Source: Carpediemonas membranifera BICM
Taxonomy: Eukaryota > Protista > Fornicata
DNA length: 64,000 bases
NCBI GenBank assembly: GCA_019828565.1
Contig: JAHDYR010000022.1
Location: 154,885-218,884, forward strand
Direction: 5' to 3'
A program made the position numbers and the translations under genes. The notes under the pieces are model-generated. The model was given only the letters and a program-made list of their open reading frames with translations. It ran no database searches and was not told the DNA's origin. Below are positions 1-64,000 of the stretch, piece after piece. Numbering within the stretch: position 1 is the first letter of the stretch; every line of letters starts with the position of its first letter.

Positions 1-1590
1 ATCCAAAGCGTTCCACCAGATCATAATCAACCAGGACTCGCGCAAGTATACCGCTTTTGTGGCTGGTGGGAAGAAATACCAGTATAAGCGGATGCCCTTT
101 GGGCTTCGTAATGCTCCCATCCACTGCCAGAAAGCCATGGAACACATTCTGGGTCAATCCCTTTATACTCAGTGTCTCGCTTACATAGATGACATTGTCG
201 TCTTTGGAGCGAATCGTGACGAGTTCCTGAAGAATCTGGAGGACGTGTTAGCTCGCATCCACGCGGCCGGTCTGAAGCTTAATCCTTCCAAGACGGTCAT
301 TGGAGCGACTTCCATCGACTATTTGGGCTGGCGAGTAGACAAGGACGGTAAGCGGATCTCCCCCGACCGTCTGGAGGCCATCCATGATCTCAAGGAGCCG
401 ACTAGTCTGACGGACGCCCGAGCCTTGCTCGGGTTCGCGAACTACTTTCGAGCACTCATTGAGCGTTACGTCGATATGACTGAACCCATCACCGAGCTCA
501 CCCGAGCCGCCGAAAAGTTCGTTTGGGGCGACCGACAACATGACGCGTTTGAGCAGATTAAGCGAGAGCTTCTACTGCAGCGCACGCTGGTCCACCCCTG
601 TCCCGACGAACATCTCCACATTTTTACGGACGCATCAGACTACGGCATTGGTGGCGTGCTGATGAACGCGGAGTTTAAGCCCATCGCGTTCTTCGCCAAG
701 ACGCTCACGCCCCAACAGCGCCGTTGGTCTACGATAGAGAAAGAGTGCTACGCTCTGTACTTCGGTACTACCAAGTTCAGACGCTATCTCGCTGGACGAG
801 ACTTCACAGCTCATCTAGATCACCGTAACTTGGTCTACATGGACCGTTCCTTGAATTCCAAGGTGATTAGATGGAGCCTCGCGCTGTCTGAGTACTCATT
901 CGACATCGTACACGTTCCAGGTTCCGACAACTCTGTAGCGGACACCCTGTCCCGCCTCGTTCACCTGGACGAGACCTCCGTCGAACCTTCCCCTCCACCC
1001 GAGGCGCATCGGGAATCCTTCCAAGAAGCACATGGCGGAGATTCTGGTCACCTTGGCCGTGATGCCACCTGCAAACGCATCATAGCCGCCGACAAGGGCT
1101 GGCCTGGCATGCGCCGGGACGTTACTGCCTGGATAAGACAGTGCCCTGTTTGCCAGTTGACACGCCTCAAGCTTTCACCGTTTCCCCAAGCGACCCATCC
1201 CATGACCGGCAGCCGACCCTTCGAAGTAGTGGAGGCCGACACCATTGGTCCCCTCTCACTGCCCGGGCAACACCGCTACGCGGTTGTGATTATCGACACG
1301 TTTACTAGACTCACCCAAGCCTACCCCACGAAGAGCACGGACGCTGTATCTGCACGTTCGGCTTTATCGACATGGATGAAACACTATGGCTCCCCGACAT
1401 GCTTGATTACCGATGGTGGCTCACAGTACCATAACAGAACCATCAGAGAATTTTGCCAAGACCACGGTATAAGACACGAGATCGGTACGCCTTATCATCC
1501 TGCGGGACAGGGTGCTGTTGAAAGAGCGAACAAAGAGGTGAAGAGACACCTGCGCGCCTGGATTCTCGAACATGACGACCCAAGGAGACC
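1..1590 (+). mobile_element. Ty3/gypsy pol fragment (RT-RNaseH-integrase), runs off the window start and is 3'-truncated after the integrase core
   Basis: ORF 59-1687 has MPFGLRNAP, YIDD, RNase H TDASDYGIGG/EKECYA, integrase H-H-C-C and D..D..E. Similarity ends near 1585; no LTR follows. Confidence 0.92.
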
Positions 1591-1819
1591 CACAGGAGAG
1601 GTGCCAAGCGAAAGACCATCCAATGCGCGAAGAAGACGTTGCTGCAGAAGCGCGCCAATGACGCCGAGAGCTCTGCTAAGTAAATAGACAGTTTAAGACT
1701 TCTTCCACCAAGCGTATTGCTTTTTTCACCTTAAATCAACCACGAGCTTGTTTATTTTGAGTCCTGAATTAAGCAATCAAACACTGTGTTTTGAGTGCTG
1801 AAAACAGGTGAATTGAGCG

Positions 1820-2556
1820 ATGGACGATGAGGGAACGGATGTTACTATTAAGGTGAAGAAGTCTCGTAACAAGGTACTTTGCACGTTTATAGTGCAGATG
1901 AAGCAAGAGTGGACAGCTATGGAAGCCTTCGTGCGTGATATTCGCAACTTGGTCAGCGAAAAGGGGTATAACATTGCAGAGAGCGTTGCAAAGCAGAGAA
2001 TTCAGGTACGTTACAAGCTTCCCAATGATAAGGTCTTCTTAGAAGACATTACTATGGCTGCCTGGAGCAAGTTCACCAGATGCAGCAAGCCTGAGGCATA
2101 TGTGTGGACTGCTGACCCCAACAAGACCACAGCTTCATCTCAACCTGTCCACCAACCGCGAAACGCACTCGTCGGCCGAGAGGCTTTGCATGAAGCCCGC
2201 GAGATCCTTCGTGCTGCCAATCCTGGCCTGACCGAATCTCAGCTGATGGGTTGGGCTCACTCCCTGGCGTCAGGGAGTTGACGGAGTCACTGCCCTTGAT
2301 CCACCGGCTGGCGTTCAATACGAGCGGCCACAAGCGAGCCAAGAGCTTGCAGAGACACCTCAGCATCCTAGACGGCCTCCCAACTTCGACTTGGATGCGT
2401 ATGTCCTCGTTCCAGTCCCCTATGAGCGTGTAACTGAAGTCCGAGCACTACTGAGACGCGCCCAGACAACTCCAGCTCCGGTCAGTCGTCCCCCGCCGCC
2501 TATCATGCCCAACAGCCTCAACATTCCCGACTACGAGCACCAGGAAGACTGAATAA
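1820..2556 (+). CDS. Accessory hypothetical protein of the Tc1-like element (probable 1-nt frameshift near 2275)
   Basis: ORF 1820-2281. Removing one G of the GGG at about 2273 continues it (WAHSLASGVDGVTALDPP...) to a stop at 2554-2556, next to the transposase stop. Confidence 0.55.
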
Positions 2557-2561
2557 AGCGT

Positions 2562-3536
2562 TTATCTGAAGTGTATGTCCAGCTGCCCGTCGTGGTAGCC
2601 ATGGGAGCTGAAGAGGTGTGATTGACTGTTGGTCACTTCAGCGAAGAGCCTGCTCAGTGTGGATGCTGGAGCTTGAGCAAAAGCAGCTTGATCTCTCTGT
2701 ATGCGAGACTTGATGATGGAGAACATGACCTCTATGGGATTAAGGTGCGGACTGTATGGGGGCAGAAAGATCATCTTGGCGCCAATGTTGTCGATACATT
2801 GCTGCAACTGAGGAAAGTGGTGAATTGAGGCGTTGTCGAGCATTAAGATCGACCGTGGCCCAGGCCATGGATTCATTTTGTAATACACATTGGCGATAAA
2901 GGAGTCGTAGAATAGCTGCCTGTCGAATGTCCCTGGCGTTATTGTATGCCCTAGTATGCCGTCATGACCCAGCCATGCGCACACACTATACCTCTGGCCG
3001 CGGGAGAAAGGCAGAGTGACTTTGCATCTCTGGCCAACAGTGGCCCAGCCGCGAAGCCTAATCCCAGCACGAAGGTCTTTTGCCGTCTCGTCAGCAAATA
3101 TAAGCTGATCCTGACAGTGGTAAACGGCGTTGAGCTCGGCACTAAACCGGGCAAACTGCATGCTTGTTGCTTGTGTGGCTCGTCTTTCGAGGCTCTTCCG
3201 TGTCATGTTCAAGCTGAAGCGTAGTATGCGCCACACTGTGGCGGTGGAGATCTTTCGGTTGAACTTGTGAACGATCTTATCTCGAAGCTCGTCCAAATAG
3301 AAACAGGGATCTGATCTAATCAGCTCTGTAAGGTAAACAATGACTTCCATCGGTACTTGAGGCTTTCGCTTGTCTCTGTCAGTATGACGAACACTTCCTG
3401 TCTTTTCAGCTCGTGAAACCCATTGGCTGATAGTTGTATGGCTCTGAATGTGCATAACTAAGGCTATTTCTCGAAAGGACCATCCATATATGGTGGCTAG
3501 AAACACACAGCGCCACCTTAGGTCTTCAGAATACAT
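2562..3536 (-). CDS. Tc1/IS630-family DD34E transposase
   Basis: N-terminal HTH (YSEDLRWR), FADET, LDNASIH and PPYSPHLNPIE; 34 residues between the second D and the E. Confidence 0.95.
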   Translation of the reverse strand: MYSEDLRWRCVFLATIYGWSFREIALVMHIQSHTTISQWVSRAEKTGSVRHTDRDKRKPQVPMEVIVYLTELIRSDPCFYLDELRDKIVHKFNRKISTATVWRILRFSLNMTRKSLERRATQATSMQFARFSAELNAVYHCQDQLIFADETAKDLRAGIRLRGWATVGQRCKVTLPFSRGQRYSVCAWLGHDGILGHTITPGTFDRQLFYDSFIANVYYKMNPWPGPRSILMLDNASIHHFPQLQQCIDNIGAKMIFLPPYSPHLNPIEVMFSIIKSRIQRDQAAFAQAPASTLSRLFAEVTNSQSHLFSSHGYHDGQLDIHFR

Positions 3537-3698
3537 TGCGCAAAGCTGACTTTTGAGCGAAAATCAACCGAATTAAGCGCTTAAAACGGTTGATTTTAGC
3601 TAAAAATTCATCTGTTTTTACTTAATTCAGCTCATAAAAATCTGAACAGTGGTCGATTTTCCCTGAATTTAGCAATAGCTCTCATTATTATTTATCAT

Positions 3699-5015
3699 TC
3701 AAAGTTGCTGTCCAGTGACTTGCAGGCTGTCCTCAATAAGCCTCTTGTTCAACTTCCGTTCGATCTCACCCATCTGAGCCTCACGGCGGTCACTCTGCTG
3801 GGAGACAATCTGATCCTGCAGCTGACGGCGATACTGAAGCTTCTTCTCCTTGATGGAGTTCATCCGACGCTCCTTGTCAGCCTTGAAAGCCACGTACTCC
3901 TGCTCCAACCGGTACAGTTCCTGTTCCTTCTCCCGCTTCGCCCTGGCCTTCTCCTCAGCATGGGCCTTAAGCTGCGCCTCAAGAGCCGACTGTGTTTCTA
4001 CGTTGAGGCTCTTGTGGTAGGACCCCAGCTGGCCAAGAACAGAAGGGCCTTCGACAACCTTCTCCACGAACTTGTGCTTCTCATCGTCAAGTTGCTGAAC
4101 CATTGTCTGGACAGCATCCAGGTCCTTCTGCCGGGCCTGCTCCTTGTGTTGCTTCATAGCCTTGAGGGCCGCCTCGCGAGCTGCCATGCGAGAGTCCTCC
4201 TCGGCGATGAGACGCTGCTCCTCGTCGCCCTCGGCAATGCGGGAGGCATGGGCGACAATGGGCGAGTGGGGAACGCCGGTGCTGATCTCGGCGAGCTGGG
4301 CCTCACGGAGACGGCGCTGCCTCTCGAGCTTGGCCTCCCGTTCCTGGCGCTGGGAGTCCTCAAACTCGGCGGTGATCCGGTCAAGCTCGTCAGACTCGCG
4401 GGCAATACGCTCCTCCATGGCCTTGAGCCTCTCCTGCCGCCGCTTCTCGATCTCCGCGGCGTTGTGGGCCGCAGTCTCCTTCACGGTGCGGTGCTTCTCC
4501 TCGCGGAGGCGGTCCTCGCGGCCAAGGGCTGAAAGAACGCTGTTCTCGTCAATACCGCCCTCCGGCTCGGCATGGGCGGGGTTATGCTTGTGCTTCACCT
4601 GCTCGTCGAGGTCCCGACGCATCTGCTCCTGGCGTTCACGGACGGCACGCTTACGGGCCTCCTGCTCCTCGAGGAACTTCTTATTCTGGGCCTCGTAGAT
4701 CACCTGCCACTCATCCACGGCGGGGGCGCGGGGCTCCTCCTGCCCGGGGCGGTGCACCTCAAGAGGGGGGTGGGCGGTGGTTGTGGGCTTGCTGGTGGCG
4801 GCTGCAGGCTTCTGGATACCGCGCGCAGATGAAGGATTGCTGCGGGGAGCAGGTTCAACATTCTGGCCAGTCAGTTCCGCGATTTTGGCGGCGATGACTG
4901 CACGCTGCTTAGGATCCTTCGTTTGCTGCAGCTTTTGCTCAAGCTTGGAAACAAAGTCATCGCGCTTCTTGGGATTCTGGGCAATTCGCTTCGTAGCACT
5001 GTGCCTGCTGTTCAT
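3699..5015 (-). CDS. E/R/K/Q-rich coiled-coil protein, possibly cytoskeletal or ciliary
   Basis: About 438-aa ORF with long charged helical stretches; first ATG at 5015. Confidence 0.8.
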   Translation of the reverse strand: MNSRHSATKRIAQNPKKRDDFVSKLEQKLQQTKDPKQRAVIAAKIAELTGQNVEPAPRSNPSSARGIQKPAAATSKPTTTAHPPLEVHRPGQEEPRAPAVDEWQVIYEAQNKKFLEEQEARKRAVRERQEQMRRDLDEQVKHKHNPAHAEPEGGIDENSVLSALGREDRLREEKHRTVKETAAHNAAEIEKRRQERLKAMEERIARESDELDRITAEFEDSQRQEREAKLERQRRLREAQLAEISTGVPHSPIVAHASRIAEGDEEQRLIAEEDSRMAAREAALKAMKQHKEQARQKDLDAVQTMVQQLDDEKHKFVEKVVEGPSVLGQLGSYHKSLNVETQSALEAQLKAHAEEKARAKREKEQELYRLEQEYVAFKADKERRMNSIKEKKLQYRRQLQDQIVSQQSDRREAQMGEIERKLNKRLIEDSLQVTGQQL

Positions 5016-5357
5016 TTGTTCAGAATTTGGTCTTGTTCTTTTTTCTTGCACACAACCGCCCCCGCTTCATTTCTGGCATGTCAGGCGACTTCCTGAAAGA
5101 GATCGCACAACGCGGCCTCCACATCCCACTACCAGCTGCTTTCGCCGAGTCGCTGGGTCATTCACCTGTTCGACCATGAACATGATCCGCCCTTTCTTAG
5201 GATGACGTGGAATATACAGAGCAACTAAGGGATAACAGACCCCAGTGGTGTACCTCCTCGTGAGCCGTGATCTGAGTAAAGACAGTAGACAAGAATCGCT
5301 TGCTATATTTACTTGGCACGTGTCTAGATAACAGATAAACGGCATAAATGCCACCAC

Positions 5358-6944
5358 TCACCTCAACCCACCCCTACTCCGGGGCTGGGGCGGTCTCCTT
5401 TGGACAGCAGCCAGGTTCTCCCTCCCAACATCAGCCCGAAGCCCAGCGGGCCTCACCATCGGCCTAAAGCCCCCAACACGGGACCGACTGGTCCTGTGAC
5501 TGGCAAGGTCACTCGCCCTAGGGTCCATGGGCGGCCGGTAAAAGTGTGTGGGCGACTGTCGGTGGTCAGGCGACCTGACCGCGGCTCTCTGACCGACGGG
5601 CTGGTATTCGGGCTGGATACGGTCGAACTGGGCCTTATTCTGAGGCATGGCCTGGGGTCTGACGAGTCCCCCGCCGATAGACGGCAGGGCTGGGGTGTGT
5701 GACCGACCCGCCCTGCTCTGCGTGGGTCTAGGGTGCATGTTATGGATCGAATAAGCCTCATTCGCCCTAGTGGTAAACCCGCTGGTAGTCGGCTTCTCGT
5801 CTGACACTACCGGTTTCCGTCCAGCCCTGCTCAGGGACGGTGTGGCTCTGGATGCTTGTGTGGCGGGCGGCTGGTGGTGTCTCGCCCTCTCCCTGTCATG
5901 AACCAAGAACCGATCCAGTCGCCGGTCGAGCTCGTCGTGTTGACTCAGCCCGGCGTGTGTCTTGGTTCGTACTGGTGGTTCATCGTGGTCTCCCAGAGGA
6001 GCGAGCCCGTGTCTTCTCCGGGTAGGGGTGGTGGATCTTCTCACGTCGTGTTGGTGTCTTACGTCGTCGAAGAACGGGTGCTGGAGACACTCCGCGGCTG
6101 TGGGTCTGTCGGCCGGGTCTAGGGAGAGCATCGGCTTGAGGATCCCCATGATGTCTTCCCCTCTCTGCTGTTGGGCCCAGTACTTCCGCTCGAGCCGCTC
6201 AGAGGGCTGGTCGACGTCTGGAAACTTGAGGCCGACGAACCGCGGGTTTCTGAGGAATGATTCTGTCTGGCGCCGAGTCAGTGGACCGAGGGCGCGTTGG
6301 ATGATAAACAGCTGGTCAATTTCACTCTCACCGGGGAACATCGGCTGGCCGTCTAGTAGCTCACCGAATATACACCCCGCTGCCCACACATCGACGCTTG
6401 TATCGTAGTCGGTGCTGTTGAGGAGGAGCTCGGGTGACCGGTACCACCGTGTCGCCACATAGTCGGTGTACTTGGGTGCTCGGCCCACTGTAACGTTCCT
6501 GGCGAACCCGAAGTCGCATAGTTTGAGCTGGTTGTCGCCAGTGATAAGCAGGTTCTCGGGTTTGATGTCGCGGTGGATGACGTCCTGCGAATGGCAGTAG
6601 TCGATGGCGAGCAGGAGCTGGTAGATGTACGTCTTCACCATGGAGATCTTCAGCCCAGTCGGGTTGGCTTCCAGGACTTCTAGGAGGTTCCTATCGCAGA
6701 ACTCAAAGACTAGATAGAGTTTCTTCTGACGACGGAAGGCTTCTTTCAGCGCTACAATGTTGGGATGCTTCAGCATTCGGAGTATCTTAACCTCTCTCAG
6801 CGTGGTTTTCCTCACAGCCGGATCGTCCTCGCTTTCTTTGAACTTCTTGACGGCTACGATCTCCCCGGTCTGTTTGTGCCGGCATTTCAGCACCACGCCA
6901 TAGGCACCCTCACCAGAGATGCTTAAGACAGTATACTTGTTCAT
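5358..6944 (-). CDS. CDKL-family (CDKL5/LF5-like) Ser/Thr kinase
   Basis: [41 protein letters not shown] and a long disordered C-tail. Confidence 0.93.
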
Positions 6945-7294
6945 GTAGCCTCGCTACGAGGAAGTTAATCGAAGGCGTTCCGTGGTGTTTTACGATTTAC
7001 GGAATTTTCAGCCGCATAAACCATAAATATCTGATGACTTGAGTCGCTAGACCATATTTTGCCCCGTAATCACCGGTCGATCGGCTTTTCCGGGGATAAT
7101 TCCGGCCACGCTTGCCTGAAGGGTGATGAAGGGTGATGGCTCGCGCCGTTCAAATATTAGCGGCATACTATCCACTTGACTCTACTGAATCACGAGCTAT
7201 CCAGCCCTAATAAACCGCTAGTCTGCCCAGGAAGACGGAATTTTGGAATGTGCAGTTTATTGCCGAACGACTGCTTCATTGCAAGATTATATTG

Positions 7295-9289
7295 ATGAGG
7301 GGAACGCTATGCGATGCAATTCCACCGCATCTAGAGGTAGAGAATGATCTCTGTGACTTCCTGTCCTTTGTTTCGCTCAAGAACCCTTCCAAGTTCAACT
7401 ATGGCATCCCGATCCATTCCCTCTACGTACACGTTACTATGCACGCCAAGAAGTGGGCGCAGAAGTCTTTTATAGCGTTTCAAGTGCTCATTGGCGACAA
7501 TCTTCACAACAGCGCTGCAGCTGCGCTCTCTGCTGTGTTCCTCCCCGCCGCTCTCCGCCCACTTAACCTCAGGAACTCGGCTCTGACCAACCCCCTCTAC
7601 ATGTCCGAACTCTACAAGTTCCTATGCACCGTCAAGCCCCAGGAGCGGTGTCCGGTGTGCCACCTCTTGTCGGATGCTTCCCAGCTCATCGATAACAGAC
7701 TCTTCCAGGGCTTGGTCGACGCCAAGCTCGTTAGTGCCATACAGGCACCGAAGATACGGGACTACCTTGCTGAGTACGACCGTACATCGCTCGTTGACGT
7801 CCTCGTTGCAGTAGGGTCGATGGTTCCCATGACTGCGGAGATTTGCGACAATCTAGAGATCCAGTACATATCTTACTTCGGAGATACGGTAGATACAACG
7901 AGCAATGACTCTCTGAAGGCATACATCGACCAATCGATTGTCACCATCCAGCTTGAGGCGGCCAAGAGGCTCAACAACGTCATCCACCAGTATTCATCTC
8001 GGATCAAGGAGGAGTGTTCAGCAGAGATCAAGGGAGAGGTTGCCAAGGAGGTCTCCGCCGCTGTAATGCCCCAGCTGCGGGTGATGAAGAGGAATACGCC
8101 CCCCACGACCTCCGTCATCAAGGCACAGGTCGACTGCGAGCAGGCTGAGGTCAAACAGGCGTTGATACTGCTCAGAGACGCGTCCAACGTCCTCTCATCC
8201 CGCATCGACGGGCTGCAGGACAACATTGGGTCTCTGGAGAAACGGATGCCCAACGTACAGTATCTGAGGCGGCTTGAAGGGCGCATAGCTGCGCTGGAGC
8301 TCGGTGACGGCTACCCTCAGAGAGGCAGGTCCGGTGTGACACTCAGTGCACTTGCAGGATTTGACCGCACGGTCGAGTTGTCCGAACCCTCCGAGGATGA
8401 CAACGCCCTGACTGAGATGACCGGTCGGGTTGACTCTGTAGAATCTGACATCAAGCAGCTGAGAGACACAGCCCAGTCCCTGCAGCAGCAGGTGGGGGCC
8501 ATGTCCGCTGCTCTCGAGGGGGTGGCCCGGGCGCAGTCGGACCTGGAGGCCGTGACGACTCGCAGACCCGCCCCGCCCCCGCCCGTGGCGCCAAAGCCGA
8601 GCCTGCCCGACCCAGCGATCACCGACCTCAGGGCGAGGATGGATCAGATCACTGCTGAGCTGGAGGCGGTGAAGGTGAGTGCCAGTAAGGCATGCAGCCC
8701 AGCCACCCACACCGAGGGCCTCCCAATGAGTGTAACCCGGACTACCAGTGAAGCCGCACTCAACACAGGTCTGGTCGAGCCCACTGAGGATGAGGCACGG
8801 CTGCAGGCAGAGGCTGATATGCCTATCGAGTTCGCATCATTTACAACCCGACGGTCAGGTCGGACAGACCCCCATGTAGCTCGACTGGAGAGGAACATGG
8901 CGGTGTGGGCCAACCGGGTGGAGAGAGAGATGCTGATGTTTGCGGAGGGTGTCAAGTCACAGCTGAAGACGATGAAGTATGCCCCAAGGTCACCGGTGCC
9001 GCAGCGAACAGCCTCGCCCCGCCCAGCCTCACCGGTCCGTGTGATCAGAGCTAGAAACATGGTACCAGATGACAAGACAGAGGAGAGGCTTCGGGCTCTG
9101 ATCCAAGACGAGGTCAAGGCGATGAGAGCAAGAATCGAGGGCGAACGGAGGGACCTGCAGCATCGTATTGATGAGAGAATCGGAGAGGTGTCGACTGAGG
9201 TGCGGGGGGTCATTGGCCAGCTGGCGACCACGGCCCAATTGTACTATAATGTGCCCAGAGACGGGTGTAGTCCTGTAAACCAGCGTTGA
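7295..9289 (+). CDS. Hypothetical coiled-coil protein
   Basis: Long ORF (7250-9289) with heptad-rich and proline-rich segments; start uncertain. Confidence 0.75.
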   Translation: MRGTLCDAIPPHLEVENDLCDFLSFVSLKNPSKFNYGIPIHSLYVHVTMHAKKWAQKSFIAFQVLIGDNLHNSAAAALSAVFLPAALRPLNLRNSALTNPLYMSELYKFLCTVKPQERCPVCHLLSDASQLIDNRLFQGLVDAKLVSAIQAPKIRDYLAEYDRTSLVDVLVAVGSMVPMTAEICDNLEIQYISYFGDTVDTTSNDSLKAYIDQSIVTIQLEAAKRLNNVIHQYSSRIKEECSAEIKGEVAKEVSAAVMPQLRVMKRNTPPTTSVIKAQVDCEQAEVKQALILLRDASNVLSSRIDGLQDNIGSLEKRMPNVQYLRRLEGRIAALELGDGYPQRGRSGVTLSALAGFDRTVELSEPSEDDNALTEMTGRVDSVESDIKQLRDTAQSLQQQVGAMSAALEGVARAQSDLEAVTTRRPAPPPPVAPKPSLPDPAITDLRARMDQITAELEAVKVSASKACSPATHTEGLPMSVTRTTSEAALNTGLVEPTEDEARLQAEADMPIEFASFTTRRSGRTDPHVARLERNMAVWANRVEREMLMFAEGVKSQLKTMKYAPRSPVPQRTASPRPASPVRVIRARNMVPDDKTEERLRALIQDEVKAMRARIEGERRDLQHRIDERIGEVSTEVRGVIGQLATTAQLYYNVPRDGCSPVNQR

Positions 9290-9344
9290 TGTTTATTAAA
9301 GGTCATGCCGCTGATTTGATGCTGTGATAAAAATACCACTTCGC

Positions 9345-11405
9345 TCACCATTTGTCAAATGAGGCCAGCAGCCTTCGGAGATCGCTACCGACCCTTTCAT
9401 CATACTTTCTCAACACTGACAACAACTTTCGGACGCCGTCATGGATGTTAAATCTCTGAGCCACCAACAGGCACTGCTCCGCGTTGCCCGCATCATAATC
9501 GAACATGTGATACAGCAGGGCCAGTCTCTTCTCTGGCTGCCGCATGACCATGGTGCTACTGCCCAGGTCAGACAACAAGCCAAGTACAAGCACGCTACAG
9601 TCGATGTCCGAGGGGCTAAAGGCCTCGTTGATGGGCAGCAGCTTATCACTAACAGTCGCCCGAGCCTCGTGGATGCATACATCGAGGCCAGTGTACAGTT
9701 CAGTGTAGTACCGCACCATACCGTGCCCGATGGCCTGTAGGTCGACCGCAGAAGCGGCGGGCAGGGCGTCAGCAAAGGTGGCCAGACCAAATGCTAGTGA
9801 CATCCTCTGGGAAACAATGTCAACCCTGAGAAGACCGTTCTCCTCGAGCTCGACGACAGCGTTAGTAACAGCACTCTGGTCACCAGTGGAGATCTTGACC
9901 ATGGCGGTAATATCGAACGTCGGCCCGAGCATTGCTGCTATCTGAAGCACCAACTGGGCCTCGGGGGGCAGCGCAGACACAAGGCTGAGGAAACCGGGGC
10001 AGAAGACGTCGAGGCTCTCCTTCTGCGGCATTGACAGGAAGTCTGCGAGGGCCCGCTCGAGGCTACGGCCGCCGGCACCCAGGAACCTGTTGAGGTGCTG
10101 GCATGCGAGTCTGATGGACATCGGGAGTCTCATGCACCTGTCGCTGAGAGCGATTTGCTGTGTGGGCGATAGGGGGGTGTGAAGCAGCATGGTTATGATA
10201 CGGCCGCAGTTATCAGATGATAGAGGGTCGACCAGCAGATCCAGCATGGGCGTGTTGATGTCTATTAGTCCCAGCTTCTTTCGACTGGTGACTACCACTA
10301 GGCATTGGGTGTCTGGGGCGAGTGCGGGGGGGATAAGGCGGGAAAGCTCGTCTTGTCTGGCATGACCGACGTTCTCGAACAGTAGCACGCCTTTTTTGCC
10401 CTTGAGAAGGGCTACATAAATGTTGAATAGCACTTCGACGTCAGTGTTGTCGTCGACAGGTGTATACTGGTCTAACGACAACACCACCTTGAGTAAGCTC
10501 CGGTGGAGTGAGGCATGGCGCACACTGATGCCCTTGAGGTCGACCGACACCTGATAATCCCCGTAACTCCCGTCACTCAGCGCCCTTTCCACGATATGGT
10601 GGGCCAGGCTTGACTTACCAACCAGAGGCAGGCCGTGAAGACAGACCACAGCCACAGAGCTGCCGTTCGTCCTTATAAACCTGTCTGCGGCCTCAAGCTC
10701 CTCATCTCTTCCAACGAACAAGTCATCCCGAATAACGGGTATCATGCGGGGTGATGCAGTGGGGTCCGCAGCGATGGACACGTCGGGCCGCACAGTCACA
10801 GTAATAGACCGGCTCCGGTGTCTTGTCTTCCCGTCCACGAGGCGCTGCAAGACAGTGTCCCTGTCCATCCGGATGTTGCCCCCGTCCCGACGCATGTAGG
10901 CGTTCATACGATCAAGTCGGGTGAAGTAGACGGGCGCAGTGCCTGGAAGCACGTCTATCATCACCACGTACCGCTCTTCGTTGGGCTTGGCGTCCTCCTT
11001 GATCACAGGAATAAAAGACGTCTCGTAAAGGTTCGCGTCGACCTGAGGGGAGAACCGGTTCACCTGGGAGTCGATGAGCAGACGTATGCTGTCTCGCTCG
11101 TGTCTGTTCAGCGGTATGCCCTTGATGGTGCCGTCGTCCTCAACACCGAAGAAGATGGCGCCGCCCTCGGTAGAGTTCAGGAAGGAATTGACGTATTCGT
11201 GCGCGTAGTGAGCTATGGCGGTACGAGGTGCCTTGGCGTTCTGGATTGCCTTGAATTCGTGTGCCCGGTCCTCTTCAAAGCTAATAATATCATCGTAGCG
11301 GAAGGTGAAAGCCTCTCCAGAAGTGCGCGCCGTATCATGGGACGGCGCTGAGCTTGTAGACGAAGAATTGTCGCTAATATTGGCAAAAGCCAAGGCCGAG
11401 GACAT
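9345..11405 (-). CDS. Schlafen/AlbA_2 domain fused to a STAND (NB-ARC-like) P-loop NTPase
   Basis: EEDRAHEFK and FLNSTEGGAIFFGVEDDG (AlbA_2), then FVGRDEEL, GLPLVGKS (Walker A), LLFENV (Walker B), VVVTSR, RLPMSI. Confidence 0.88.
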   Translation of the reverse strand: MSSALAFANISDNSSSTSSAPSHDTARTSGEAFTFRYDDIISFEEDRAHEFKAIQNAKAPRTAIAHYAHEYVNSFLNSTEGGAIFFGVEDDGTIKGIPLNRHERDSIRLLIDSQVNRFSPQVDANLYETSFIPVIKEDAKPNEERYVVMIDVLPGTAPVYFTRLDRMNAYMRRDGGNIRMDRDTVLQRLVDGKTRHRSRSITVTVRPDVSIAADPTASPRMIPVIRDDLFVGRDEELEAADRFIRTNGSSVAVVCLHGLPLVGKSSLAHHIVERALSDGSYGDYQVSVDLKGISVRHASLHRSLLKVVLSLDQYTPVDDNTDVEVLFNIYVALLKGKKGVLLFENVGHARQDELSRLIPPALAPDTQCLVVVTSRKKLGLIDINTPMLDLLVDPLSSDNCGRIITMLLHTPLSPTQQIALSDRCMRLPMSIRLACQHLNRFLGAGGRSLERALADFLSMPQKESLDVFCPGFLSLVSALPPEAQLVLQIAAMLGPTFDITAMVKISTGDQSAVTNAVVELEENGLLRVDIVSQRMSLAFGLATFADALPAASAVDLQAIGHGMVRYYTELYTGLDVCIHEARATVSDKLLPINEAFSPSDIDCSVLVLGLLSDLGSSTMVMRQPEKRLALLYHMFDYDAGNAEQCLLVAQRFNIHDGVRKLLSVLRKYDERVGSDLRRLLASFDKW

Positions 11406-11586
11406 TCTTCGCTTCGTCTTGTGTCGTGGAACCATATACATGTCAGATAAATGGGCCATGTACCATCCCACTCAACATGTAGCCAGGCAGCCATCCAATG
11501 TACACATGTAAATGTGCCCCGGCTCACTCAGCCTCCCCAGTAAAAGCCAGTGTTGTCCTAATCCAACATTTATGATCGACCCAAGG

Positions 11587-12663
11587 TCACCCCTGGCTCA
11601 TCTTACCACCGTACAGCACGCGGACCCGCTCTACTCTGGGGACGTAGTACTCTGACCTCGCACTGGAGTCCTCCACAGCCTCGAGCGTGCTGCCGTCCTC
11701 GACGGTGACCAGGCTACTGAGACTGCGAACAATCATCGGTCTCGCAGCCCCAGTCGGGGTCGACGGTTGTATTAGGGGCATCATTGATATCCGCTTCTTT
11801 CCCGGTGTTATTGTTGACATGATCTCAGCATGAACCGGCTCCTCCACCATCACAGGGGTTGGGGGCGACTCTGGTCTACCCGTAGCAGGGCGGGGCGACT
11901 GGGTTGACTCCTCACTTGAGTCGTCAGTGGAGTCGGAGTCACTAATGACTCTGGCCCCCCTTGGTCGGCCCCGGCCCCGACGAGTTGGTGCTGATGAACT
12001 CGCGAGCTTTCTCCGCTCAGCAGTCGTCATAAATGTCGAGTCACTGTCAGAGTCGGTCTCAGGGTCCATATCTTCGTTCCGGAATGAGATGTGCTTGGCT
12101 GCTCTCCTTTGTGACGTGGCCTTGGGCTTCGGTGTTGGCTTGAGTCGCTTGGGCGCCTTCCTTGTGCCAGCAACCTTCACCCTCACTGTCTGTTTCCCAC
12201 TGGCCTCAGCCTCGCTCTCGCTGATTGACGCCGAGGGCCGGTACTCCTGGGTCTCGCCCTGGGTCGACTCCTCAGTCATGTGGATGACACGACTCAGCTC
12301 GGAGAGGAGGGCACGGCAGTCGGTGCTGGGCATAGTCGGACGCTTGGTCTGTAGGGTGCTCAGTGCGTCGTCCCGGATCTGAGTAAGGGATTGCTCAAGC
12401 CGCTTGCCTGTAAGAGACATGCCTTGGCTCGTAATGAGACGGGAAATGGTCGTAAGACCGAAAAATGTGTTGTTAGGGAGCACTGTTTGCTGTGCAGCGT
12501 TTTTGCCCATCCGTTCCAAGATGGAAGCGGTGTACCACTGCGCCATGAGACGCAAGAACACCAAACGCCGCAGATATGAATCGCAATCATCGCCATTCTT
12601 TGCTGTGAAGAGGAATGAGAAGGCCTCGTCGATCCGTGCGGCCTCAGCAAGAATCCTCTCCAT
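11587..12663 (-). CDS. Hypothetical low-complexity protein with an AT-hook
   Basis: 358-aa ORF containing RRGRGRPRG and S/D-rich tracts. Confidence 0.72.
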   Translation of the reverse strand: MERILAEAARIDEAFSFLFTAKNGDDCDSYLRRLVFLRLMAQWYTASILERMGKNAAQQTVLPNNTFFGLTTISRLITSQGMSLTGKRLEQSLTQIRDDALSTLQTKRPTMPSTDCRALLSELSRVIHMTEESTQGETQEYRPSASISESEAEASGKQTVRVKVAGTRKAPKRLKPTPKPKATSQRRAAKHISFRNEDMDPETDSDSDSTFMTTAERRKLASSSAPTRRGRGRPRGARVISDSDSTDDSSEESTQSPRPATGRPESPPTPVMVEEPVHAEIMSTITPGKKRISMMPLIQPSTPTGAARPMIVRSLSSLVTVEDGSTLEAVEDSSARSEYYVPRVERVRVLYGGKMSQG

Positions 12664-12678
12664 ATTGACTACGACTTT

Positions 12679-13065
12679 TTATTGCGCGCGCACTGTTGCG
12701 CAGTATAACACATTTTTCGAACCTCCAAGACAGGGCCTGAAAGGAACGATCAAAGTGCCAAACTGTACAACATCATCCGTCCGTAGACGAATGTTGGCGG
12801 TTAGCCAATTGATGATCCCTACCGACTTAAGACGTGAGCAGGATGGAGACAGGGCAGTGTTGCGCAGTATAAACACATTGTTCGACCCTTCAATAGCACA
12901 GTTCGTCGCGCGCACGACTGTACAAAACTGCGCCTTCTGGAAGGTGACGCCCGTGTCCGAGGGGTAATGCTCAGTGGGCACTACTGCTGCGGGTACATTG
13001 GTCGACTTCGTTGGCGGGCAAGGACGACAACGAAGTCGAAGTGAGATCCTGCTGCGGTGTATCAT
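12679..13065 (-). CDS. Small hypothetical protein
   Basis: 128-aa ATG-initiated ORF filling the gap in a tightly packed gene array; no motif recognised. Confidence 0.35.
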   Translation of the reverse strand: MIHRSRISLRLRCRPCPPTKSTNVPAAVVPTEHYPSDTGVTFQKAQFCTVVRATNCAIEGSNNVFILRNTALSPSCSRLKSVGIINWLTANIRLRTDDVVQFGTLIVPFRPCLGGSKNVLYCATVRAQ

Positions 13066-13183
13066 GTTGTTATAGCCAGGCTGGTGTGGGGGTATGGACC
13101 GAGTGGAATGGACTGTGCGCTCATTCTGGCGATCTCCGGAACGAGGTCAAGCAGGATTAGCCGAACCACGATCCTACGAACGG

Positions 13184-14613
13184 ATGAACGGTAACTATCC
13201 AAACGCTGGCTATCCTCCAGCTTATCCCAATATGCCAGCACCAGTCTCTTCAGACGATGCTTACTCCACTCGTTCGTTTCTTTGGCGTCGTTCCCGTCAT
13301 GAGACGCCGTATGGCCCTTTTACACAGCTGCGGTGATGATTCGTGCCTTCGTGAACATGGCCTACTCCTTCATCGTCCAGCCCTTCATGGGTTTCGGCGT
13401 CTGCACCTACATGATGGTCGGCTTCATCGTCCTCAGCATCGTTTCTCTAATTGCATGCATCATCGGCAGTATGAACGTCGTCTTCGGCCTTATCGCCATG
13501 GTCCTCTCCATCGTGACCATAGTACTCCTCGCCACAATCCTCTTTGCACTGACGAAATGGTACTACCACTACACGAAGTCCTGCGCAAACGCCGCTGACA
13601 TCAAGGAGTTCAGCATCGCCGAGTATATGCCCAAGGCGTACATGGCAGTGCAGTGCCACACCGACACCGTCCCCCCGCCCCCCGCCGCCCTACTCTCCGT
13701 CGAGGTCCAGCACCGCATCGTTTTCTTCCTCGTGCTCATCGCTGGGATGTTCGTCATGTTCATCATCACTTCTATACTCGGCTTCGTGTCATATGTCGCT
13801 GTACTCGCCGGTATCATCATCTTCCTGCCTTGTGCCTGCTTTGCCCTGCCAATGGCCGTGACTGCGCCCGCTATCGGTTGGTACGGCTTCGCCAGACTTT
13901 TCAACCCAGTCCACCGTGGCCCTACGTGGATGATCATGGTCGCATTCGGCTGGGGTGTCGTGGCAACCCTTGTCGCCATCATCAACACCATCATCGGCGA
14001 GTGGCTTGGTCAGTACGCTGGGCTTTCCGCCATCCTCTCTGCCCCACTCTTCGAGGAGTCGTTTAAGACCATAGGCGTGCTTGCCCTGTGGTACGCCATC
14101 CGTGACGAGTACGAGGGCGCCCTGTACGGCCTCGCAGTCGGCCTCGGGTTCGCCACTGCCGAGACCGTCAACTACTCCCTCTCGGGCCCAATCTCACTCT
14201 TCATGCGGCCCCTTATAGTGTTCCAGATCCACACTATGGGCCCCATGCTGCTTGGGTCGATCATTGGACTGGTCCGGGCAAATTGGGTCGGGCGGATAAT
14301 GATGAATGCTGAGGAGAGCACGAAGAAGATCGCCACCGTCGTTTTTGGTGCTGTCTGCTGCCCCATTGCCATCGTCTTCGGCATGTTCTGCCACTTTGTT
14401 TCCAACGGCTCGACCATGCTGCCCAGCCTTCTGTCCCTTAGCGTCTTCTTCTGGGACTTCGCCGTCTGGATCGTTCATGTGACCGTGATGCTCACCATGA
14501 TCGGGCTCAGCTGGTGGAGAATGAGCCACGAGGACGTCAGCAAGCCCAAGATCCAGGAGCAGGGGTCCTTTGTACTACCCCCCCAGATCGGGCAAGGGCA
14601 GCTGTTGGCTTGA
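13184..14613 (+). CDS. PrsW-family intramembrane glutamic protease, 2 exons (13184-13271, 13328-14613)
   Basis: Multi-TM protein with APLFEESFK, YGLAVGLGFATAET and HFVSN. Removing the 56-nt GTTCGT...TTTTACACAG intron joins MNGNYPNAGYPP... in frame. Confidence 0.85.
13272..13327 (+). other. Spliceosomal intron, 56 nt
   Basis: GT...AG with a pyrimidine tract; removal restores the reading frame from ATG 13184. Confidence 0.8.
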
Positions 14614-14915
14614 GATAAATGTTCATATTTGAAGTTTAATTATATTTGGCTGTATGGATGCGAGTGAGTGGCTGCATACATTGGTGGCGGCCTAGCCCAA
14701 CAGCCTCTGCTTGCCCAGTCTGGGCCCCGCAGGTTAACCGAGGTCGTTTTCTAGCGATCCCAATACACAGCCAGCAAGCATGACGTGGGCACAATGAACG
14801 TTCCAACCCTCTTTACTCACACAGGCAAGCCGCATTATATCCTCTGGCCCTGGCCTGATAAGAAGAATATGTGTTTGTGAGGCATCGCCAGACTTCTCGT
14901 TACCCAGGCAAGAAA

Positions 14916-15467
14916 ATGAAGCCAGAGACAGTTGCCCGCCTAGATCAGCTATGGGAAGATCCTACTAGGAAGCACAAGGACAGCGAAATGATCAAGCAGT
15001 GCCGCAGCTGCTCAGCATTTTTCTCCCCTGGGACCTCCTCGCAGCAGCTACTCACGCACATCCGCAAGTGCCAGGGTATTACCATAGTCAACGAGTTCGA
15101 CCCTAATCCCGCTTTTACCAACATGGGCACCGGCTTCAGCACAGTTTTCCCCGTTCAGCCAGGGGATCCCGCACAGTTCACCAGATACCCCTGCGACGAC
15201 CCGGAGCTCGCCATGATGCTCGAGCCCGTGGCTAATGACGACATTGATCTCATTAGGATGAGGTTGCGGGATCTTGCCGGACGGGAACATGCCATCACTC
15301 AAGTGCTCGCGTCAGCTACTAACGATGCCGCAATCCATAACTTTAACGCGGTCCTCAACAACTACTACCACATCATGGACGCCATCGCGGCCCTCACGGA
15401 GAGACTCGAGTCCGTCCTTGCCAGCTCAGGGTCAGGAGGTATCGTCCCAATGCAAGACCTGCCCTGA
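14916..15467 (+). CDS. Protein with a BED-type zinc-finger-like motif
   Basis: W...KQCRSC...TSSQQLLTHIRKC pattern followed by a helical C-terminus. Confidence 0.6.
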   Translation: MKPETVARLDQLWEDPTRKHKDSEMIKQCRSCSAFFSPGTSSQQLLTHIRKCQGITIVNEFDPNPAFTNMGTGFSTVFPVQPGDPAQFTRYPCDDPELAMMLEPVANDDIDLIRMRLRDLAGREHAITQVLASATNDAAIHNFNAVLNNYYHIMDAIAALTERLESVLASSGSGGIVPMQDLP

Positions 15468-15607
15468 GTGAGATAGTCATGGTTGCAGTCTATTTGTTCA
15501 GTAAAGTCGGGCGGGCCGACGGTGATAAGCTATCTTTTGAGTTTAGACCATTTTTGCAAAGATTTTTTCATGCACAGAAAAAAAGGTCAAGGAGCGAGTT
15601 GAACCAA

Positions 15608-16291
15608 ATGGGCCGCGTTATGTCTGCTACTGGTCAGAAGCACATGGATCTCACCCGTTATACGAGATTCCCCCGCTATGTTGTCAACCAGCGCAAGAAG
15701 AACGTTCTTGTCAAGCGCCTGAAGCAGCCCGCTGCCCTCAACATGTTCACCCACACTGTTGAGAAGAACATCGCCACCAACCTCGTCTCCTTCCTCTCCA
15801 AGTACAAGCCCGAGGATCGCACCCAGAAGAAGGCCCGCCTTCAGACTCTTGCCGAGGCCAAGGCTGAGGGCAAGGAGATCGCTCAGAAGAAGCCCTACTT
15901 CGCCAAGTTCGGTGTGAACCACGTGACATCCCTCATCGAGAAGAAGCAGACCAAGCTTGTAGTCATCGCCGCTGACGTCGACCCCATCGAGGTCGTCCTC
16001 CACCTTCCCGCGCTCTGCCGCAAGCAGGATATCCCCTACTGCATTGTCCCCAGCAAGGCCGTCCTCGGCCAGGTTGTCCACATGAAGACCTGCGCTTGCA
16101 TCGCCATCACTGACGTCCGTGAGGAGGAAAAGCGCGAGTTCGATTCCCTCGTCACTGCCATCACCGGCTTCATGGACTCCGTCGACGTCCACAGAGACGG
16201 TCACCCCGTCAACGGCTTCAAGTCCGTCAAGCGTGACGAGCTCAACGCCGCCCGCATCGCCCGCGAGCAGGCTAACCGCCGTGAGCTCTAA
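15608..16291 (+). CDS. RPL7A: 60S ribosomal protein L7a (eL8)
   Basis: DLTRYTRFPRYV, KFGVNHVTSLIE, IAADVDPIE, LPALCRKQDIPYCIV; strong codon bias. Confidence 0.97.
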   Translation: MGRVMSATGQKHMDLTRYTRFPRYVVNQRKKNVLVKRLKQPAALNMFTHTVEKNIATNLVSFLSKYKPEDRTQKKARLQTLAEAKAEGKEIAQKKPYFAKFGVNHVTSLIEKKQTKLVVIAADVDPIEVVLHLPALCRKQDIPYCIVPSKAVLGQVVHMKTCACIAITDVREEEKREFDSLVTAITGFMDSVDVHRDGHPVNGFKSVKRDELNAARIAREQANRREL

Positions 16292-16646
16292 GCTTCGTAC
16301 GTTAAACCCAACAACGGGAACTAGACAGGGCGCAAGCCTAATGACTTCCCATCTTTGTTTTCTTCGTCCCTCTGCTTGTTGAGAGATTCTGGTTCTGTTA
16401 CATTACTAAAAACATCAAGTGGTCGCCAAAGGACAGATCAAACGTGAAGTGCCAGGCTAACATACCATTCAGTCAATCGGTCGTGGCACTAATGGGATCA
16501 GCTATCAGGCAGCACTTCATCCAGGAGAGACTTGCTGTCACGTCAGATAAACAACCGCAAATGTTTCGTGTCGTGAAGAGTGATTTAGTGCAGGACAAGA
16601 ATGATCCGAGCCACCCTGCCATCAGCCTGGGTCGAGAGTGGCGGTG

Positions 16647-17774
16647 CTACGGCAGACCCGGCCCAGGCAGAGTAGCGCCTCCCGCCACGACAGGTCCCAG
16701 CGCTCTTGGCTCTGGAACGACGCTGAGGCCATTGATAGCGTCTATAGGCCGTCTAGACTCGGCTGATTCCGATCTCTCATCGAGATCGACAGAATGACCG
16801 TCCCGCTCGAAAGAAACGGCATCATCGTCCGGGAACTGCGCCACATACACCTCAGCGATCGTGTGGAGCAGACAGCAGCACGCCATGCCGAGCTGGACCG
16901 CCCCCTTCTTCGTCGGCCGGGCCATGTGAAGCGGGTAAACCTGTGCGGACTTTCCCTGACGCTCAATGGCGATGGTGCTCTGAGGGCCCTGGGGAGAGAC
17001 GGTGAACTGCCCGAATATGTCCAGCTTCTTCTGCAGCACGGATATCAGGAAGGCTACGACTCCGAGGGCGGCGCTAGTCTCGGCCCAATCATTTGATGAC
17101 AGTGTTATGCCGCAAATGGTGGCGTGTGTGCTGCAGTCAACGATCGGGAATAGCGCCAGGGTCGCGTCTTCTCTTAGCGAGGCCAGCATAGTGCTCAGGT
17201 TGGTCGACACGGCTGCATGGAGACGCGCAGCCTCACAGGCGGCGTCGGCCTCCCTCTGAGCCTCGTTCATCGCCCTCCACCGTTCCTCAGTGTCTGCTGT
17301 GGTCTTTTCAGCCTCAGCCCTGACCTCCGCCAGTGTCCGACGCAGCTTGTGGAGCTCGGCCTGGACTGACTGGAACTCGGCCATTGCCTGGGACTCCTCC
17401 AGCTCCAGGGCAGTAAGATCAGGCGGGGGCGGGGGTGTGACGGTTGACAGCTGGTCTATGGCCTCGTTGTAGCGTCCTGTCTCTCGTGTGGTGCGCTGTA
17501 TATCCAGAATGATGCTGCCTGCAAGGCTTTCGAAGCATCTTTCGCACAACGGCATCGCCTCGGTGCTGCTCTCGGTCATAGGCTCGTTAGTACACATTGT
17601 AGAATAAAAGTTCATCGTTTCGCTGTCATCGATCGCATCAAGAGCAAAGGGAGGAGACTCATCCCCGCTAAGGTCCACGTCTTCCTCCATAGAGGCTGCA
17701 GAACCCAAGTTGATCGATAGTTCTAGGTCACTCTCGGACAATGGATTTCCACAGCTGATACAAGTGAACTCCAT
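16647..17774 (-). CDS. Beclin-1/Atg6/Vps30-like protein
   Basis: N-terminal CxxC, PLCERC, coiled coil, ATICGITL and WAETSAALG. A probable frameshift near 16705 would give a WDLSWREALLCL C-terminus ending at 16622. Confidence 0.8.
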   Translation of the reverse strand: MEFTCISCGNPLSESDLELSINLGSAASMEEDVDLSGDESPPFALDAIDDSETMNFYSTMCTNEPMTESSTEAMPLCERCFESLAGSIILDIQRTTRETGRYNEAIDQLSTVTPPPPPDLTALELEESQAMAEFQSVQAELHKLRRTLAEVRAEAEKTTADTEERWRAMNEAQREADAACEAARLHAAVSTNLSTMLASLREDATLALFPIVDCSTHATICGITLSSNDWAETSAALGVVAFLISVLQKKLDIFGQFTVSPQGPQSTIAIERQGKSAQVYPLHMARPTKKGAVQLGMACCCLLHTIAEVYVAQFPDDDAVSFERDGHSVDLDERSESAESRRPIDAINGLSVVPEPRALGPVVAGGATLPGPGLP

Positions 17775-17880
17775 GCTCAAGCATATGGTTCGATAGTATT
17801 GTCGGATTTGCGCACGATCTCCCAAACCTGCCCGTAAACCACGCTTGCCTCGAGCTAGTCCATTTACTACCAACCACCGT

Positions 17881-19020
17881 TCATCCCAAGTCCAGTCGAT
17901 CCATGACGAACCTCACTAGTCTGCTCGTGGCGTCATCATCTGTACAGAACTGATGGGGGATGTCCCTCCCCAGGGCCTGTTCTGCCCCGAAAGTCATGGC
18001 CTGGTCTCCGGCAGTCTGGGCGATGACCTGGTCGACCCCCGCCCTGTGGGTCTGGGTGGCCCATTTATCGTGGGCGCTGTAAAGAAACGTGTGCCGACAG
18101 ACAGCCAGGGCCGCCTCGAGTTGGGCTGATGGAAGCTGATTGATCTCGTCAATTTCGTTATGGATCAAGTGCAGGATGTTTGAAATGGATCGGGGTTGCA
18201 TGAGCATGCGGGCAGTCACACCGATGCTGTGGCGGTTGTACTTAGACGCCGCAGCACTCTCGTGGGTGCTGTTGAGAGCCTTGACGGCCAGCTGGAGCCT
18301 GGTCTCTGAAGGGAGCACTTTAAGGGTCGACCGGGCGGCCAGACTCATGAGAGTCCGCAGCAGTGCGTTCTCAGCCCACAGCAGAGGGCCACTGCACCCT
18401 GCCCTGACCTCCATGATGGCTGGGTGGAGCAGGACGTTGTGACTGAGTTTGAATGTGACTCCGAGGTCGGCCGAGAGAGTTTCGAGCAGGGCGGTGAGTC
18501 GGGTGACGACAGATAGGTTGACGTAGCAGCCCATGGAGTGTGACAGCAGGGATACGGCGACGGTGGGGGCCGTAGTCCACCTTGGGACGCACTCGCGAAG
18601 GATGGCTTCGATGATGCTCAGCTTGTTTGATATAATGTCGCCAAGGTCAATATGATAGTTCCGGGTGCTCTCAGTGATGATTCCAAGGTTGTGGCCGAGG
18701 TGGGAGGAGCCAAACACCCGGACACCCTTGGTGGAGAGGCGACGCTGGAGGTCCTCGAGGAAAAGCTCATAGAAGTTGACGATGCCGGGATTGCCCGGGG
18801 AGAAGAACAGGACATCTGTTACAGGTGCTGCATCGTCTGCAAGGGACGAGAAATCAAGGACATCGACCTCATCTATCATGCGGAAGAAATCGTTCGGTTC
18901 CCACAGAGGGATGGTGTTCTGGGAGGCAGCAACAGGCTTCTTCTGCTTAAATGCAGACTTACTGCCGGGTGCTGCATCAATACCTGCCGTGCTAGCTTCC
19001 CTGGTGCTGTTTGCTGGCAT
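17881..19020 (-). CDS. Lipid-droplet-associated hydrolase (LDAH)-like alpha/beta hydrolase
   Basis: FSPGNPGIVNFY, SHLGH, SHSMG nucleophile elbow, DKW and PHQF. Confidence 0.85.
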   Translation of the reverse strand: MPANSTREASTAGIDAAPGSKSAFKQKKPVAASQNTIPLWEPNDFFRMIDEVDVLDFSSLADDAAPVTDVLFFSPGNPGIVNFYELFLEDLQRRLSTKGVRVFGSSHLGHNLGIITESTRNYHIDLGDIISNKLSIIEAILRECVPRWTTAPTVAVSLLSHSMGCYVNLSVVTRLTALLETLSADLGVTFKLSHNVLLHPAIMEVRAGCSGPLLWAENALLRTLMSLAARSTLKVLPSETRLQLAVKALNSTHESAAASKYNRHSIGVTARMLMQPRSISNILHLIHNEIDEINQLPSAQLEAALAVCRHTFLYSAHDKWATQTHRAGVDQVIAQTAGDQAMTFGAEQALGRDIPHQFCTDDDATSRLVRFVMDRLDLG

Positions 19021-19335
19021 GGCGGAGGGCGACAACCAGCCCTGACCCACAGACTGTCCCAGATTTAGCAGTCAGTCGATGGTCATAGAACGGTCATCAC
19101 CAAGGTCAATAACGCCGGTAGTGGCCCAATTCGCCTGATTGGCTTTAGAGTCACGCCAGCCTACCTCCTCGAGTGCGAGGTCGACTGTGTCGCTGGCGTC
19201 CCGAGCTTGTTGCTCTATGACGTCTGGTTACCCTTGCCTAGTCACGTTATGTCACCTCACGTAACATATAATTCGCCGGTCTTGATCAGGGTCCCTGTTG
19301 CTGAATCCCACTCACCAAGCAACAAGCGATCATTC

Positions 19336-20061
19336 ATGGACAAAGTTAAGATCACTGCTGACATGATGAATCAGTTCAGTTGCAGCGGCGACTGCGCCAG
19401 CTGCTCTTCTAACGCGTGTGGAAGCAAGCCAAAGCCTGCTTTTGCCACCGCTGGCTGCAGCTGTGGCGGGGATTGCTCCTCATGCTCTGGCAACTGCGGT
19501 GGAGCCGATGGCGCCACTTCTTGCTCTGGCAGCTGCTCCACGTGCACATCCAAGTGCGACGCCAAGGCTCCTGCCGACTCAAACGTCTGCCCCACTTGTG
19601 GCCAGCTCCTCAGGCCCATCGAGAAGCGCCACCTTCCCACCAATCTCGAGACCGGCGACGACATAGCCGTCAGGGACTCGAAGCACCTTGTATGTTGGCC
19701 TGCCGACCTCATGCACGCTGATGCCGACAGTGCTGCGTTTGCTGGAGCAACCCTTTACATCGTCTCTGTGTCTGCCCTCGCCGCCATGGGGTCTGTCGCC
19801 GCCATCGCCAAGGGCAGCCCCATGCTCCTGGCTGCAGTCTACCCCGGCACCGAGGAGGCTCTGAGGGAGCAGCTGGCCGAGGTGTTCGAGAAGAACGAGA
19901 TTGCAAAGGCCGTTGTTGTCCGCACCAACCTCAAGTTCGACACCGGCATCGTCAGCGTCTTCAACTTCGCTGTCGATGAGGTCGGGCTGGCTGGTCTGGC
20001 CGACCTCGAGGAGATCGTGGTGACTCCCGCGGGCGAGGTCGAGAGCGTCCAAGAGCTCTGA
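19336..20061 (+). CDS. Cys-rich (CSGDCxSC repeats) metal/Fe-S-binding-like protein
   Basis: Three CxGxCxxC-type motifs plus CPTC, and a C-terminal domain beginning LVCWPADL; strong codon bias. Confidence 0.75.
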   Translation: MDKVKITADMMNQFSCSGDCASCSSNACGSKPKPAFATAGCSCGGDCSSCSGNCGGADGATSCSGSCSTCTSKCDAKAPADSNVCPTCGQLLRPIEKRHLPTNLETGDDIAVRDSKHLVCWPADLMHADADSAAFAGATLYIVSVSALAAMGSVAAIAKGSPMLLAAVYPGTEEALREQLAEVFEKNEIAKAVVVRTNLKFDTGIVSVFNFAVDEVGLAGLADLEEIVVTPAGEVESVQEL

Positions 20062-20214
20062 GCGCTGGCCCGGAGGATGTTAAGGGGCGTCTAGTGAGGC
20101 GGCCAGGGCTCTCAGACGGCACAAGCATGCTGTTTGACGTGTGAGTCTGAAGATTTGATTGTGTTTAAAGTGCGTCGATCGTCCATCATACATACATGCT
20201 TTACAACCATGGTG

Positions 20215-21465
20215 CTACGACCTCTTTTGGTCTCCAACGGTGATGCTAGGCATCCCGACATCCCGCATGACCTTGGCTAACTTGCAGCACTGGGCGAAGT
20301 TCAAACACAGTATAGGCTTAGCGTGTGCCCCGGGCGTGGTCCTGACTTCAATGCCGATCTTCGCAATCCTCGCGGCTGCAGGAGCTCTGAAGGTGAACAC
20401 ACCATAGAGCCTCCTCAGGCACTGGGAGAGCGTGCTCATCATGCGGTGAAGCATGTCTGCCGTGTCGAGCTCGAGCAGTTCGTCCGGGAAGGAGAGGACG
20501 GCTGAGCTGTTGACCACGAGGTTGTCGATGAGAGACGCGTTGGCCGCCACAGCAAGAGCGAGTGCCTCTAACAGATGCAGCCTGACTGTCGGCAGTGCCC
20601 TAATTGCCAGGACAAGGAACACCCTGACCGCAGCCTCGAGCTTGGGTACCTCTGCCAGCTGAGTCATTACTCGGTTGAGACAGGCTCGCTCGCCAGTCGC
20701 CCGAACCCAGTAAATCTTGAGCAGTTCGGCCCCGGTGCGCTTGTTGGTCACCACGGCGCCAAGGAACTGGTCTGAAATCGCGAATGTTGTGGGGACACCA
20801 AGAGCATCCTCGACAAACTCGGAAATGTCGTCGGCGAGGTCTTTCTGCTCCTCAAGGGTGATATCCGCGCAGTCGTCGGCCAGCTTCTTGTACACGATGC
20901 ACTCGTCCGGCTCGCCTTTCAGCACTAGTCCCATAGCACTGGAGTCGACCATGACGAGGGTAAACCGGTCATCCACAGCACTGGGGTAGTCCGGCTGGCC
21001 CTCTTTCGGGTTGAAGGCAAGGGGAATAAGCTTCTGCACAGCCCTGCAACCCTCGCCGACTGAGCTGGCAGAGGGGGCGAATTCGGTCAGCAGCTGACGC
21101 CCTTCAGAGGAGATTGGGGTCGGCTTCGCTGCAGGCACTTTGTTTGAACGGGCATGGGGTTCCTTGTGTGTGTTTTTGTTGTTTGGTGTGGGATGGTGGC
21201 GGACAGTGATGGTATTGAAGGTGTTGCCCGCTGGAGTAGTTTCGACACGCTGCGTCTCGTCAAAAACCACTTTGTTTTGGCCGTTCTCGGGGTAAAGAAA
21301 GGCATAGAGGTACTTTCCAGGCTTCAAGTGAACCTTCGCGCTGTATTTCCCCGCCGGCTTGATGTAGCGCATGGAAATGGCCTTGGCTTCATCCCAGTTG
21401 CACCATGTGCCGTAAACAAACATGTTCGAGACCCGTTTGTGTTCAAAAGTGATAGTTATGTCCAT
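20215..21465 (-). CDS. Protein with an N-terminal AMPK-beta/CBM48-like glycogen-binding domain
   Basis: VYGTWCNW...LKPGKYLYAF...GNTFNTI; C-terminal part unassigned. Confidence 0.75.
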   Translation of the reverse strand: MDITITFEHKRVSNMFVYGTWCNWDEAKAISMRYIKPAGKYSAKVHLKPGKYLYAFLYPENGQNKVVFDETQRVETTPAGNTFNTITVRHHPTPNNKNTHKEPHARSNKVPAAKPTPISSEGRQLLTEFAPSASSVGEGCRAVQKLIPLAFNPKEGQPDYPSAVDDRFTLVMVDSSAMGLVLKGEPDECIVYKKLADDCADITLEEQKDLADDISEFVEDALGVPTTFAISDQFLGAVVTNKRTGAELLKIYWVRATGERACLNRVMTQLAEVPKLEAAVRVFLVLAIRALPTVRLHLLEALALAVAANASLIDNLVVNSSAVLSFPDELLELDTADMLHRMMSTLSQCLRRLYGVFTFRAPAAARIAKIGIEVRTTPGAHAKPILCLNFAQCCKLAKVMRDVGMPSITVGDQKRS

Positions 21466-21799
21466 GCTTCCGTGTTTAGCCCCACAGCTGTGCCACTGAG
21501 GAGACTGGTCGCGTGTTGTCGACTTTGACCGACTTTGTCTCGCGTCTCCGACAAATGGAAGCGACTGCGAGAGTATGGAAACAGCGTTGGAGAGTAACTT
21601 TGACGGGTTGTGATAGCGTGTCTGTTATCCCAGCTTGAGGAATGAGGCCGTTCGATTGGGTCGGCGATGAAGCACGTCATCAGAGAAACAGCACCGCTTC
21701 GTCATTGGCCATGTGCTGGTTGCCCCCCCGACTATGTGTCTCCAGCCCGCCGTCCAGCATTTGGTGAAAACTGCGAACTGTTGACAAACGGCCTGGAAA

Positions 21800-23629
21800 A
21801 TGCAACGTCGTGAGAAACGAACCAAACCATCAACAACAAGCAAGAGATCTTTTGTAGGAGCTCTAGGTACCGATTTACGTCTTGACGGGCGCTTCATTAC
21901 TGCGGCGCGGAAGAACTATGTCCGTTCAGACGTTCACGCCATCAGTAGAGAGCAATGCGAGCGACTTTCAAGTGCAATGAAGACCAATGGAAAGCTTCTG
22001 ACAGAAATTACGCTGAATGCACGGCTTGGTGTCAGTCTCTTCAACAAGGAAGAGGAAAGGCCCTCTCGTCTGCGCCCTTCGGCCACCACCACCCCAGAGA
22101 TTCACCAGCCACGGCTCAGCAGTGCCCTAGTGCAGCCCATCTCCCATCTAATAGCGACCTCACCGCGGCTGCACGTTTTCCGGCTGTATGGAGTGCCGCT
22201 CACGCCAAAGAGCCTGGGCAGGCTCGTGAAGGCGCTGGCGAAGACAAAGGCGCTGAAGACACTGGCGCTGGTGGACTGCGGTATCAGCTCTGCCACGGCA
22301 TCAGCGATTTTCACGGCGCTCGCCTCAGTCAGCACGGTCGAGGAGGTCGACCTTTCTCACAACCCTGGTATTGACGACACCGCCGTTGCCGCAGCAGCAC
22401 ACTGGATCACACAGCATGCCGAACGAAGGGACATGGACTGCTTTAACATGGCGCTGCACACCTCAGAGGCCGTGGCGGACCAGCGCCACAAGGTGCACGG
22501 CCCCACCACCCTGGCATTGTCTCACTGTGCTCTCACTGACGATGGCGTGGGGTTGCTGGCGTGCAGTTTAACCCGCGATGAGTACATGACGCATGTGGAT
22601 GTTAGCGGCCACAAGATGGTCGGCACTGCTGGCGCCAAGGCCGTCAAGGCGTGCCTCGCTGAGAACCGCACGCTAGTCCAGTTCGACATCACCTCTTGCC
22701 CTGTCTACGACTCGTCTACTTTGACGAGCATTGATCGCATGCTGGCCAGGAACAGACGGGTTTCCTCAAAGCGGGATAAGGCTGTTGAGCGGCGCCTGAA
22801 GATAGAAGCGGGCAAGGACCTCGCGACCAGGCCCCCTCGGCCGCAGACTACCAAGCCCCGAAGCCGTTCGATACCGCGAATCAGACCGAAAACTGCACCC
22901 TCGTCAGATCGTGTAGTGAGGCCCACGACAAGGAGAATACGCCGCCGGAGATCGAGTGCTGGCCAAGAGTCGGCGAACGCCAATCCGCCAGCCGACATCG
23001 GACTTCGTAGCCAGAGCCAGGGCCGCCAGACGCGCGTGACACATAACTCCCCAGACACAACGGCAGAGATGAAACGGAAGCTTGCTGCTGAAGCCCGTGC
23101 CCACAAGTTGACTCTAGCTGAGCTGGTTCGCCAGAAGGTTGCAGTGGGAGACCTACAGATGCAAGTTCTAGAGCTGACAGCTCAGAGAAACACCCTGGCC
23201 AGCAGGGTTGGGGAGAGTCTGGTCGAGCCGTCCTCCGTCCTGGGCCAGTCGGTCATCGGATCCGATAGGATACTGGACACCCCCGCTGGACACAAGGCAG
23301 TTGAGGCGCTGACATCGGCTGTTGAGAAGGTCAGGTCAATGTTGGAGACACCATCTCGGGTCACTGCGGGGCATGACAGCACAGCAGCCCCAGTTTCACC
23401 CAAGGGAGGCGACAGGGGACCAGTGTCGCCGTTGGGCATGCGACACCAGGCTCCGGCTCGGCCGACTGACGCTAGTGTTGGAGCTGGCACTGACATAACT
23501 GCGCTGTCAGAATTCTCCGATATTGAGGGGTCGCAGGTCGGGTCTGTGCAGGACTTCTACACCTCCTTGCTGGAAGCGGGGTCTGGTCGGGATCTCGTGA
23601 GAGAGGTGAACAGGCGGACAAGCAGATGA
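21800..23629 (+). CDS. RNI-like leucine-rich-repeat protein with a C-terminal coiled coil (CEP78-like architecture)
   Basis: LRR units LKTLALVDCGI, EEVDLSHNPGI, TLALSHCALTDDG, ENRTLVQFDI. Confidence 0.8.
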   Translation: MQRREKRTKPSTTSKRSFVGALGTDLRLDGRFITAARKNYVRSDVHAISREQCERLSSAMKTNGKLLTEITLNARLGVSLFNKEEERPSRLRPSATTTPEIHQPRLSSALVQPISHLIATSPRLHVFRLYGVPLTPKSLGRLVKALAKTKALKTLALVDCGISSATASAIFTALASVSTVEEVDLSHNPGIDDTAVAAAAHWITQHAERRDMDCFNMALHTSEAVADQRHKVHGPTTLALSHCALTDDGVGLLACSLTRDEYMTHVDVSGHKMVGTAGAKAVKACLAENRTLVQFDITSCPVYDSSTLTSIDRMLARNRRVSSKRDKAVERRLKIEAGKDLATRPPRPQTTKPRSRSIPRIRPKTAPSSDRVVRPTTRRIRRRRSSAGQESANANPPADIGLRSQSQGRQTRVTHNSPDTTAEMKRKLAAEARAHKLTLAELVRQKVAVGDLQMQVLELTAQRNTLASRVGESLVEPSSVLGQSVIGSDRILDTPAGHKAVEALTSAVEKVRSMLETPSRVTAGHDSTAAPVSPKGGDRGPVSPLGMRHQAPARPTDASVGAGTDITALSEFSDIEGSQVGSVQDFYTSLLEAGSGRDLVREVNRRTSR

Positions 23630-23723
23630 ATTGTCACAGTGTCTCGGATCAGAGATAATGTTATTAAATTCTCTTTACAAACTCTGTTGTACAAGTGAGC
23701 TTCAACGCCAACCGCCTCCAGCT

Positions 23724-24443
23724 CTACCAGAGGCTGTGGGTGACCTCGGCGGGGTGGGGCGGCCCATCGTAGCCCTTGGCCTTCCTCCACACGTCAGCCT
23801 CGCCCTCGTTGCCGACATTAATCACTCTGGCAGACATACTAAGTGGCGACCTGACTTGGGCTACCGAGTCTGGGGCTGTCTGGAAAAGGCGCTCAATGGC
23901 AACAACGGCCTGGCGAAACGGGAGCACGCTTGTACGCTTCATCTCATGCAGCGTGGCGTTCAGATCCGGGTTGAGAGGCAACTCGAGTTCCGCAAGCATG
24001 TTAGTAAAGGAGAAAACGTCAATAGTGCCGTTGTCCAGGCTGTGAAGAGCTTCAAGAATCGACGCCTTCTTATCCCGGTCGCTGCTCTTGGGTGCTACAA
24101 CTGGTGTAGTCGGAAGCTGTGACTCCATGAAGTTGTCGGGGACGGCAAGGGCTTTCATCAAGGCATATATGGTCAGACTGCTGTTCGGGGCAGTCCGGTA
24201 GATAAGCTCTTCCGCAGTGGACGTAACACGGACTCCAGCTTTGCGCAAACGATCGATAAATTGATGTTCATTGATCTGGCACGTGTCTAAAAGCTCAAAC
24301 TGCTCGCATATGACGCCTCTGCGGCTCTGGATGTTCTTCTCCTGATCCCGTTCGGCATATTGGTATTGTGTGATGAATTCAGAAGTTTCTACGTTAATAG
24401 GAGCTGTAGAAGGCCGCGGGTTGTCGTAAATTGGTTCTACCAT
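23724..24443 (-). CDS. Hypothetical protein with degenerate EF-hand-like repeats
   Basis: FELLDTCQINEHQF and LDNGTIDVFSF. The first plausible ATG is 24443; the ORF-track extension runs over the tRNA. Confidence 0.65.
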   Translation of the reverse strand: MVEPIYDNPRPSTAPINVETSEFITQYQYAERDQEKNIQSRRGVICEQFELLDTCQINEHQFIDRLRKAGVRVTSTAEELIYRTAPNSSLTIYALMKALAVPDNFMESQLPTTPVVAPKSSDRDKKASILEALHSLDNGTIDVFSFTNMLAELELPLNPDLNATLHEMKRTSVLPFRQAVVAIERLFQTAPDSVAQVRSPLSMSARVINVGNEGEADVWRKAKGYDGPPHPAEVTHSLW

Positions 24444-24488
24444 TGTCCGCTGCAAGAAAAAATTGTCGAGGCACTCGGAAACAAAATC

Positions 24489-24559
24489 TGCATCAGCCGG
24501 GATTCGAACCCGGGTCCACACGATGGCAACGTGCGATGATACCCCTACACCACTGATGC
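24489..24559 (-). tRNA. tRNA-Gly(GCC)
   Basis: Reverse complement is GCATCAGTGGTGTAGGGGTATCATCGCACGTTGCCATCGTGTGGACCCGGGTTCGAATCCCGGCTGATGCA: 7-bp acceptor stem, GCC anticodon, GGTTCGAATCC B-box, downstream TTTT. Confidence 0.97.
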
Positions 24560-24751
24560 TTGCATACCGTCGTAGACGCGATGCGTAAGTACGCCTCGGG
24601 GCGTGGTACAGGCCCAGATGGACTACCGGCCATCTGGTACAAATATTCGAGAGAGATCGAATATTGCCAAATATTCGAATCAAATCTACGGTCCAGTTCA
24701 GACCAATTTTACCAAGGGGTTAAAACCCCATTCCCCGGTAGTTCCGAGAAG

Positions 24752-25270
24752 ATGGGCGACGCACAGCCCCCCGTGACACTGGAGAGCCTGGAGGCCCTGG
24801 TGCGGTCACAGGCTGCTACAATAGCATCACTGAGCGAGAATCTTGACGATGTCCGCACGAATGCTGAGGATGTACGCAAACCCACCAAAATCCCAGCAGT
24901 GCTCAAAGAATTCCAACACCTGCGCGCCCTACACGGAGAAATCAAGTCAATCCTGGCTGACCCCAGCAAGGAGACGATTGCTGACATAACCACAGCCATT
25001 AATCTTGCCGTTGAAAAGCGCCTCGAGTTCCTCCGAGTCCTCGACTCTGCCAACGAAGAAGCGGCCGCCTACTTTATCGTCACCGCCGAGGACATATCCA
25101 ACGTCAAGGACCTCGTCAAGGTCGCCGCCAAGGCCAAGAAGGCCATCCCTGCCACGCGGGCTCACACATCACACCGGTTCGCCAAGCGTCCCTTCCGAAA
25201 CCACGGATACAACAACCACAGATTCCAGAAAGCCTCGGGCAACCGCAATGCGGCCCCGGGGCAGCAGTAG
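24752..25270 (+). CDS. DIRS-1 gag-like ORF
   Basis: Helical ORF with a basic C-tail directly upstream of the DIRS RT. Confidence 0.7.
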   Translation: MGDAQPPVTLESLEALVRSQAATIASLSENLDDVRTNAEDVRKPTKIPAVLKEFQHLRALHGEIKSILADPSKETIADITTAINLAVEKRLEFLRVLDSANEEAAAYFIVTAEDISNVKDLVKVAAKAKKAIPATRAHTSHRFAKRPFRNHGYNNHRFQKASGNRNAAPGQQ

Positions 25271-25801
25271 TTGCCCAAGTGAGGTTATGCCATCCTCAGA
25301 TATAAAAAGGCACCGTCTACGTTTTGAATACAGAGAAGAATGTCACAAGAGCAAGCAAGAAGCGAAACAAGCCAGGACACATGGCACCTATTGTCCGACG
25401 CTCAGCCCGTCTCTGGTCCAGGTCAACGGACACACGTGGTTGGCTCAATGAGTCGAGCGTGGAAAGAGTGGGAGGCCATGGGGGCCAGCACGAGTGTCGT
25501 GGACTTACTCCGGCAGGGAGTCCCAGTACAGGACGGGCAGACGACGAACTCGTCGCCCAACGGGTCACAGGGCCCGATCACAGACACAATCAACGAGCTA
25601 ATGGAGCTGCAAGCAGTGGAGCAGTGTGCACCGACAGAGGTAGCGCAAGTCTGCCCAATCTTCATGACGCTGAAGAAGAACCACATAGACTGGCGCCTCA
25701 TCCACGACCTGAGGCCGGTGAACTGGTACCAGACAACCAGGCGATTCCGACTGAAGGGATTGACCGAGATAGCGAATGCACTGACCAAGGGGGCGTGGCT
25801 C

Positions 25802-25858
25802 TGAGAGCCAGTGCAGTTTATGTAAACAGATCTACCTGCGCAAGCCAACAATGGCACA
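25802..25858 (+). repeat. Putative 57-bp 5' LTR of gypsy C
   Basis: TG...CA, shares GCAGTTTATGTAAA and the GGCACA end with LTR B. No second copy in the window, so the boundary is inferred. Confidence 0.65.
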
Positions 25859-28561
25859 ATATCGATATTCTGCTTCTACAGAATCACACAGTGGTCTATC
25901 CGTGATAGACGTCTCTTCCCTCACAACGGGGTACGAGATCTGGTTACGGGAAGTCGGTAACGTCAAAAGACCCCGTTCTTTCCTCCACGCATTCACGGCA
26001 AAGACCCTCGAGCTTCTACAAGCCACATGGCGGCCCACCTCCACGTTCCCGACCTTCGAGTCGTTCTGGGACTCCCTTATCCCTGACGTGGTCTCGCAGG
26101 CACAACACGCCAAGCAAGAACCTGACAGACACGCCACGTCGTGCCGCGCAAGATACCGCGCGATCATCGACGCTCTGCAGGACGATCTCTTCTTGCTCTG
26201 TGCTGCAGCCGCCAACACCTATAAGGACAGCCCGCTTCTCGACCCGGCGATGCGCCGGATGCAGGCTGTTTACGACCGCGCCGAGGCCGAGCTGAACGAT
26301 AAGCTCGCCAGCCTCTGCACGGCCAGCCACGACCGCCACGAGGCGGACCCGGATGCGACCCTCACCTTCGCGACGCTAACGAACCCCCTGGACGACAAAC
26401 CGGCCCGATCGGCCGCGGATGTCGCGAGAATCGTCAACTCTCTCCCGTCAGCGGCAACGGCCGCCCCCTCCGCCTCCGTGTCCGTGCGTGACCAGCTTCG
26501 CGCCGAGGCCAGGACCATCCTGCCTCACCTGTACCTTACCCTGATGCCAACACTCGACCGCGGTGCACGCCTCAAGGCCATCACAAGCAAGGGCACCCAA
26601 CTGTACGGCCAGAACGCGGCCCACCGCCTTAACACTCTGCGCCTGCAGAAGGCGTGCGACGGGTACAACCCCGTCGTCGAGGCCGATGGCTACCATAAGA
26701 TCCCCGACAGCGCCCTCCGCGCTGCGGTCCGGTCTGTCGCCCTCAAGGGATACGACGACGACGCGATCCCGCTATACGAGGCGCTGATCGAGCGGGATTC
26801 GGACGGCAACTGGCGTCCCGCCCGCGACTGCATAGACGCCCTCTCGACCCTCGAGACCGACCATCTCGGCCAGATCGTCGTCCCCTGGCAGGCCTATGCC
26901 GTGTCGACCAAGACGAAGCCGATCCCGGCCGACAACAAGGCACCGCATGATAACAGTCAGTGCTCGAACAAGGACACCTCTGCTCGCGAGGGCCAGCCGC
27001 TGAAGCCGAAGGCCCACAAGGTCGAAGGCCAGGACCCGTTCAAGCAGTTTAAGGACAAGGAGCATTTCTACATCCCGAAGTCTTTCAATCGCTGGTGTGA
27101 CAGGCATGGCTGGAACTCAAAGCATACAACCAAGGACTGCGGAGCGAACCAACGCGATGGCGCCGTCGGCGAGGTCCAAACGACCTCCATTCCCATACAG
27201 ACAACCGTAACGGTCGCCGGAACCGTCCAACTTCCAGCCAAGCTCGACACTGGCGCAGATGTCTGCGTCATATCCGAGCACCTCGCCCCAAAGATACCAG
27301 GAAACATCCAATGGCGCGAGTCGGACCTCCGCCTGTTCGCCGCGGACGACCGCGTTATCTCCGTGGGCAAGATCGCCACCATGTCCATCACACTCCCTGG
27401 CATGGATGGCAAAACCGTCACGCTCGACTGGGACGTCCACATGATCACAGGCACCAGCGACAGGATGCTGATCGGCAAGGACCTCCTCAGGCACATCGGC
27501 TACGTCCTCAACGACCGCCTACTGATACTCCCGTCCGAGAAGCCGGATGATAAGGACGATCTAGAAGAGCACAACATGATCGACGCCGACGTCTTCGAAG
27601 CGGCGTCAACCTCGGACTCGAAGCATTCGCTCGCCGTCACGATCCCGGACGACCACGGCACCGAGTTCGCCAACAAGGTCCGAAGCATCGTCGAGGAGTT
27701 CGATGAGGTGTTCGACCCGGCTCTCCCGCCCGAAGGCAGCAAACTACAGCCTCACAAGATCGAACTCACACGCGATTTTCACCTCAAGTGCCGTCCTCGA
27801 CAGCTTGTCGGAGAGGCTGGCTCAGCCGCCCTCTCCGAGATCGAGAAGATGAAGAAGCTCGGCATCATACGAGACAGCCAGTCCGAGCACGCCAGCCGCC
27901 ACACGATGGCAACCAAGAAGAACGGCGAACCCCGCTTCTGCGTCGCATTCAACGATCTTAACGACGCCACGAAGGACGACGCCTTTCCCCTCCCCGATCT
28001 GAGGGACCTGCCCCACGAAGCCGGCGGATGCTCTTACTTTGCATCACTCGATCTCCGGTCCGGATACTGGCAGCAGCTGATGGAGCCGGCCAGCATCCCC
28101 CTTACCTCGTTCGTAGTCCCCGGGCACCAATTCGAGTTCCTCAGGGTCCCGTTTGGACTTAAGAACGCCCCCTCCAAGTTTCAACGAGCGATGGAGGCCG
28201 TGCTAGATGGCATCCCCGGCCACCGGGTCTACGTGGATGACATATTCCTCTACGCACGGACCGAAGAAGGATTCCTCAACACCCTGAGACTCACCCTCCA
28301 GAGAGCCAAGGACAACCGCCTGCGCCTCCGTGCGGACAAATGTACCATCGGCGCCGCCGAAGTGGAGGTCTGCGGATTCATCATCAACAGCTCCGGCCGC
28401 TCGGTGAGCCCAGGCCGCGTCGCCGCGCTGAAGGAGCTGCCCGCCCCCACCACCGTCACAGAGCTCAGACGCACGATGGGCAAGTTTAACCACCTCGCAA
28501 ACTACCTCCCGCAACTCAGCTCAGCCACAGCCCCCCTCAACGCCCTCCTCAAGGGGTCACT
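25802..28561 (+). mobile_element. Ty3/gypsy element C, 3'-truncated (5' LTR, gag-PR-RT)
   Basis: ORF 25851-28577 has a C-x2-H-x5-H-x4-C knuckle, LDTGA protease, VPFGLKNAP and YVDD; it stops in the RT connection region. Confidence 0.9.
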
Positions 28562-30039
28562 GCCAGCGTGGACCTGAAGAGCGGATATTACCAAGTCCTG
28601 GTCGAACAGACGGGTCGGAAATGGCTAGGCTTCCAGCACGAAGGGAACACGTACCGCTGGAACGCGCTTCCTTTCGGCCTCAACACGGCCCCGGAAGCAT
28701 TTCAATCGATCACGGCGCAGGCGGCGAAGATCATCCGCCGAGAGCTCTCTCTCACAGTGTTCGTCTACCTAGACGACCTGTTGTTCGCCGACCCATCACA
28801 GCAAGAGCTAGCACGAAAGATGCCCGAAGTCCTGAAGATAATGGAGCGGCTAGGAATGATAATCTCGAGAAACAAGTGCGTTCTTACACCGACACGACGA
28901 ATCGAGTACCTGGGAATAGTTATCGATACGCGCAAGAACACAATGTCTCTTCCGAACGACAAGCGCGTGGAGCTGAGAAGAATGATCGATCAGGTGCTCA
29001 AAGAACGAAGAACAACGAAGATAGAACTCCAGCGACTCATTGGCAAACTCCTTTTCGCCAGATTCGCAGTAGGAGCAAGAACGCTTCCTCGACTGAGAGA
29101 ACTCCAGTTAATGGTGACTGCGCCGAGTCAGCGATTTACGAGAGCCTCCATGCCCCGAGACGCCCGCACAGACCTCAGATGGTGGGCGCGTGTGATCGCG
29201 ACAGACCCGCAGTACGCAATGCAGGGGTCACCGCGACCGGAGATCAGGGTCGAGACAGACGCCTCGGACGTAGCTTACGGCGCGACAATATGGACAGACA
29301 GCGAGAGGATGGAGATCCAGGGCCGGTTCAAGCAGTCATTCATACACAAGTCGATCAACTGCAAAGAGACGAGGGCCATAACCACGGCGCTGCGACACTG
29401 GGCACATGTGATCCGAGACAGAGATGTCCTGATCGCGGGAGACAACACCTCGTCACTCGCGTGGGTTGCGAAGAGTTCGACGAAGGCCCCAGCCCACATT
29501 CGCCGGGAGATCGCCGACCTACACGACTTCCTGCATGCCAACGGTTGCCGCTTGAGAGTCAAACATATCGCAGGTGTATTCAACACAACGGCCGATGCTC
29601 TGTCGAGGTACAAGAAGCTCGATTGGGCCATGCCAGCAGCCCTGCTGGCAGCTGCGATAGAGAGGTGGGGGAGCAGTGGACCGAGCGCTGTTCGCGGCCG
29701 AAAGGTTCTTACCCCAGGACTACGACTACTGCAGAGACGCGTTCACAGCGAACTGGACAGAGTGCCGGTCAATGGCGGTCCCCCGGTGGCCATGCTCGAC
29801 CGAGTGGCCGAACGACTGGAGGCAATCGTAGACCAACGAGAAGAGAGACATCCCAGTCAACAACAGTCAGGAATCCTAGTTATCGCCCCAGTCAGGCAGA
29901 CGAACATCGACTTGCGCCTTATCCGAGTCGCACAGGAGACAGTCAACGCATCGCTACCAGCCCACTGGTGGGCAGACACGGAGTTGGCGGTACTGTTCGA
30001 GGGCAAGACACACATTCCCTTCAGGGCGTACTGGGTCCC

Positions 30040-31244
30040 GGTGATGACGTCAGCCTCGGAATCTTCCTATCAGCATCAGCAGTGCAAGCGCGACACCGAG
30101 CACTAAGAGCCGCAGGCGTGACACCCGACAGAACCAGAACGCAGATAATATGGTCCCGGGCTAGCCGTCCTAAGAACGAGGACGTCGAGAGAAAGGTCGC
30201 GTCCAGCCCGCTCCTGCTCCGCCTCGAGAAGGTGACGCGTGATCGAATTGCAACAGAGACCGCAAAGTTCACATTCTTCCGCAACATGACCAGAGAACCA
30301 GATGACTCGGACTTCGAGGCCTACCTCGGACAAAATGACGACCCGGCACCAACCCCACGGGAAGCTGCATGGGAGATCGTACGACAAGCCCACGAGAAAA
30401 TCCATGACCAGAAGTGGGTGCAAGAGTTCGAGGAGGTGGCAATCGCGGGGGATGATGACGACACACTGCTATGGTACATGATAGGGGAGGTGCCCTTCCT
30501 CGCCAAAGACTCACTGCTAACGAAGGAGGCAAACATCAGAGATGGAATGACCGCATGGGCGAACCCATAGAATGCCCACCACTCCACCGGGCCCTGATCA
30601 AGGCCTGTGGCAGATTGGCTGGAAGGTGCCCAACGTCAAGCCAGCGTCGAACAGGGAAAGCATGGCCAATAGCCAGGGAGACCCTGTCACAGGCCGCGGT
30701 GCAAGCAGGCAAGAGCGCCACACCAGCATTGACTCAAGCAATAGCTTTCGGGCTGGTCGGGTTCGCGACAATATCTCGGTCGGGGGAGATACGGGGGCTC
30801 TCAACATCAGACGTCGAACGACACGGCAGGGACATCACCATCACCATACGACGCTCCAAGACATCGGATGAACCCATGCTAAAGCTGGTCCCTAACGTCC
30901 CCGGAGACGACAACCCGGCAGACTGGCTTGCGAGACATATGGAAAACCTCCCAGATGAAGGACCCCTGTGGCGCTCATTCGAGGCCAGGGACGCGCTGAT
31001 CAAGGACAACAGGTCCTCCCTGATGAACAGAGACCACCCTTGGAGAAGATGGGAGATGTCCATGGACCTAGAGGAGGTGCTGCGCGCGTCGGGCCACTCA
31101 TTCCGGAGAGGAGGCGCAGTCCACATGATGAAGCTAGGTGTAGCCCCAGCAGTGATCCAAGCAATCGGGGGCTGGAAACAGCTCGACTCGATGCAGACCT
31201 ACGTCAGTGAAGCCGTGCGCCTCTCCACGAGCGCTTGGGTGTAG
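30040..31244 (+). CDS. DIRS-1 tyrosine recombinase (frameshift near 30565; start approximate)
   Basis: Catalytic set R (SRSGEI), K (RSKT), HxxR (GHSFRRGG), W (GGW), Y (MQTY). Confidence 0.88.
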
Positions 31245-31933
31245 AAGGACGAGAAAGACGGATAATACATAGAATATGATTGCATAAGGCCCCATTAGAC
31301 TGTACAATAGGCCATGTAAGAGTTAAAGATATGATAGAGAGCAGAAGAGAAGGCGGGAGAAAGGAGAAACCGCAGCAGATTGTCACTAATGGTTAATAAG
31401 ATCGATATATCGAAGACTATCGAAGAATTGGCCGGAGAGAGTGAGAAAATGCCGGCGATGGAAATGGCCAAAACCGCGCACAAAGAATGACTATCAGGCT
31501 GTGAAAATATGTGCCTGAGAGATGGGCATCAATGGCATGCTGGGAGGCACAGGAGACCAGAGAAATAATTTCTGAAGAGAAAATTTTTATTATATGATGG
31601 CGGGATACATCAATTGGAGACTTCGACCGTAGTCGACTGTAAGTCGGCGAGACGTCAGCTCCGGCGTGAGATAATGGAGCATGGGCGATGGATCTGCCTG
31701 ATTCGATTTATTCGAGCCGAACGAATCGGGATCGAATCAATTACGGCCAGATGGCTGAAGAAACCGAGAACAACACCGGGGACCGCACGCCTGAAGCAGA
31801 GAAGATCCCAGATCCGCAGAAGCGCATCAACGAACTAACAGGCGAGTTATTGACGCTTCGAGATTTAATGTCGCTGGAGTGGCGCCACCCGGACTCACTA
31901 GCCAAGCGTAACGAGTCAGAATGGCTGCAGATG

Positions 31934-32015
31934 TGTCGGTTGAAATCATTTACAGTAAACCGCAGCGGGGTAAAAGTGGTCAAAACTGGACGGAGCAGTT
32001 TATAGACCGGTGACA
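31934..32015 (-). repeat. 3' LTR of gypsy A1 (82 bp)
   Basis: Identical by eye to 36208-36289; TGTC...GACA ends. Confidence 0.96.
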
Positions 32016-35000
32016 CTACCTCCCTTTTTGATGAGAAAACCCCCAACCTGCAAGGAACGGGGGAAAAAGATGGTTAGTAGAGTTTCAGGTTCTTCCTCGC
32101 CTTACGGGCCAACCTCTTCATCTCCTCGAGGTGTTTCACTCCCGAGAGTGGTTCTTCCGTTATGTTTTCGAATCCTACCCACTTGATGGCGGCTGTCCCT
32201 TCTTTCCAGTCTACCGATACTACTCGCTCTACCTCCCATTTTTTTCTGGTCGAAGCTTGCAAGTTGAAGCATCATCGTGTCCGTTACGGCATCCGTGTCG
32301 AACATCATGAGTTTTTCAATGTGGGTTGATCTGGTCGATCCGTCGAGTATCGACTGCAGGACTATTCTGTTATTATCAAGTACATCGTGTACCTTCCATG
32401 GGCCCCTGTTGCGCGCGTCTAGCTTCTGAGGGGCCTCATCTTTCCAGAGGACGTAGTCACCCGGCTTCAGTTCGGTGTTGACTATTGTCTTTTGGCCCGG
32501 GCCCACACTCTCTCTGGCAGTGGTCTCCAGGGCGTTAAGGGCCAGCTCCAGGTCCTTTTTGAACTCTGGGAAATCTCTGATCGGAGAGTTGTTGTCGTTC
32601 GTCCACCAGCTTGTAAACATGTTGTGCTCATGGCCAAATATCAGCTCGTGCGGGGAGAACTTCGTGGCCGTATGTGTCGTGCCGTTGATAATCATCTGGA
32701 CCGTCGGTAGGAGTCCGCACCACTGGTCTTTGTAGGCTATTGCCAGGACAAGCCACCGTAGGTGTCTTCCAATCTCCGCATTCCTTCTCTCCACGAGACC
32801 ATTGCTCTGTGGATGAAACGGGATGGTGAAGTGGTGTGCGACTTTCAATGACGTTGTGAGTTGTTCAACTATCGAGTTCGCGTACTCCGGGCCGCCGTCG
32901 GACAGAATCTCCGCCGGTATCCCGTGTCGCGTGAAAACGTGGTCCCATAGGGCCCTGGCGGAGGTCTCGGCGTCGATCGATGCGACTGCGACGAGCTCGG
33001 TGTATCTTGTAAACATGTCTACAGCCACAATGATGTAGCGAGCGCCCAGCGAATCCGTTGGGAGAGGGCCAATTGTGTCGACTGCCACTGTCTCCCATGG
33101 TCTGGTGCGTCTTGTCTGGCCCTTTTGGGCGATAAAGTAGTCCTTGATGCGAGTCTTCAGACAAATGGGACACGTCTTGATGTGCTTTTTGACGTCCAAG
33201 AGCATCCCCGGCCAAAATGCAGACGTGGCGAGTGCTTGGAACGTTGAATTTGCTCCCGTATGAAATTGGTGAGCGGTCCGAAGGGCCTTGTCGCGTGTCT
33301 CTCCCTTGGGGATAATCGGCACTCCGTCCTTGAAGTAGATCGAGTTTTCGATGGATACTCCCTCTAGTTTCTCCCAGCCGACTCGAGTTGACTCAGGTGC
33401 CATGGCCTGGGCAGCCTGGATCAACTCAAGGGTCAGCCCTGGGCCGGCGTCCTCCGCCTCTAGCAGGTTCAGCTGCGGCCCGAGGTCCCCTCGGGGAAGG
33501 ATACGCGACAGCATGTCTGCCATCTTGTTTGTCTCTCCAGCAATATGCTCGATCGTAATGTTGTAGTCCGACAAGACAGACGTCCACCTGAGGAGTTTCT
33601 TGGAAAGCTCCTTCCTCTGCATGAGATATACCAGATTCTGGTGGTCGGTGCGGATCTGTATGTTGTCCTTGAGGCGGAAAAGTTGAGCCATGTCAGGTCT
33701 CGTGAGACAAAAGATGATAGCATGAAGCTCTTGTTCGTAGGTCGGCCACCTAGTCTGGGTTGGCGTATGACACTTTGCGAAGAGCGAGACGATCTCTCGG
33801 TTGCCGGAGTCGTCTTCTTGGAACAGAATGCCCCCTAGTCCGTCGTTCGACGCGTCCGTCTCGAGGGTCCACTTCTTTGAGAAGTCGGGGAAATGGAGGA
33901 CTGTGTCTGAGCTGAGTCTCTCCTTGAACGTTGTAAACGCCTCTTCTTGTTTGGGGTTCCAAGTTATGTTCTTTGAGTTCTCCTGTGCCGTTAGCATCTC
34001 GTTGAGAGGTTTGAGGATTCGTGATGAGTCCGGGACGAACTGGGCGACATAGTTGAATGATCCCAGTGTCCTCTGAAGCTCCTTTGCGGTGGACGGGAGC
34101 GGTATGGCGTTTACCGCCTCTACCTTCTCTGGGGCAAGTTGTTTCCCCTTCTCCGAGACAATATACCCGACGGCCTCGACGTGGGCTGAGCCTATCGTGC
34201 ACTTCGGGCCTTTAAGGCGCAGTGAATAATGTCTACAGATCCTGAAGACGGTTTTGATCAGGGTGAGAAACTGGGCCTCGGTCTTGGCGTAAATCAAGAT
34301 GTCGTCAAGATAGATGTCCACCCCTTTGTGGAGGACCTCGGCGAACGCCTTCTGCATGGCGCGTTGGAATCTCGCCGGGGCGTTCATCAGGCCGAATGGA
34401 CATCTGGTGAACTCGCAGTATGCGTCTGGAGTGACAAAAGCGGTTTTGGGGATATCTTCCTCGTGCATCCGCATCTGGTAGTAGCCTTGTCTGAGGTCTA
34501 GGCCTGCAAAGTATTTACAGCCTGATGCTCGGTCTACAAACTCGCGCGTGTTAGGCAGGGGAAGTTATCCCTCACTGTCTTGGAGTTTAACTCCTTGTAG
34601 TCAATGCAAAGACGGATCTTGGTCGATCCTTTGTGGCCCTGCCTGACTACTACGATCGGCGAGCTGTACGGCCCAGTCGAGTCCTGGATTATCCCGTCTC
34701 GCCTGAGTTGTTCTAGCTCTGTCGACACCAGGCCTTGGGTCACTGGGTCGAGTCTGCGAGCGCGGCATTGTACAATTGCCCGCTCGTCTATCAGTTCAAT
34801 CGACATGGGTTCCAGTCGAGACCCTTCCTTGGGTAGTTCTTCCTCGAAGATATCGTCAAATGAGTTGATTATCTCGAGAATCTCGGGTCGGATCTTCGAC
34901 TCCGGGACGTGGACACCACAGTAGTCGTCGGTTATCGCCATGTTTGCGTCCTCCGTGAGATATTCATGGTAGAACGGCAGCCAGTCCTCGTCCTCCTCAA

Positions 35001-36207
35001 TTGAGGAGAGCTTGTGCAGGTTAAGGTTGAGTGTGCCATCGCCAATGAGTGCGAGTGACCTCAGCAAGTCACACCCGATGAGAACCTTGAAGAACTCACC
35101 GGGGAGTACGTAGTACTTCCATGTAACCTCCAACGGTGTGACACCTAGTGCTGGGAATGCTGCCTTAAATGTGACTGCTTGATCTGTCACGAGGGAGCGT
35201 CCGTCTCCTAGCGTGACCTTGATCTTTTCCTCGAGAGAGGTCTGCACTGTGTCCTTGGGTAGGGTACGTAGTGCCTTCGAACTAATGAAGCTTCGGCTTG
35301 CACCAGTGTCTACAACGAACGAGTAAGTTTTGCCTTTTACAGTAGCGGGGGTCGTCAGTGGACCCTTCCCGCCCTTCTCGTTAGTCGACGCGCTGTCGGC
35401 GTTGTTGTTCTCGCTGTAGCGGGGGTGCTTATCGCATCTGAAGTCCATGTGGGGACCGCCACAGAAACGACAGGGGCGCGACGGCTTCTTGGGTCCGTCG
35501 GCCGGCGGGCGCTTGGCCGCGTCCGGGCGGTACTGGGCCTTCCTGGCCTGGGCCGGGGCCTTGGGTCCGCCGGCCGGGGTTTGCGAGAGGGGTTGATCAT
35601 GGTCATACGCCCTAGCAGCCCTAAGAGCCACCGCTACGGTGTCCTCGAAGGTCTTGACGTTGTGGAGAGCAAGCAAGGTCTGTGCCTTCTTGCGGAATGC
35701 TGTCGGGTTCAGGGACTCCCTGAAGAGCCGTGCAGCCAGCTTATCAAAGCTTGCGAGCAGTTCGTCGGCATTGGGGTTGTCGTCGATGGGGTCCAAGAAC
35801 CCTTCTGGGTCTGGCGTCTTGGAGTAGAGCTCGATGCGCTTGCGGAATGCTGCCGCTTGTAGTCTCGTGCCAGCTTCGAAGTTGCGTGCGGTGCTCGGCA
35901 CCATGGGGAAACGAAGGTCTTGGAGCTCTTCGACGAGTGCTAAGATGGAGTGGGGAAGGAGCCGCTGGCGACACCATTCGGTGAAGTTCTTGAGAGTGTA
36001 GTTCTTGTCGGATGTGTCTATGCCTTCGGCCTTGAGTTCGAGGGCAAATGACTCCTCAATGAGGACGGACAGTGGGATGCTTGGGTTTTGTATAGTAAAA
36101 ATCGTTGCTCGGCGCTCAAACTCCTCAAGAGTCTCTAGTGTTAGATTTGAAGGAGAAAGCTCAGGAATTTGAACAGTTAACGACATCAGCACAGCTAATA
36201 CTAGTAT

Positions 36208-36289
36208 TGTCGGTTGAAATCATTTACAGTAAACCGCAGCGGGGTAAAAGTGGTCAAAACTGGACGGAGCAGTTTATAGACCGGTGACA
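36208..36289 (-). repeat. 5' LTR of gypsy A1 (82 bp)
   Basis: Direct repeat of 31934-32015. Confidence 0.96.
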
Positions 36290-36889
36290 GATGCTCTACA
36301 GGGACATCGTCCTCCACCCGAGCTGGACAACCGAGACGATCAAGCTTCAGCTAATGCTCCGTCATGAGCTTCTCCTCATTAAGGACATCAATGGCTTTCA
36401 CTACGCCGACGCAGTCAAGGACTACGTCAGAGCCCGACGTTCCAGGATCCGTGATTCCGAGAGCCTCACCGTCCTCATCGCAGAGGCCCGCTCCAGTGCC
36501 AGAGTCGCCCCCAAGAGCGATAAGCGCCCCAGAAAAAACTAATTGTGCAAGACCATCAATCAACCGAACCACCACTCCCCACAACCCGTCGAGCGGGTTC
36601 TCTCCGCCACTCAGTGGCCGCGTGGCGGCGCTTGGGAGCGCCATCCGACGTGGTCTCTTGGGTTGGCGACGGCATACCCATCGAACTGACACAACAACCG
36701 AGCAATCCTCGAATATTCCATCTCCCAGAGAAGGACTTAGCCAAGCTCGATCCGCTGGTGCGCGAAATGCTCTCATCGGGTGCCATACACCGCGTCTCAT
36801 CACCACCGAAGCTCACATGTCCTCTCTTTCCAGTCCCGAAGGGTACAGACAAATGGAGAGCAGTCCACAACCTCATACCGCTCAACAAG

Positions 36890-36950
36890 TGTGCCGGGGC
36901 GAAGAGATTGGAACATTTACATAAACTGCGGACGTGGATGCCTTATGACA
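36890..36950 (-). repeat. 3' LTR of gypsy B (61 bp)
   Basis: Identical by eye to 41294-41354; contains the pol stop codon. Confidence 0.96.
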
Positions 36951-39900
36951 TCCTACCCCCCTTAAGCTTGAGCTTGTGGGACTTGAGGTAGTCACGTGCC
37001 GCAGTGACGTGGCGGAGCCCGTCAGCGGGTTCCCATGTGGGATCGTAGTCGCCCTCCCAGCAGACGAGGAGCTGCAGTGTGCCGTTGCGGCGACGGTGCT
37101 TCTCGATGCCTTGCACGACGTACGTCTGCTCGTCGGAGGCGGCGAGGTTCTTCAGGCGGCTGAGCCCCGACTTGGTGTTGAAAGGAAGGACCTGGTCTAC
37201 GTGAGCCATGAAGGGGGCGCTCTCGAAAAGGTCGACCAGCTGAAGGGTGTTGTTGTCCTTGATGGCGAGAATCTTGAACGGGCCGGCGAAGCCATGCAGC
37301 TTTGGGGTCTTCGTCCGGTTGAGCAGGACGAGGTCGCCTTCCTTGAAGCTAGTCGGCTGGCGGTCGGCGTTGGCCTTGGCGAGGCGCTTGTCTACAGTCT
37401 CGCGCTGCTTCTCGGCCGCCCTAGAGGTCAACTTGGAGAGGTGGGCTCGAAGTAAAGTGATGTAGGCTGAGGCTGAGGCAAGGGGCGAGTCATTGTCGCT
37501 CGGTCGGAGGATTCTAGCGACTGTGGAGCTGGGGTCGAGTTGGTCTCCATACAGCATGGCGTGGGGTGTGACCCCCAGTGGCGCTGCAGGTGGTTGTGTT
37601 CAGCAGCAGCTGAACTACCGGAAGGAGGTCGCTCCAACGGGAGAACTTGTCGAATTGGAGGATCAAACAGCGAAGATGCTTCATGACCTCCGCGTTACGA
37701 CGCTCTACCAGCCCATTCGACTGAGGGTGGTAGGGGAGGGTGAATTGCTGGGTGATGTCCGCGCTTTCGAGCAGGGCCTTGACGACGTTGCCGGTGAACT
37801 CAGGCCCGTTGTCGGACTTGATGAACAGGGGAGTCCCATGACGGGTAATCACCTGGCGCCAGAGGGCCTCTGACGCTGCATCAGCTGTGTTCTCGTCCGT
37901 CGCGGCCAACTCAGTGTAGCGAGTAAACATATCGACCATAACTGTGATGTATCTGGAGCCGACTGCGTCTGCCGGGATTGGACCAATAGTATCCACTGCG
38001 ACAGTGTGGAACGGTTTGTACACTGCTGTTGTGCGGAGCTCTGCCTCGGCGAAGTTGCGTAGGCGAGCTTTCTGGCACTCGTCACATGAGGCGATGAACT
38101 CCTCGACATCTGCTGTGCAGCCTGTCCAGGTATAGCCGTCTGCTCTCAGGCGTTCGATGGTAGCCTTGGCGCCGTGGTGTCCTCTGTGGGCGATCTGTAT
38201 CAGCTCCTTTCGGAGGGGTCTGCACACGGTTGAAGTAGGGATGACGACGAGGCCGTCCTTGCGGCGAAGACCGTCGCTGTCTACGGTCAGCTTGGAGACG
38301 GTAGAGTCGTCTGTCTGGTGTTTGATGAGTGTGTCATGGTAGCGGGAGTCAGTCGTGATGGCTGCGACAGTGGGCGAGGTCGAGTGACCGCAGCGGCTCA
38401 GCGCGTCTGCGACTGCGTTCTGTAGGCCGGGAACGTGCTCGACATCGAACTTGTAGTCTGCTAATGTCAGTCTCCACCGGTTGATCTTGTCGTTCTCGGA
38501 TGACTTGGCGATCATGTAAATAAGATTACGGTGGTCGGTCCGTAGGAGGAACCTCTTCAGGCGTAGGAGGGGTGACAGGGTCGGGTGTGTAAGGCAAAAA
38601 GACAATGGCAAATAGCTCCTGCTCACACGTGGCCCAGCGCGACTGGGTTGACGTGAATGTGTGAGAGAAGTAGGCGAGGACCTGTGTCTTGTCGTCCTTT
38701 GTCTGCCATAGTACGCCGCCTGCTCCGATGTTGCTAGCGTCTGTCTCGAGCGTCCAGTCGGCGTCGGCGTCCGGATGTGCGATAAAGAGATCGTCAGTGA
38801 ACAGGGTCTTCAGGCCGTCGAAAGCGGCGTCGTGCTCCGCTGTCCATTCCCACAGACGGTCCTTTTGCAGAAGATCGTTGAGAGGTCTCATGTACTCGTG
38901 TCGTGTATGGGGAACGAATGATGCGAGGTACTGGAACTGTCCGAGGACTACGCGAAGCTCGTGGACGTTGGTGGGTGCAGGTAGATCGCGTAGGGCTTGG
39001 GTCCTGGCTGGGTCGACGTGTACTCCGGCCTGGTCGACCGTAAAGCCGACAATCTTGGCGCTGGTGGTGCCGAAGACTCCCTTCTTGGCGCTGAACTGAA
39101 CGCCTGCAGCGTCCGCGCGTGTGAGCAGGTCGCGGAGAATGCGTAGGAAGGAGTCATCGTCACGGGCGTAGATGAATATGTCGTCGATGTAGGGGTTGGC
39201 GCCCTTGTACAACAGTGGGGCGAGCATGCCTTCGATCTCCCGCTGGAAGTGAGAAGGCGCGTTGCAAAGGCCGAACGGCATCCTGAGGAATTCCTCGAAG
39301 ACGCCCGGGGCGGTGAAGGCCGTCTTAGGCACGTCGTCTGGGTGCATGGCCACCTGCCAGTAGCCCGACGTCAGGTCTAGCGTCGCAAAGCGTGTGCAGC
39401 CCGACGCGAGGTTGAGGAGTTCTCGCATGTTGGGGATCAGGTGCCGGTCGGGTACTGTCCAAGAGTTGAGGCGGCCGTAGTCGATACAGAGACGGTAGGC
39501 GTCGCCCTTTGCGACCAGGACGATGGGGCTTGCGTAAGGCCCCTCAGAGGGCTGTGTGATCTCGTCCTGGCGCAGGCGCTCGACGTATGGCAACAGCCAC
39601 TCCAGCTTCTTCGGGTGTAGGTTGCGCGGGCGAAGACGGATCGGAGGGGCGTTGTCGTAAAGCGGGATGCGCATAGGGGCAAACGAGCACGGCTGTTTGC
39701 TTATGACGGGGTCGAATAGGTGATCGAACCGACGGAGGATCGAATGTAGCTCGTCGGTCTGGGCCTTGGTGGAGAGCTCGTGTATCTCACACGCGTCGGT
39801 GTGAAACTCGCTTGAGGAGACGGCCTCGACGGGGGCGTCGAGGTACTTGTGGAGTGGGAGGCCATCGGTGGCGTCCTCCGGGCGTGAATCCGGAAGAAGT

Positions 39901-41293
39901 GGGATGTGGAGGCCACTCTCGGAGAGATAACCGAGCGCGCGAAGCACGTCGCATCCAATGAGCACACGTTCAGTGGCGCGCGTCATGATGTAGAGGATGA
40001 GATCGACGATGACGTTTCCAGATGTGCTGGGCAACGTGATCCGCGCTTGGACGTAGTGAGTGATGAGGATGGGCTCATTGGTAACGGACTGAACAGTAAA
40101 TGGCTTTTCAAGCTCATGTGTGACGAGTTGGAGCGTCTTAACGGAGGTTGTGGAGATGATCGTGATTGCGGAGCCGCTATCGATCAATATCACCTGTTCT
40201 TGGTCATTCACAGCTCCCTTAACTGAGAATGCAGTTGAAGCGGCAACTTCTTCGATAAAGGCATCATCACAAGCATTGTGTGCGACTTCGACTTCGTGGA
40301 CTCCTGGACGAGAGTTGATCAGCTTGGATCTGTCCCGGAGCACCATGTTCCCAGCGCGTCTCTCGTCGGGGCGAGGCTGTGGCTGCTGGGATGACTGTTG
40401 CTGCTGCTTCTGAGCAGCTGGTGCCGGCTGTGGCTGAGCCGGTTTGTTGGCCGCTTGGGGCTGGCGTTGCGGCTGAGGTGCCGGTCTGGCGTCGCGGGCC
40501 GCGGCGGGATCTGGTGTTGGCGTTCTGGCTATGTTTCGGGCCAGTGCTGGAGCTCGTGATGGAGCTCGTGCTGGAGGATGTGATGGATATGTCTTGAATC
40601 ACGCTTCCGAGGACTTCACGGGCGTCAATGGCGTGCAGTATGAGCTCGCGCGTGTGCACAAATAAGCTATCGATGTCCCGGGCGCCAGAGAGGTCCCACT
40701 TTTGCTGAATACGGTTGGCAAGTGAGACCGGGCGAAGGGCGGCGATAAAAGCTTTGGCGATGATCTTATCGAGTCCGCGGGTGGGGCTGGCTTTTCTCGG
40801 GGTGTCCTGCTCACTCGGCGTGCTGTCTGGCTTCTGGGTGATGACCTTGCTGAGGGCGGCCTCGTCTTCATCCACCTCGGCGGGCTCGGGCTCTGGCTTG
40901 GCGCCGAGCTCGGCGTTGAGAAGGGCATGGGCGTGGGAGCGCAGCTCCTCGGTCTCAGCCATGAGACGAGATACGGCCTCGATCGTGGACTTGGTTCGGT
41001 CCTGCGTGAGGGCCCGGATTTCTTGGATGGTTTTCTCAAGGGTTCTCGGGAAAGAAAGAGCGGTGATTTCGGCGAGAAGTTCTGCGTCGTTGAGTGCTTC
41101 GACGTCGACGTTGCGGACAAATCGGACATGACTGACTTGATCCTCGGTGAGGCACTCGTAAGCCGTTATGACGGTTGTGGTAGGAGCATGCTTCTGCGCG
41201 AACGTGAGGGCGCGTTTGAACGCGCGAACGGACTCTCTAGAGAAGTCCGATAGTGATGGCGGAATCCAATTATTCATTTCGGAAAGTGATCAC

Positions 41294-41354
41294 TGTGCCG
41301 GGGCGAAGAGATTGGAACATTTACATAAACTGCGGACGTGGATGCCTTATGACA
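41294..41354 (-). repeat. 5' LTR of gypsy B (61 bp)
   Basis: Direct repeat of 36890-36950. Confidence 0.96.
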
Positions 41355-43347
41355 CAAGGTCTCCAAAGAGCGCCGTACGTTCCGCTTGTTCGGTGCCAAG
41401 AGAGCAGTTTTAAGCCTTGCGCCAGGAGACATGATGATGTCGCTAGATCTCCATGCAGGCTACCACCACGTGTCCATTCACCCATCATCGCAGTCCCTCC
41501 TAGGCTTTATTCACCGCGGCGTCCACTATCAGTTCACAGTCCTCCCATTCGGATGGTCCGCGGCGCCATTCTACTTCCAGAAGATCATGATTACCGTAGC
41601 GAAGATTATCAAGCGCCATTGCCGCGGTGTAGGAGTTGCCGTCTATCTGGACGACCTTCTATTCTTCGGGAAGAAGAAGGCCCTTCTGCGCGAGCGCCAG
41701 CGCCTCCTGGACATCATGAATCAGCTAGGCTTTATCATCAACCACGACAAGTCAGTCCTAGAGCCCACCACAGTCCTGACATACCTCGGCATGCGCATCG
41801 ACTCAGCTGCTCGGGTCATTTCCCTAGACTCGAAGAAGCGCAGCAGATACCGCCAATTGGTCGAGAGTGCGCTGATAGAAGGCAATATGAGCAACAAGAG
41901 GTGGCAATCCCTCATCGGGAAGCTATCCTTCGCATCTCTGTGCTTCCCCGACGGCCGCGCATGGCTGAGACCTCTTCAGACAGCCACCGAGACGGAGAAA
42001 GGCTTTACGAAAGCCGTCCTCATGGCCCTATCGTACTGGAAGCAACTGCTGAGCAGCGAAGATCATCCTCCCCGCTCCTTCGACTCCCTGATCAGCATGT
42101 GGGGCGCAAGCCCGGCAATCGACATCCACATCCAGTCGGACGCCTCAGAAAAGGGCTTAGCTGCCATTATCAGGGACGGCTGCAAGCAGACGATCGTATC
42201 CTCCTCCGTCTCCCCCAACAGCCCGCTCCAGAACGAGTCCATTGCGGTGAAAGAGTTCTTTGCGGCGACGAACGCCGTGGAGACGCTCCTTCCACATCTA
42301 ACGGACAGGGAGATCACCGTATTCATCGACAACAGCAACGCCTGCGCCTGGTTGAACAAGCAGGGATCAACGCGAGCCCCGCCGATGATCCAGGACGCTT
42401 GTCTCACCCTCTTTTCCCGCTTGGCCGCCTGCCAGATCACACTGAGAGCCCAGCACGTCAGCGGGCACCTCAATGTCTCCGCAGATGCTCTGTCGAGATA
42501 CCAGCGACTGGAATGGCGGACACCACGAGGGATCCTCGCTGCCATACTGGAGGAGTGGGGCCCTCTCGAGGTCGACGTGACTGGTGGGAGGGACAAGGAG
42601 TTACTACTTCCCGGCTTCGTCGAGCGTTCGCTCACGCTGGCCGAGAGCGGCATGAGCTCGGAGTGGCGCAGCAAGAGAGTCTTCGCAGCACCACCATACG
42701 CCCTTCTTCCAGCCGTAGCCAACCGACTGGCCCTCATTCGCGCCTCACCAGCCTCACATCCGAGGCATCGAATTCAGCTAAGTCGAAAGACTATGTTCGG
42801 GGATGGACAAAAGGCCAACGGCCTGTCCCAGTAAACTGGTACAGCGCCCCCATCAGCTCAGAAGGAGCGGCCTCAGCTTCCTGTCCGCCAAACTCAAAGG
42901 TGCATTCATGGATCCCCGCCGGGCGCGAGTGGGAGCTCCACGCCCAACACAGAGACACTATAAGAGTACAATGAACAGAGATTTAACAGAGAAAGCAGGG
43001 AAACCCACAGAGAACACCGAGAAGCCGCGACCACTTTTGGTTTTTGGCATGTTCACGGTGAAGGAGGAGTGATCAAGCAGAGGCACAGAGACCAAAGATA
43101 GCCCTCATGTAGGCACTACCTAGAGCGAAGTCAGTCCTAAAATCCAGAGACCACCCAGCGAGAAAATCAGCGTGCATTTTTGGACAGTGCGCCATTTCGC
43201 CGTAACGCAGTTTACGGCCGAACCAGAGAAAAAGAAGAAAACCGAGACCCCTACACAGTTTCAGGAGCCGCACAAGGCCACGCTGACCGATTTTCAGGAC
43301 GATGCATTCGCCAACCTTTTTTCATACGCACAAAAACGGCACAGTGA

Positions 43348-45897
43348 ATGCAGGTAGAAATATCAGAGAAAACCAGAGAATCTACGCAAAAACAGTGGAG
43401 TACCATCAGAGAACTACTAGACAGCTACCTGATCAAGGAAGGAAACGCCCGGACCTTACTACTGCGCAGAAGTGACGACTTTTCCGAAAAGTCCTTCGGC
43501 GCAAGCTCCACAGCCCGCAAGGAAGTACTAACCAACGTCAGAAGGATCCTCACAGCCTCAGGAGTGACCGACAACAGGGACACCATCTTCAGACATCCGA
43601 ACGGCATCCACGGGCTTCGCGACCTCTTCATCATGGTTACAGAGGCCCTAGACCCCAGAGAAGCAGAGATTCAGCGCATCGCCAGCTCTAACGAGCCCAC
43701 ATCAGTGAGACCAGGGCACAAGGACATGGCCAGATGGCCCAAGGAGCAGTCCATCGAACAAGCAGTCCTGCAACCCAGAGGCCAGAACCCCATTCAGTGG
43801 GACAACGTCAGAGACAGCGTCGAAAACAGAGAGACTGGCATGTACTCGGTCATCACAGGGACAGCAGAGGATGAAGCCCCCGAGTGCCTCAGCGGCGAGC
43901 AAGTGTGGGACCCGTCCAACAGAGGACCCATCACCAGAGTAGCCATAGAGCAAGAGGATGGCACCTTCAGAGTTCTACTGGACCTGGAAGACACGGAGGC
44001 ATGGCCCATCACCAGGTACATGGAAGAGGCAAGAGACATCCTGAGACTGCAGGCACCAGAGGCACCAGTGGTGTGGCAAGCGGCATGGAATAGCTCAGGA
44101 GTAGACACCAGCGGCCGTAGCGGTATCCGGAAGCGAGGGGAAGAGACGCCGCTCAGTGGCAAGCCGCAGTTTGCAGTAGTCAGAGCCGAAATCATCGGAG
44201 CAGAGATCAGCCGTGACAAGAGAGCCGAACATGCCTCCCAGGAGGACAGGTCTGCTAGCACGGACATCGACAGCGACGTAGAGATGACGAGGCCGGACAG
44301 TATCTGTGGTAGCCAAGCCCCGGCAACCCCAGCGTCTCAGAGGATAAACAGAGTCAGTGCCAACAAGAGAACCACAAGAACCCCCAAGCGGCAGGTGCTG
44401 GGGGGCGAGGCATCAGGCAAGCGCACTCAGCTTCCTATAGACAGTGTGAACAGAGACAAGGAGGTGCCGCCGAGGACTAGCCTGGAAGACATCGTCCAAG
44501 AGCATATCAGAGATCAGCAGGAGGCCAGAAGGATGGCAGGCGAAGGGAGGAGCCAGCACGAGACCAGCAGCCTGCCCTTATCAGAGACCCAGCCGAACCA
44601 GAGACTTGTCCTAGCAGCCATTGACTTTGAGTGCAGCTACACGGGCAGCTCAAGACAAGGCACACCAGCGATCCCGGTCGAAGGAGGCATTGTCATGATA
44701 GATGTGGATAGCAGTGAAGTGGTCGGCCACGGCCACGGTATGTTCTACCAGGACATGCCGCTCAACAGAGTCGAGCAGTCAAGGCACACATCATGGGCTG
44801 TCACAGGCCTAACACCAGCGACCTTCGTGGACATAGCGACAGGAAGACCCCCCAGAGACCTAGAGCAGCACGTCCACACCTTCCAGGCGTGGGGCGACCG
44901 TCTAGCGACGGAGCTCAAAGCGTATGAGAGAAGAGAAGGCTGCAGAGTCCACCTGTTCGCCAAGGGAAAGCACATGGAGATGTTCCTCCTCACAGACGCA
45001 GCGAACGGCTTAGCCGCAGAGAGCAGAGACTACTTCGCACAGAGACTAGTGGACGAAAACGAGCTGCCAACGCTGCTGGTCAGGGCTAGACCCGACCTCG
45101 AACAGAGATTCAGAGTCAATTACAACAACGCGCAGAGCATGGAGTGGCTAGACCTGTGGACCAGCCGGTGGCAGTCACGGGAAGCACCCAAGAGAGTATG
45201 CCCCTACCACAGCCACACGGCGGGGTGCTATCACTGCGCACTGGCGGACAGCACACTGTTCGCAATCAGAGTTCTAGCACTGTTCAGAGGCACCAACGGC
45301 ATCGGTGAGTTAGAGGACGCCCTCAGACTGCTGCAGCCAGCCATTGAGGAAGAGGTCAGAGCAGCCAGAGAAAGCAGTGACATCGTAGCAGGGCTGGGGT
45401 TCCAGCCGAGGCACACAGCGTTCCAGGAGTTTGGCCCCCACCCAGCGTTCAGAGAGATCAGAGACGGGCACCAGGGCAACAGGTTCCTCGTAGTGCCAGA
45501 CAGAGAACACAGGTTCGGCATTGGCTTCGGATTTGCAGAGGTAGCGATGGGGATGAAGAACCTGCTCCTATCCCCTGACGCCTTCACTGACAGAGACAAC
45601 AGAGTCACTAGGAACCCTATCTGGACACTGGAAGAGGAGCTAGACAACCCAGAGCAACTCAGAGCGGTCCAGGGCCGAGCCGGCCTTGGAGCGCACAACG
45701 AAGAGAACATGGTCACACTGTCACAGCTCGTCAACTGGTGGCCCAGCAGAGAGCGCATCGCCCGGCAAGAGACCTGGGGATGCGAAGAGCTAGCAGAGGC
45801 ACTCAGAGAGTTTGAAGGGCGCATAGCCAATGTCAAAGCCCCCCGAACGCCAGAGCCTCCATCAGAGTCGCATTCATCCCCAGAGACTGGGGACTGA
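43348..45897 (+). CDS. LINE-associated ORF with a Maelstrom-like DEDDh nuclease domain (about 44611-45290)
   Basis: AIDFE, PVEGGIV, LFAKGKHME and CPYH...HCALAD. Confidence 0.72.
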   Translation: MQVEISEKTRESTQKQWSTIRELLDSYLIKEGNARTLLLRRSDDFSEKSFGASSTARKEVLTNVRRILTASGVTDNRDTIFRHPNGIHGLRDLFIMVTEALDPREAEIQRIASSNEPTSVRPGHKDMARWPKEQSIEQAVLQPRGQNPIQWDNVRDSVENRETGMYSVITGTAEDEAPECLSGEQVWDPSNRGPITRVAIEQEDGTFRVLLDLEDTEAWPITRYMEEARDILRLQAPEAPVVWQAAWNSSGVDTSGRSGIRKRGEETPLSGKPQFAVVRAEIIGAEISRDKRAEHASQEDRSASTDIDSDVEMTRPDSICGSQAPATPASQRINRVSANKRTTRTPKRQVLGGEASGKRTQLPIDSVNRDKEVPPRTSLEDIVQEHIRDQQEARRMAGEGRSQHETSSLPLSETQPNQRLVLAAIDFECSYTGSSRQGTPAIPVEGGIVMIDVDSSEVVGHGHGMFYQDMPLNRVEQSRHTSWAVTGLTPATFVDIATGRPPRDLEQHVHTFQAWGDRLATELKAYERREGCRVHLFAKGKHMEMFLLTDAANGLAAESRDYFAQRLVDENELPTLLVRARPDLEQRFRVNYNNAQSMEWLDLWTSRWQSREAPKRVCPYHSHTAGCYHCALADSTLFAIRVLALFRGTNGIGELEDALRLLQPAIEEEVRAARESSDIVAGLGFQPRHTAFQEFGPHPAFREIRDGHQGNRFLVVPDREHRFGIGFGFAEVAMGMKNLLLSPDAFTDRDNRVTRNPIWTLEEELDNPEQLRAVQGRAGLGAHNEENMVTLSQLVNWWPSRERIARQETWGCEELAEALREFEGRIANVKAPRTPEPPSESHSSPETGD

Positions 45898-45932
45898 TCA
45901 GAACCAGAGACGCGGGGTCTATCCTGAAGCGC

Positions 45933-47121
45933 ATGCGCTGGGAAGGCCGACGCATGGTCACCACAGTGATCCCGGAAGAGGCCAGAGTCAGAATGGGGGG
46001 CATCCCACCCAGCGGATACAAACCCGACGTGGACGGCAAGGACGAGATGCCCTTCAGGGTCACGTACAGAGACACTCACCTCCAGACGGCAGTCGGCGAA
46101 GTCGAGCACCAAGTGGTAGGCAGGAACTTCAGAGACATCCTGGACCCTGCAACCCGGGTGGACAGACGCCGCGAGGTTGAGCGCCGTGACCACAGAGAGA
46201 TCAGGCGCCCGGACATCAGAGATGAGAGACACCACGACAGAGAGGTGGGTCACCAAGTTGACAGAGAGGCCAGACGGTCGGTCGACCAGGAAGTCAGGCG
46301 CCCTACTGGCAGAGAGATCGGACATCCCACCCACAGAGAAGCCATACACCTGGCCGACAGAGAGGCCAGACGTCCGGCTGACTATGAGGTCAGACGCCCC
46401 ATCGCCAGAGAAGCTGACCAACCCACCGAAAGAGACATCAGACACCCTGACGACAGAGAGGCTGGGCGCCTCATCGACAGAGAAATCAGACGTCCTGAAA
46501 TCTATGAACGCGACACGGAGCTCGAACGTCTGGAAGCCAGGGCCAACAGAGCAGAACAGGACGGTCTCCGGATCAGACCCGACTTCGAAGAGGCAGAGAG
46601 GCGCCAGCGGGAGAGAAACGAGTGGTTTAGAGAACATCTTGGAACAGCCAGAGACAACCGCAGAGGCAACCACTCCTCAGCAGCCGGCAAGCGAGGCAGC
46701 CAAGGCAGACGACCTATCCGAGTCAGGAAAGAGGAGCAGACACAGTGATGACACCGCTGGGACGGTAAGAAGCAGACTACCAGACCAGCAGGACGCCGAG
46801 AAACAGAGGCTCCTACTTCAACTGGCAGAGGCACAGCGAGAAATCTCAGCCCTCAAGGCCGCCCGGCAGAGACCCGCAGACCTGGCAGGCACTGAACCCG
46901 ACCCCCTTGTCAGACCACCGATTGAGATGGTCAAGAACAGAGACGCCGCGGTAGTGCCCCGTCGCAGGAACAAGAGCAGGAGAACCAGGACCACCAGACA
47001 GATGGACCCCATGGAGATGATGACACAGTTCATGTCCTTCATGGCCAACATGCAAGGTGGTCAGGCCCGCGACCCTGAACCGTATGATGATTCCAGTGAA
47101 AGTGAGGTCTCGGAGGAGTAA
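45933..47121 (+). CDS. LINE-associated repeat-rich ORF (two overlapping frames, probable frameshift)
   Basis: ORFs 45933-46748 and 46177-47121 overlap; C-terminal coiled coil and acidic end. Confidence 0.55.
46160..46510 (+). repeat. Degenerate 24-bp tandem repeat (8-aa unit DRExRRPx)
   Basis: Recurring GACAGAGAGGYCAGACG-like units; translation DREARRSV/DREARRPA/DREIRRPE. Confidence 0.75.
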
Positions 47122-47455
47122 GTGGATCAGAGATAAAGCAGTATTCTTTCAGAAACTAGTGTATCAGACTTTCTTTCTTTATATAACCCTGGCTCCCCAC
47201 CCAGGGCCTGGCATTAGCCCACGGGCACTGCCAGTAGGTTGCAGGCGGCAGCCAAAGGGGGGGTCACGCCACTGCGCCCCCTCCTAAGTATCCATGCCCG
47301 AGGGCGAATCGGTCACCAAGAAGCACGGAGGCTGGCCCGCCAAGGGTTACCAAGACCGGCATCGAGGCCCCTTGACGGGACAGAGACACAGTGAACCCTT
47401 AGCCCCTGCAGAAATTCTCAGAATTCGCAGGATAAGGATCAGAGCATAGTACAAC

Positions 47456-49586
47456 ATGGAAACGTTCAAGATCTTAAGCCTGAACACTCAGGGGCACATA
47501 GGACGAGGAAAGGACTTCACGGCATCAATAGCAACAGCAATTCAAACCAAACTCAGAGACATTGAAGCGGTTTGTATACAAGAGACATGGAGAACAGCAA
47601 ACACAAGAGTCCACAGCTTCATAGACTTCCAGTACGCTTTTGCAGGCAGAGAAACAGAGGAAACACTAGCAACAACGAACGAAAAGCGGAAAAGAGAGAC
47701 CAGGTGCCAGCATCGCGTGAACAGACAACTGGGAATCACAGGTGACGACCCCCTACACCCAAGTGGCACGGGACCAGAGAAGGCATCGGCACAATCGTAA
47801 GCCCGCATGCCAGAGCAACATGGGATGTCGGCATCACTGACAGCCTGTCAGGAAGAGTGCAGGCGAGTATTATGAGGACGAGCAGAGACATCATGGTAAT
47901 CACAGTGTATGCACCCACTTCAGATAAAGGGAAGACAGTGAAAGATCAGTTCAGAGACAACATCCAAGAGATACTGGACATGAAAGGGGACATGGAAGCA
48001 ATCATCATTGGGGACTGGAACATGGCCCCAGGGCCGGCACACGGAACCACCAGGTGGAAGGATGTTATGGACAAACACAAACTCAGAGCAATCATACCAG
48101 AGAGGGGCACATTATCCAGTGGCAACACCACACCGGACTTCGCAATGGTCTCAGAGGGAATCAGGAAAGCAGAGATTCAAGTGGTCAGCTCGACAGTGCT
48201 GGGAGTATGGGGGTCGGCCCACGAAGGGGTCAAGCTTGCCTGGGAAGAACCCCGATACAGAGCCAACAGAGACGATGACAGTGGCCTGGAAATGCCAGGA
48301 GTGCACACATGGAATATGAAAGGGAGGGAGGGCCACACAACAATCAAGGAGCTAGACAGAAACGGATCGATAGATCAGTGGGAGGAGACAATCAGAGCCT
48401 GCCTGGGGGAACCAGCCGGGAGAAGAGAGCCAAGCCACGAGAGCAGATAGTACAAGACAGCGCATGGGCCGACCTCCATGAAACAGAATGGTCAGAAGCA
48501 GGCAACAAGGTGAGGACGAGACTAATGAACAGCGAACTGAAGAAGTACTGGGACAAACGCAGAGAAGAGTGGATAGCCGACCTCAGCAAGAGCACAAGAG
48601 AGGGATACAAAGCATCGAGATCAATGGTAGAGGCTGCAGTCAGAAGATGGTGGTGCGACAACCAGTACAAAGGGATGCCTGGCAGCCTGCTCAAGGACGG
48701 AATGATCACCACGGACAAGGCCACGATCAGCGAAATCCTGCTTAAGCAGTACGCGAAGGTAAGTAGAGGCAGAGAACCAGAGTGGAAGGAGTGGCCTGGC
48801 ATAGGAAGGGACGAATTCTCCAAGGAGGAAGTGAAAGCAGCCATCAGTAAGATTAAGAGAGACACAGCCCCGGGCCCAGAGAACACAACAGGGACCATGC
48901 TAAGAGAACTCAATGAGCGAGGACTCAAGGAGCTTACCAGATTTATGAACAGGGTATATAGAGAAGGGAAGATCCCAGAGACGTGGAAATACGCAACAGT
49001 GTCAGCTATCCACAAGACCGGAAAACTCAGAGTTAAGCCAGAGTCGTATAGACCCATCTCGCTCACCCCGTTGCTGTACAGAGTATACGGTCGGCTGTTA
49101 AAGAAGAGACTGGAGAAGGCCACCAAAAGGTTCATACCCAGAGAACAGGCAGGATTCCAACCTGAAAGGGACGTAGTGCAGCAGATCCAGTATATAGTGC
49201 AGAGACACCAGGAAGGGGGGGAGACGACCTCAGTGTTCCTAGACATAGAGAAGGCATACGACACAGTGCCAAGAGACACCCTGATGGACAAACTCCAGGG
49301 AATGGGAGTGGAGGCCCACCTTATCAGAGCAATCCAGAGCACACTACAAGAGACATGGATATCAGTGAAAGGGGCTAAGTCATGGGAAAGGACAAACAGG
49401 GGGGTGAAGCAAGGGTGCGTACTAGCCCCGACCCTGTTTGTTCTCTTCATGGCAAACTGGCCCCACCTGGTCAGGAAAAAGCACATGAGCGAGCCCTATG
49501 ATATCAGAGAACCACCAGTGGAAACAACAAGTACCAGAGACCCACTCCCGGCAGTGCTAACCATGTTTGTGGATGACATACTGTAA
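47456..49586 (+). pseudogene. LINE APE endonuclease-reverse transcriptase (frameshifted, truncated)
   Basis: ILSLNTQG, CIQETW, TVYAPT, IGDWN, SAH (APE); APGPE, YRPISL, QAGFQ, FLDIEKAYDTV, GVKQGCVLAP, FVDD (RT). Confidence 0.93.
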
Positions 49587-50039
49587 GAATGGCTAGAGTC
49601 TCCCGGGAGATACCCTGGAGATACTCCAAAAAGTGCAAGAAAAAATGAGATTCACTAGAATCTGTTTCACATTTCACATATTTCACAAGAATATGTGAAA
49701 TGAGAAGCAAAGCTAGTGAATGTCATTTTTACTTGTCCCTCATCGTCTGTATGGCATCTATAAACAAATCGCGTATCTCTTGCAGCAGAAACTCTGTGTC
49801 ATTCACCTTTTTGTTGATTTCTTCTTCCTTTCGCAAGCCCTGAGCAGTTTTTCGGATTATTTGGTAAGAATCTTGTACTTTGGCAACTTCCACGAGCCCT
49901 GACGTTACCGTTTCTACCTTTTGGTGGCTAGTTGCTCGAATCATGACCGACAAATGTCGCAGTTTTAGGTATTGTCAATGCCAGGAGTCTACGTAAATAG
50001 ACAAATGTAACAACGTAAACAGCTTGGATAGAAATTCTC

Positions 50040-51264
50040 ATGAATTCAGAAGTGTCTGTACCAGAACCTATTGCTGCTACGCCCCCCATCAGACAGTATG
50101 GCAACAGTAAGCTCGCAAATCTCCGTCGTTCATTTGTTACAGCCGTTGTTTCTTCAGTATTTGAGGACGACGAGGCAACTGACCTCGGCTTGAGTGCACG
50201 CGACATCCATAAGGTACTTCTGGAGGTCCAGCGCAGGGTCGCCGCCGAATGCCCTGGGTTCAAGTCAATTGAACTCCGGGAACAGGTCAGGCGGACGACT
50301 GTTGTCGGCGTTACTGCGTTTATAACAGCAGTTAGACCCTCTGCGGAGTACAATGGCTCTGTCATGCAGCACATTGCTGTCCGTAGTCAGCCCTGCCATG
50401 CCGAGTTCCGCCAGATGCTCTCAGATGTTCTCTCAGATGCTGGACTGAACGATGTTTCCGACTCAATCAGCCTTGAGAACTTGCCTGTGATCAACCGGGT
50501 GAGATATAAGCCTGTCAAGCAAAAAGGCAACGGTCAAATCGACCCCGACTACGATGATCAAGGCAGAGATCCCACCGATACGGTCGACTACGCAACTGTC
50601 TTCACTTGGTGTTGGTGATGAAGCAGACACACCTCAGTCAACGACAGATCGATCGGTGCCGGTTCGGAAGAAGATCGTCTTTGACGACGAGGAAGCCAAG
50701 CGACCCAGGCTTGGTGACGACGATCTGCAGCAGGTGTCTAACAACGTGTCCGATGCTGTTGTTGACCGTATTAAGGTCCTGATCAATGACGTTGTCTCAG
50801 AGACCCGTGTGAGAGACCCGCCTACCGAACCCGAGACATGTAAGACGACTTTCCTTAGCCTTCATCAGCGCAAAATGCTATTTGGATGTCTTGTGTGTGG
50901 TACCCCCGAGTGGTTCTTCAATCCAGACGGCACTACGTTCAGGAGATGCTGTGCTTGCAAAGGTTTCCTGCACGAGCAATGTGTCAGGACGAAGGGCAAG
51001 AAGGACTACTGTCCCGCGTGCTATATTACCGGCTCTAGCAACAAGTGCCAGGCGTGCAAAAAGGGCCTAAGATCCAAGAACACGAAGAAAGCAGAAGAAC
51101 AGGCTTCTACTCTTCTTTGCTGCCGAGGCTGTCACTGGTGGTACTGTGAGCATTGCTCTGAGGAAGTGCAGTACACCATTGATGGCAAGTTGTACATCGT
51201 TCCCCTCTGCAGCAAATGTAAGGTTGTCTATAAGCGAGTAGAGGGCATGAGACCGATTGTTTAG
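50040..51264 (+). CDS. Protein with C-terminal PHD-like zinc fingers (ORFs 50040-50618 and 50554-51264, probably one gene)
   Basis: CLVC...CCAC...HEQC...CPAC (C4HC3), then CQAC...CRGC...CEHC...CSKC. One-base shift at the CCCC near 50545. Confidence 0.72.
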
Positions 51265-51307
51265 TGTTTAGTGAGAGATGATCATAAATTGTATATATAT
51301 CTGTTTA

Positions 51308-52312
51308 CTACACGTCTCTCTCAAGCGCACGGGTCATCATGCTTATGTATCGATCATTCATAAGTCTTCTCTGGTCGGTTCTTAACGGGTCATACTCGTT
51401 GACATCAGAAACGATGTCTTGCATTTCAGGAAGAGGAATGGGCCGGGCATAGCTAGTCTCAGACATGATGACCCTGGCCTCGTTGGGAAATGACAAGGAA
51501 CCATTGGCTATAATCCGTCTTCCTGCTGAGCCAGGCGCGAAACGATAGCCAGAGAAGTACTTCGTCAGAAAGAAAAGAGGATTGTCGAGGCATGTCACGC
51601 GGTAGAGCCAATAGGCGTCCTGGAGAACAAGCTCATGCGCCAGAACCTTCTCAGGAGTGAGGATAATGCATGTGTTCTTGTACTTGGCTGTCGAAATAGC
51701 ACTGCACAGCTGAGACTCCTCAGATCTGTCGAGTCCGGAGCAGGTGGCAAAGTAAATCAGACGCACACGCGTCGATCTCACCAAGGAAGGGCTCTCGAAT
51801 GACCTGAGGATGAGCTGGACCAGATCATGGTGATACAGAAACTCGTTCGTAGACGTATCAATGATCATACGCGACGTTTCTGTATCAGAATGACCCGATA
51901 TCACCCAGTAAGTGTCGAAGTTAGAGTACTGCGACGCCAACTCCTCAAGTACCTCGGCCAGATGGGACGTAGACTTAAAGGTGCGGGCAACGGCAGTCAG
52001 CCACTCATCATCAACGAGCTCTAGAGCCGTCTTGAGCTTGAAATGATAGCCAGATGAGTTGGCAAGACTTTCCACGCGGAAGACGGGGTAGGGCTGAGTC
52101 GGGGTCTCGAAACCATGCAGCGGCTCGATGGTGATTAGCACCCGTCGGTTAATCAACTTCTCTGTTGTAAAAGGACACTCGTGAGAGGAAGAAGACTTGA
52201 AACCGATCCCGCGATGTCCACGCCTGAGCTGAACCTTACCACAGACACATTCAAAGACTTCTTGGTCCTTACTGATGCGTCGCGTGCCGAATTCTCCGTA
52301 TTTCTCGTCCAT
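51308..52312 (-). CDS. Hypothetical protein, possible CHAT/caspase-fold protease with an N-terminal Zn motif
   Basis: WVISGHS and LIYFATCSG place His and Cys at strand ends; N-terminal CVCG...HEC. Confidence 0.55.
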   Translation of the reverse strand: MDEKYGEFGTRRISKDQEVFECVCGKVQLRRGHRGIGFKSSSSHECPFTTEKLINRRVLITIEPLHGFETPTQPYPVFRVESLANSSGYHFKLKTALELVDDEWLTAVARTFKSTSHLAEVLEELASQYSNFDTYWVISGHSDTETSRMIIDTSTNEFLYHHDLVQLILRSFESPSLVRSTRVRLIYFATCSGLDRSEESQLCSAISTAKYKNTCIILTPEKVLAHELVLQDAYWLYRVTCLDNPLFFLTKYFSGYRFAPGSAGRRIIANGSLSFPNEARVIMSETSYARPIPLPEMQDIVSDVNEYDPLRTDQRRLMNDRYISMMTRALERDV

Positions 52313-52507
52313 TTGCAATGTGCCAATTTTTTTTTCATGAATGGCACATTTTGATTTGAAGCAAAGGACAAGCTTTTTGATCCAAGTAAAGAGGTATACC
52401 TTCATTGCTACACTATTTATGCATGCTACTGCAGTATTGTTCGGATCTGATCAGCGATGCGCCTGTTCTTCGGATCGGGAGTTGCGAGAAAAAAAGAGAA
52501 CGAAGAT

Positions 52508-53469
52508 ATGGCGAGAAGAAAGATGCCCGCAAGGAAGCAGCAACCGGTAGGTAAGAGAAGGACTCAAAATCCACCCAACAAGACTTTTGAGTCATCTGCT
52601 TCTCCGCAGGATCAACGTCCTGCGGAAACTACTGTAACGGCAGCATCACCTCCTCCTCCGCCTCCCGAGTCGCCCGAGGATGGTAAGGAGCAAGATTCTC
52701 CTCCTCCTCCGCCTCCCGAGTCGCCTTCCCATTCATCCAGCTCGTCTGAAGCCGAGGAGGACTCCGTCGAGGGGTCCGTCATGCACGTCCACCCTAGGTG
52801 GACGCATGTTCTACCCGGGTTCAGACCTGCAGGACGTCAAGCGGCTGATTTCGGATGAGATAAGCCTTCAGGCCATTCCTGTCTCCGGCCTGGATCTCAT
52901 CCGAGACCCGTTGCGACCCCCGTCTGACCCAGGAGCCCGACCATCCGGCCCTCAACCGGACGCAGAGCGTCGGCCGAGGCATGATTGCCACTGAGGATAT
53001 CTCAGCTGGCACATGTCTCGGCATATACTTCGGGAAGCTGATTCCCGATGCTGAGACGGCCAGCAACAACGGCCAGATGGTGTTTGTTTCGCATATTCCA
53101 TTACCATTACACAGCATGTCATTCGCTGACAGTCAGGTCGCCGTCGATGCCATGTCGGCCGCAGCGGGTGTCCACCTGATTAACCACAGCCCTGACGATG
53201 TCAACTGTGAGTTCGTGGACGTCTTGGTGGATGGCCTGCCAGTGATATCGGTCAGGGCCACTGCCAACATCGTTCGCGGCGAGTTCTTGCGCATCGATTA
53301 TGGCGAGACCTACTTTGAGGCCGATGAAGAGGAGCACCCGGTTGCTCGCTTCAAGAGTCTCGCCATAGATGACCCTCACTACCTCGCTCGAAAGGTGGAG
53401 CAGTTCAAAAATACTGCAGGTCAAGCCGCAGCCCCGCAAGCGGAAGACCAAGTCCAACCCCGCCCGTAA
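52508..53469 (+). CDS. SET-domain lysine methyltransferase with an H3-like N-terminus (two homopolymer frameshifts)
   Basis: GRGMIATEDI, YFG, LINHS...NC, ATANIVRGEFLRIDYG..YF. The frames link at GGGG near 52770 and CCCCC near 52918. Confidence 0.82.
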
Positions 53470-53542
53470 GCGCTTCCACACTGCGCGCATGACTCAAGGC
53501 AAGAGTGAATAAACTTGAAGAGATATCAATTCAATCAATCAT

Positions 53543-54916
53543 TTATGAGCGGGTGACATCCTCCGGACGAGTAGCACGCTTCTCGGGCTCTGCGGCAGCT
53601 GCCTTGCGCTTGCGGTCCGGAAGACTGTAGACACAGGCATGACGATTCTCGATGACAATGAACTGAGTGAGCTTCATGCTCTCACAAAGACCTAAGATCT
53701 TGTCCAGCGTCGCATCCTGGATGGGCAAGAACTCTGAATCTTCCCAACCTTTGTGGACCCAGAGGCAGGTAAGGTCCTCGTCGATCTGGGTGATGATTAC
53801 CGGAGTGTGACTCAGCTCTACACTGGCCTGGATGGCCTCATGGTCTGCCCAGGGGAAAGGGGAGCCAGGCATCTCAGAGAACGGGTCGCCCTCGAACCCC
53901 TTGCCCTCACAGAAGGATCGGATGTCCTCGTACAGCTGAAGCTTCTCACCAACAGTAGGCTGGGACCCAGTCCTGATGAGATGCATGGCGCTGAGAATGC
54001 ATGAGCCATCCCCAGGCACCTCAGACCGCTTCAGAGAGCTTGTATCGTTCTTAAACTTCTTAGCGGTCTTCTCCATGATGGTCTGGACGTCATCTTTGGG
54101 GTCTGCGGCCACCAAAGCCTCCCGATCCAGGTCTATGACCTCAGCCTCCTTCTTCAAGGGCACAAGCTTCTCCGTCTCGAGCTTTTCAATCTTGGCCCGG
54201 GCTCGCCAAAGCTCCCTCTTCAAATCACGGATCGCACCGTTGTGTTCCACGGCAAGATGGCGGCGCAGGAGGCGCGATGTGCCACTCAGGGTACTTCTGT
54301 GGACGGGAGAGTCCATCAGAAGCGCGTCCAGGTGCCTTATCCGGTCGAACTGCACGTCGACCGGGTCCGACAGCTCAGGCTCGGCGTTGTTCTTGAACGA
54401 ACGGACGACCCCCGACCTTCCTGGCTTCACCTTGCGCATTATGCGCTCACGGAGCAGCGAAAGGACTGAATAAGCAGGAGTTATTTGGAGTACTTACCTC
54501 CAACGTCGTGCTCGTGATCCGAAGACACTTCTCGGCGGACCTTCTGGACAAGGCTGTCGTAGGCATGATCTCCCATGACCTTCTTCAGCTCAGCCGATGT
54601 CGTGATCAGCTCAAGCTGAGCCTCGGCAGTTTCTCTTAGGTGCAGGATAAGGTGAGGCGACCTGAAGAGCTTGCGAAGCGTTTTCCAGCCAATATCTGTG
54701 TAAAAAGGTATGGGGAAAGTACTTACGATCACGAAGAAGGGCGGTGAGGATCTTGTCATCGGGCAGAAGGAACTTACGAAGAAGTGAGCACTTGATCATC
54801 TCCTGCGCGTTTGATGAGGCCTGACTGATCTCAGCGCTGTCATAGAAGATAAAGAACTGCTTACCAAACGTTTTCGAACGCTTCAAGAGCATGTAGAAGT
54901 CGAAAACCGATTGCAT
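53543..54916 (-). CDS. OTU-like cysteine protease/deubiquitinase, 3 exons (54916-54727, 54695-54498, 54465-53543), 436 aa
   Basis: VPGDGSCILSA, WAD and terminal NRHA. Two GTAAGT...CAG introns (31 and 32 nt) join three ORF-track frames exactly. Confidence 0.8.
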
Positions 54917-54948
54917 GATTATAAGGCTCTCAGGACCTAATGAAAAAA

Positions 54949-55016
54949 TTCATAAGGCTCTGAGAGCCTTATACACGATTTCGAATTGGTGTATAAGGCT
55001 CTGAGAGCCTTATGAA
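54949..55016. repeat. 68-bp nested inverted repeat
   Basis: 28-bp arms, each containing the palindrome ATAAGGCTCT-G-AGAGCCTTAT, with a 12-nt spacer. Confidence 0.9.
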
Positions 55017-55542
55017 CTCAGAGGAGGTCCTCGGGGCACTTCGGTGCAGAATTTTGATTGGGCATCTGATTGGACCATGGGGCGGATGCTCAGAGGGATG
55101 AATGCGAGCTCAATGGAGACCATTGGACATGTCATAGATGGCATGTCCAGGTGAAGGTCCATCATGGAAGGAGCCATTCACGATAAGTCTTCTAAATGTT
55201 GTGTTGCGAGCGTCTGAAGGGCTTTCTCTGGATACCGACCAAGATGGAGGTCACGTGGATCAACGGACGATAATTGCGGTATTCTGGCCTTGTATGCCAC
55301 TCTTAAATCCATTGTTTGATCCATTCCCGCGTTTATAGTTCATCTCAACGCTTCCTCGACGAGTTACAATTGTTGATGTTGTTTAGGTTCTATTACAGGC
55401 CATTCGAGGCCACAGAGCTCTCATGATGTTGTTTTAGTGATATACACATGCTTGCCAGCGTTTGAGGATCGATACTCTTCTCCTTTCTTCGTTTGGTTTT
55501 CTAATTTCGTTGCGAGCATAAAGTGCACCTTGAAGAAACGTT

Positions 55543-58500
55543 ATGCCTCCGAAACGGAGTAATTCTGCTAAGAGCAAGGGCAGAAAGCGTCTAAACGCTG
55601 TGGAGATGATTTCTACTTACTTAGAGAAGGAGCACGCTGCTGGAAGCATCTCCGCTGCCGATGTCGCCACCGGAAACCGCATTTGCAATGAGGTGGTTGA
55701 CAGACGCCCCAATGACCTCCCCACATTCGTTCCGGTGTCACCGGTCTATAAACTGCTCCGTCCAGTTTTGACCACTTTTACCCCGCTGCGGTTTACTGTA
55801 AATGATTTCAACCGACAATACTAGTATTAGCTGTGCTGATGTCGTTAACTGTTCAAATTCCTGAGCTTTCTCCTTCAAATCTAACACTAGAGACTCTTGA
55901 GGAGTTTGAGCGCCGAGCAACGATTTTTACTATACAAAACCCAAGCATCCCACTGTCCGTCCTCATTGAGGAGTCATTTGCCCTCGAACTCAAGGCCGAA
56001 GGCATAGACACATCCGACAAGAACTACACTCTCAAGAACTTCACCGAATGGTGTCGCCAGCGGCTCCTTCCCCACTCCATCCTAGCACTCGTCGAAGAGC
56101 TCCAAGACCTTCGTTTCCCCATGGTGCCGAGCACCGCACGCAACTTCGAAGCTGGCACGAGACTACAAGCGGCAGCATTCCGCAAGCGCATCGAGCTCTA
56201 CTCCAAGACGCCAGACCCAGAAGGGTTCTTGGACCCCATCGACGACAACCCCAATGCCGACGAACTGCTCGCAAGCTTTGATAAGCTGGCTGCACGGCTC
56301 TTCAGGGAGTCCCTGAACCCGACAGCATTCCGCAAGAAGGCACAGACCTTGCTTGCTCTCCACAACGTCAAGACCTTCGAGGACACCGTAGCGGTGGCTC
56401 TTAGGGCTGCTAGGGCGTATGACCATGATCAACCCCTCTCGCAAACCCCGGCCGGCGGACCCAAGGCCCCGGCCCAGGCCAGGAAGGCCCAGTACCGCCC
56501 GGACGCGGCTAAGCGCCCGCCGGCCGACGGACCCAAGAAGCCGTCGCGCCCCTGTCGTTTCTGTGGCGGTCCCCACATGGACTTCAGATGCGATAAGCAC
56601 CCCCGCTACAGCGAGAACAACAACGCCGACAGCGCGTCGACTAACGAGAAGGGCGGGAAGGGTCCACTGACGACCCCCGCTACTGTAAAAGGCAAAACTT
56701 ACTCGTTCGTTGTAGACACTGGTGCAAGCCGAAGCTTCATTAGTTCGAAGGCACTACGTACCCTACCCAAGGACACAGTGCAGACCTCTCTCGAGGAAAA
56801 GATCAAGGTCACGCTAGGAGACGGACGCTCCCTCGTGACAGATCAAGCAGTCACATTTAAGGCAGCATTCCCAGCACTAGGTGTCACACCGTTGGAGGTT
56901 ACATGGAAGTACTACGTACTCCCCGGTGAGTTCTTCAAGGCTCTCATCGGGTGTGACTTGCTGAGGTCACTCGCACTCATTGGCGATGGCACACTCAACC
57001 TTAACCTGCACAAGCTCTCCTCAATTGAGGGAGGACGAGGACTGGCTGCCGTTCTACCATGAATATCTCACGGAGGACGCAAACATGGCGATAACCGACG
57101 ACTACTGTGGTGTCCACGTCCCGGAGTCGAAGATCCGACCCGAGATTCTCGAGATAATCAACTCATTTGACGATATCTTCGAGGAAGAACTACCCAAGGA
57201 AGGGTCTCGACTGGAACCCATGTCGATTGAACTGATAGACGAGCGGGCAATTGTACAATGCCGCGCTCGCAGACTCGACCCAGTGACCCAAGGCCTGGTG
57301 TCGACAGAGCTAGAACAACTCAGGCGAGACGGGATAATCCAGGACTCGACTGGGCCGTACAGCTCGCCGATCGTAGTAGTCAGGCAGGGCCACAAAGGAT
57401 CGACCAAGATCCGTCTTTGCATTGACTACAAGGAGTTAAACTCCAAGACAGTGAGGGATAACTTCCCCTGCCTAACACGCGCGAGTTTGTAGACCGAGCA
57501 TCAGGCTGCAAATACTTTGCAGGCCTAGACCTCAGACAAGGCTACTACCAGATGCGGATGCACGAGGAAGATATCCCCAAAACCGCTTTTGTCACTCCAG
57601 ACGCATACTGCGAGTTCACCAGATGTCCATTCGGCCTGATGAACGCCCCGGCGAGATTCCAACGCGCCATGCAGAAGGCGTTCGCCGAGGTCCTCCACAA
57701 AGGGGTGGACATCTATCTTGACGACATCTTGATTTACGCCAAGACCGAGGCCCAGTTTCTCACCCTGATCAAAACCGTCTTCAGGATCTGTAGACATTAT
57801 TCACTGCGCCTTAAAGGCCCGAAGTGCACGATAGGCTCAGCCCACGTCGAGGCCGTCGGGTATATTGTCTCGGAGAAGGGGAAACAACTTGCCCCAGAGA
57901 AGGTAGAGGCGGTAAACGCCATACCGCTCCCGTCCACCGCAAAGGAGCTTCAGAGGACACTGGGATCATTCAACTATGTCGTCCAGTTCGTCCCGGACTC
58001 ATCACGAATCCTCAAACCTCTCAACGAGATGCTAACGGCACAGGAGAACTCAAAGAACATAACTTGGAACCCCAAACAAGAAGAGGCGTTTACAACGTTC
58101 AAGGAGAGACTCAGCTCAGACACAGTCCTCCATTTCCCCGACTTCTCAAAGAAGTGGACCCTCGAGACGGACGCGTCGAACGACGGACTAGGGGGCATTC
58201 TGTTCCAAGAAGACGACTCCGGCAACCGAGAGATCGTCTCGCTCTTCGCAAAGTGTCATACGCCAACCCAGACTAGGTGGCCGACCTACGAACAAGAGCT
58301 TCATGCTATCATCTTTTTGTCTCACGAGACCTGACATGGCTCAACTTTTCCGCCTCAAGGACAACATACAGATCCGCACCGACCACCAGAATCTGGTATA
58401 TCTCATGCAGAGGAAGGAGCTTTCCAAGAAACTCCTCAGGTGGACGTCTGTCTTGTCGGACTACAACATTACGATCGAGCATATTGCTGGAGAGACAAAC

Positions 58501-60591
58501 AAGATGGCAGACATGCTGTCGCGTATCCTTCCCCGAGGGGACCTCGGGCCGCAGCTGAACCTGCTAGAGGCGGAGGACGCCGGCCCAGGGCTGACCCTTG
58601 AGTTGATCCAGGCTGCCCAGGCCATGGCACCTGAGTCAACTCGAGTCGGCTGGGAGAAACTAGAGGGAGTATCCATCGAAAACTCGATCTACTTCAAGGA
58701 CGGAGTGCCGATTATCCCCAAGGGAGAGACACGCGACAAGGCCCTTCGGACCGCTCACCAATTTCATACGGGAGCAAATTCAACGTTCCAAGCACTCGCC
58801 ACGTCTGCATTTTGGCCGGGGATGCTCTTGGACGTCAAAAAGCACATCAAGACGTGCCCCCATTTGTCTGAAGACTCGCATCAAGGACTACTTTATCGCC
58901 CAAAAGGGCCAGACAAGACGCACCAGACCATGGGAGACAGTGGCAGTCGACACAATTGGCCCTCTCCCAACGGATTCGCTGGGCGCTCGCTACATCATTG
59001 TGGCTGTAGACATGTTTACAAGATACACCGAGCTCGTCGCAGTCGCATCGATCGACGCCGAGACCTCCGCCAGGGCCCTATGGGACCACGTTTTCACGCG
59101 ACACGGGATACCGGCGGAGATTCTGTCCGACGGCGGCCCGGAGTACGCGAACTCGATAGTTGAACAACTCACAACGTCATTGAAAGTCGCACACCACTTC
59201 ACCATCCCGTTTCATCCACAGAGCAATGGTCTCGTGGAGAGAAGGAATGCGGAGATTGGAAGACACCTACGGTGGCTTGTCCTGGCAATAGCCTACAAAG
59301 ACCAGTGGTGCGGACTCCTACCGACGGTCCAGATGATTATCAACGGCACGACACATACGGCCACGAAGTTCTCCCCGCACGAGCTGATATTTGGCCATGA
59401 GCACAACATGTTTACAAGCTGGTGGACGAACGACAACAACTCTCCGATCAGAGATTTCCCAGAGTTCAAAAAGGACCTGGAGCTGGCCCTTAACGCCCTG
59501 GAGACCACTGCCAGAGAGAGTGTGGGCCCGGGCCAAAAGACAATAGTCAACACCGAACTGAAGCCGGGTGACTACGTCCTCTGGAAAGATGAGGCCCCTC
59601 AGAAGCTAGACGCGCGCAACAGGGGCCCATGGAAGGTACACGATGTACTTGATAATAACAGAATAGTCCTGCAGTCGATACTCGACGGATCGACCAGATC
59701 AACCCACATTGAAAAACTCATGATGTTCGACACGGATGCCGTAACGGACACGATGATGCTTCAACTTGCAAGCTTCGACCAGAAAAAATGGGAGGTAGAG
59801 CGAGTAGTATCGGTAGACTGGAAAGAAGGGACAGCCGCCATCAAGTGGGTAGGATTCGAAAACATAACGGAAGAACCACTCTCGGGAGTGAAACACCTCG
59901 AGGAGATGAAGAGGTTGGCCCGTAAGGCAAGGAAGAACCTGAAACTCTACTAACCATCTTTTTCCCCCGTTCCTTGCAGGTTGGGGGTTTTCTCATCAAA
60001 AAGGGAGGTAGTGTCACCGGTCTATAAACTGCTCCGTCCAGTTTTGACCACTTTTACCCCGCTGCGGTTTACTGTAAATGATTTCAACCGACACCGGAGG
60101 ATCTTAGGGATGAAGCGGAGTTCCGTACTCTCGACAGCATCGAGAAGATCATGGCGCAGTTCAAGGGCGAGTCTTCTGAGGCCAAGGAGAAGCGCTTCAG
60201 GGCCCTCATCAGCCTGGACGCCGAAGGAGATGAGGTCGACCATGGCAGCCCTCTCTTGGCAACTGTCCGTGAGTACCGCGAGCTGTTCCACGGCATCCCT
60301 CAGTCGGTCCGCCCCCGCGCTTACGCCTTCGTCGCCCAGAGGCTTGGTATCTCTGTCGACAAGGTCAGAGAGGTCCTTCTGGAGAGTGTGTGCCGCAAGG
60401 ACTCTAAGCTCATCTTCGAGCGTCCGCAGCTTGTCCTCAAGAAGCACTCGAAGACCTTCAAGGACCTCGCCGCTGTGATTGAGAAGAGGAACGCTGCCCG
60501 TGCCGCTGCAGAGGCTCGTGATGTTCTGCGTATACCCGTTTACGCGAGCCTCCTGCTCTTCCACGCAGCTAACGTCAACTCAAATGAGTAA
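55543..60591 (+). pseudogene. Hypothetical gene of about 228 aa (55543-55735 + 60098-60591) disrupted by gypsy A2
   Basis: Removing the element and one TSD gives an in-frame ...LPTFVP|EDLRDEAEF...MAQFKG. Confidence 0.8.
55736..60093 (+). mobile_element. Ty3/gypsy chromovirus-like element A, copy 2 (4358 bp)
   Basis: Near-identical inverted copy of 31934-36289; LTRs 55736-55817 and 60012-60093; CCGG TSD. Confidence 0.97.
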
Positions 60592-60611
60592 TAAATCGAC
60601 TGCTTCTTCAT

Positions 60612-61566
60612 TTAATCTTCATTCTCTTCCTCATCTTCCTTCTCAGACAGCAGATGGTACCACTCTTCCTCGAAATAGTTCTCTTTCTGGTAATCCTTAC
60701 GCATCTTTGATCTCTTATCCACGATCTTTTGGACCAAATCCCTTCGGTTGCTGTCGTAAAGGGCGATGATTATCTCACGTTGCTTCTTGCGCGTCGGGTG
60801 CGGGGTAACACTCTTCCTCAGACGCTTAATGTAGCGGTTGAGCTTGTCCGAGGGCTTGGTGGGCAGGGTGGGTTGGGTGGCTTGGGTTCTCTTTGGGGAG
60901 GCTGGACCTGGTCCACAGAAGTGAAAGCCGTACCGTAGTCGACGGACGGGGAGCCCTCCAGGACTTCATGGCATATCCATGGCAAGCAACGAGACTCTCA
61001 CCGAGCTTCGTCCACTTGTTCGGGCCGTATGTTGCCTCCATGGTCACCAGTTTCGCATCATCCAGGTACTCCATCGTGGACTTTTGCTTGGAGATGGACA
61101 TCCCCATACGCTGGTAGGCTGGCACAAGAGAACTTACACACTGCAGGCGGATCCTCTGTCCGGCAGAGGCAACCGAAAGAAGAATCGTGGCGAGACCATT
61201 GCCCCTGGCATAGAATGCCGTGCGAATAACCACAACATATAAGTCCTGGCGCAGCTCGGAAGGGGTTTCATCAGTAGCTTCGGTGTTGTATGACTCCTTC
61301 GTGAGCAACAAGGCCGAAATGATGGAATCAGTCTTGCAGTCACGAATCGCAACCAATCTGGGTAAATACCTGGGCAACACTGGGTGAACAAACATGAAGA
61401 AGCGATGATCGATGTCATCAACTCCTCTCGTGGCAACGTCCTGCTTAAAAAACGTACGGACACTGGGGATGATGTCTGACTTATCAGAAAGTCTTATGTA
61501 CTGTATATAAGCCTTATGGGCTGCAAGAGTATCCTCTGTCCAAGATTCTTTCCCCGTTTGGTTCAT
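60612..61566 (-). CDS. GNAT-family acetyltransferase-like protein (probable frameshift near 60950)
   Basis: LYVVVIRT...ARGNGLATILL (motif A) and LQCVSSLVPAYQRMGM (motif B). A shifted frame continues to an acidic tail ending at 60612. Confidence 0.72.
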
Positions 61567-61692
61567 TTTCACAAACTTTTGTGAAACCTGCGAAATGTGA
61601 AATGTGCCATTCATGAAAAAAAGTGGCACATATGAAAAATGAATGAATTTATCACGGAACCATCTTACATCACTTTATATCACGCGGATGCC

Positions 61693-64000
61693 TCAATTCT
61701 GTCTGCTACACTCTCCACACAGGCAGCAAACTAACTCTATGCCATGGTCCGCCAGACTGCATGACATCGTGCCCTCCTCACCCCACGTCAGCGTCGTATG
61801 CTCTTCTACAAACTCCCACACTTCATCAACAGTCTCCTGAAAGGTCTGGATCATCTCACGAGTTGGCTCGAAGGTCACGGTGGTCAGTGTGCGGACACCA
61901 AACCAATGCTTCGCATCCTTACAGCAGTCGTGAACTCGCACACACTTGAGTCGCTGGAGCTGGGGGACAGAGTAGTCCTGCCGACCAAAAAGAACGCATG
62001 CCCGTCAGGAAGGAACACGCGAGAGTTGTCTGCTCGATCAAGCAAATGCCCTCAAGGACTGCCTTCCTGTGCAACTTGGCTGCTACCTCCTGGTTCTTGA
62101 TGAACTCTCGCTCAAAGTACTCCTCTAGGATATAGAACAGCGGCACCTTGAGATGCTTGTGGCACAGGGGCTGCGTCGTGAGTCTGCTGATGCTGTAGAG
62201 GTTCTCAGCGCACGGTTTTCTCCTTCGTCTTCGCTTCGCTGCTTGATAGCAGGGATATGGAAGTCTTATCCTTGTTAGGAATGAACGCAATCGTGACGTG
62301 AATGAGGTGGGCCACTGCGGCAGCCATGAAGTGAAACGCGACAGCCGCGTCAGTCACAGGTTCGGACGAGTAGTACATGGCCTGGAGGTAGCCAATGAGC
62401 CGAATGATATCTTGAATGCACTCAGGGAGAGCAACGTAGTCCTCTTGGTCGTGGCAGCCATCCTTACACGTGCGGACGACTGCTCGTTACAACCTACGGT
62501 CCTATCGATGCTTCGCATGGACGACATACGGCCAAGCTTGAGGTTGAGGAGCTTATTCTGGATGATCTCCTCGCGGGACCCGCGGGTGGTGGGATGCTTC
62601 TTGAAAGAACCACAGATATGGGCAACCTGCTCGAGTAAACGGTGCGAGTCGTGCATGAATGGAGGGCATATGACGATCTTCTCAAGAGGGATGACACTAC
62701 AATTCTCGAATACCATGCGTTCATTGGTGAAATCGCCATAGATTGCAAGTACATCTTGAACTCGGTTCGGGTCGTCGACTTCAGCCTGGTATGCTGTCTT
62801 ATCGTCCAGGTTGTCCTTGATGGTGAGACGATGGCGGCCTGCTATCGGGTGGAGCGCCTTACTTTTGTGGTAAATCGTGTTGCAAGGGTGTGGATAGTTG
62901 GGCCGGCCCGACTTTCTGGACAGCATGTGGCGGAGGGCGGCATGATCGCCCATGACGATGACATGGTCGAAGATCGTGACCTCACCAGTGTCTCTGATGG
63001 GTATCTGACTCGTGTATAGGCGCTCAATCTCCTTCTCGACGCGAGAAAGAGACTCTTCCATCAACAAATCACCCTCGCTACCCATATACTCGACTATACG
63101 GAAAGGTGGAGTAATCTTGTTGGGGAATGTGAAGCCTGTGGGGTCGTAGATGCGGAGCTTGAAGGCAGCAGAACCCCCTTTCCACCCGTCAAGCCATAGT
63201 AGGATCTTCATGGGGCTAAACGTGACTCCAACCCTGTTGCCAAGGGCATTCTTGCATCGAACGTAGTTGGGCTGGTCCGACTCGAGCCATTCCGGGTGGC
63301 GAACAGCTTGCTTGAGGTAACGAACGGCATCAAACCAGACTCGATCAACCTTGTCCCATGTGGAGCTGTTGAGCCGCTTGCCGAGGGTGACTCCCTGGGT
63401 CTGCTTGAGCTCAGGGCGATGACTTGTGGCCTCATCGCTCGTCTCGTAGTGAAGATCAAGCATTGGCTTCTCCCACTTGAAGTCAATGACGTTCTCCCGC
63501 GTCCGTCAGGGGCTGGATATCGACACCCTCGTCCACCGTTAGGCGATTGGTGCACTCGAGTCTCGACTTTGTGCCATTTCTGCCCCACCGCCAGGTCGTG
63601 TTGACTGTGACAGACTCCACAGGGACGAGATGACCCAAGAAAGCAACCTCTGGTCTAGTCAGCGCTGCAACCAGGCCGTTGATCTTGGTGATATTGACCT
63701 GCAACTGCTTCACGAAGATATCAGCAGCCTTGCTGGAGATGATTGGCATATGAAGTCGCGCAGAAAGACTACGGATGAGCTTAAAGAGCTCATGGGTTGC
63801 GTTACAACCCGACTTGATGTACATCAGGATAGAAACAAGCTCCAAAAATCTGCTTGTAGTTGTCAGTTTCCTCAGTTGAGACCTCGTGCTGTCTCCGCAA
63901 GCGTTCGTGGGTGACAGCAATACGCGCGTGGTCACGTACGAAGACATCGAAGGTCGGGGCGACTCCTCTATGGGAACGTACTGCACGCAAGAAGGGTCGA
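61693..64000 (-). pseudogene. DDE transposase-like gene (CACTA/Mirage/Chapaev-Transib-like motifs), multiple frameshifts
   Basis: LWLDGW (D1), VMGDHAALRHML..G..HPC (D2), PPFMHD and ILEEYFE (E), spread over ORFs 63483-63986, 62354-63463 and 61919-62290. Confidence 0.62.

Follow-up and report, generated by a model that had tools for sequence, protein, structure and literature searches.

On contig JAHDYR010000022.1 of Carpediemonas membranifera, the open reading frame of a LINE reverse transcriptase stops in the middle of its domain and is followed by a series of genes that an earlier note on this DNA had read as a chromatin-modification toolkit. The locus, which we analysed as a window of 64,000 nucleotides, raises the question of whether these genes travel together as a mobile element and, if they do, what they could be doing for it. 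Our results show that positions 49577-64000 are one damaged copy of an 11.3-kb DNA transposon that has terminal inverted repeats (TIRs). In our judgement it is very probably an autonomous and very recently active cut-and-paste element, with a RAG1/Transib-like transposase and a set of accessory genes.

An 11.3-kb transposon inside a LINE gene

The block does interrupt the reverse-transcriptase frame (48309-49576, + strand) at the codons of the FVDD motif, as had been proposed. The frame matches Pfam RVT_1 (E 2.5e-28) up to profile position 157 of 205, and copy alignments place the beginning of homology with other copies at 49576/49577, so that the true junction is at 49577 and not, as previously given, at 49584. 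Nor is the junction a misassembly, an objection that the earlier note had itself raised, since the same terminus (CATACTGTAAGAATGG...) adjoins nine unrelated flanks in other copies. The left TIR, 50 bp beginning with CATACTG (49577-49626), pairs with the right end of the C4 copy, the reverse complement of which is identical at 49 of 50 bases. At window base 64000 the contig stops, some 1.2 kb short of the right TIR, so that the right end had to be taken from other copies; the window copy contains 10.06 kb of the element. The termini are of the 5'-CA..TG-3' type (CATACTG...CAGTATG), and the flanking dinucleotides match in three of four copy pairs (AA, CT and TC; chance approximately 1e-3) and not in the fourth, pointing to a TSD of 2 bp. 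Both TIRs and TSD, which the earlier note had left to be sought, could in this way be defined from other copies.

About 20 full collinear copies are present in the genome, with approximately 99.85 % identity, common TIRs and different flanks; substitutions amount to 0.15 % over 5.3 kb in the ten copies compared, and the family represents roughly 1 % of the genome. The genome also contains at least three diverged families with one gene order (Cys-rich, caspase/CHAT-fold, SET, GNAT-like, transposase), as for example in C7 (Cys-rich 380011, +; caspase-like 380670, -; SET 382327, +; GNAT-like 386659, -; transposase 387837, -), the synteny of families II and III being derived from match coordinates alone. 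In GCA_002919055.1, an assembly from another organism, both the caspase-like gene and a Cys-rich gene are likewise found linked to the transposase. The idea of one mobile unit is strongly supported by these copies and by the synteny across families, and the search for the same gene order elsewhere in the genome, suggested with that idea, was successful. The description of the unit as giant has to be given up at 11.3 kb, and a larger element was rejected, as tiles 17-29 kb from the element start have nothing in common between copies. Every copy examined has a frameshift somewhere, several ORFs of the window copy being frameshifted relative to other copies; because most of these indels are in homopolymers of a Nanopore-based assembly (PMC8516963), the intactness of copies cannot be judged.

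The block is also composite and not a single unit throughout. Positions 55736-60093 (+ strand) are a separate, nested Ty3/gypsy LTR retrotransposon, bounded by 82-bp LTRs that form a direct repeat of 100 % identity with TG..CA ends and flanked by the TSD CCGG (55732-55735 and 60094-60097). Its Pfam matches (protease, RT, RNase H, integrase zinc domain and rve) follow the gypsy gene order. This insertion, missing from all other element copies, is young and entered a gene for a 228-aa protein after the transposon had entered the LINE reverse-transcriptase gene. Because it is nested in the window copy alone, its integrase-type 'DDE' belongs to a different element; if this is the DDE-like transposase that had been assigned to the unit, the assignment fails on a condition for refutation that the earlier note itself had named, although the unit does have its own RAG1/Transib-like DDE transposase at the right end.

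Close to the left end there is a subterminal module of three TTTCACA and a TGTGAAA (module 1, 49665-49700, + strand), and the motif appears again 5' of the GNAT-like gene (module 2, palindromic core at 61567-61586) and 5' of the transposase gene. The earlier impression of common intergenic motifs was correct: TTTCACA...TGTGAAA modules give two matches in the window for an expectation of 0.01, and the modules, which recur 5' of three genes, are probably promoter or regulator sites. A group of nested palindromes (inverted repeats I1-I3, 54920-55016), located between the OTU-like and the 228-aa genes, differs in length among copies, and copy alignments break there at 54948-54979.

A divergent RAG1/Transib-like transposase

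The transposase gene (61693-64000, - strand) would encode about 850 aa when intact, with its N-terminus beyond the contig end. It is in pieces in the window copy (61693-61941, 61919-62290, 62354-63463 and 63483-63986) and has longer ORFs in other copies; for the protein sequence we used the longest natural ORFs from two copies and did not join them. The AF2 model (pLDDT 84.5, pTM 0.83) has RAG1, BbRAGL or HzTransib as all of its top 45 Foldseek matches (E 3e-9 to 8e-5), the next match being above 0.01, and VIA aligns it with a Z of 15.9 over 452 residues, covering RAG1 461-1008, that is, the whole catalytic core. D219 and D300 are invariant among the homologues aligned, and language-model features alone place the protein near the RAG1 and Transposase_21 clusters (score 0.91-0.93). 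Comparison of the transposase with the Pfam Transposase_21 and RAG1 families at E up to 10 returned no match, and a profile of 19 homologues found nothing among PDB sequences. The zinc motifs C(2)C and H(3-4)H show no conservation in family I transposases: of the homologues, P0019, the most distant, is alone in having C(2)C where it is expected, C(4-5)C standing there in P0008 and P0013, and the PPxMHxSH stretch contains an H(2)H that is only partly conserved. On the basis of the predicted fold, the termini and the TSD, the transposase appears nearest to the CMCT group (EnSpm/Mirage/Chapaev/Transib), forming a highly divergent lineage that has no sequence-level match, and it would cut and paste the element through its TIRs.

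The CMCT clade comprises EnSpm/CACTA, Mirage, Chapaev, Transib, Plavaka and ESTA, as well as Lanisha (Kojima 2025, PMC12730594), with a RAG1-like core, 5'-CA..TG-3' termini, a TSD of 2-5 bp (2 bp in Mirage) and, typically, the zinc motifs C(2)C and H(3-4)H (PMC12730594). The two motifs are typical of RAG1 as well. The Carpediemonas element has the core, at the level of fold, the CA..TG termini and a 2-bp TSD like that of Mirage, but it has no sequence similarity to any member by Pfam or PDB profile, its family I transposases do not conserve the two zinc motifs, and its terminus reads CATACTG and not CAC.... With Transib and the RAG1-RAG2 pair of ProtoRAG it shares the structural match to the whole catalytic core and the company of a PHD-like zinc-finger protein, reminiscent of the PHD of RAG2; it differs from them in the length of the TSD (2 bp instead of 5 bp), in TIRs that start with CAT and not CAC, and in having no RSS-like heptamer/nonamer TIRs. 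Unlike ProtoRAG, it has no kelch-propeller RAG2-like gene, in a comparison that did not extend to the N-terminal part of the Cys-rich protein. Most known RAG1-like transposases come from animals, and little is known of their deeper history. What the element adds is a RAG1-like lineage that is invisible to sequence searches, resides in a metamonad, is very probably still active and is accompanied by an unusually large set of accessory genes.

The accessory genes

Four accessory genes, the Cys-rich PHD/RING-like, caspase/CHAT-fold, SET and GNAT-like genes, are conserved with the transposase across diverged families, keeping their order and orientation beside it while their proteins are 34-57 % identical between families. 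Among them, SET is the only protein established by its sequence as a chromatin-type enzyme, in agreement with its first reading. The gene (52457-53469, + strand), which has a basic, Pro-rich N-terminal region and frame breaks in the window copy, is a single 377-aa ORF in L031. Its product matches Pfam PF00856 (E 1.3e-9; 38.9 bits, cut-off 22.4), the NCBIfam LegAS4 model (7.9e-11) and, in the PDB, LegAS4, KMT5A, MLL1 and ASH1L (2e-7 to 1e-3), and alignment to LegAS4 finds both the INHS and the RIDYG motifs expected of such a lysine methyltransferase. Its homologues in families II and III are 45-50 % identical and occupy the same position.

The ORF that had been described as His/Cys protease-like (51308-52405, - strand; N-terminal CxC..HxxC element) is a clan CD protein by its predicted caspase/CHAT fold, and that description is confirmed at the level of fold. 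It has no Pfam match. Its AF2 model is moderate (pLDDT 63.6, 70-89 in the core), and Foldseek retrieves caspases, MALT1 and SAVED-CHAT at E 1e-5; VIA-align wide, independent of Foldseek, puts SAVED-CHAT at the top (Z 11.6) with MALT1 at Z 10.6. The model places a His after one strand and a Cys after the next, and GH142 and C192 show no variation in six homologues. Identity is 49-57 % with the proteins of families II and III and 26-29 % with those of GCA_002919055.1.

The names PHD, OTU and GNAT rest on motifs only, and the corresponding claims of the earlier note stand in that part. The Cys-rich gene (50040-51264, + strand; 407-414 aa in intact copies) is frameshifted in the window copy into ORFs 50040-50618 and 50554-51264 and is intact as a 407-aa ORF at L031:3339-4562. 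Its two C-terminal PHD/RING-like Cys/His clusters have the spacing CxxC-x15-CxC-x4-H-xx-C-x9-CxxC, which gave rise to the claim of tandem PHD-like fingers; Pfam at loose thresholds gives no PHD or RING match, with sub-threshold similarity to a Rubicon-homology zinc domain (E 4e-4) and to RING at E 1.4. Homologues with 34-41 % identity hold the equivalent position in families II and III. The GNAT-like gene (60826-61629, - strand) likely starts at the downstream ATG directly after module 2. In the PDB its best match is a GNAT, a weak match (E 0.24) that aligns with motif A (RGNGLA) and motif B, and Pfam gives none at loose thresholds; a word search recovered homologues from family I alone, and those found in families II and III, 37-45 % identical, adjoin the transposase. 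The OTU-like gene (53543-54759, - strand), found in family I only, has two exons separated by a 32-nt GT..AG intron (54466-54497); a transcript contig of run X1 skips this intron, and splicing gives an open frame of 394 codons. Evidence of expression comes from a single small run, of a type that is not certain, and is confined to the OTU-like gene and the left subterminal region. The catalytic loop VPGDGSC of this candidate protease aligns to OTUD3, the best PDB match and a weak one (E 0.49), and the large exon used as a query has no Pfam match at E up to 10. NCBIfam at loose thresholds yielded nothing for the OTU-like, GNAT-like and PHD-like proteins or for the transposase. Finally, the 228-aa gene of family I, divided by the retrotransposon into a 5' part with a weak HTH-like region (55543-55735, + strand) and a 3' part (60098-60591, + strand, from copy alignments and the intact L031 ORF), is intact at L031:8911-9597, with weak HTH-type matches (E 0.05-0.2).

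Possible roles of the accessory proteins

The accessory proteins would most likely act by modifying host or element-bound proteins. Lysine methylation, acetylation, proteolysis and perhaps deubiquitination would be the activities involved; they would keep copies expressed or direct transposition, as with other transposon-borne epigenetic enzymes, and the proteins would be maintained by selection on the element itself. Alternatively, the proteins could serve the transposition machinery and not chromatin, which we regard as possible but somewhat doubtful. In that case the transposase would be processed or partnered by the caspase-fold protein; binding to the TIRs or to the TTTCACA modules, in the way of TnpA of En/Spm, would fall to the Cys-rich and HTH-like proteins; and the targets of SET and GNAT would be the transposase or others that are not histones. 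In favour of such a role are the repeated subterminal and 5' modules and the fact that it is the caspase-like and Cys-rich genes whose linkage to the transposase persists in GCA_002919055.1, where the elements are distant, and many SET and GNAT enzymes do act on non-histone substrates; however, the nearest solved relatives of the SET protein are histone methyltransferases or histone-methylating effectors. A further and more speculative proposal, which we think unlikely, is that the element belongs to a deep, unrecognised RAG1/Transib branch in metamonads and environmental eukaryotes, its transposase working as a machine of several proteins, with a caspase-fold protein as partner and a PHD-like protein as histone reader, in which SET and GNAT-like writers would place the marks that permit its own expression or choice of target. 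If true, the coupling of transposition to chromatin state by RAG1-RAG2(PHD) would have a parallel here, either independent or ancestral.

It seems very improbable that the extra genes were captured passively from the host and have no role for the element, in the manner of Pack-MULE cargo. A recent host capture would look like the OTU-like gene, with its spliceosomal intron and its restriction to family I, but the four conserved genes keep open frames, order and orientation in spite of the divergence of their proteins, and two of them are linked to a transposase in another organism too. Less credible still would be an origin from a virus-like element that integrated, or from a segmental duplication of the host. 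Some giant viruses carry SET and OTU-like genes, and the intronless-looking ORFs on both strands, including those two, are reminiscent of them; however, the exact 50-bp TIRs, the 2-bp TSD, the DDE-type transposase and the dispersal of some 20 copies among unrelated flanks speak against both. Readings as a giant virus or a Polinton were rejected, given clean TIR/TSD junctions and the absence of genes for capsid, polymerase or packaging.

Epigenetic enzymes carried by transposons have precedents. Fungal TET/JBP-carrying transposons and VANC of VANDAL act on DNA methylation; our element would have in common with them that the transposon carries an epigenetic modifier or anti-silencing factor of its own, whereas nothing in it points to DNA methylation. 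Some CMCT members carry epigenetic enzymes (PMC12730594; bioRxiv 10.1101/2025.02.11.637652), among them the giant Plavaka elements of red algae, of 17-19 kb, with accessory genes PAG1-3 that encode an N6-adenine methylase fused to SET and a ParB/2OG-oxygenase protein (bioRxiv 10.1101/2025.02.11.637652). Like these, the Carpediemonas element is CMCT-type, has several conserved accessory genes, one with SET, and has repeat arrays adjoining an accessory gene; unlike them, it is 11.3 kb long, has a metamonad host and encodes a stand-alone SET together with caspase-fold, PHD-like, GNAT-like and OTU-like proteins. HarbingerS and MuDR families of Phytophthora are also DNA transposons with SET genes of the histone-lysine-methyltransferase type (Repbase Reports 2014, cited in PMC12730594), although they belong to different transposase superfamilies and, as far as that citation describes them, have a single accessory enzyme. 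SET-carrying transposons are, then, already known from HarbingerS and red-algal Plavaka, and the present element is a third, differently composed example of transposons with epigenetic or protein-modifying enzymes, after fungal TET/JBP and red-algal Plavaka. Its near-identical copies offer a tractable system for studying what such enzymes do for a transposon. In the current assembly the element breaks the sequence at this contig end, and its genes are annotated as scattered 'hypothetical proteins'.

Borders, copies and nested insertion

The block that interrupts the LINE ORF belongs to a transposon that has terminal inverted repeats (TIRs), here called family I. As the earlier note had seen, the reverse transcriptase of the LINE (RVT_1, E 2.5e-28, Pfam) is broken off, at profile position 157 of 205, with the border lying at 49576/49577 and not at 49584; this is where homology starts in every copy compared when window 49001-64000 is aligned by BLAST to the fetched copies. 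A misassembled junction is contradicted by the same terminus, CATACTGTAAGAATGG..., adjoining nine unrelated flanks in other copies. The far end was read from other copies, nine of which lose homology 1,204 nt beyond the window end, where the left terminus recurs in reverse complement. When two overlapping genomic loci on contig 4 are combined, they yield a complete copy of 11,338 bp, whose 50-bp TIRs agree at 49 of 50 positions. The flanking dinucleotide is identical on both sides (AA, CT, TC) in three of the four copies with both flanks and differs in the fourth (chance about 1e-3), which indicates a 2-bp target site duplication (TSD). At 17-29 kb from its start, tiled sequence of different copies has nothing in common, so the element is 11.3 kb long, and the idea of a giant transposon was ruled out. 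No target motif was visible across 19 element flanks. Copies seem to accumulate where TEs are dense, in TE-rich islands. The copy on contig C35 is likewise situated inside an RT-like ORF (L031:1220-2878).

Searching the C. membranifera assembly (24.2 Mb, 69 contigs), published from Nanopore plus Illumina data (PMC8516963), we found about 17-21 matches of full length, 98-100 % identical, together with many fragments, dispersed over at least 15 contigs with unrelated flanks. Over 5.3 kb, substitutions between ten copies amount to 0.15 %, and most of the 22 indel events change a run of A, T or C by a single base, which looks like what is expected from a Nanopore-based consensus in repeats. Because of these indels, and because the "broken" sites differ from copy to copy, the frameshifts of the window copy are no proof of decay. 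The same homopolymer differences (loci L002-L010 and window 49577-54876) make gene models within repeats of this assembly unreliable. Pieces of the element's transposase are annotated as proteins P0001 and P0002, and homologues of the element's proteins in C. membranifera are annotated as hypothetical proteins; the genome paper contains no word beginning with "transpos" and mentions only helitron-related helicase endonucleases (PMC8516963). Contigs also end inside element copies (C23, of which the window is 154885-218884, at window 64000, and C25:1-4004), and the family is thus one cause of assembly breaks. Nested palindromes on a ATAAGGCTCTGAGAGCCTTAT core occupy 54920-55016, where copies differ in length by about 40 nt and alignments break.

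A full-length Ty3/gypsy element (55736-60093), with identical LTRs of only 82 bp, TG..CA ends and a CCGG TSD, is nested in the window copy and encodes a protease, RT, RNase H and rve integrase (Pfam). Since position 55735 is joined directly to 60098 in all other copies, this is a separate and very young insertion, exclusive to the window copy, where it splits the 228-aa gene that forms an intact ORF elsewhere. The integrase has a chromodomain-like C-terminus.

A divergent transposase with a predicted RAG1 fold

If the "DDE-like transposase" of the earlier note meant the rve integrase, it belongs to the nested retrotransposon, a case that the note had itself listed as refuting. The family I element does have a transposase of its own at its right end (61693 to the contig end, minus strand). 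Two copies have ORFs of 629 and 785 aa for it, and uninterrupted it would reach about 850 aa; all searches used such natural ORFs and never joined broken pieces. Pfam found no domain in it, nor in any of the 19 relatives of 750-910 aa that an exhaustive profile search detected in C. membranifera, one unannotated NCBI assembly and metagenomes. An AlphaFold2 model built on the alignment of these 19 relatives (pLDDT 84.5, pTM 0.83) was compared to the PDB with Foldseek: RAG1, amphioxus BbRAGL and HzTransib fill the first 45 places (E 3e-9 to 8e-5, probability 1.0) and the next match lies above E 0.01. VIA-align gave Z 15.9 over 452 residues with RAG1 461-1008, spanning the whole model, as compared with 14.8 for HzTransib, 14.0 for BbRAGL and 14.8 for the P element transposase, the last over only 327 residues. 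Two acids are invariant among the homologues: D219, in LWLDGW where the first strand ends, and D300, in GDHAA following the fourth. The best candidate for the third, by position relative to RAG1 E962, is the conserved LEExFER near residue 573, another candidate being GCNEQ (E454). A profile of the 19 sequences has no match among PDB sequences, so the link to RAG1 is structural only. On its model, the transposase is a RAG1-fold enzyme, very divergent.

Transposons of the CMCT clade (EnSpm/Mirage/Chapaev/Transib and allies) have termini of the form CA..TG, TSDs of 2-5 bp and C(2)C/H(3-4)H motifs (PMC12730594). The element shares the termini and has a TSD within this range, whereas the zinc motifs are not conserved in it, although distant homologues retain C(2)C where it would be expected. 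Unlike Transib, it has neither a 5-bp TSD nor a CAC heptamer.

Accessory genes and their conservation

Of the chromatin-related and protease-like assignments made earlier for the block, SET held by sequence and the protease-like ORF at fold level. The SET protein matches Pfam SET (E 1.3e-9), a LegAS4 model (7.9e-11) and the PDB enzymes LegAS4, KMT5A, MLL1 and ASH1L, and has the NHS and DY motifs, making its assignment by sequence secure. The 365-aa His/Cys protease-like (CHAT-like) ORF models as a clan-CD protease fold (pLDDT 63.6, core 70-89): Foldseek retrieved caspases, MALT1 and SAVED-CHAT at 1e-5, a search not leaning on Foldseek placed SAVED-CHAT first (Z 11.6), language-model features point to DUF6642/CHAT, and six homologues without exception keep a Gly-His and a Cys. 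The tandem PHD-like finger protein (Cys-rich, 407 aa when intact) does have two PHD/RING-like Cys/His clusters, but lacks any significant match to a family. The VPGDGSC loop of the OTU-like protein aligns to OTUD3 (E 0.49) and the RGNGLA motif of the GNAT-like protein to a GNAT (E 0.24). For these two and the Cys-rich protein, the motifs are coherent but are not proof, and the assignments are weak. The C. membranifera protein P0032 (J8273_6694), annotated as "Swt1-like HEPN domain-containing", shares 54 % identity with the caspase-like protein over its C-terminal part; it could represent a fusion, or else a gene model that is chimeric.

The block was proposed to be one mobile unit, and the gene order agrees. 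Comparison of each protein with the whole genome found homologues of the Cys-rich, caspase-like, SET and GNAT-like genes, 34-57 % identical, in at least two further families, adjoining 44-57 % identical homologues of the transposase, with gene order and orientation as in family I, read from match coordinates: on C7, Cys-rich 380011 (+), caspase-like 380670 (-), SET 382327 (+), GNAT-like 386659 (-) and transposase 387837 (-); on C19, 3197 (+), 3920 (-), 5594 (+), 9739 (-) and 10940 (-), respectively. A still more distant set is 27-31 % identical to family I, and the OTU-like gene was found in family I only. In GCA_002919055.1, an unannotated eukaryote assembly at NCBI, transposase homologues of 26-29 % identity adjoin caspase-like homologues at two loci (L033 and L034), one of them also with a Cys-rich homologue and both with a divergently transcribed ORF of faint SET-like similarity. 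The persistence of accessory genes beside the transposase across families argues that selection keeps them as components of the element, whatever their role. By coordinates only, the genome holds at least three further families with common gene order (C7:380011-389921, C19:3197-13051 and C68:698292-706496; proteins 27-57 % identical to family I). L033 is situated between chromovirus fragments.

TET/JBP genes are carried by fungal transposons, and VANC by VANDAL. SET genes occur in transposons such as HarbingerS and MuDR of Phytophthora, as cited in PMC12730594, and giant red-algal Plavaka elements (CMCT) have three accessory genes that are conserved, one of them a methylase-SET fusion (bioRxiv 10.1101/2025.02.11.637652). 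The idea of an element with such genes is therefore not new. Judged against the literature rather than Repbase, the novelty appears to lie in the lineage of the host, in a transposase of RAG1 fold that is very divergent and goes with a 2-bp TSD, and in which genes make up the set, most of all the constant caspase-fold partner.

Regulatory repeats and a short intron

The shared intergenic motifs noticed earlier correspond to a 36-40-bp module, TTTCACA three times followed by TGTGAAA, present about 90 nt inside the left TIR, directly 5' of the GNAT-like gene, and 5' of the transposase at about 26 nt from its start. The window contains the palindromic core of the module twice (0.01 expected). The only public sequencing run holding any element sequence (X1), which is small, of uncertain type and kept as contigs, covers the OTU-like gene and the left subterminal region but none of the other genes. 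One of its contigs omits exactly 54466-54497, a 32-nt intron (GTAAGT..CAG, minus strand) whose removal fuses two ORFs into an open 394-codon frame, so this gene is very probably transcribed and spliced; searches with the OTU-like protein used its large exon, unjoined. A length of 32 nt is unusually short for a spliceosomal intron of a eukaryote.
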